Shown here: positions 1 through 49,246 of the stretch, piece after piece
Layout of the letters: every line of letters starts with the position of its first letter
How positions within the stretch are numbered: position 1 is the first letter of the stretch
IMG/VR virus record: IMGVR_UViG_637000105_000003
DNA from: a virus
Taxonomy: Duplodnaviria; Heunggongvirae; Uroviricota; Caudoviricetes
Direction: 5' to 3' (one strand)
DNA: 49,246 bases
Notes under the pieces: model-generated
Database searches by the model: none
What the model was told of the DNA's origin: nothing
Seen by the model: the letters and a program-made list of their open reading frames with translations, nothing else
Program-made: the position numbers and the translations under genes

Positions 1-8907: not shown

Positions 8908-9099
8908 TCATACCTGGTCTCTCTCATCTGCTTCTGCTTTCGCCACCATCATTTCCAGCTTTTGTGAAAGGGATGTGGCTAACGTATGAAATTCTTCGTC
9001 TGTTTCTACTGGTATTGGCACAAACCTGACTCCAATTTGAGCAAGGCTATGTGCCATCTCAATACTCGTTCTTAACTCAACAGGAGATGCTTTGTGCAT
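8908..9099 (-). CDS. Hypothetical protein (lambda orf63-like, 63 aa)
   Basis: Size and position downstream of exo match lambda orf63 by recollection. Confidence 0.5.
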   Translation of the reverse strand: MHKASPVELRTSIEMAHSLAQIGVRFVPIPVETDEEFHTLATSLSQKLEMMVAKAEADERDQV

Positions 9100-9260
9100 A
9101 CCGCCTCCCGTTTATTATTTATCTTCTCAGCCAGCCGCTGTGCTTTCAGTGGATTTCTGATAACAGAAAGGCCGGGAAATACCCAGCCTCGCTTTGTAAC
9201 GGAGTAGACGAAAGTGATCGCGCCTACCCGGATATTATCGTGAGGATGCGTCATCGCCAT
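9072..9260 (-). CDS. Hypothetical protein (lambda orf60a-like, 62 aa)
   Basis: ORF immediately downstream of exo, overlapping its stop region. Confidence 0.5.
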   Translation of the reverse strand: MAMTHPHDNIRVGAITFVYSVTKRGWVFPGLSVIRNPLKAQRLAEKINNKREAVCTKHLLLS

Positions 9261-9931
9261 TGCTCCCCAAATACAAAACTAATTTCAGCCAGTGCCTCGT
9301 CCATTTTTTCGATGAACTCCGGCACNATCTCGTCAAAACTCGCCATGTACTTTTCATCCCGCTCAANCACGACATAATGCAGNCCTTCACGCTTCATACG
9401 CGGGTCATAGTTGGCAAAGTACCAGGCATNTTTTCGCGTCACCCACATGCTGTACTGCACCTGGGCCATGTAAGCCGATTTTATGGCCTCGAAACCACCG
9501 AGCCGGAACTTCATGAAATCCCGGGAGGTAAACGGGCATTTCAGCTCAAGGCCGTTGCCGTCACTGCATAAACCATCGGGAGAGCAGGCGGTGCGCATAC
9601 TTTCGTCGCGATAGATGATCGGGGATTCAGTAACATTCACGCCGGAAGTAAACTCAAACAGGGCTCTGGCGTCGTTCTCGTACTGTTTTCCCCAAGCCAG
9701 CGCCTTAGCGTTAACTTCCGGAGCCACACCGGTGCAAACCTCAGCAAGCAGGGTGTGGAAGTAGGACATTTTCATGTCAGGCCATTTCTTTCCGGAGCGG
9801 GGTTTTGCTATCACGTTGTGAACTTCTGAAGCGGTGATGACGCCGAGCCGTAATTTGTGCCATGCATCATCCCCCTGTTCGACAGCTCTCACGTCGATCC
9901 CGGTACGCTGCAGGATAATGTCCGGTGTCAT
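9251..9931 (-). CDS. exo: Lambda exonuclease (Red alpha); contains 4 ambiguous bases
   Basis: 226 aa, near-identical to lambda Exo by recollection; N bases at 9326, 9367, 9383, 9430 give X residues. Confidence 0.9.
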
Positions 9932-10713
9932 GCTGCCACCTTCTGCTCAGTGGCTTTCTGTTTCAGGAATCCAAGAGCTTTCACTGCTTCGGCCTGTGTC
10001 AGTTCTGACGATGCGCGAATGTCGCGGCGAAATATCTGGGAACAGAGCGGCAATAAGTCGTCATCCCATGTTTTATCCAGGGCGATCAGCAGAGTGTTAA
10101 TCTCCTGCATGGTTTCATCGTTAACCGGAGTGATGTCGCGTTCCGGCTGACGTTCTGCAGTGTATGCGGTATTTTCGACAATGCGCTCGGCTTCATCCTT
10201 GTCATAGATACCAGCAAATCCGAAGGCGAGACGGGCACACTGAATCATGGCTTTATGCCGTAACATCCGTTTGGGATGCGACTGCCACGGCCCCGTGATT
10301 TCTCTGCCTTCGCGGGTTTTGAATGGTTCGCGGCGGCATTCATCCATCCACTCGGTAACGCAGATCGGATGATTGCGGTCTTTGCGGTAAATCCGGCATG
10401 TACATGATTCATTGTCCTGCTCAAAGTCCATACCATCAAACTGCTGGTTTTCATTGATGATGCGGGACCAGCCATCAACGCCCACCACCGGAACAATGCC
10501 GTTCTGCTTATCAGGGAAGGCGTAAATTTCTTTCGTCCACGGATTAAGGCCGTACTGGTTGGCGACGATCAACAATGCGATGAACTGCGCATCGCTGGCA
10601 TCACCTTTAAATGCCGTCTGGCGAAGAGTGGTGATCAGTTCCTGTGGGTCGACAGAATCCATGCCGACACGTTCAGCCAGCTTCCCTGCCAGCGTTGCGA
10701 GTGCTGTACTCAT
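9928..10713 (-). CDS. bet: Red beta single-strand annealing recombinase
   Basis: 261 aa, [17 protein letters not shown]... essentially lambda Bet by recollection. Confidence 0.95.
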
Positions 10714-10718
10714 CCGTT

Positions 10719-11015
10719 TTATACCTCTGAATCAATATCAGCCTGATGGTGAGCAATGGTTTCAACTATGTACCGGATGTGTTCTGCCATGCGCTCCTGA
10801 AACTCAACATCGTCATCAAACGCACGGGTAATGGCTTTTTTGCTGGCCCCGTGGCGTTGTAAATGATCGATGCATAGCGATTCAAACAGGTGCTGGGGCA
10901 GGCCTTTTTCCATGTCGTCTGCCAGTTCTGCCTCTTTCTCTTCACGGGCGATCTGCTGGTAGTGACGCGCCCAGCTCTGAGCCTCAAGACGATCCTGAAT
11001 GTAATAAGCGTTCAT
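10719..11015 (-). CDS. gam: Gam, RecBCD inhibitor (short GamS form, 98 aa)
   Basis: [21 protein letters not shown]... matches lambda Gam; upstream GamL extension blocked by in-frame stop at 11070-11072. Confidence 0.9.
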
Positions 11016-11090
11016 GGCTGAACTCCTGAAAATGGCTGTGAAAATATCGCCCGCGAAATGCCAGGCTGATTAGGAAAACAGGAAAGGGGG

Positions 11091-11234
11091 TTAGTGAATG
11101 CTTTTGCTTGATCTCAGTTTCAGTATTAATATCCATTTTTTATAAGCGTCGACGGCCTCACGAAACATCTTTTCATCGCCAATAAAAGTGGCGATAGTGA
11201 ATTTAGTCTGGATAGCCATAATTGTTTGATCCAT
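11091..11234 (-). CDS. kil: Kil-like host cell division inhibitor (47 aa)
   Basis: 47-aa ORF beginning [12 protein letters not shown]..., start overlaps the cIII 3' end; Kil identity is from position and size. Confidence 0.65.
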
Positions 11235-11367
11235 TTTTTGGGACTCCTGGCTGATTAAGTATGTCGATAAGGCGTTTCCATCCGTCACGTAATTTACGGG
11301 TGATTCGTTCAAGTAAAGATTCGGAAGGGCAGCCAGCAACAGGCCACCCTGCAATGGCATATTGCAT
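11203..11367 (-). CDS. cIII: cIII, FtsH protease inhibitor (54 aa)
   Basis: Own translation: [54 protein letters not shown], matches lambda CIII by recollection. Confidence 0.8.
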   Translation of the reverse strand: MQYAIAGWPVAGCPSESLLERITRKLRDGWKRLIDILNQPGVPKNGSNNYGYPD

Positions 11368-11439
11368 GGTGTGCTCCTTATTTATACATAACGAAAAACG
11401 CCTCGAGTGAAGCGTAATTGGTATGCGGTAACGCCGCGC

Positions 11440-11808
11440 TCAGGCGGCCTTGATAGTCATATCATCTGAATCAAATATTCCTGATGTATCGATATCGGTA
11501 ATTCTTATTCCTTCACTACCATCCATTGGAGGCCATCCTTCCTGACCATTTCCATCATTCCAGTCGAACTCACACACAACACCATATGCATTTAAGTCGC
11601 TTGAAATTGCTATAAGCAGAGCATGTTGCGCCAGCATGATTAATACAGCATTTAATACAGAGCCGTGTTTATTGAGTCGGTATTCAGAGTCTGACCAGAA
11701 ATTATTAATCTGGTGAAGTTTTTCCTCTGTCATTACGTCATGGTCAATTTCAATTTCTATTGATGCTTTCCAGTCGTAATCAATGATGTATTTTTTGATG
11801 TTTGACAT
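11440..11808 (-). CDS. Ea10-like acidic protein (122 aa)
   Basis: Position and size match lambda ea10; acidic C-terminus. Confidence 0.55.
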   Translation of the reverse strand: MSNIKKYIIDYDWKASIEIEIDHDVMTEEKLHQINNFWSDSEYRLNKHGSVLNAVLIMLAQHALLIAISSDLNAYGVVCEFDWNDGNGQEGWPPMDGSEGIRITDIDTSGIFDSDDMTIKAA

Positions 11809-11825
11809 CTATTCATATCCTCATA

Positions 11826-11854
11826 GATAAAAAATCGCCCTCACACTGGAGGGC
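11826..11854 (-). terminator. Candidate Rho-independent terminator between ral and ea10 (tL-like)
   Basis: Stem GCCCTC/GAGGGC with 6-nt loop followed on minus strand by T-run. Confidence 0.4.
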
Positions 11855-11990
11855 AAAGAAGATTTCCAATAATCAGAACAAGTCGGCTCCTGTTTAGTTA
11901 CGAGCGACATTGCTCCGTGTATTCACTCGTTGGAATGAATACACAGTGCAGTGTTTATTCTGTTATTTATGCCAAAAATAAAGGCCACTA

Positions 11991-12191
11991 TCAGGCAGCT
12001 TTGTTGTTCTGTTTACCAAGTTCTCTGGCAATCATTGCCGTCGTTCGTATTGCCCATTTATCGACATATTTCCCATCTTCCATTACAGGAAACATTTCTT
12101 CAGGCTTAACCATGCATTCCGATTGCAGCTTGCATCCATTGCATCGTTTGAATTGTCCACACCATTGATTTGTATCAATAGTCGTAGTCAT
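11991..12191 (-). CDS. ral: Ral, restriction alleviation protein (66 aa)
   Basis: MTTTIDTNQWCGQFKRCNGCKLQSECMVKPEE... matches lambda Ral by recollection. Confidence 0.8.
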   Translation of the reverse strand: MTTTIDTNQWCGQFKRCNGCKLQSECMVKPEEMFPVMEDGKYVDKWAIRTTAMIARELGKQNNKAA

Positions 12192-12404
12192 ACGGATAGT
12201 CCTGGTATTGTTCCATCACATCTTGAGGATGCTCTTCGAACTCTTCAAATTCTTCTTCCATATATCACCTTAAATAGTGGATTGCGGTAGTAAAGATTGT
12301 GCCTGTCTTTTAACCACATCAGGCTCGGTGGTTCTCGTGTACCCCTACAACGAGAAATCGGATAAACTCTATTCACCCCTACAGAGAGCAAAAGAGAAAC
12401 GCCG

Positions 12405-12986
12405 ATGAACAACTCATGGTGGCAGGAACTAATGCATTTTTTCCTGCAAGGAATGACACTTAAACAGTTGATTCATATGCTAATCATCCTGATCATATTG
12501 ATTATTGTTATGCCGGTAAGCGTAAAAGAATGGATAAACCTGCATAGTCCAGAAATCCTTCCTCATTACTGGATGTATTACATCCTGTTGTTTTGCGTTA
12601 GCTATGTGCTTAACGGCGTTGTTAATTCCGCTTATCACGCTGTGACTGAAAGAATTGAGGTATTCGCTGCTCAGAAGCGCAAATCTAAAGAAGAAAAATA
12701 TGTGCAAGATTTGTTTGATTCGTTAACTCTTGGAGAAAGAGCGTATTTGGCATTCGCTGTAGCCGCTAATAACCAGCTACAAACGGAAAAGGGCGCTCAT
12801 GAATCAATTTCATTGCTCAAAAAAGGACTCCTCGTTCGAAGGCCTCCTGCTGTTGGATATCCTGATACCGACCGTTTCGTTATCCCTGAAAGCTATAGAC
12901 ATGAGTGCTACATTAGGTTTGCCGGGAAGGCAGACAGCCTTATGGATGAACTTATCGCTCAGGATAAGCATGGCAAAAACAAGTAA
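12405..12986 (+). CDS. sieB: SieB superinfection exclusion protein (membrane)
   Basis: 193 aa, opposite strand to pL operon as in lambda; hydrophobic N-terminal segments. Confidence 0.8.
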   Translation: MNNSWWQELMHFFLQGMTLKQLIHMLIILIILIIVMPVSVKEWINLHSPEILPHYWMYYILLFCVSYVLNGVVNSAYHAVTERIEVFAAQKRKSKEEKYVQDLFDSLTLGERAYLAFAVAANNQLQTEKGAHESISLLKKGLLVRRPPAVGYPDTDRFVIPESYRHECYIRFAGKADSLMDELIAQDKHGKNK

Positions 12987-13002
12987 TTAGCAAATGAATT
13001 TA

Positions 13003-13275
13003 TCATCTCGCCGTCAGTTGTTTTGATTTCCGGTAGCCTGCCGCGTAAAGAGCTACGTTCGGAAGACAAGTTGAACCTTCATATTTTCTGGTCAACGTTG
13101 TCAGAGTTATCACTTCTGCTCTCATTGCTGGTTTGAGCTTGCATTGCAAGACCACTCGTGAAGGGGTTGGCCTGTGTAGCTTGTCGGAGCTGATCGCCTC
13201 CTGACTTTGCAGATTTGCGCGACGAGCTCTACGGCGAGAAGCTGCGGTGCCTTTAAATTCTGTTTTTCTGGACAT
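13003..13275 (-). CDS. N: N-type transcription antiterminator (non-lambda allele), ~90 aa
   Basis: Arginine-rich motif MSRKTEFKGTAASRRRARRA at N-terminus; GGGAGG RBS; lies just downstream of boxA/boxB nutL. Confidence 0.7.
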   Translation of the reverse strand: MSRKTEFKGTAASRRRARRANLQSQEAISSDKLHRPTPSRVVLQCKLKPAMRAEVITLTTLTRKYEGSTCLPNVALYAAGYRKSKQLTAR

Positions 13276-13373
13276 GGATTCCTCCCGAATAAACTTTGGC
13301 GATGCAATCTCGAAGCTCCTCCTGAGACGGTTGCTTCGGCATTGCATCCCACAGCTTATGTGGTTGGGTGATC

Positions 13374-13418
13374 TGGCTTTTCAGCCACGTAGTCGAGAGT
13401 CGACGTTGTTTAAAGAGC
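13374..13418 (-). promoter_or_regulatory. nutL candidate: boxA (GCTCTTTAA) plus boxB hairpin (UGGCU-GAAA-AGCCA)
   Basis: Read on minus strand between pL region and N start; same architecture as the nutR candidate. Confidence 0.5.
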
Positions 13419-13419
13419 C

Positions 13420-13520
13420 TGCCAGTCTGTTCCATTTGGCTTCCAGCGTCCTGCTGACGGTTAAATAGTACGATATGTACTTTACAAGATCAATACAATT
13501 TGTTGTAAGTTGGCGTGGTT
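13420..13520 (-). promoter_or_regulatory. pL / OL operator region (approximate)
   Basis: Position upstream of nutL; contains TTGTAT/ATACAA motifs also repeated in the cI-cro intergenic region. Confidence 0.35.
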
Positions 13521-13675
13521 TTTTATAACGCTTTGTATTTAATAGTGTTGTTTTTTAGCGTGGATGTATTGCCTCGGCGATGTAAGGAGAGATCAGAATT
13601 GCGTGGTTTAGTGGGTTGCATCTATTTATTTTTCAATAAATATAATTGGTTATGTGTTTTTAGGTGGGCGAACGT

Positions 13676-13708
13676 GAGGCAAAGAAAACCCGGCGCTGAG
13701 GCCGGGTT
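13676..13708 (-). terminator. Rho-independent terminator immediately after the rex-position operon
   Basis: 8-bp stem AACCCGGC/GCCGGGTT, 6-nt loop, then TTTTCTTTG on the minus strand; 4 nt after the 13712 stop. Confidence 0.55.
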
Positions 13709-13711
13709 GTA

Positions 13712-14464
13712 TTATGCTGCAAGTCTCTTAACCCAAGTCTCTCTTTTGGAGAATGGTAGAACTTGGCTTGATTCATGGAAGAGTAAGGAGAGTTGTTGCA
13801 TTTGATCACCAATTGCTTCGCTGTCTATAACAACAAATCTGTTGTTATACTCCTCACTTGAAGCTTTAAGATCAATTAGTTTCCCAAGCAATGAGTAAGC
13901 ACTATTCCAGCTTCCTCCGTGTTTCACGCTTGATGTAAAAACGTATTTAGGTATGTCGGTTTTTATTGTTACAGGGACGGTAATTTGATGTCCACTCAAG
14001 CCATATACGTTTTCACGAAGAGAAAGTGCGTCTCTAAGCTCTGTGTGATATAGATAATCAATAACCATACTTTCAAACTTTTCAGCTTGAACTGGCTGAT
14101 ACCAGTCTAACGACAAAGTTGATGCGAGTATACCAGCTCTAATTATGTTCGATGTAATCGCACCGACATCCTTTTCTGTTGCCCAAGCAATGATTTCTCC
14201 TCGAGCATTGAGTTCTGCGCCTTCTTTAAGCAGTAATTGTCGTATCTCATCAAGTCGTTTTTTGGTAAGCGAGATCCCTCTTGCCTCCATATTCATTAAG
14301 GCATCGCATCTGTCACTAACTAAATACCTACCATTGACTTCACGGATAAAGGCACCGACATGCTCTCCATCATCACAGTAAGTGAATGGACTGATAATTC
14401 TCAAGGTCTTGCCTATTGGATGGCATTCGAAACCTAGTTGTGAGATCACTGTTGAGCACATCAT
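13712..14464 (-). CDS. Hypothetical protein (250 aa), second gene of rexAB-position operon; candidate exclusion/defence component
   Basis: ORF translationally coupled to upstream gene (ATGA overlap); AT-rich relative to flanks; no motif recognised. Confidence 0.7.
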   Translation of the reverse strand: MMCSTVISQLGFECHPIGKTLRIISPFTYCDDGEHVGAFIREVNGRYLVSDRCDALMNMEARGISLTKKRLDEIRQLLLKEGAELNARGEIIAWATEKDVGAITSNIIRAGILASTLSLDWYQPVQAEKFESMVIDYLYHTELRDALSLRENVYGLSGHQITVPVTIKTDIPKYVFTSSVKHGGSWNSAYSLLGKLIDLKASSEEYNNRFVVIDSEAIGDQMQQLSLLFHESSQVLPFSKRETWVKRLAA

Positions 14465-15018
14465 ATTCCAAACCCCATTTGCCCCGACTCATCTTCAAGC
14501 GGTAAAGGTATTCTCCCAGAGTAAGTTATGTTCAGATGTTTACAGAAGTAATTCCAATACCCTACCAGGTCATCTGGGTTTATGTCATCTTCGATTGGAA
14601 ACGCTATTCTATCACTATAGTATCCAGCTTCTTCATAGTATACATGGTAGTGAGCACCGTAAATGATATCTTGGTACTTCGGATGATCGACCTTGTAACT
14701 ATTCGTGTGTTTGTCAAAGTGATAGGTATCTACCGCGAAAACCCTCTTGTTATGATAGAAAGCAATAATATTTATTTTAGGGTAAGAAATCGGGTCATCA
14801 GGTTCTGAATCCTGATCTGGTTTCCATTTCAGTTCAAACTTTAGCCCTTGTATAGGTATACAATCCTCATCCAAGGGGATGATATGGGCTTGTAGCCACA
14901 TATCAGAGCGACTTGGTTTCTGTTTCCATTTAACGCCAGAAAAGTTAACTATTTTTTTACAATAAAGTACTTTATCAACTTCTACTTGGCTTGGCTGATA
15001 ATCATCTATTTTTGCCAA
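14461..15018 (-). CDS. Hypothetical acidic, aromatic-rich protein (185 aa), first gene of rexAB-position operon
   Basis: ORF 40 nt downstream of cI stop on same strand; AT-rich; no motif recognised. Confidence 0.7.
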   Translation of the reverse strand: MAKIDDYQPSQVEVDKVLYCKKIVNFSGVKWKQKPSRSDMWLQAHIIPLDEDCIPIQGLKFELKWKPDQDSEPDDPISYPKINIIAFYHNKRVFAVDTYHFDKHTNSYKVDHPKYQDIIYGAHYHVYYEEAGYYSDRIAFPIEDDINPDDLVGYWNYFCKHLNITYSGRIPLPLEDESGQMGFGI

Positions 15019-15057
15019 TGTTTACCGCCCTGTAAATTGTAGATAAAAGTGGTTTCA

Positions 15058-15723
<666 letters not shown>

Positions 15724-15835
15724 GTCCTTATTATTACGCTCTGTACTGGAACCATCCATGCACAATGTGTATTTTTACTTGTATTCGCAAAGTACATATT
15801 GTATTTTTTTTATTCGTGTTTACTATGGAGGGCAT
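15724..15835. promoter_or_regulatory. OR operator / pRM-pR divergent promoter region
   Basis: Intergenic between divergent cI and cro; repeated TGTAT-containing dyads (CACAATGTGT, TACTTGTATTCGCAAAGTA, GTACATATTGTAT). Confidence 0.5.
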
Positions 15836-16051
15836 ATGAGCAACCTACGAAAATATCGAGAGTCACTGAATATCTCTCAAACAACACTTGCTAAGGCAGT
15901 TGGATGCACACAGGGAGCTATCGGACATTGGGAATCTGGTCGTCGCTTCCCAGACCTTAAAACATGCCGTGCTCTTGTTGCGTGCCTAAACAAGTTAGGC
16001 GCAAAAGTCAGTCTTGATGACGTGTTCCCGCCGGAACACAAAGCCGCTTAA
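15836..16051 (+). CDS. cro: Cro-like repressor (HTH_XRE, 71 aa), non-lambda allele
   Basis: GGAGGG RBS; HTH motif ISQTTLAKAVGCTQGAIGHWESG; divergent from cI. Confidence 0.7.
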   Translation: MSNLRKYRESLNISQTTLAKAVGCTQGAIGHWESGRRFPDLKTCRALVACLNKLGAKVSLDDVFPPEHKAA

Positions 16052-16061
16052 TAAGCGGATC

Positions 16062-16107
16062 CGCTCTTTGTAACAACGGACATTCGTCCTACGTCGCTGA
16101 AAAGCGA
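16062..16107 (+). promoter_or_regulatory. nutR candidate: boxA (CGCTCTTTG) plus boxB hairpin (UCGCU-GAAA-AGCGA)
   Basis: Just downstream of cro stop, upstream of cII. Confidence 0.5.
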
Positions 16108-16192
16108 GTTCCAAGATATCTGACCAACTAAGGCCATATGCGTTTCCACGCATACCTTTCAACTAACTATTCACTATTGGAAATCTTAAGAA

Positions 16193-16489
16193 ATGGAAAG
16201 AACAAGTTACAGCAAACTATCACAGCGTGACGTTGATCGCGCAGAAACAGATTTACTTATCAATCTGTCAGCTATTACCCAGCGCGGTCTGGCAAAGATG
16301 ATTGGCTGTCATGAATCGAAGATAAGCAGAACGGACTGGAGATTTATTGCTTCGGTCTTGTGTGCTTTCGGAATGGCATCAGACATCAGTCCGATTAGCA
16401 GGGCTTTTAAGTATGCGCTTGATGGACTCACCAATAAAAAACGCCCGGCGGCAACCGAGCGTTCTGAACAAATCCAGATGGAATTCTGA
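16193..16489 (+). CDS. cII: cII transcriptional activator (hybrid; lambda-like C-terminus)
   Basis: 98 aa; C-terminus …LTNKKRPAATERSEQIQMEF matches lambda CII by recollection. Confidence 0.8.
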   Translation: MERTSYSKLSQRDVDRAETDLLINLSAITQRGLAKMIGCHESKISRTDWRFIASVLCAFGMASDISPISRAFKYALDGLTNKKRPAATERSEQIQMEF

Positions 16490-16521
16490 GGTCATTACTG
16501 GATCAATCCACAGGAGTCATT

Positions 16522-17421
16522 ATGACAAATACAGCAAAAATACTCAACTTCTGCAGAGGTAACTTTGCCAAACAGGAGCGTAATGTGGCAGATCTCGATG
16601 ATGGTTACGCCAGACTATCAAATATGCTGCTTGAGGCTTATTCAGGCGCAGATCTGACCAAGCGACAGTTTAAAGTGCTGCTTGCCATTCTGCGTAAAAC
16701 CTATGGATGGAATAAACCAATGGACAGAATCACCGATTCTCAACTTAGCGAGATTACAAAGTTACCCGTCAAACGGTGCAATGAAGCCAAGTTAGAACTC
16801 GTCAGAATGAATATTATCAAGCAGCAAGGCGGCATGTTTGGACCAAATAAAAACATCTCAGAATGGTGTATCCCTCAAAACGAGGGAAAATCCCCTAAAA
16901 CGAGGGATAAAACATCCCTCAAATTGGGGGATTGCTATCCCTCAAAACAGGGGGACACAAAAGACACTATTACAAAAGAAAAAAGAAAAGATTATTCGTC
17001 AGAGAATTCTGGCGAATCCTCTGACCAGCCAGAAAACGACCTTTCTGTGGTGAAACCGGATGCTGCAATTCAGAGCGGCAGCAAGTGGGGGACAGCAGAA
17101 GACCTGACCGCCGCAGAATGGATGTTTGACATGGTGAAGACCATCGCGCCATCAGCCAGAAAACCGAATTTTGCAGGGTGGGCTAACGATATCCGCCTGA
17201 TGCGTGAACGTGACGGACGTAACCATCGCGACATGTGTGTACTGTTCCGCTGGGCATGCCAGGACAACTTCTGGTCCGGTAACGTGCTGAGCCCGGCCAA
17301 ACTCCGCGACAAGTGGACCCAGCTCGAAATCAACCGTAACAAGCAACAGGCAGGTGTGACAGCCTGCAAACCAAAACTCGACCTGACAAACACTGACTGG
17401 ATTTACGGGGTGGATTTATGA
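16522..17421 (+). CDS. O: Replication initiator O
   Basis: 299 aa, essentially lambda O by recollection; contains ori iterons. Confidence 0.9.
   Translation: MTNTAKILNFCRGNFAKQERNVADLDDGYARLSNMLLEAYSGADLTKRQFKVLLAILRKTYGWNKPMDRITDSQLSEITKLPVKRCNEAKLELVRMNIIKQQGGMFGPNKNISEWCIPQNEGKSPKTRDKTSLKLGDCYPSKQGDTKDTITKEKRKDYSSENSGESSDQPENDLSVVKPDAAIQSGSKWGTAEDLTAAEWMFDMVKTIAPSARKPNFAGWANDIRLMRERDGRNHRDMCVLFRWACQDNFWSGNVLSPAKLRDKWTQLEINRNKQQAGVTACKPKLDLTNTDWIYGVDL
16869..16990. repeat. ori-lambda: four ~18-bp iterons (ATCCCTCAAAACGAGGGA-like) plus adjacent AT-rich tract
   Basis: Direct repeats atccctcaaaacgaggga / tcccctaaaacgaggga / atccctcaaattggggga / atccctcaaaacaggggga inside the O gene. Confidence 0.8.
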
Positions 17422-18119
17422 AAAACATCGCCGCACAGATGGTTAATTTTGACCGTGAGCAGATGCGTCGGATCGCCAACAACATGCCGGAACAGTACGA
17501 CGAAAAGCCGCAGGTACAGCAGGTAGCGCAGATCATCAACGGTGTGTTCAGCCAGTTACTGGCAACTTTCCCGGCGAGTCTGGCTAACCGTGACCAGAAC
17601 GAACTGAACGAAATCCGCCGCCAGTGGGTTCTGGCTTTCCGGGAAAACGGGATCACCACAATGGAACAGGTTAACGCAGGAATGCGCGTAGCCCGTCGGC
17701 AGAATCGACCATTTCTGCCATCACCCGGGCAGTTTGTTGCATGGTGCCGGGAAGAAGCATCCGTTATCGCCGGACTGCCAAACGTCAGCGAGCTGGTTGA
17801 TATGGTTTACGAGTATTGCCGGAAGCGAGGCCTGTATCCGGATGCAGAGTCTTATCCGTGGAAATCGAACGCGCACTACTGGCTGGTTACCAACCTGTAC
17901 CAGAACATGCGGGCCAATGCGCTGACTGACGCGGAATTACGACGCAAGGCTGCCGATGAACTGACCTGTATGACAGCGCGAATTAACCGTGGTGAGACGA
18001 TACCTGAACCAGTAAAACAACTTCCTGTCATGGGCGGCAGACCTCTAAATCGTGTTCAGGCGCTGGCGAAGATCGCAGAAATTAAAGCTAAGTTAGGACT
18101 GAAAGGAGCAAGTGTATGA
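17418..18119 (+). CDS. P: Replication protein P (DnaB helicase loader)
   Basis: 233 aa, lambda P-like by recollection; overlaps O stop. Confidence 0.9.
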   Translation: MKNIAAQMVNFDREQMRRIANNMPEQYDEKPQVQQVAQIINGVFSQLLATFPASLANRDQNELNEIRRQWVLAFRENGITTMEQVNAGMRVARRQNRPFLPSPGQFVAWCREEASVIAGLPNVSELVDMVYEYCRKRGLYPDAESYPWKSNAHYWLVTNLYQNMRANALTDAELRRKAADELTCMTARINRGETIPEPVKQLPVMGGRPLNRVQALAKIAEIKAKLGLKGASV

Positions 18120-18406
18120 CGGGCAAAGAGGCAATTATTCATTACCTGGGGACGCATAATAGCTTCTGTGCGCCGGACGTTGCCGCGCTAACAGGCGCAA
18201 CAGTAACCAGCATAAATCAGGCCGCGGCTAAAATGGCACGGGCAGGTCTTCTGGTTATCGAAGGTAAGGTCTGGCGAACGGTGTATTACCGGTTTGCTAC
18301 CAAGGAAGAACGGGAAGGAAAGATGAGCACGAACCTGATTTTTAAGGAGTGTCGCCAGAGTGCCACGATGAAACGGATATTGGCGGTATATGGAGTTAAA
18401 AGATGA
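18116..18406 (+). CDS. ren: Ren (Rex exclusion relief), 96 aa
   Basis: Lambda Ren-like by recollection; overlaps P stop. Confidence 0.8.
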   Translation: MTGKEAIIHYLGTHNSFCAPDVAALTGATVTSINQAAAKMARAGLLVIEGKVWRTVYYRFATKEEREGKMSTNLIFKECRQSATMKRILAVYGVKR

Positions 18407-18497
18407 CCATCTACATCACTGAGCTAATAACAGGCCTGCAGGTTGAACCGCCCCGGGAATCCTGGAGACTAAACTTCCTGAGAAAGAGGTAAACAGG

Positions 18498-18824
18498 ATG
18501 ACTAAAAATACTCGTTTTTCCCCCGAAGTCCGTCAACGGGCAGTCCGTATGGTTCTGGAAAGTCAGAGCGAATATGACTCACAATGGGCGACAATTTGTT
18601 CCATTGCTCCAAAGATTGGCTGTACGCCGGAGACTCTGCGTGTCTGGGTTCGCCAGCATGAGCGGGATACCGGGGGCGGTGATGGAGGGCTCACCACCGC
18701 TGAACGTCAGCGTCTGAAAGAGCTGGAACGTGAAAATCGTGAACTGCGCCGCAGTAACGATATCCTTCGCCAGGCTTCCGCTTATTTTGCGAAGGCGGAG
18801 TTCGACCGCCTCTGGAAAAAATGA
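18498..18824 (+). CDS. IS629 transposase OrfA
   Basis: Identical translation to 1287..1613. Confidence 0.9.
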
Positions 18825-19711
18825 TGCCACTGCTGGATAAGCTGCGTGAGCAGTACGGGGTCGGACCGCTATGCAGCGAACTGCATATTGCCCCGTCAAC
18901 GTATTACCACTGTCAGCAACAGCGACATCATCCGGATAAACGCAGTGCCCGTGCGCAGCGCGATGACTGGCTGAAGAAAGAGATACAGCGCGTATACGAT
19001 GAAAATCACAAGGTATACGGTGTGCGTAAAGTCTGGCGTCAGTTGTTACGGGAAGGTATCAGAGTGGCCAGATGCACTGTGGCACGTCTCATGGCGGTTA
19101 TGGGACTTGCCGGTGTTCTCCGGGGTAAAAAGGTCCGTACGACCATCAGCCGGAAAGCCGTTGCCGCAGGCGACCGCGTAAACCGTCAGTTCGTGGCAGA
19201 ACGACCTGACCAGCTGTGGGTGGCTGATTTTACTTACGTCAGCACATGGCGGGGCTTCGTCTATGTGGCGTTCATCATTGATGTGTTTGCCGGATACATC
19301 GTGGGGTGGCGGGTCTCATCGTCCATGGAAACGACATTCGTGCTGGATGCACTGGAGCAGGCGTTATGGGCCCGTCGACCGTCCGGCACGGTCCATCACA
19401 GTGATAAAGGTTCTCAGTATGTATCGCTGGCCTACACACAGCGGCTTAAGGAAGCCGGATTACTGGCATCAACAGGAAGTACAGGCGACTCGTATGACAA
19501 CGCGATGGCGGAGAGCATCAATGGTCTTTACAAAGCGGAGGTAATACACCGTAAGAGCTGGAAAAACCGTGCAGAAGTGGAACTGGCCACACTCACGTGG
19601 GTGGACTGGTATAACAATCGACGATTGCTGGAAAGGCTGGGCCATACTCCTCCGGCAGAAGCAGAAAAAGCTTATTATGCTTCCATCGGAAACGATGATC
19701 TGGCAGCCTGA
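18821..19711 (+). CDS. IS629 transposase OrfB
   Basis: Identical translation to 1610..2500. Confidence 0.9.
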
Positions 19712-19792
19712 GTTCACAGATAAAACACTCTCCAGGAAACCCGGGGCGGTTCAGGTAATCGCAGGCCTTTTTATTTGGGGGAGAGGGAAGTC

Positions 19793-20233
19793 ATGAAAAA
19801 ACTAACCTTTGAAATTCGATCTCCGGCACATCAGCAAAACGCTATTCACGCAGTACAGCAAATCCTTCCAGACCCAACCAAACCAATCGTAGTAACCATT
19901 CAGGAACGCAACCGCAGCTTAGACCAAAACAGGAAGCTATGGGCCTGCTTAGGTGACGTCTCTCGTCAGGTTGAATGGCATGGTCGCTGGCTGGATGCAG
20001 AAAGCTGGAAGTGTGTGTTTACCGCAGCATTAAAGCAGCAGGATGTTGTTCCTAACCTTGCCGGGAATGGCTTTGTGGTAATAGGCCAGTCAACCAGCAG
20101 GATGCGTGTAAGCGAATTTGCGGAGCTATTAGAGCTTATACAGGCATTCGGTACAGAGCGTGGCGTTAAGTGGTCAGACGAAGCGCGACTGGCTCTCGAA
20201 TGGAAAGCGCGATGGGGAGATCGGGCTGCATGA
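19793..20233 (+). CDS. ninB: NinB (Orf recombination protein)
   Basis: MKKLTFEIRSPAHQQNAIHAV... lambda NinB-like by recollection; GAGGGAAG RBS. Confidence 0.85.
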   Translation: MKKLTFEIRSPAHQQNAIHAVQQILPDPTKPIVVTIQERNRSLDQNRKLWACLGDVSRQVEWHGRWLDAESWKCVFTAALKQQDVVPNLAGNGFVVIGQSTSRMRVSEFAELLELIQAFGTERGVKWSDEARLALEWKARWGDRAA

Positions 20234-20757
20234 CTATCAAATCAAATACGCCAGCACACGACAAGGACTGCTGGCAAACGCCGCTTTGGCTTTTTGATGC
20301 ACTGGATATTGAGTTTGGATTCTGGCTGGATTCGGCAGCGAGCGACAAAAATGCTCTGTGCGCTCACTGGCTAACTGAGGACGACGACGCGCTCAATTCT
20401 GAGTGGGTAAGCCACGGTGCAATCTGGAATAACCCACCGTACAGCAATATCAGGCCGTGGGTGGAAAAAGCCGCTGAGCAGTGTATACAACAGCGACAGA
20501 CGGTAGTGATGCTTGTGCCAGAGGATATGTCTGTCGGATGGTTCAGCAAGGCTCTGGAGAGTGTTGACGAAGTTCGTATTATCACTGATGGACGGATTAA
20601 TTTTATCGAACCATCGACAGGGCTGGAGAAGAAGGGAAACAGCAAAGGCTCCATGCTGCTGATTTGGCGACCGTTCATCAGTCCTCGACGGATGTTTACT
20701 ACCGTATCCAAAGCGGCATTGATGGCGATCGGGCAGGGCGTCAGGAGGGCTGCATGA
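20230..20757 (+). CDS. DNA N6-adenine methyltransferase (phage Dam-like)
   Basis: NPPY motif (IWNNPPYSN); start overlaps ninB stop (ATGA). Confidence 0.7.
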
Positions 20758-20930
20758 GACGACAGCGACGAAGCATCACCGACATAATCTGCGAAAACTG
20801 CAAATACCTTCCAACGAAACGCTCCAGAAATAAACGCAAGCTAATCCCAAAAGAATCTGACGTAAAAACCTTCAATTACACAGCCCACCTGTGGGATATC
20901 CGGTGGCTAAGATATCGTGCGAGGAAATGA
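20754..20930 (+). CDS. ninE: NinE
   Basis: [23 protein letters not shown]... lambda NinE-like by recollection; ATGA overlap with upstream stop. Confidence 0.7.
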
Positions 20931-21274
20931 CAATGGATTATTCACAGTTAAGTGATTTTGAAATTAACAGAATGGTAGGAGACATAATTTTTAAAGGCCT
21001 TTGGGCAAGTAAACCGGAAACATCAGGGAATAACACCAACAAATGGTATTACGGAAATGCTGATACAACTTTTGAGCCATTAAATCATTTGCCTGACTAC
21101 TGCAATGATCCGAGCGCTTCATGGCCGATTATTGAGAAATACAGGATTTCTATCTTAGACCAGTTAACTGAATGGTGTGTGGATGCAAAAGGCGTAAGCC
21201 CAATATTTGATACCAGACCTCTCCGCGCCGCCATGATTGTCTTTCTCCTGATGCAGGAGGCCAATAATGCTTAG
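20927..21274 (+). CDS. Hypothetical nin-region protein (~115 aa)
   Basis: ORF with GAGGA RBS overlapping ninE end. Confidence 0.5.
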
Positions 21275-21461
21275 CCCATCTCAATCCCTTCAATACCTGA
21301 AAGAAAGCATAGAGCGGGCTTCAATGTGCACAGAGTGGATTCTATCTAGGTTTAGCGCATACAGAAGATTGCCGGTAAAGGGCATGCCAAGCAAGTCGAT
21401 GCTGCATATGCAAAAGAATGCGCGCTGGAAGGTATGGCGAGAACACAGGTTATGTGGCTGA
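21267..21461 (+). CDS. NinF-like small protein (divergent C-terminus)
   Basis: N-terminus [10 protein letters not shown] matches lambda NinF by recollection, then diverges. Confidence 0.45.
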
Positions 21462-21480
21462 AAGAGGGGGTTATTAAGGC

Positions 21481-21843
21481 GTGAATACCTACAGCATCAC
21501 ATTACCCTGGCCTCCGAGCAATAATCGCTATTACCGCCATAATCGCGGGCGCACGCACGTCAGCGCAGAGGGGCAGGCATACCGCGATAACGTCGCCCGA
21601 ATCATTAAAAACGCAATGCTGGATATCGGCCTGGCTATGCCTGTGAAAATCCGCATTGAGTGCCACATGCCGGATCGCCGTCGCCGTGACCTGGATAATC
21701 TGCAAAAAGCCGCTTTTGACGCACTCACTAAAGCAGGTTTCTGGCTGGATGATGCTCAGGTCGTTGATTACCGCGTTGTGAAGATGCCTGTTACCAAAGG
21801 TGGGAGGCTGGAACTGACCATCACCGAAATGGGGAATGAATGA
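21481..21843 (+). CDS. rusA: Holliday junction resolvase RusA
   Basis: 120 aa with RusA-type acidic catalytic residues (…DxDN…). Confidence 0.85.
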
Positions 21844-22065
21844 TGTTTGAGTTTAATATGGCAGAACTTCTTCGCCACCGCTGGGGGCGTCTGCGCTTAT
21901 ATCGTTTCCTCGGTTCTGTTTTGACCGATTACCGAATACTGAAGAATTACGCCAAAACCCTGACAGGAACAGGAGTATGAAGTCAGAGATAACAATCAAC
22001 TAATACTGTTTTGTTGATTTTTGCTTGTAATTGGCGTTCTGGTCTGATTTTTGTGGAGTAAGTTG

Positions 22066-22449
22066 ATGCGTGATATTCAGATGGTTCTTGAGCGTTGGGG
22101 TGCGTGGGCGGCTAATAATCATGAAGATGTGACCTGGTCGTCCATTGCCGCCGGTTTTAAGGGATTAATTCCTTCAAAAGTAAAATCTCGCCCGCAATGT
22201 TGTGACGATGACGCGATGATCATTTGCGGGTGCATGGCCCGTCTGAAAAAGAACAACAGCGATTTACACGATTTATTAGTAGATTATTATGTATGTGGTA
22301 TGACATTCATGTCACTGGCAAGTAAGCATTGCTGCTCGGATGGTTATATCGGGAAAAGGTTACAGAAGGCTGAGGGCATAATTGAAGGGATGTTAATGGC
22401 ATTAGATATCCGGTTAGATATGGATATCGTTGCTAATAATTCTAATTGA
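22066..22449 (+). CDS. Q: Late gene antiterminator Q (short phage 82 / DLP12 quuD-type, ~127 aa)
   Basis: [31 protein letters not shown]...; Cys-rich zinc-binding region; placement before lysis cassette. Confidence 0.75.
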
Positions 22450-22586
22450 TATGCAATTGTTTACTAAAAGTTATTAAAAATGGGGCGTGGAAACGCCCCC
22501 AAAATAAAGGGTAATATATAACAGAAGGTTTATATAGTAAGAAGCAAGGTAGTGCTTCTAAAGGAAGTGGCTTGAGGGCTCCACTT

Positions 22587-22627
22587 ATATGTTGCGGAGG
22601 CAAAGCCTCCCGCAACATATCTTTTTC
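22587..22627 (+). terminator. Rho-independent terminator (long GC stem then T-run), plus-strand; also faces the convergent porin gene end
   Basis: ATATGTTGCGGAGGC...GCCTCCCGCAACATAT stem followed by CTTTTTCG. Confidence 0.5.
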
Positions 22628-22637
22628 GTAAGTCAGA

Positions 22638-23720
22638 TTAGAACTGATAAACCAGACCTACAGCGACGATGTCGTCGGTATCAATACCAGCTGTTTTGGT
22701 AAACTTACTATCGTCAATTAAGTTGATTTTGTAATCAACAAAAGTGGACATGTTTTTATTAAAGTAGTAAGTAGCACCGACATCGACATACTTGACTAAG
22801 TCTCGGTCACCATGAACACCAAGGTCTTTACCTTTTGACTGAAGGTAAGCAACAGATGGACGCAGACCGAAGTCAAACTGATATTGTGCTACTGCTTCAA
22901 AGTTTTGTGCTTTGTTTGCAATATGGTTATTACCAAAAACGGTCATATTCTGAGTTTCAGAATATGTGGTAGCCAGATAGATATTGTTCGCATCATATTT
23001 CAGGCCTGCAGCCCATACTTCCGCATTTTTGCCGGAGGCATTGAATTTGCTCTTACCATAGGCGACCTGACCGTCAGTGCGATCTGATTTAGCATAGGTT
23101 GCACCCACGCCGAATCCTTCATACTCATAAGTAGTGGAGAAACCGAAACCATCACCATTGGCTTCAGTTACGTCAGTGCGGTCATTTTTACCCTGATACT
23201 GAGCAGCAAAGTTCAGGCCATCGACCAGACCAAAGAAGTCGTTGTTACGATAAGTTGCAACACCAGTAGTGCGACCAGTCATGAACACATCTGTTTGGGT
23301 CCAGGTATCACCACCGAATTCTGGCAGAACGTCAGTCCACGCACCGATGTCGTATGCTACACCGTAGTTACGGCCGTAATCGATTGAGCCGTAATCACCA
23401 AATTTCAGGCCTGCAAATGCAAGACGGGTTTTGTCTTTGGAAGAACCTTGAGATTCAGCACGGTTGCCTTTGAATTCATATTCCCACTGACCGAAACCAG
23501 TCAGTTGATCGTTGATTTGGGTTTCACCTTTGAAGCCAAGACGGGCATAAGTAGTATCACCATCATCTGCATCATTAGAGGAGAAGTAGTGCTTGGCATT
23601 AACTTTCCCGTATAGATCCAGCTTGTTACTGTCTTTATTATAAATTTCAGCTGCCTGAGCAGACATCGCCATCAGTACTGATGCAGCTACAGCAGAAATT
23701 GCCACTGTTAATTTTTTCAT
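22638..23720 (-). CDS. Outer-membrane general porin (OmpC/OmpF/NmpC family), prophage-encoded moron
   Basis: 360 aa with signal peptide [23 protein letters not shown] and C-terminal ...GLVYQF beta-barrel signature; opposite strand to late operon. Confidence 0.85.
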
Positions 23721-24146
23721 TGTACGCCCTTTTTTTGAACTTTTATTAAAAAATGATGTCACTGCGCGATAAATATTCATCTAATCAATGTGATTATTTC
23801 AAGATGTAAGTTTTAGTTTCTCATTTAATTTGTGAAGTAGATCTCTATTTTTATCTGAACCTTTTCTATCTAATCCTATTCATGGCTCTTGTCTGAACAA
23901 AAATAAATCTATTAGCTAATTTATATTAATGGCACTTATTTATAAGTGCTCTATAATTCTTTAGCTTAATTTAAACAAACTAAAAATAACATCGGAAATT
24001 ATTAACTGGTTATTTGTTGAAGTTTTCTTATGCATTTGTGGTGGTGTTTTGAACACTCGGTGGCATTCTCACAAATATCATTTAGTAGTTTACGTACGTA
24101 AAAAATTGGTTATGCTGTTAAGAGTGGTTACTTCGTCACACAGCTT

Positions 24147-24180
24147 AAACCCGCCGTCGAGCGGGTTTTTCCATTTTTTG
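24147..24180 (+). terminator. Rho-independent terminator upstream of the lysis cassette (tR'-like)
   Basis: Stem ACCCGC/GCGGGT with 6-nt loop followed by TTTTTCCATTTTTT. Confidence 0.55.
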
Positions 24181-24308
24181 AGTCTCGATATTAGCTGATA
24201 ACCCAATACCTGAGTTATTCACTGACTCCGAATCTGTTACGTTTCTGCCTTTATTGCGATACGTAGTATCCCCTTAATTTACACCCGCTTTGTCTGCGAG
24301 GTGGGGTT

Positions 24309-24524
24309 ATGAAATCCATGGATAAGTTAACAACGGGTGTCGCCTATGGTACCTCAGCAGGTAGTGCCGGGTACTGGTTTTTACAGTTGCTCGATAAAGT
24401 CACGCCCTCACAGTGGGCGGCAATAGGTGTGCTGGGTAGCCTGGTATTTGGCCTGCTGACGTACCTGACAAACCTTTATTTCAAGATTAAAGAAGATAAG
24501 CGCAAGGCTGCGAGAGGTGAATAA
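24309..24524 (+). CDS. S: Holin (phage 21 S-type class II pinholin)
   Basis: 71 aa with two TM segments and charged C-terminus; S21-like by recollection. Confidence 0.8.
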
Positions 24525-25021
24525 TGCCTCCATCATTACGAAAAGCCGTTGCTGCTGCTATTGGTGGCGGAGCAATTGCTATAGCATCAGTGTTAATCAC
24601 TGGCCCAAGTGGTAACGATGGTCTGGAAGGTGTCAGCTACATACCATACAAAGATATTGTTGGTGTATGGACTGTATGTCACGGGCATACAGGAAAAGAC
24701 ATCATGCTCGGTAAAACGTATACCAAAGCAGAATGCAAAGCCCTCCTGAATAAAGACCTTGCCACGGTCGCCAGACAAATTAACCCGTACATCAAAGTCG
24801 ATATACCGGAAACAATGCGCGGCGCTCTTTACTCATTCGTTTACAACGTGGGTGCTGGCAATTTCAGAACATCGACGCTTCTTCGCAAAATAAACCAGGG
24901 CGATATCAAAGGCGCATGTGATCAGCTACGTCGCTGGACATATGCTGGCGGTAAGCAATGGAAAGGTCTCATGACTCGTCGTGAGATTGAGCGTGAAATC
25001 TGTTTGTGGGGTCAGCAATGA
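24524..25021 (+). CDS. R: SAR endolysin (lysozyme, phage 21 R-type)
   Basis: N-terminal Gly/Ala-rich signal-anchor-release segment [18 protein letters not shown] followed by lysozyme domain. Confidence 0.85.
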
Positions 25022-25479
25022 ACAGAGTAACCGCGATTATCTCCGCTCTGGTTATCTGCATCATCGTCTGCCTGTCATGGGCTGTTAATCATTACCGTGA
25101 TAACGCCATTACCTACAAAGCCCAGCGCGACAAAAATGCCAGAGAACTGACGCTGGCGAACGCGGCAATTACTGACATACAGATGCGTCAGCGTGATGTT
25201 GCTGCGCTCGATGCAAAATACACGAAGGAGTTAGCTGATGCGAAAGCTGAAAATGATGCTCTGCGTGATGATGTTGCCGCTGGTCGTCGTCGGTTGCACA
25301 TCAAAGCAGTCTGTCAGTCAGTGCGTGAAGCCACCACCGCCTCCGGCGTGGATAATGCAGCCTCCCCCCGACTGGCAGACACCGCTGAACGGGATTATTT
25401 CACCCTCAGAGAGAGGCTGATCACTATGCAAAAACAACTGGAAGGAACCCAGAAGTATATTAATGAGCAGTGCAGATAG
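25018..25479 (+). CDS. Rz: Rz i-spanin
   Basis: N-terminal TM then coiled-coil; embedded Rz1 in +1 frame. Confidence 0.8.
25238..25420 (+). CDS. Rz1: Rz1 o-spanin lipoprotein (embedded in Rz)
   Basis: Lipobox LVVVGC and proline-rich mature region [15 protein letters not shown]. Confidence 0.75.
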
Positions 25480-25510
25480 AGCTGCCCATATCGATGGGCA
25501 ACTCATGCAA

Positions 25511-25804
25511 TTATTGTGAGCAATACACACGCGCTTCCAGCGGAGTATAAATGCCTAAAGTAATAAAACCGAGCAATCCATTTACGAATGTTTGCTGGGT
25601 TTCTGTTTTAACAACATTTTCTGCACCACCACAAATTTTTGCTGCATCGACAGTTTTCTTCTGCCCAATTCCCGAAACGAAGAAATGATGGGTGATGGTT
25701 TCCTTTGGTGTTACTGCTGTAGGTTTGTTTCCAACAGTAAACGTCTGTTGAGCACATCCTGTAATAAGCATTGCCAGAGCGGCAGAAAACAACATTTTTT
25801 TCAT
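25511..25804 (-). CDS. bor: Bor serum-resistance lipoprotein
   Basis: MKKMLFSAALAMLITGCAQQ... lambda Bor-like by recollection; lipobox. Confidence 0.85.
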   Translation of the reverse strand: MKKMLFSAALAMLITGCAQQTFTVGNKPTAVTPKETITHHFFVSGIGQKKTVDAAKICGGAENVVKTETQQTFVNGLLGFITLGIYTPLEARVYCSQ

Positions 25805-26284
25805 CTTATTATCCTGCATTGTTAAAAACGGCAGAATCCTATGTGACAACAATTAAACGATAGTTAAATGGATTGATGAAAATTAAAACTACACAGGTGG
25901 GCTCAGACTATTGGAGGAAGTTGGGGACACTCAGAATCCTGTGGAATGAAATAAACCGGTCTATCCGTCCATTACCCTTTTAGCTGCGCTGTATCGTCGC
26001 CGTATTCCCGCATTAACCATGACCGTAGCCCGACGGGGAATTCCTTCTGCGTGAGTGTGCGGGAATAATTAAAAACGATGCACACCGGGTTTTTACCGCG
26101 TTAATGATTCGCGGGTTTATCCCGGTGCGATGGTGGAAGAAACAGGAAGCTGTATTACAGAAAGTGCTACTACTGTATCCCGATGCGATGTATGTAATGT
26201 GAGTCAGATAATGGCACAGGATGTGGTGATGTGGCAGTCTGGAACACAGGATATATTGTCAGAATAAGACCCGTAGGAATAAAA

Positions 26285-26611
26285 ATGAAAAGACGCCTTT
26301 TACTACTTTTTCTGTTATCTGTCCTGGCAGTGGGATGCTCGCAGCAAAAAGCTGATGAGCCCCGGCAATTAGTGACGGTGTATCCACGATATCCGGAATA
26401 TGCTGCAGCAAATTATATCAAGGGGCTGGTTGAGGTTAAGTTCGATATTGGTGCTGATGGGACTGTGACACGGATCGTTTTTCTCCGCTCAGAGCCTCAT
26501 AATTTGTTTCGTGATGAAGTGGTGAAGGCCATGGCGAAATGGCGATTTGAAAAGAATCGCCCCTGTCAGGGAGTGAAGAGACAATTTATCTTTACGCCGT
26601 CACGTCCTTGA
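26285..26611 (+). CDS. Lipoprotein with TonB C-terminal-like domain (108 aa)
   Basis: Lipobox LAVGCSQQ; YP...Y..A...G.EG.V.VKF.I..DG.V motif pattern resembling TonB_C. Confidence 0.6.
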   Translation: MKRRLLLLFLLSVLAVGCSQQKADEPRQLVTVYPRYPEYAAANYIKGLVEVKFDIGADGTVTRIVFLRSEPHNLFRDEVVKAMAKWRFEKNRPCQGVKRQFIFTPSRP

Positions 26612-26974
26612 TGCTTCCAGGTAGAGAGGGGCTGGAAGCAGGAGAAAAATGAAAGAGCCAGCGGTTATATTTTTGTCATGGCTGACGAGGAATGATGGAA
26701 GAAGGCGTTGTATGCCACACAACGCCTCACTGTTCATTTCTTCTTTTTCTCTGGTGGAACCCGATGAATAAGAGTTGCACTGGTTTCCGATGAGATGGCG
26801 ATATACTCGGGCAAAGTATGCTGGCAGTTTTCCAACTGGTCAAAAATACCTGCTCTCGTCTGTTGCAATGCCTGCAGCATGCGGCGGCAATGCGCCTTGC
26901 TTTTACTAACCATCTTTCCTTCCTCTATCAGTCGCTGCGTGAACTCATCATGGAATACCAGGTAAATGCGGATG

Positions 26975-27226
26975 TTATCGGTTTTGGCTACGCAGCATAG
27001 TACAAAACGGACAGGTGCATCCCGGGACGGGGGAGGCGTCACATGTCCCTGTGATGGTTGTTCCGGGTAATGTACTGTGTGGGGCATAAAAATGTCCGAT
27101 AATTTTACTTTCTACCGCAGTTAGTTGATTCGTTGGTCCTGGTAGCACATTGGGCGAGGATTTAAATGCCAGGCAACTGAAGGATGATGTCGCAAGGGAG
27201 ATAGCGAGAATATTTCTGATTTTCAT
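26975..27226 (-). CDS. Hypothetical small secreted Cys-rich protein (~83 aa)
   Basis: Signal-peptide-like N-terminus MKIRNILAISLATSSFSCLA; overlapping alternative ORFs make this uncertain. Confidence 0.3.
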   Translation of the reverse strand: MKIRNILAISLATSSFSCLAFKSSPNVLPGPTNQLTAVESKIIGHFYAPHSTLPGTTITGTCDASPVPGCTCPFCTMLRSQNR

Positions 27227-27374
27227 TTGATGATGCCTCTGTGTGAAATGACGGTAAACGACGCACTTGTGCCGGCACATAATAGCAAGCACCATAATAG
27301 ATCAGATTCGATTCTTGCTGTAAGTGATAATTATTCTCGTTTTCGGGTCCTTTCCGTCGATCCAACAGGTTACG

Positions 27375-27386
27375 GGGCGGCGACCT
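27375..27386. other. cosN cohesive-end site (GGGCGGCGACCT) with cosB region extending to Nu1
   Basis: Exact lambda 12-nt cohesive end followed by CGCGGTTTTTCACTATTTATGAAAATTTT, ~180 bp upstream of Nu1. Confidence 0.8.
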
Positions 27387-27562
27387 CGCGGTTTTTCACT
27401 ATTTATGAAAATTTTTCAGGGAAAATCGTGTCGGTACTTCTCGAATATAACTTTTTGTTTTTTTTAATATTGCATCCGTAAAGGTCCGACATGAAAGTGT
27501 CCGAAAATGCCTTTTTCTGGCGTTTTCATGTCGGGCCTTGTATTTGATAATGGGTTGTTTTC

Positions 27563-28111
27563 ATGAAGGTTAATAAAAAGAGGCTTGCCGAAATTTTCAA
27601 CGTGGACCCGCGGACGATTGAACGCTGGCAGTCTCAGGGACTCCCTTGCGCCTCCAAAGGTAGTAAGGGCATTGAATCTGTATTTGATACTGCCATGGCA
27701 ATTCAGTGGTATGCGCAGAGGGAAACTGATATCGAAAACGAAAAGCTCCGCAAAGAACTGGACGATTTGCGTGCGGCAGCGGAGTCAGATTTACAACCCG
27801 GCACCATTGACTATGAACGCTACCGGCTCACAAAAGCGCAGGCAGATGCGCAGGAACTGAAAAATGCCCGTGAAGACGGAGTAGTGCTGGAAACTGAACT
27901 GTTTACCTTCATTCTGCAACGTGTGGCACAGGAGATTTCGGGGATACTTGTGCGTGTGCCGTTGACATTACAGCGTAAATATCCGGACATTTCACCATCA
28001 CACCTTGATGTGGTGAAAACTGAAATCGCGAAAGCCTCCAATGTTGCAGCTAAGGCCGGTGAAAACGTGGGCGGGTGGATCGATGATTTCAGACGCGCAG
28101 AAGGCAGCTAA
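27563..28111 (+). CDS. Nu1: Terminase small subunit Nu1
   Basis: 182 aa, lambda Nu1-like by recollection; follows cos. Confidence 0.85.

Positions 28112-49246: not shown

What the first reader, a model, noticed from the sequence alone, without database searches (positions are those of the whole stretch)
13676..15018. Unrecognised two-gene operon in the rexA/rexB slot between cI and N: candidate lysogen-expressed anti-phage module
Directly downstream of cI on the same strand lie a 185-aa ORF (14461..15018) and a 250-aa ORF (13712..14464). Their stop and start overlap (ATGA at 14461-14464), and a stem-loop with T-run (13676..13708) follows 4 nt after the second stop, so they form a compact operon that pRM would co-transcribe with cI in a lysogen. 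In lambda this position holds rexA-rexB, the classic prophage exclusion system, and immunity-region morons are a known hotspot for defence genes. Neither protein matches RexA/RexB in size (279 and 144 aa in lambda) or in any motif I can recognise; I see no P-loop, PD-(D/E)xK, HNH, HEPN, kinase or nucleotidyltransferase signature and no clear transmembrane helix. The first protein is acidic and rich in Tyr/Trp/His. The stretch is visibly more AT-rich than the lambda-like genes on either side, consistent with separate horizontal acquisition.
Basis: partly seen in the sequence, partly recalled or inferred. Interest (0 to 1): 0.85.

Follow-up and report, generated by a model that had tools for sequence, protein, structure and literature searches.

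The report
Untested two-gene prophage defence candidate
Two overlapping genes of unknown function sit right behind the repressor gene of this lambda-like prophage, in the slot where other phages keep proven anti-phage systems; they are very probably a lysogen-expressed defence or toxin-antitoxin-like module that nobody has tested, and the probiotic E. coli Nissle 1917 carries them too.

Summary
A (185 aa, 14461-15018) and B (250 aa, 13712-14464) lie on the minus strand 39 nt after cI, overlap by ATGA, and end at a hairpin that matches the annotated Timm terminator of phage mEp332.

Both genes are under strong purifying selection. In 103 of 103 related loci, from Escherichia to Aeromonas, and in a Pseudomonas phage, A sits directly upstream of B and overlaps it. 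In about 93 of those loci the first gene upstream is a prophage repressor, and these repressors fall into about 13 unrelated groups.

The same slot holds rexAB in lambda, bstA in BTP1, and remAIN or gipd474 in Gifsy prophages.

- **B:** a DUF1828 protein. Its model has a T3SS-chaperone/YbjN-like N-domain and a restriction-endonuclease-like C-domain without the canonical catalytic motif. It ends in an ssrA-like L-[A/V]-A in 44 of 45 variants.
- **A:** no fold relative in the PDB, an invariant R/D/H/N/HxH cluster, and a conserved GTG/TTG start.

The pair weakly matches PADLOC's untested candidate PDC-M24. It is not RexAB, BstA or RemAIN.

My best reading is a lysogen-expressed, toxin-antitoxin-like abortive-infection module in which B is the labile partner. 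I put about 0.6 on a defence role and 0.3-0.35 on that mechanism. No function has been demonstrated.

The parts
15058..15765 (-). cI-type repressor (HTH + S24 peptidase) heading the operon. In this window it carries 4 Ns and several extra bases.
   Evidence: Annotated cI / LexA-family in identical phages and in E. coli Nissle. The same repressor cluster has Pfam HTH_3 + Peptidase_S24. The comparison with PhiR57_1 is.
15019..15057 (-). 39-nt cI-A spacer with an SD-like GGGCGG and no terminator
   Evidence: Sequence. The terminator scan finds nothing here. The same 39-nt gap occurs in 24 loci with this repressor type.
14461..15018 (-). Gene A: 185 aa, TTG start, beta-rich protein of unknown fold. 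Invariant K22, W31, R92, D97, N106, G121, H123, H125, F158, P173, plus H104 in at least 90% of sequences. Conserved disordered C-terminal GQxx(L/F)x(L/I) tail.
13712..14464 (-). Gene B: 250 aa DUF1828 protein. The N-domain (1-121) is T3SS-chaperone/YbjN-like. The C-domain (129-250) is restriction-endonuclease-like, with a conserved SGH motif and no canonical D...(D/E)xK. C-terminus RLAA.
14461..14464 (-). ATGA stop/start overlap, implying translational coupling of A and B
   Evidence: The same ATGA occurs in 78 of 103 related loci; the other 25 have a 13-nt overlap.
13677..13708 (-). Timm-type intrinsic terminator (8-bp GC-rich stem, then TTTCTTTG) closing the cI-A-B unit
   Evidence: The homologous hairpin is annotated Timm in mEp332.
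13463..13503 (.). oL-type operator-like palindromes, the left border of the immunity region
   Evidence: Inverted repeats shared with 15789-15809.
15789..15809 (.). oR-type operator-like palindrome between cI and cro, in the pRM/pR region
   Evidence: cro lies at 15836-16051.

Best explanation
A and B form a horizontally mobile cargo cassette that is read through from the repressor gene, so a lysogen makes both proteins all the time. I think it is most likely a two-protein superinfection-defence module built like a toxin-first toxin-antitoxin pair.

A would be the stable effector. It is made sparingly because of its GTG/TTG start, and it has an invariant Arg/Asp/His/Asn/HxH site. B would be its partner and keep A silent. 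B's chaperone-like N-domain could hold A, possibly through A's conserved disordered C-terminal tail. B's ssrA-like L-[A/V]-A end would make it a ClpXP substrate that must be resynthesised continuously.

If an invading phage shuts off host expression, or binds or titrates B, then B disappears and A acts, aborting the infection.

**Shown:** the gene anatomy, the strict A-B linkage, the position behind repressors, the purifying selection, the predicted folds and the conserved termini.

**Inferred:** transcription from pRM, ClpXP lability of B, A-B binding, toxicity of A, and any anti-phage effect.

I put about 0.6 on a defence or exclusion role of some kind and about 0.3-0.35 on this particular polarity and trigger.
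For: **Operon anatomy**
- The arrangement matches rexAB: a 39-nt gap after cI, no terminator, the ATGA overlap, then Timm.
- 103 of 103 loci carry A directly upstream of B with overlapping stop and start.
- In about 93 of those loci the first gene upstream is an HTH or HTH+S24 repressor. These fall into about 13 unrelated clusters.
- Nine loci have a small extra ORF first; in eight of them it is the DUF3024 ORF.
- A Pseudomonas phage shows the same arrangement. Its A homologue is unannotated (hhalign 99%) and its B is 29% identical.

**The slot holds proven defences**
- bstA sits here in BTP1, and cI-N is a known mosaic hotspot (PMC8585504).
- remAIN and gipd474 sit here in Gifsy prophages (PMC12724215).
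- The remAIN-linked repressor is 60% identical to the one upstream of Salmonella A/B.

**PADLOC**
- A matches PDC-M24A at E 5e-4 and B matches PDC-M24B over its full length at E 5e-10.
- PDC-M24 was defined from cassettes embedded in BREX, DISARM or type I RM loci, with the same A>>B order.

**Polarity of the pair**
- A's longest-ORF start is GTG or TTG in 101 of 103 loci, and the conserved MAK N-terminus begins at such a codon.
- B ends in LAA (33) or LVA (11) in 44 of 45 distinct sequences, and in AALAA in the Pseudomonas homologue. That these are ClpX-recognised ssrA-type endings is my own knowledge.
- A has an invariant polar cluster down to 21% identity, and a conserved tail in a low-pLDDT region.
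- One locus has A frameshifted with B intact.
Against: - I found no experiment on these genes in any organism.
- PDC-M24 is itself untested. A's hit to it is partial and weak (profile positions 79-134 of 148).
- B is consistently more conserved than A, for example 82% against 66%. That is the opposite of most toxin-antitoxin pairs and fits B as the enzyme.
- B has a nuclease-type fold, so it could be the effector.
- The ClpX-degron reading rests on three terminal residues that also end a predicted helix.
- Viable phages (ev207, ev017, PhiR57_1, PhiR63_2) carry the cassette. If switching off pRM released a toxin, the phage would need self-immunity, and I did not find any.
- The single frameshifted A could be a sequencing error.
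Confidence: 0.35

Rival explanations
1. Same defence role with the opposite polarity. B is the effector: a non-canonical restriction-endonuclease-fold nuclease with a sensor-like N-domain, kept scarce by ClpXP. A is its sensor, activator or antitoxin.
Against: No conserved D...(D/E)xK acidic residues in the C-domain. A weak start codon on an antitoxin would risk having too little of it. A locus with A frameshifted and B intact exists, which argues against A being an essential antitoxin. A's invariant His/Asp cluster looks catalytic rather than regulatory.
Confidence: 0.2
2. A prophage-addiction (post-segregational killing) toxin-antitoxin pair that stabilises the prophage or its immunity region, with no direct anti-phage role.
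For: Two overlapping genes, a putative labile partner, strict linkage, and spread as a cassette with mobile elements.
Against: The cassette is found in one specific slot, downstream of the repressor, in every locus examined. That slot is used by proven defence genes. Distant relatives are embedded in BREX/RM loci.
Confidence: 0.1
3. Modulators of the phage's own lysis-lysogeny switch or induction, as reported for RexA/RexB. B might, for example, act as a ClpXP competitor.
For: Lambda RexA and RexB assist the lysogenic-to-lytic transition (Thomason 2021, cited in PMC12315714). The genes are co-transcribed with cI. B carries a ClpX-type end.
Against: The same cassette works with about 13 unrelated repressor types and different cro types. 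That is hard to reconcile with specific contacts to the switch. There is no similarity to RexA/RexB.
Confidence: 0.1
4. A lysogenic-conversion or host-fitness factor unrelated to phages, for example in stress or colonisation.
For: Morons in this slot were first linked to virulence phenotypes; bstA is an example. The cassette is common in B2/ExPEC-type strains and in Nissle.
Against: No secretion signal or membrane segment. The nuclease-type fold and the PDC-M24 similarity point to nucleic-acid conflict.
Confidence: 0.07

Closest known systems
PADLOC phage-defence candidate PDC-M24 (Payne et al., bioRxiv 10.1101/2024.01.29.577857)
   Same: A two-gene A>>B cassette. B matches the PDC-M24B profile end to end (E 5e-10). 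A matches the C-terminal core of PDC-M24A (E 5e-4), which contains the H...HxH region.
   Different: PDC-M24 was defined from cassettes embedded in BREX, DISARM or type I RM loci, and it is untested. The match of A is partial and below any safe threshold. This branch lives only behind prophage repressors.
Lambda RexA/RexB
   Same: Identical slot and operon logic: cI, then two genes, then Timm, inside the immunity region. RexAB is the classic lysogen-expressed exclusion system.
   Different: No sequence or fold similarity. RexB is a polytopic membrane protein and RexA is RdgC-like. A and B are both soluble, and their sizes and order differ.
BstA (BTP1), and RemAIN and GiPD474 (Gifsy-1)
   Same: Experimentally shown anti-phage cargo directly downstream of the prophage repressor. 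The RemAIN-linked repressor is 60% identical to the one upstream of Salmonella A/B.
   Different: Unrelated proteins. RemAIN, recovered with its published cloning primers, encodes a ParA-like ATPase plus 130-aa and 220-aa proteins and gives no hit to the A or B profiles. BstA and GiPD474 are single proteins.
Toxin-first type II TA Abi systems with a ClpXP-labile antitoxin, such as RnlA/RnlB (own knowledge)
   Same: The proposed logic is the same. The upstream gene encodes the effector. The downstream partner is short-lived and acts as a sentinel of host gene-expression shut-off.
   Different: No homology. B is large, has two domains and is more conserved than A. The lability and toxicity proposed here are untested.
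CARF-nuclease effectors (Can2/Card1) and Shedu-type sensor-plus-PD-(D/E)xK proteins
   Different: B's N-domain is T3SS-chaperone/YbjN-like, not CARF. The canonical catalytic residues are absent, and no cyclic-nucleotide synthase is nearby.

Membership tests
PADLOC PDC-M24 (candidate system) | B-component profile match | tested here: met
   PDLC04540, E 4.7e-10, residues 2-249 against profile positions 4-254 of 256. The Pseudomonas homologue also hits PDC-M24B, at 3.5e-5.
PADLOC PDC-M24 (candidate system) | A-component profile match | tested here: inconclusive
   PDLC04536, E 4.8e-4, and only residues 104-163 against profile positions 79-134 of 148.
PADLOC PDC-M24 (candidate system) | Adjacent, co-oriented A>>B gene order | tested here: met
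   Cassette FAM_00129>>FAM_00065 in the source table. The order here is A then B, with the ATGA overlap.
PADLOC PDC-M24 (candidate system) | Demonstrated anti-phage activity | not testable with these tools
   The source paper lists the PDCs as untested.
RexAB | Location between cI and Timm, co-oriented with cI | tested here: met
RexAB | RexA-like (RdgC-like) protein and a multi-pass membrane RexB | tested here: not met
RemAIN (Gifsy-1) | Homology to remA/remI/remN | tested here: not met
   The locus was recovered with the published cloning primers. Its three ORFs (279, 130 and 220 aa) give no hit to the A or B HMMs at E<=10.
Pfam DUF1828 (PF08861) | Score above the gathering cut-off | tested here: met
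   33.5 bits against a cut-off of 22, residues 26-110. All 28 aligned homologues match.
Pfam DUF6978 (PF22398) | Score above the gathering cut-off | tested here: not met
   A scores 22 bits against a cut-off of 29.6. Distant family members score 19.5-22.9 bits. Two homologues carry a precomputed PF22398 hit. A is probably a divergent relative.
PD-(D/E)xK nuclease superfamily (B C-domain) | Restriction-endonuclease core fold | tested here: met
PD-(D/E)xK nuclease superfamily (B C-domain) | Conserved D ... (D/E)xK catalytic residues | tested here: not met
   The invariant residues are G155, S157, G158, H159, K173, D198, R209, D214 and Q224. There is no acidic residue at the start of beta2 or in beta3. 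K173, D214 and Q224 are lost in the Pseudomonas homologue.
Type II toxin-antitoxin system | Two small, adjacent, translationally coupled genes | tested here: met
   Overlap in 103 of 103 loci.
Type II toxin-antitoxin system | Toxic component neutralised by a labile protein partner | not testable with these tools
   The only evidence is the sequence hint of an L-[A/V]-A end on B.

The most novel reading that the evidence does not exclude
A/B is a new kind of abortive-infection module. An enzyme with a fold not yet seen in solved structures (A) is restrained by a ClpXP-labile protein that fuses a secretion-chaperone-like domain to a degenerate nuclease fold (B). The module travels as a cassette behind prophage repressors from E. 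coli to Pseudomonas. It would account for part of the unexplained phage resistance of E. coli Nissle 1917.
Probability: 0.25. Interest if true: 0.75.

Novelty: new variant of a known kind. Interest (0 to 1): 0.6.

Why it matters
If the pair is active, it adds a mechanistically new system to the best-known defence hotspot of temperate phages, the slot that holds rexAB. The system is present in 240 of 5,426 complete E. coli genomes, including the probiotic Nissle 1917, the E. coli type strain and an Stx1-converting phage, and in Gifsy-like Salmonella prophages. That bears on phage therapy, on the phage resistance of probiotic strains, and on competition among prophages. Protein A would give a function to a small orphan family with no structural relative. 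B would give a first function to the widespread DUF1828 domain. The conserved ClpX-type end of B gives a simple, testable handle on how the system is triggered.

Tried and rejected
- **Solved structures, by sequence:** nothing for either protein, alone or as profiles. The apparent SAKe6 hit (E 3e-12) is an artefact: six identical designed Kelch blades each score about 7 bits.
- **Other fold libraries:** BFVD Foldseek for A gave nothing below E 0.04. The AFDB50 library was unavailable.
- **Other profile libraries:** NCBIfam gave no hit. Pfam on B's C-terminal half alone gave no hit.
- **Rfam:** no RNA family lies in the A/B region; the only hit is the cIII thermoregulator at 11322-11380.
- **Internal promoter (pLit-like):** promoter-like matches were no more frequent than in shuffled sequence.
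- **RemAIN identity:** tested through the published primers and rejected.
- **Context of the most distant A relatives (21-25% identity):** scans of the metagenome and viral collections found nothing, or the alignments were too divergent to use.
- **Literature:** DUF1828, DUF6978, PDC-M24 and the phage accession numbers returned nothing on function.

Full report
**1. What is in the sequence**

On the minus strand, the cI-type repressor gene (15058-15765) is followed after 39 nt by a 185-aa ORF with a TTG start (A, 14461-15018). A's TGA overlaps the ATG of a 250-aa ORF (B, 13712-14464) as ATGA. Three nucleotides after B's TAA comes an 8-bp GC-rich hairpin with a T-run (13708-13677). No terminator-like site lies between cI and A.

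The stretch around the hairpin is 91-96% identical to many lambdoid and Stx phages. In phage mEp332 the homologous hairpin is annotated Timm, the terminator of pRM/pRE/pLit transcripts. Operator-like palindromes at 13463-13503 and 15789-15809 bracket the unit. N (13003-13347, Pfam N_peptide) and sieB (12405-12986) lie to the left. So the pair occupies the position of lambda rexA-rexB.

GC is 39.6%, in the lowest 0.4% of windows of that size. cI is 46.7%, N 49.9% and the whole window 50.6%.

**2. The genes are real and travel as a pair**

The 1.5-kb stretch around the cassette (13600-15100) is 100% identical in the viable phages ev207, ev017, PhiR57_1 and PhiR63_2, and 98.9% identical in an Stx1a-converting phage. 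There the genes are annotated hypothetical or DUF1828.

The cassette occurs in 240 of 5,426 complete E. coli genomes. It is always chromosomal and single-copy at 99% identity or more. Carriers include Nissle 1917 (EcN_1291/1292 in prophage 3 at icd), the type strain ATCC 11775, and clone D i14.

Protein homologues extend through Salmonella, Klebsiella, Yersinia, Providencia, Xenorhabdus, Pantoea, Thorsellia and Aeromonas.

Against seven orthologues, non-synonymous differences are 0.10-0.35 per site while synonymous sites are saturated at about 0.8. Both genes are therefore under strong purifying selection. A always diverges faster than B.

In 103 of 103 loci retrieved through B or A, the A homologue lies immediately upstream of B. 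The stop and start overlap as ATGA in 78 loci and by 13 nt in 25. A's longest-ORF start is GTG or TTG in 101 of 103 loci, and the conserved MAK N-terminus begins at such a codon.

**3. Position is conserved while the neighbours change**

In about 93 of those loci the first gene upstream on the same strand is a prophage repressor, read divergently from a cro-like gene. These repressors fall into about 13 unrelated sequence clusters. The nine cluster representatives I scanned with Pfam carried HTH, S24-peptidase or both, and a tenth putative repressor gave no hit.

Nine loci have a small extra ORF between the repressor and A. In eight of them it is a DUF3024 ORF, and the three I read directly (L010, L012, L013) have an HTH+S24-type repressor further upstream.

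The same A allele is linked to two different repressor/cro types in Enterobacter. The identical E. coli cassette is linked to a second repressor type.

A Pseudomonas D3-like phage shows the same layout: a CI-like repressor, a 216-aa ORF, an unannotated A-like ORF (hhalign probability 99%, E 2e-18), and a B homologue (29% identical) that again overlaps A by ATGA.

Other phages fill the same slot, bounded by the same Timm, with unrelated cargo. mEp332 has one 345-aa ORF, BP-4795 has three ORFs, and lambda has rexAB.

**4. What else sits in this slot**

The literature describes the cI-N interval as a mosaic hotspot. bstA, an abortive-infection gene, sits there in BTP1 (PMC8585504). In Gifsy-1 the immunity region holds the three-gene remAIN system in strain 14028s or the single defence gene gipd474 in strain 4/74 (PMC12724215).

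Salmonella homologues of A/B lie in Gifsy-like prophages, so I tested whether A/B is RemAIN. The published remAIN cloning primers recovered six viral contigs. In the locus I analysed in detail (L118), the 1.9-kb amplicon encodes a ParA-like ATPase plus 130-aa and 220-aa proteins, and none of these hits the A or B profiles at E<=10. A/B is therefore not RemAIN.

The repressor next to remAIN is nevertheless 60% identical to the one next to Salmonella A/B. These are alternative cargos of one slot.

The DUF3024 ORF inserted between cI and A in Providencia-type loci is itself PADLOC candidate PDC-S43 (E 3e-35).

**5. The proteins**

*B.* B is a DUF1828 protein (33.5 bits against a cut-off of 22). 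It matches PADLOC PDC-M24B over its whole length (E 5e-10). A matches the core of PDC-M24A weakly (E 5e-4).

PDC-M24 is one of 145 untested candidates. It was derived from gene cassettes embedded in BREX, DISARM or type I RM loci, and it has the same A>>B order.

The C-domain keeps G-x-SGH, D198 and R209 even in the Pseudomonas homologue. It lacks the canonical D...(D/E)xK residues.

B ends in LAA or LVA in 44 of 45 distinct sequences, and in AALAA in the Pseudomonas homologue. From my own knowledge, these are the terminal residues of ssrA-type ClpXP degradation tags.

The family is tiny: 20 clusters among 1.84 billion representatives, all listed at 76-184 aa, with no longer, fused proteins among them.

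Down to 21% identity it keeps K22, W31, R92, D97, N106, G121, H123, H125, F158 and P173 invariant, plus H104 in at least 90% of sequences. It also keeps a C-terminal GQxx(L/F)x(L/I) tail that the model leaves disordered.

**6. Mechanism**

The anatomy argues for constitutive co-expression with the repressor in lysogens. The position, the cassette mobility, the nuclease-type fold and the PDC-M24 link argue for a role in conflict with other phages. I rate that at about 0.6.

For the internal logic I favour A as the effector and B as a labile neutraliser. The reasons are:
- the weak start codon on A;
- a catalytic-looking invariant site in A;
- a chaperone-like domain and a degron-like end on B;
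- no canonical nuclease residues in B;
- one locus with A broken and B intact.

Loss of B after a phage shuts off host expression would release A. This is the logic of toxin-first TA defence systems such as RnlAB (own knowledge).

The main counter-argument is that B is the more conserved protein and has the nuclease fold, so the opposite polarity is a serious rival. I give about 0.33 to the favoured polarity and 0.2 to the rival. Addiction without defence, modulation of the phage's own switch (as reported for RexA/RexB) and host-fitness roles remain possible.

Because viable phages carry the cassette, any model needs a way to spare the phage's own lytic growth. I found no candidate for that.

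**7. Novelty**

All public names for these proteins are "hypothetical" or "DUF1828". Full-text searches found nothing on their function. The Nissle study that examined this prophage listed them as hypothetical and did not test them.

The pair is a divergent, prophage-borne relative of a catalogued but untested candidate. It sits in a slot already known for defence cargo. That makes it a new variant of a known kind with an unknown mechanism. It is worth testing, but no function has been demonstrated.

Noticed in passing
window 15445-15600 (inside cI); also Ns at 9326-9430 and 36737: The window's cI carries 4 Ns and several extra bases relative to the otherwise identical PhiR57_1, so it does not translate as one ORF. 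The clustering suggests a patch of low sequence quality rather than a real mutation.
   Followed up: partly
window 16147-16516 (cII, 16193-16489): The 'phage repressor (pr)' of E. coli Nissle that Bury et al. 2018 cloned, and reported to reduce lambda and Stx phage plating about 200-fold, maps by its primers to the cII gene of this immunity region, not to cI.
   Followed up: yes
L109 (Pseudomonas phage VB_PaD_phPA-G, PP083311) 2920-3504: An A-family ORF is missing from the GenBank annotation. It overlaps the start of the DUF1828 gene by ATGA, downstream of the CI-like repressor.
   Followed up: yes
L012 4053-4394, L010 4044-4385, L013 4052-4393 and five IMG/VR loci: A 113-aa DUF3024 ORF is inserted between the repressor and A. 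It matches PADLOC single-gene candidate PDC-S43 (E 3e-35), so some phages stack two candidates in the slot.
   Followed up: partly
L002 6876-7796 (Aeromonas) and L109 2180-2830 (Pseudomonas): A gene next to the A/B pair in two distant phages encodes a protein with repeated 'DGVI(T/D)..E' helices. The Aeromonas protein has a C-terminal BRCT domain and the Pseudomonas one looks similar by eye. It may be a further cargo gene.
   Followed up: no
window 1610-2500 and 18821-19711 (with 18498-18824): Two copies of an IS3-family element, with identical transposase Pfam scores. One is inserted just after ren in the early right operon.
   Followed up: partly
window 22638-23780 (-): A prophage-borne general porin gene (Pfam Porin_1, E 2e-151).
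   Followed up: no
window 11322-11380 (-): The lambda cIII thermoregulator RNA element (Rfam RF01804, 88.5 bits).
   Followed up: no
window about 15058-15140 (3' end of cI); not verified: A 2026 paper places a putative sRNA, svsR, at the 3' end of cI in NC-SV, an icd-integrated prophage of E. coli NC101, and credits it with phage protection. If NC-SV shares this immunity region, A/B lie immediately downstream and were not considered. I could not check the NC-SV sequence.
   Followed up: no
L055 about 3560-3600: One viral contig has a 1-nt indel that frameshifts A after about residue 50, while B is intact. It could be a real inactivation or an assembly error.
   Followed up: partly

Follow-up and report, generated by a model that had tools for sequence, protein, structure and literature searches.

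A known NmpC/Lc-type porin gene, found in reverse between the lysis genes and Q in a lambdoid prophage, probably lies upstream of the late promoter

The stretch of DNA analysed here (hereafter the window; 49,246 nt, IMG/VR virus record IMGVR_UViG_637000105_000003) contains a porin gene that lies between the late antiterminator gene Q and the lysis genes and is read from the opposite strand (Table 1). This porin-bearing region is 100% identical to Escherichia coli CFT073 and Nissle 1917, and the DNA of the porin gene is also 100% identical to that of phage ev017. The gene order matches that of CFT073 and of prophage DLP12 (quuD, nmpC, essD, rrrD, rzpD, borD); the order shared with DLP12, the cryptic qsr' prophage of K-12, also includes rusA and ylcG before quuD, and nmpC is likewise reversed there. 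The lysis genes are followed by a Bor/Iss gene on the reverse strand.

Table 1. Genes and predicted elements around the porin gene (positions in the window)
Feature	Position	Strand	Basis or details
Late antiterminator Q (QuuD type, 933W Q family)	22066..22449	+	Pfam PF06530; RefSeq name quuD
Porin cassette, delimited by comparison	~22426..24085		DNA that 933W and Sakai Sp5 lack between Q and pR'
Porin 3'UTR, structured, ~165 nt	22471..22637	-	Conservation, fold, fit to the IpeX description
Intrinsic terminator of the porin transcript	22474..22499	-	Stem 22482-22488/22493-22499, U run 22476-22480
Porin gene, NmpC/Lc type, 360 aa	22638..23720	-	Pfam Porin_1, NCBIfam, structure homologs, RefSeq start
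Porin promoter region, homologous to K-12 PnmpC	23721..23919	-	Homology to the promoter mapped by 5'RACE
SigmaE-type promoter towards the lysis genes	23737..23769	+	GAACTT 23737-23742, TCACT 23759-23763, +1 ~23769; divergent from the porin start codon
Late promoter pR' (predicted)	24089..24116	+	-35 TTTACG 24089-24094, 16-nt spacer, -10 TATGCT 24111-24116, +1 A24123
Candidate tR', hairpin and T run	24147..24179	+	Homologous to the annotated 933W/phi24B terminator; ~25-57 nt after the predicted +1
Holin, S21 type	24309-24524	+	Pfam PF04971; RefSeq essD
SAR-type lysozyme	24524-25021	+	Pfam PF00959; RefSeq rrrD
Rz/Rz1	25018-25479	+	Pfam PF03245; RefSeq rzpD; whole lysis cassette 24309..25479

The longest open reading frame of the porin spans 22638..23780 on the minus strand; RefSeq and the homologues start at 23720, which gives a protein of 360 aa. 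The product matched Pfam profile PF00267 (Porin_1) along its full length (model positions 1-337 of 337, E = 1.9e-151). Among the NCBIfam models it passed only the 'porin OmpC' subfamily model (521 bits, cutoff 484), scoring under the cut-offs of the equivalog models for OmpF and PhoE, and RefSeq also labels it 'porin OmpC'. In a sequence search, solved OmpC structures aligned to it along the entire mature length (E ~1e-137), and its translation has a Sec signal peptide, the PEFGG constriction-loop motif and a C-terminal Phe (...VGLVYQF). By sequence homology to the solved OmpC, OmpK36 and OmpF over the entire mature length, it may form a 16-stranded trimeric beta-barrel conducting solutes. The chromosomal OmpC, OmpF and PhoE, as well as Salmonella OmpD, belong to the same Pfam family with a full-length match, and share PEFGG and the C-terminal Phe; unlike them, the copy described here is borne by a prophage and has its own regulation. 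A reading made from the sequence only had proposed a complete OmpC/OmpF-family porin, antisense between the end of Q (22449) and the start of the holin gene (24309), and the Pfam and NCBIfam matches bear this out. That reading would have been undermined by a truncation relative to the homologues, yet the gene is intact: it codes for 360 aa, versus 365 aa for Lc of phage PA-2, with two short gaps that both fall in variable stretches.

The protein shares 91% identity with PA-2 Lc as well as with the K-12 NmpC fragment, so that the comparison with NmpC and OmpC suggested by the same reading agrees with it both at the level of NmpC and at that of the OmpC profile and structures. In DLP12, nmpC is interrupted by IS5 after codon 346, with the identity calculated over the 346 aa ahead of the insertion and with conserved flanking spacers, whereas the copy here is intact. 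The two proteins differ in short patches at residues 181-187, 218-232, 263-267, 302-306 and 335-341, which may correspond to surface loops L4-L8 by the loop positions of OmpF/OmpC. Relative to Lc/NmpC-type copies, the distinguishing residues are 181-187, 218-232, 263-267 and 335-350. The S leader is 17 nt shorter in K-12 than here. Gene lc of PA-2 (protein 2, GenBank J02580) occupies the same place, in the same orientation, beside the lysis genes, with 89% DNA identity over 2.1 kb that includes the same 3'UTR and the upstream spacer with the pR' block, and Lc varies in the same patches as NmpC does. Conversion of the lysogen (Lc up, OmpC down) was demonstrated with PA-2, and for the present prophage it is a putative trait.

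Matching DNA was found in 3339 of 5426 complete E. coli genomes (>60%), and over 30 sequenced lambdoid phages share the whole stretch from Q to S at 89-100% identity, among them PA-2 and 434B; the latter carries a DLP12 segment and has an IS5 within its porin gene. Profile matches to general diffusion porins, the signal peptide and sequence motifs, the likeness to NmpC/Lc and the location between Q and S-R-Rz on the opposite strand all coincide. The gene is the already known NmpC/Lc prophage porin, which lies backwards between Q and the lysis genes in many lambda-like E. coli prophages.

The porin stop codon is followed by a structured 3'UTR with a mean column identity of 94% in six carriers, including K-12 and PA-2, and with a minimum free energy of -53.6 kcal/mol (z = -6.5; none of 200 shuffles as good). 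A terminator scan of the minus strand identified an intrinsic terminator at its end (-13.8 kcal/mol, z = -3.0), whose stem arms and U run are invariant in the six carriers, with variation confined to loop bases. This hairpin (22482..22499, with its T run on the minus strand), the porin transcript's own terminator, had been overlooked in the sequence-only reading, which described two plus-strand hairpins as terminator-like and in the path of late transcription. Both of these are present. However, the first of them (22587..22620; -21.9 kcal/mol, z = -5.8, none of 200 shuffles as good), followed by TATCTTTTT on the plus strand, is situated in the conserved 3'UTR of the porin and thus belongs to the minus-strand RNA, so that it has to be reassigned from the late transcript to the porin transcript.

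IpeX is an RNA of 167 nt from DLP12 that is part of the porin transcript and controls OmpC (PMC12197685; PMC5069750). The 3'UTR of the window has the same position, from the porin stop codon to a Rho-independent terminator, would be co-transcribed with the porin, has a similar length (ca. 165 nt) and is near-identical to the sequences of K-12 and PA-2, with a few substitutions with respect to K-12 in the first two hairpins. By position and length, and as IpeX is described in secondary sources, it fits this regulatory RNA. A search of Rfam at E <= 1, which has no model for IpeX or for a pR' leader, returned only sau-19 and the Trp leader, both at chance level. By analogy with the published cases, the 3'UTR may repress ompC and ompF post-transcriptionally; the suggestion that the prophage porin affects other porins, and hence phage receptors, matches the classical story of Lc and IpeX (PMC12197685; PMC5069750).

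Gene Q codes for a member of the Q family of phage 933W, as indicated by a profile search (PF06530, E = 7.7e-54) and by 97 identical residues out of 120 (81%) in an alignment with 933W Q. The conserved core stops at codon 120 (position 22425), which is also where the similarity to Q of 933W, Lambda_2E9 and cdtI breaks off, and the final seven codons belong specifically to the porin-cassette junction. On the other side, likeness to the segment that follows Q in 933W restarts at ca. 24086. The cassette so delimited is absent from 933W, Sakai and phi24B, where pR' abuts Q, and cdtI and Lambda_2E9 contain other cargo at the same junction. Together with its own minus-strand terminator and a promoter region homologous to the mapped PnmpC, this supports describing the porin as a moron that lies between Q and the lysis cassette and has a regulatory region of its own. 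The NmpC/Lc cassette thus appears to be a self-contained, reverse-oriented unit joined to Q directly after codon 120.

Positions 24086..24175 align with a segment of 933W and phi24B that is annotated as containing pR', qut and a terminator, and that lies directly 3' of Q in those phages. The -35 box of the predicted promoter sits inside the palindrome TTTACGTACGTAAA at 24089..24102; the promoter motif occurs once in the window, with 0.02 occurrences expected by chance, and is invariant across eight carriers except for one -10 base in PhiR29_1. Its hexamers score 8/12, the same as chance matches just after Q (22511..22538); promoter scans therefore cannot decide, and homology was used instead. 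The top consensus match on the plus strand (ATGGCA-17-TATAAT, 23929..23957, 10/12) was rejected as pR': the spacer is least conserved at this point, and the other carriers have lost the -35. The same promoter is found in Sakai Sp5 (712-739 in L009), where the distance from the predicted +1 (746) to the end of the second terminator (1003) is 258 nt, equal to the distance from PR' to tR' obtained for Sakai by dRNA-seq and Term-seq. Consequently, pR' most likely lies to the right of the porin, with a predicted exact start site; the corresponding predicted site in MG1655 is NC_000913.3 577,229 (+).

The predicted start is followed by a hairpin (24147..24168, -12 kcal/mol) with a T run to 24179. 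A cognate promoter, a conserved start region and then an intrinsic terminator are thus present, as in the Q/pR' antitermination units of the 933W type. Since Q is of the 933W family and the single pR' block is downstream of the porin, this hairpin is a candidate tR' just after pR', in the ordinary lambdoid layout. In 933W, Sakai Sp5 and phi24B, whose late control region is the source of the StxS RNA, Q is 81% identical, and the homology includes the promoter with its palindromic -35, the start region and the first hairpin. In these Stx phages, pR' overlaps the end of Q, the cargo of tRNAs and stx lies downstream in sense, and there is a second terminator at +258; here, in contrast, 1.66 kb of reverse cargo separates Q from pR', gene S starts after 186 nt, and a scan of the window found the hairpin at 24147 as the only one of its type ahead of S, with no further terminator in this interval. 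Transcription in Sakai passes the homologous first hairpin and reaches the second terminator, 258 nt from the start. The stem of the hairpin contains a mismatch in four carriers, and PA-2 carries the G-to-T mismatch. Given the read-through in Sakai, the mismatched stems and the single terminator, the efficiency of this hairpin as tR' is uncertain, and its role as an efficient terminator is putative. By analogy with the dRNA-seq and Term-seq data from Sakai, Q would confer terminator resistance on transcription from pR'.

According to the sequence-only reading, Q-modified transcription has to pass both plus-strand hairpins and the porin gene in antisense. In such a model pR' would lie in 22450..22637, the polymerase would pass the 22587 hairpin, 1.1 kb of porin in antisense and the 24147 hairpin, and late transcription would also silence the porin. 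It agrees with pR' abutting Q in lambda and 933W, with weak promoter-like hexamers (8/12) at 22511..22538 and 22488..22517 and with the T-rich tail of the 22587 hairpin on the plus strand, and a Q-modified polymerase could in principle traverse the whole region. Nevertheless, the DNA beyond Q codon 120 does not resemble the pR' that belongs to the related 933W Q, and the homologous promoter block, with a single occurrence in the window, is situated downstream of the porin. The 22450..22637 interval is moreover explained as the conserved 3'UTR and terminator of the porin on the other strand, and in other phages whose Q belongs to this family, cargo likewise separates Q from the promoter block. 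The model is thus not supported, and we consider it quite unlikely. Phage 434B is viable with IS5 in the porin gene, an observation that is neutral between both locations of pR'.

A further promoter location comes from work with K-12, where the nmpC-essD spacer is taken as the promoter region of the lysis operon, in agreement with a late start to the right of the porin. A fragment cloned as 'SRRz promoter region -121 to +650' (PMC7918800, following Rueggeberg 2015) can be placed on the K-12 sequence (L002) through its primers, at 4754 and ~5524, although the reverse primer as printed has dropped letters and matches K-12 only with errors; the exactly 771 nt that they span put +1 at 4875, equivalent to position 23769 of the window and different from the predicted +1 of pR'. 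Late or lysis expression could then depend mainly on a promoter at ~23769, with Q acting on a 540-nt leader rather than at a 933W-type pR', as would be consistent with this +1 from the DLP12 literature, with the GAACTT-16-TCACT motif found there and with a passage in a review that places the cassette under both Q and RpoE. Against this stands a 933W-type promoter block that varies in only one -10 base in one of eight carriers and that matches the PR' mapped in Sakai. In addition, as far as is established for phages lambda, 82 and 21, the Q proteins of lambdoid phages are loaded onto a sigma70-paused complex, each at the phage's own promoter. Overall, we regard a predominant role of the sigmaE-type promoter as highly improbable. 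The two promoters are not mutually exclusive, and both are situated to the right of the porin ORF, so the antisense model would not be rescued by either.

As for the porin itself, the AT-rich region that the sequence-only reading noted upstream of the gene was confirmed (GC content of 0.25-0.29 over 23700..24099, versus ca. 0.45-0.50 in the flanks). We predict an extended -10 (TGaAATAAT, 23793..23801) and a transcription start at G23786; in a relaxed scan the hexamers of this promoter score 8/12, as do chance matches after Q, and neither the consensus nor the relaxed scans found a minus-strand promoter of consensus strength for the porin. The low GC content and the weak hexamers would be compatible with an intact but quiescent porin, silenced for instance by H-NS through its upstream region and making no contribution to the lysogen, and nmpC has been termed a 'quiescent' porin gene in E. 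coli B and is inactivated by IS5 in K-12. However, PnmpC of K-12 is active, contained within -199..-1 of the start codon, with a 'G' as the start site by 5'RACE and with CRP, OmpR, IHF and MprA as regulators (PMC11677980). CFT073 makes nmpC RNA and protein, at higher levels at 37 °C than at 23 °C, with nmpC/c1560 and c2348 among the porins most induced at 37 °C as both RNA and protein (PMC12890032); locus tag c1560 corresponds to the present copy by gene order alone, and CFT073 has a second nmpC-like gene. Besides, published outer-membrane proteomes contained NmpC in 89% of UPEC isolates. Also against a silent gene, many phages conserve the ORF, the 3'UTR and the promoter region at 89-100%, the promoter region being nearly invariant in an alignment of eight carriers. 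A silent passenger is therefore unlikely, and the literature on K-12 and CFT073 supports the expectation that the porin has its own expression in the lysogen. CRP sites are annotated in the PA-2 record (1986), but one overlaps the pR' start region and has a half-site spacing of 8 nt instead of 6 nt; these sites were not relied on.

Our preferred reading, which we hold to be probable, is that an NmpC/Lc cassette with its own transcription has been placed between Q and pR'. In the lysogen, the cassette would be transcribed leftwards from its own promoter to yield a general-diffusion porin, the 3'UTR of the transcript would give rise to an IpeX-type RNA that lowers host OmpC and OmpF, and the transcript would end at the minus-strand terminator just before Q. 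The cassette would separate Q from its cognate promoter; late transcription would start at pR', to the right of the porin, where Q would act, and the polymerase would override the 24147..24179 hairpin to continue into S-R-Rz and the head genes. With pR' to its right, the porin is outside the Q-dependent late transcript, and it would be crossed in antisense only by early rightward transcripts that proceed past Q, either N-antiterminated or escaping the 22587 hairpin. Within this reading, gene identity, completeness, conservation, promoter-block homology and RNA folds were computed here, whereas the K-12 promoter, the expression in CFT073 and the function of IpeX are from the literature.

Comparison with other phages suggests a broader arrangement. 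The Q of cdtI is 49% identical and ends at the same codon, and is followed by two reverse ORFs and then by a start region and hairpin that match those here, while the upstream half of the promoter differs. Lambda_2E9 has a related Q and other cargo, and then TTTACA-16-TATGAT with the same type of palindrome, 1.9 kb downstream. It is somewhat favoured by these comparisons that phages with a Q of the 933W/QuuD family have a recurrent slot right after Q codon 120, occupied mostly by reverse cargo that is expressed in the lysogen, lies between Q and its cognate pR' and is insulated from the late operon, with Q acting on a promoter as much as 1.9 kb distant. It would follow that, in the porin carriers, only one short hairpin, which Stx phages read through, stands between a constitutive pR' and the lysis genes. 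The cargo in this slot is the porin and IpeX here, the lipocalin Blc in Lambda_2E9 and DUF6731 genes in cdtI.

The NmpC/Lc cassette is among the oldest examples of lysogenic conversion, in which a prophage adds a porin and the 3'UTR RNA lowers the host porins. This exchange of porins affects permeability to antibiotics, surface antigens and phage receptors, and the carriers of the cassette include the model uropathogen CFT073 and the probiotic Nissle 1917. What is new here is small: a corrected transcription map, with the porin placed between Q and pR' and outside the late transcript, and the assignment of the supposed terminator after Q to an IpeX-type RNA, neither of which alters the current understanding of lambdoid phages. 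In a comparison made with regard to receptors and self-exclusion, the last 250 aa of the tail-tip protein J matched J of phage 21 at 100% identity, and J of lambda and 434 at only 55-57%.

The interval from 22450 to 24308 contains a single long ORF (22638..23780, minus strand), and the start codon at 23720, chosen by RefSeq and homologues, gives a porin of 360 aa. The sequence-only reading had proposed an untruncated OmpC/OmpF-family porin on the opposite strand between Q and the holin, with an AT-rich upstream region, and all of this was borne out: the product of 22638..23720 (minus strand) matches the whole Pfam Porin_1 model (E 1.9e-151, positions 1-337 of 337), scores above the NCBIfam cut-off for the 'porin OmpC' subfamily, aligns over the full mature length of solved OmpC, OmpK36 and OmpF structures, and contains a signal peptide, a PEFGG motif and a C-terminal Phe; the 380 nt upstream have 25-29% GC.

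Comparison with NmpC, also proposed in that reading, showed 91% protein identity both with K-12 NmpC and with Lc of phage PA-2. Additionally, more than 30 sequenced lambdoid phages carry the Q-to-S segment at 89-100% identity, among them PA-2 and a phage 434 derivative that acquired the segment of the cryptic K-12 prophage DLP12. The gene order matches that of DLP12 (rusA, ylcG, quuD, reverse porin, essD, rrrD, rzpD, bor/iss), although the nmpC porin of DLP12 is broken by IS5 whereas that of the window is complete. Because of these identities and this gene order, sequence comparison identifies the feature as the NmpC/Lc porin cassette, real, complete and already well known; it has reportedly been described since the 1980s (by Highton, in 1985). 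Differences from NmpC and Lc concentrate in short patches (residues 181-187, 218-232, 263-267, 302-306 and 335-350), which, by the OmpF/OmpC topology, would be surface loops L4-L8. E. coli CFT073, Nissle 1917 and ATCC 25922 share the 1859-nt stretch at 100% identity, and of 5426 complete E. coli genomes 3339 contain matching DNA; over the whole window, identity with a CFT073 lambda-like prophage is 99.95%.

Features flanking the porin gene and elements of the predicted late promoter pR'
Feature	Position	Strand	Remarks
Q antiterminator (Pfam PF06530)	ends 22449		left neighbour of porin
S21-type holin	starts 24309		right neighbour; followed by lysozyme, Rz and reverse-strand Bor/Iss gene
pR' -35 TTTACG	24089-24094	+	within 14-bp palindrome TTTACGTACGTAAA; by homology
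pR' -10 TATGCT	24111-24116	+	16-nt spacer from -35; by homology
Conserved start region TAAGAGTGGTTAC	after -10	+	followed by hairpin 24147..24168 with T run

The position of pR' in the window was placed by homology to Stx phages. Q shares 97 of 120 aa with that of 933W, and in 933W, phi24B and Sakai Sp5 an annotated pR', qut and terminator directly follow Q; window segment 24086..24175 is homologous to this post-Q segment. In Sakai, the counterpart promoter (L009 712-739) has a predicted start at 746 and a second terminator ending at 1003, exactly the 258 nt measured between PR' and tR' by dRNA-seq and Term-seq (PMC7547250). The motif occurs once in the window, against 0.02 occurrences expected by chance, and among eight porin-carrying sequences only one -10 base is altered, in one of them; its consensus score (8/12) is no better than that of chance promoter matches after Q. 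By this homology, late transcription most likely starts within 24086..24175, to the right of the porin gene.

Homology of the 933W, Lambda_2E9 and cdtI Q genes to the window Q does not extend past 22425, the last base of codon 120; together with the pR' block from 24086, this places the porin cassette (ca. 22426..24085), by alignment, as an insertion between Q and pR'. The junction after codon 120 bears differing cargo in two of these phages, with a pR'-type block next in each. Phage cdtI (L008 1012..2560) has a same-family Q and the same start region and hairpin, but two reverse ORFs, one DUF6731, in place of the porin. Lambda_2E9 (L016 505..2410) shows TTTACA-16-TATGAT with the same palindrome type, but its cargo is a reverse lipocalin gene, blc, and a forward gene encoding both a 2-thiouracil desulfurase domain and DUF1722. 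The 14-bp palindrome at the -35 of pR' (24089..24102 in the window, 1204..1217 in L005, 2382..2395 in L016) varies in its centre among phages while keeping its symmetry (TTTACGTACGTAAA in the window, TTTACGATCGTAAA in 933W and Sakai), being imperfect in Lambda_2E9 (TTTACAATCGTAAA). It is absent from cdtI, whose Q is more distant, the start region nevertheless being common. The palindrome may be bound by Q or by a dimeric regulator.

Both hairpins of the sequence-only reading, which saw them as barriers to a Q-modified polymerase crossing the porin gene in antisense, were recovered by terminator scan and folding. This route is most likely wrong, as the pR' block lies downstream of the porin. 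The hairpin at 22587..22620 is, as positioned by homology, upstream of pR' and no obstacle to late transcription, although on the plus strand it may also terminate early transcription coming out of Q. The hairpin at 24147..24168, with its T run, is the only one of its kind before S, and no second terminator was found at 24123..24308, between the predicted pR' start and S. In Stx phages such as Sakai, in contrast, its counterpart is read through and is not the mapped tR', with 258 nt to the second terminator. Four carriers (PA-2, ev099, Turner and PhiR29_1) have a G-to-T stem mismatch in it. A sigmaE-type motif (GAACTT-16-TCACT, 23737..23769, plus strand) adjoins the porin start codon in divergent orientation. 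Workers on DLP12 likewise assign control of the lysis operon to the nmpC-essD spacer, with primers defining +1 (PMC7918800); reconstructed from these, +1 corresponds to window position 23769, coinciding with the motif, and the leader to S would be 540 nt, containing pR' and the hairpin. As the porin ORF has both of these plus-strand promoters on its right, a Q-modified polymerase would not need to cross it. A stem at 24283..24311 (ACCCGC.../...GGUGGGGU) spans the holin Shine-Dalgarno region, and the holin N-terminus, M-K-S-M, corresponds to the dual start seen in class II holins of the S21 type.

The stretch separating the Q and porin stop codons (188 nt) is 94% conserved in six carriers. Minus-strand RNA from 22471..22637 (ca. 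165 nt) folds into multiple hairpins (-53.6 kcal/mol, z -6.5), the first stem being hairpin 22587..22620 and the end being hairpin 22482..22499 plus a U run. IpeX is described (PMC12197685, PMC5069750) as a 167-nt DLP12 RNA that arises within the porin transcript and reduces OmpC and OmpF levels. The porin 3′UTR fits this description in position and length, and is a putative IpeX-type RNA; no Rfam family covers it.

The functional idea of the sequence-only reading, that a porin expressed in the lysogen would change outer-membrane permeability and could affect the receptors open to other phages, is sound. In K-12, the active promoter PnmpC, whose TSS was mapped by 5′RACE, is located no more than 199 bp from the start codon; it has the strength to drive the IS5 transposase and is controlled by CRP, OmpR, IHF and MprA (PMC11677980); the region is almost invariant between window and carriers. 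Growth of CFT073 at 37 C strongly induces nmpC/c1560 and a second copy, c2348, at both the RNA and the protein level (PMC12890032), and c1560 would be, from gene order, the window copy. NmpC was detected in 89% of UPEC outer-membrane proteomes. A second site matching the porin query, c2348 in the literature, occurs in CFT073 (NZ_CP051263.1) and in most top matches.

The C-terminal 250 aa of tail-tip protein J (45794..46543, plus strand) share 100% identity with the J of phage 21 but only 55-57% with those of lambda and 434, so its receptor specificity is predicted to be that of phage 21, not of PA-2 or 434. The prophage has probably lost the ability to excise. Of two IS3-family copies (1233..2542 and 18444..19753; 1310 nt each, 100% identical), one interrupts the excisionase gene and the other lies between ren and ninB, and ISEc10 (IS21 family, ca. 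5500..7760) lies inside an ea22-like gene. Just past the lysis cassette there are two accessory genes, for a Bor/Iss serum-survival lipoprotein (25511..25804, minus strand) and a small TonB-family protein (26285..26611, plus strand).

Follow-up and report, generated by a model that had tools for sequence, protein, structure and literature searches.

TonB-dependent transporters are the entry route of many phages, colicins, microcins and siderophore-antibiotic conjugates. E. coli TonB combines a transmembrane helix, a Pro-rich spacer and a link to ExbB/ExbD and the proton-motive force with a C-terminal domain (PF03544; structures 1U07, 2GSK and 2GRX). Engineered periplasmic TonB fragments, i.e. 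a soluble, over-expressed and unenergised TonB C-terminal region, are reported to inhibit transport by FecA and FhuA (Howard, Herrmann, Stratilo and Braun 2001, J Bacteriol 183:5885, PMC99666), and a TonB-box pentapeptide is reported to lower colicin killing and phi80 infection (Tuckman and Osburne 1992). The phage lipoproteins Llp (T5) and Cor (phi80, N15, HK022 and mEp167) are small, reside in the inner leaflet of the outer membrane, act on the periplasmic face of the TonB-dependent transporter FhuA, a surface that overlaps the TonB site, and are specific for this receptor of their own phage. Bor/Iss (PF06291), another small outer-membrane lipoprotein, is encoded in the slot between lysis genes and cos, is expressed from the prophage and confers a serum-resistance phenotype.

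Here, we analysed a window of 49,246 nucleotides, the whole stretch of DNA to which all positions refer, from a phage-21-type E. coli prophage. Its 1.5 kb interval between bor/iss and cos holds two accessory genes (morons), of which one encodes a predicted lipoprotein with a single TonB_C domain and the other a small, putatively secreted protein with four invariant Cys residues. For both genes, we regard the identity, the architecture and the coding status as nearly certain. The TonB_C lipoprotein has the same fold as the C-terminal domain of E. coli TonB (rmsd 0.9-1.5 Å, TM 0.9) and is 41% identical to it over 78 residues, with the YP motif, the Gly/Pro/aromatic core and the terminal edge strand in common, but it has neither transmembrane helix nor Pro-rich spacer nor a link to ExbB/ExbD and the proton-motive force. 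A lipoprotein signal peptide and a predicted outer-membrane anchor are found instead, and the C-terminus aligns to TonB residue 235. Compared to the laboratory fragments, whose reported effect is the mechanism we propose below, the phage gene is natural and its product predicted to be lipid-anchored. Llp and Cor are likewise small phage lipoproteins, but have a fold of their own and no sequence or fold relation to the TonB_C lipoprotein in Pfam, NCBIfam and PHROG scans and in Foldseek; while they are receptor-specific, a binder of TonB boxes would be receptor-agnostic. Bor/Iss shares size, predicted location, genomic slot and prophage expression with the TonB_C lipoprotein, but belongs to an unrelated family and is encoded on the opposite strand. 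Uncharacterised stand-alone TonB_C lipoproteins from Enterobacterales (39-50% identity; e.g. in Raoultella ornithinolytica and Erwinia sp.) have the same architecture of a lipobox and a single TonB_C domain; in Raoultella and Erwinia they are chromosomal and lie outside prophages.

The interval between bor/iss and cos

The initial annotation had placed the region between bor and cos, next to a lipoprotein gene of lysogenic conversion, and both statements proved correct. The minus-strand gene bor/iss (25514-25807) matches Lambda_Bor of Pfam at 1.7e-30 and goes by the name Iss in the Nissle 1917 record, and cosQ (GGGTCCT) lies at 27345-27351 on the plus strand, as transferred from the phage 21 annotation via a 100% identical alignment. 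The same alignment puts cosN, the end of the phage 21 genome, at position ~27374. The window is 99.9% identical to the LF82 phage Perceval. The TonB_C gene is preceded by a complete Rz/Rz1 pair (25006-25479 and 25238-25420).

The two accessory genes, at 26285-26611 (plus strand) and 26975-27226 (minus strand), are independent of each other; a functional pair of both proteins was considered and rejected because each gene occurs without the other. An Rfam scan of 25400-27700 yielded sub-threshold chance matches only, and a promoter and terminator scan returned 4 promoter-like sites compared to 4.5 expected, an uninformative number, with none of them positioned to serve either gene. Neither protein matched the PADLOC models of anti-phage defence at E<=0.1. 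Upstream of the TonB_C gene no Fur box was found, the best match (11/19) being at background level. A 15/19 match adjoins cosQ, in DNA common to the cos region of another lambdoid prophage; we judged it unrelated because of this position in shared cos DNA and since the Cys-rich gene has different upstream DNA in Salmonella and Citrobacter.

A predicted lipoprotein with a single TonB_C domain

The 108-aa ORF at 26285-26611 is preceded by a Shine-Dalgarno element (AGGA, 26275-26278, plus strand), which is also the annotated ribosome binding site of CPT_21_73 in phage 21. The PhiR57_1 record has the gene start at a GTG further upstream (26231). The Stx1-type allele is similar only from 26276 on, which argues against this start. 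The initial annotation had pointed out a lipobox (LAVGCSQQ) and a pattern resembling the TonB C-terminal domain, for which it named PF03544 as the profile to search, and we could substantiate both. The signal peptide MKRRLLLLFLLSVLAVG-C18 (26285-26338, plus strand) contains the lipobox LAVGC at residues 14-18, with the Cys18 codon at 26336-26338. As Ser-Gln-Gln comes after Cys18, the +2 residue is Ser and not Asp. The 70% identical allele (LVMGC[ST]Q) and small, distant homologues keep a lipobox as well, and Asp at +2 occurs in no family member. With its lipobox and a +2 residue other than Asp, the 108-aa protein is a predicted lipoprotein of the outer-membrane type.

The TonB C-terminal domain comprises residues 26-103 (26360-26593, plus strand), which correspond to residues 153-230 of E. 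coli TonB in alignments to 1u07, 2gsk and 2grx. The profile search was positive (PF03544: E=7.3e-13, 49.2 bits compared to a cut-off of 24.6, residues 33-99), as was that with TIGR01352 (E=1.8e-12, 47.4 bits, cut-off 27.1), and the structures of the E. coli TonB C-terminal domain were matched at sequence level with E=1.4e-14 (query 24-103 to TonB 151-230). Y36-P37, which form the YP motif, and F53, F75, W86 and F103 align to Y163-P164, F180, F202, W213 and F230 of TonB, while P34, Y36, G47, V49, G59, P71, F75, W86 and P93 are invariant columns of the family alignment. The AlphaFold2 model reaches a pLDDT above 96 over residues 30-100 and displays the three-stranded sheet against two helices, the YP motif and the aromatic core of the TonB fold. 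Foldseek superposed it on 1u07, 2gsk_B and 2grx_C with a probability of 1.00, the best superposition being receptor-bound TonB from the BtuB or FhuA complexes (2gsk_B at 1.0 Å, 2grx_C at 0.9 Å, TM 0.92). Residues 94-103 form the last beta strand, the counterpart of the TonB strand that pairs with TonB boxes, and are predicted as an exposed edge strand in this model. In a viral structure library, no viral structure with the TonB C-terminal-domain fold was found at E<=0.001.

Apart from this domain, the protein has little in common with a TonB energy transducer. Its N-terminus is the 18-residue lipoprotein signal peptide and not a transmembrane anchor to ExbB/ExbD, and Cys18 is connected to the domain by a linker of only ~8-10 residues without a Pro-rich region. 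The TonB equivalog profiles NF008080-NF008084 gave 45-69 bits compared to cut-offs of 265-448 (e.g. 69 versus 315 bits), with the match confined to the C-terminal ~80 profile positions. In a neighbour-joining tree the protein nests with the stand-alone TonB_C lipoproteins (107-133 aa, 42-50% identity), apart from the enterobacterial TonB C-terminal domains (41%). This lipoprotein clade has a signature distinct from TonB (YPxYAxAN and SEPxHLFD) and also differs from it at the positions of TonB Q160 and R166, both of which are replaced in the phage protein. The chromosomal relatives in Raoultella and Erwinia are found in non-phage, non-defence surroundings without lysis genes nearby, which suggests that the family may have a housekeeping role in the envelope. 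A scan of the genome collection with a narrow alignment returned only 4 loci.

The two alleles sit on separate phage backbones that differ in their terminases and share the coding sequence only; both keep the length of 108 aa as well as the lipobox. Between the 21-type allele and the 70% identical allele of Stx1-type phages dN/dS is 0.10, compared to diverged homologues it is 0.15-0.30, and SNPs within the clade are 9 synonymous and 4 non-synonymous (p=7e-4). As judged from these comparisons, the gene is under purifying selection and mobile. The 21-type allele is present in 1224 of the 5426 complete E. coli genomes and the Stx1-type allele in 415 of the 5426; in IMG/VR, the gene was found at 218 loci. 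Carriers include ExPEC, AIEC and probiotic strains, represented by ST131, the LF82-like NRG 857C and Nissle 1917. An expression table for LF82 lists LF82_160, the Perceval copy, as transcribed in uninduced lysogens, 8-fold over background.

In public records, the gene goes by several labels: CPT_21_73 in phage 21, 'TonB family protein' in RefSeq (WP_000830178.1), 'TonB fragment' for LF82_160 and, in several database records, 'TonB fragment' or 'partial tonB-like protein'. PHROG scans assigned it to phrog_1267, labelled 'Rz-like spanin' (E=5e-43), which together with TonB-related families was the only match in Pfam, NCBIfam and PHROG; Cor and Llp were not among the matches. The spanin label is probably an annotation carry-over from the neighbouring genes. 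Our literature search for a functional study of a phage TonB-domain lipoprotein found none, and the relevant literature found comprises the LF82 expression table and the phage 21 genome announcement only, the latter being silent on the gene. Neither label is appropriate: the protein is a member of a selected stand-alone lipoprotein family, not a 'TonB fragment' nor a spanin.

Possible roles of the TonB_C lipoprotein

But, why should a prophage express a TonB domain that is cut off from the energy supply of TonB? Without the ExbB/ExbD anchor and the Pro-rich spacer, energy transduction by the lipoprotein should be impossible, so that its most likely role would be that of an unenergised competitor of TonB. 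Tethered directly beneath the outer membrane, it might occupy the TonB boxes of TonB-dependent transporters, FhuA, FepA, Cir and BtuB among them, those of incoming colicins, or both. TonB-dependent irreversible adsorption and entry of T1/phi80-type phages would then be reduced, and less of the group B colicins and TonB-dependent microcins would be taken up, at the price of some loss of siderophore and B12 uptake. We thus tentatively propose that the lipoprotein is a decoy that blocks TonB-dependent entry by occupying TonB boxes, a reading to which we assign a little less than an even chance. It is plausible and consistent with the predicted targeting to the outer membrane, the expression in lysogens, the reported inhibition by TonB fragments and the precedent of Llp and Cor. 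Several points count against the decoy. Q160 and R166 of TonB face the receptor, and neither is conserved. Q160 is a suppressor position for TonB-box mutants, and the corresponding residue is Tyr in the 21-type allele and Leu in the Stx1-type allele. R166, which contacts the FhuA plug, is likewise replaced by Tyr. Nissle 1917, ST131 and LF82-like strains depend heavily on siderophores, and a strong TonB block would lead to iron starvation, which is at odds with such carriers and argues against the decoy. The receptor of phage 21 is LamB; therefore, the gene cannot be a self-exclusion device. The lack of a Fur box upstream and of a PADLOC match, as well as the non-phage surroundings of the chromosomal homologues, count against the decoy too.

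The replaced positions and the clade signature unlike TonB would also fit a protein that uses the TonB fold for another partner in the envelope, be it peptidoglycan, Lpp/OmpA or one specific outer-membrane protein, and that stabilises the envelope or acts in host interaction like Bor/Iss, or else tunes certain transporters or their signalling instead of blocking entry. The bor/iss gene next door, the ExPEC, AIEC and probiotic carriers (ST131, NRG 857C and Nissle 1917), whose siderophore dependence speaks against a strong TonB block, and the non-phage, non-defence surroundings of the Raoultella and Erwinia homologues point in the same direction. Still, the protein keeps the TonB core in full as well as the exposed last strand, the best superposition is receptor-bound TonB and no result indicates a different partner; overall, we consider this reading unlikely, albeit one to be taken seriously. 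A role in the lytic cycle, as an accessory of lysis and spanins or in protection of the progeny, is suggested by the phrog_1267 match and by the position of the gene on the late-transcript strand, straight after S-R-Rz/Rz1, where the late lysis cassette ends. The region already has a complete Rz/Rz1 pair, however, and the protein does not look like a spanin: its sequence ends with ...FIFTPSRP and thus lacks the C-terminal transmembrane segment that a unimolecular spanin needs, and its periplasmic part is no spanin-like region but has the TonB C-terminal-domain fold. Since transcription in uninduced lysogens and homologues on chromosomes without lysis genes nearby also speak against it, such a role seems very improbable. 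Going by its names in several database records, the gene might be what is left of a host tonB after capture, without function and hitch-hiking in the prophage. Such a remnant would hardly keep its length and lipobox in two alleles on different backbones, nor display the dN/dS values and the excess of synonymous SNPs given above; the gene is also closer to the stand-alone lipoproteins than to tonB, and it is transcribed. We regard this origin as scarcely credible.

Returning to the decoy, its broader version, in which the lipoprotein caps the TonB boxes of many transporters and incoming bacteriocins and represents a new class of prophage-encoded exclusion or bacteriocin tolerance, making lysogens tolerant to TonB-dependent phages, group B colicins and microcins in a receptor-agnostic manner, appears rather doubtful to us. 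If true, up to ~30% of complete E. coli genomes would carry such a class, which has relatives on chromosomes of other Enterobacterales, and a prophage gene in roughly a quarter of sequenced E. coli would damp the TonB route from the periplasmic side. This could affect the host range in phage therapy, the competition by colicins and microcins in the gut, where Nissle 1917 is a carrier, and the susceptibility to 'Trojan-horse' antibiotics. Phages would then exploit a dominant-negative principle for which engineered TonB fragments are the only example known to date.

The four-Cys protein encoded on the minus strand

The second gene was listed as a minus-strand ORF of 106 aa starting at 27295. An internal ATG at 27226 gives 83 aa (26975-27226, minus strand) and has a Shine-Dalgarno element (AGAGG, 27236-27240, minus strand) 9 nt upstream; purine-rich elements of this kind recur, equally spaced, upstream of the homologues from Salmonella, Citrobacter and the E. 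coli clade, where the remaining upstream DNA is unalignable. The signal-peptide-like start and the several Cys residues that had been noticed earlier turned out to be conserved features. The signal peptide comprises residues 1-20 (27226-27167) with a predicted cleavage site C/A-L/M-A|F, and a Sec/signal-peptidase-I pattern, MK[IV]..I.A.SLA..S.. followed by [CA][LM]A|F, is present in 17/17 aligned members. The mature protein of 63 aa contains the invariant residues C62, C70, C72 and C75 within the motif GxC-x3-PV-x-GC-x-C-x-FC-x-MLR.

Salmonella, Citrobacter, Klebsiella, Buttiauxella and Phytobacter are among the six genera with homologues (81-85 aa, 40-78% identity). Compared to these diverged homologues, dN/dS is 0.10-0.20 (pN 0.11-0.21, with synonymous sites saturated), and differences by codon position amount to 23/14/46, 18/11/51 and 22/8/54. 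Conservation is limited to the Shine-Dalgarno element and the ORF and breaks off right at the stop codon, and 73 IMG/VR loci contain no nonsense or indel variant. SNPs are 4 synonymous and 5 non-synonymous (p=0.17) in the nearly clonal 21-type population, in which this comparison is underpowered; since the diverged homologues show purifying selection, the coding status is settled. Codon-level comparison shows purifying selection on the 83-aa ORF, a true gene whose signal-peptidase-I site is conserved and whose four Cys residues are invariant. Thus, the overlap with other ORFs mentioned in the initial annotation stands, while its label 'uncertain' can be dropped in favour of a real, conserved gene.

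The gene is absent from all three annotated records that we inspected (phage 21, Nissle 1917 RefSeq and PhiR57_1), and in two of the three a plus-strand ORF overlapping its 3' end is annotated instead. This 60-aa ORF at 26818-27000 (WP_000881610.1 by PGAP; CPT_21_75; phrog_3744) has 0 synonymous and 7 non-synonymous SNPs, carries the nonsense variant E46* in 22/73 loci and the frameshift 26897insT in 2 loci, and is probably spurious. The 117-aa ORF at 26734-27087 (minus strand) annotated in PhiR57_1, whose C-terminal part of 59 aa (26734-26913) corresponds to phrog_4843, has 5 synonymous and 11 non-synonymous SNPs, E56* in 1 locus and the frameshifts 26748delT and 26897insT in 3 loci of the same 73, and is probably not a gene either. 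No diverged homologues were found for either ORF. One could argue from the three records and from the SNP counts of the 21-type population that the 83-aa ORF arose by chance and that one of these two is the real gene. However, diverged homologues keep its length, its signal peptide and all four Cys residues despite saturated synonymous sites, and conservation extends from the Shine-Dalgarno element exactly to the stop codon, while it is the competing ORFs that accumulate nonsense and frameshift variants and lack diverged homologues. Codon-level divergence and the limits of conservation thus refute a chance ORF for practical purposes, and we attach next to no probability to it.

The 83-aa protein has no match in Pfam, NCBIfam, PHROG, PADLOC or PDB sequences. 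Its AlphaFold2 model yields no confident fold (pLDDT 46) and its genomic neighbours vary between genera, so any function is a guess. The precursor would be exported by Sec, and the mature 63-aa protein, probably with two disulfides, might act in the periplasm as an envelope-located conversion factor. A lipoprotein, as suggested by the motif 'SSFSC' and given in at least one UniRef entry (Buttiauxella noackiae), was considered and rejected because Cys18 is replaced by Ala in distant members. The gene occurs in at least six enterobacterial genera and would represent a previously unrecognised family of small, putatively secreted four-Cys proteins, possibly of lysogenic conversion.

A lipoprotein with a TonB C-terminal domain between bor and cos

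The late region of this lambdoid prophage is of the phage 21 type. Over 25400-27374 it matches the right end of phage 21 (OL657228) at 100% identity, and phages Perceval (E. coli LF82), ev017 and PhiR57_1 at 99.9-100%. The S21 holin (24309), SAR endolysin (24524) and Rz/Rz1 (25006-25479) are followed by bor/iss on the minus strand (25514-25807; Pfam Lambda_Bor, 1.7e-30), by the region of two convergent genes analysed here, and then by cosQ (27345-27351), the mapped phage 21 genome end (about 27374), Nu1 (27563) and terminase A (28041). Gene 1 (26285-26611, plus strand, 108 aa; Shine-Dalgarno AGGA at 26275-26278) lies between bor and cos, where the initial annotation had placed a lipoprotein with a TonB C-terminal-like domain. 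Its product indeed starts with a lipobox (MKRRLLLLFLLSVLAVG-C18-SQQ), in which the +2 residue is not Asp. Under the Lol sorting rule, such lipoproteins are directed to the outer membrane, and the protein is hence predicted to be an outer-membrane lipoprotein.

The domain assignment held as well. Residues 24-103 align gap-free to E. coli TonB 151-230, and the proposed HMM search was positive (PF03544 TonB_C, E=7.3e-13), as were comparisons with TIGR01352 (E=1.8e-12) and PDB 1u07 (E=1.4e-14). AlphaFold2 modelling with 16 homologues gave pLDDT >96 for residues 30-100; the top structural matches were exclusively TonB C-terminal domains, among them BtuB-bound (2gsk_B, rmsd 1.0 Å, TM 0.92) and FhuA-bound TonB (2grx_C, rmsd 0.9 Å). 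Unlike TonB, the protein has neither membrane anchor nor Pro-rich spacer and stays far under the TonB equivalog cut-offs; it therefore belongs to the TonB_C domain family without being a TonB. With this model (mf680d0bf7b70) as query, no predicted viral structure in BFVD showed the fold at E<=0.001. The fold thus seems rare among catalogued phage proteins, in contrast to the frequency of gene 1 in E. coli prophages.

Selection, relatives and distribution of gene 1

The 1.1 kb segment 26200-27300 was found at >=95% identity in 1224 of 5426 complete E. coli genomes, nearly always as a single chromosomal copy; carriers include Nissle 1917, the type strain DSM 30083, ST131 isolates and the LF82-like NRG 857C. 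A second version of gene 1, the Stx1-type allele (P0010, P0011, P0015; 67-71% identity, same 108 aa, lipobox kept as LVMGC[ST]Q), occurs in 415 more complete E. coli genomes and is carried by Stx1a-converting phages, Lys8385Vzw and JLK-2012, and by contig L004. In L004 it likewise comes after Rz1, and the packaging module behind the allele differs (HNH, Terminase_2, TerL). Counting both alleles, IMG/VR has 218 loci. The two alleles share only the coding sequence (window 26276-26594, 74.6% nucleotide identity), not the flanks, and differ by 27/20/53 at the three codon positions (dN/dS 0.10). Within the 21-type clade, nine SNPs are synonymous and four non-synonymous, against an expected synonymous share of 24% (p=7e-4). 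Rather than a fragment, gene 1 is a mobile gene under selection.

An exhaustive HMMER search returned 2795 relatives. Outside E. coli, the nearest full-length proteins have 107-133 aa. Most of them carry a lipobox and, behind it, one TonB_C domain (P0037, P0039-P0042, P0050, P0071, P0089, P0117), with scores of up to 98.8 bits; true TonB C-termini score about 55-60 bits. In a neighbour-joining domain tree, the phage alleles fall inside the clade of these stand-alone lipoproteins, to which they are 42-50% identical, and enterobacterial TonB (41%) branches separately. Clade members from Raoultella ornithinolytica, R. planticola and Erwinia sp. occupy ordinary chromosomal sites without prophage, next to LacI and MlrA regulators or araBA. 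Those at L078, L079 (Raoultella) and L080 (Erwinia) are 39-45% identical to the phage protein, and this uncharacterised chromosomal family bears on the role of the phage copy. Annotation of the TonB-domain gene was already public ('TonB family protein', 'TonB C-terminal domain protein'); its placement, as a gene under selection, in a family of stand-alone TonB_C outer-membrane lipoproteins is new, as is an explicit, testable mechanism. Our literature search found no paper on the function of the product. The identical LF82_160 'TonB fragment' is among the prophage genes transcribed 8-fold over local background in uninduced cultures (PMC9928086), and gene 1 is thus a moron (an accessory prophage gene) in the operational sense.

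A possible competitor for TonB boxes

Evidence on gene 1 now covers its architecture, predicted outer-membrane sorting signal, fold, purifying selection and lysogenic transcription. As the product has no link to ExbB/ExbD, its domain would not be energisable, and since the folded part starts only about 8-10 residues after the lipidated Cys, it would be kept close under the outer membrane on the periplasmic side, at the place where transporters expose their TonB boxes. Competition with TonB for these boxes, or for those of colicins, which likewise have to contact TonB, would be the simplest activity. Interference of this kind, suggested in the initial annotation, appears plausible by analogy: Howard et al. 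(2001) reported inhibition of FecA/FhuA transport by periplasmic TonB fragments, a TonB-box pentapeptide lowers colicin killing and phi80 infection, and TonB is limiting relative to transporters. Llp and Cor, also phage lipoproteins, similarly act on FhuA from the periplasm, where Llp competes with TonB for space. Phage 21 itself uses LamB as native receptor, so gene 1 does not serve self-exclusion. Competition for TonB boxes may be the main activity, a reading that we favour tentatively; a measurable protection phenotype against phages or bacteriocins is doubtful.

Several caveats apply to this reading. TonB Q160, where suppressors of TonB-box mutants classically map, corresponds to Tyr in the window allele and to Leu in the Stx1-type allele, and R166, which we take to contact the FhuA plug, corresponds to Tyr. 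Upstream of gene 1 we found no Fur box. A strong TonB block would be costly to those carriers that rely on siderophores. That the protein instead uses another envelope partner or tunes transporters is unlikely. A role in the lytic cycle is very improbable: the PHROG family of the product, phrog_1267 (E=5e-43), is labelled 'Rz-like spanin', but a separate Rz/Rz1 pair exists, the protein lacks a C-terminal membrane segment and the fold is wrong. The label, at odds with fold and architecture, looks like an error carried over from the adjacent lysis genes. For a gene under such selection, the status of a dead fragment is scarcely credible.

A small secreted four-cysteine protein

The initial annotation had regarded a Cys-rich minus-strand ORF as uncertain. 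This ORF, gene 2 (26975-27226, ATG at 27226, 83 aa), is a real gene. Homologues of 81-85 aa (40-78% identity) were found in E. coli TA464, Salmonella enterica subsp. salamae, indica and arizonae, Citrobacter koseri, Klebsiella quasipneumoniae, Buttiauxella and Phytobacter. In codon alignments with three of them, synonymous change is saturated (pS 0.55-0.85; pN 0.11-0.21), dN/dS is 0.10-0.20 and differences concentrate at third positions (e.g. 18/11/51); DNA conservation begins 9 nt ahead of the ATG, at a Shine-Dalgarno rich in purines, and ends with the stop codon. None of 73 IMG/VR copies carries a disabling variant in gene 2; its four synonymous and five non-synonymous SNPs are not significant alone.

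We inspected the annotated records of phage 21, Nissle 1917 (RefSeq) and PhiR57_1; gene 2 is missing from all three, which between them list ORFs at 26649-26771 (+), 26818-27000 (+), 26734-27087 (-) and 27162-27365 (-) instead. Its demonstration as a conserved gene is new. The ORF at 26818-27000 (60 aa; hypothetical protein WP_000881610.1 in RefSeq PGAP, CPT_21_75, phrog_3744), opposite to gene 2 and overlapping its 3' end, has no synonymous and seven non-synonymous SNPs, a premature stop (E46*) in 22 of the 73 copies and a frameshift in two, and is probably a spurious call. Among the same copies, 26734-27087 shows a stop and frameshifts. The small phage 21 ORFs CPT_21_72 (26130-26267, +, 45 aa) and CPT_21_74 (26649-26771, +, 40 aa; nonsense variant E37* in two loci) lie outside the DNA common to the window and the Stx1-type allele.

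The signal-peptide-like start noted earlier is a Sec signal peptide with a conserved cleavage site ([C/A]-[L/M]-A|F). At least one UniRef entry of the family (Buttiauxella noackiae) is labelled 'Lipoprotein', which we rule out because Cys18 is Ala in distant members. The mature protein has 63 aa with four invariant cysteines (GxC-x3-PV-x-GC-x-C-x-FC-x-MLR); Pfam, NCBIfam, PHROG, PADLOC and PDB gave no match, and AlphaFold2 no confident fold. As a best guess, of low confidence, the protein may be a conversion factor of the periplasm or envelope with disulfide bonds.

Each gene occurs without the other and both are combined only on the 21-type backbone, which rules out a single unit; in other lambdoid prophages, gene 2 occupies the same Nu1-to-lysis slot with the TonB_C gene absent. 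In Salmonella salamae (L082-L084, 4500-7200), it lies in an island with a PPC-domain protein, a bor homologue, an omptin, a SPATE autotransporter and a NEL-type E3-ligase effector, a repeated association with outer-membrane and virulence cargo. The C. koseri homologue (L088, 5049-5300) stands by itself, flanked by a lipid A acyltransferase-family gene and directly by icd, and phage genes are absent from its surroundings. As phage 21 and e14 integrate at icd, this would suggest a moron retained after prophage decay. The Klebsiella homologue adjoins a Fur-family regulator, a cobW-like gene and an integrase, that of Phytobacter lies between pagP and a DedA-family gene.

In some database variants of the gene 2 product (P0182, P0189), residues of about 47-65 are swapped for 'MPHTVHYPEQPSQGHV', the start of the overlapping 117-aa frame, before the usual C-terminus resumes; this implies that these records contain paired frameshifts or assembly errors. 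A Fur-box-like site on the minus strand (27326-27344, 15/19 against the 19-mer consensus) adjoins cosQ in cos-region DNA, about 100 nt upstream of gene 2; its counterpart in the related prophage L085 is TGATAATAATTATC. Since Salmonella and Citrobacter copies of gene 2 do not share this upstream DNA, the site is probably unrelated to the gene. Five terminator-like hairpins were counted in 25450-27600 (1.9 expected from shuffles), one overlapping the mapped genome end (27373-27388) and another just before Nu1 (27516-27535); they probably represent cos-region structure rather than terminators.
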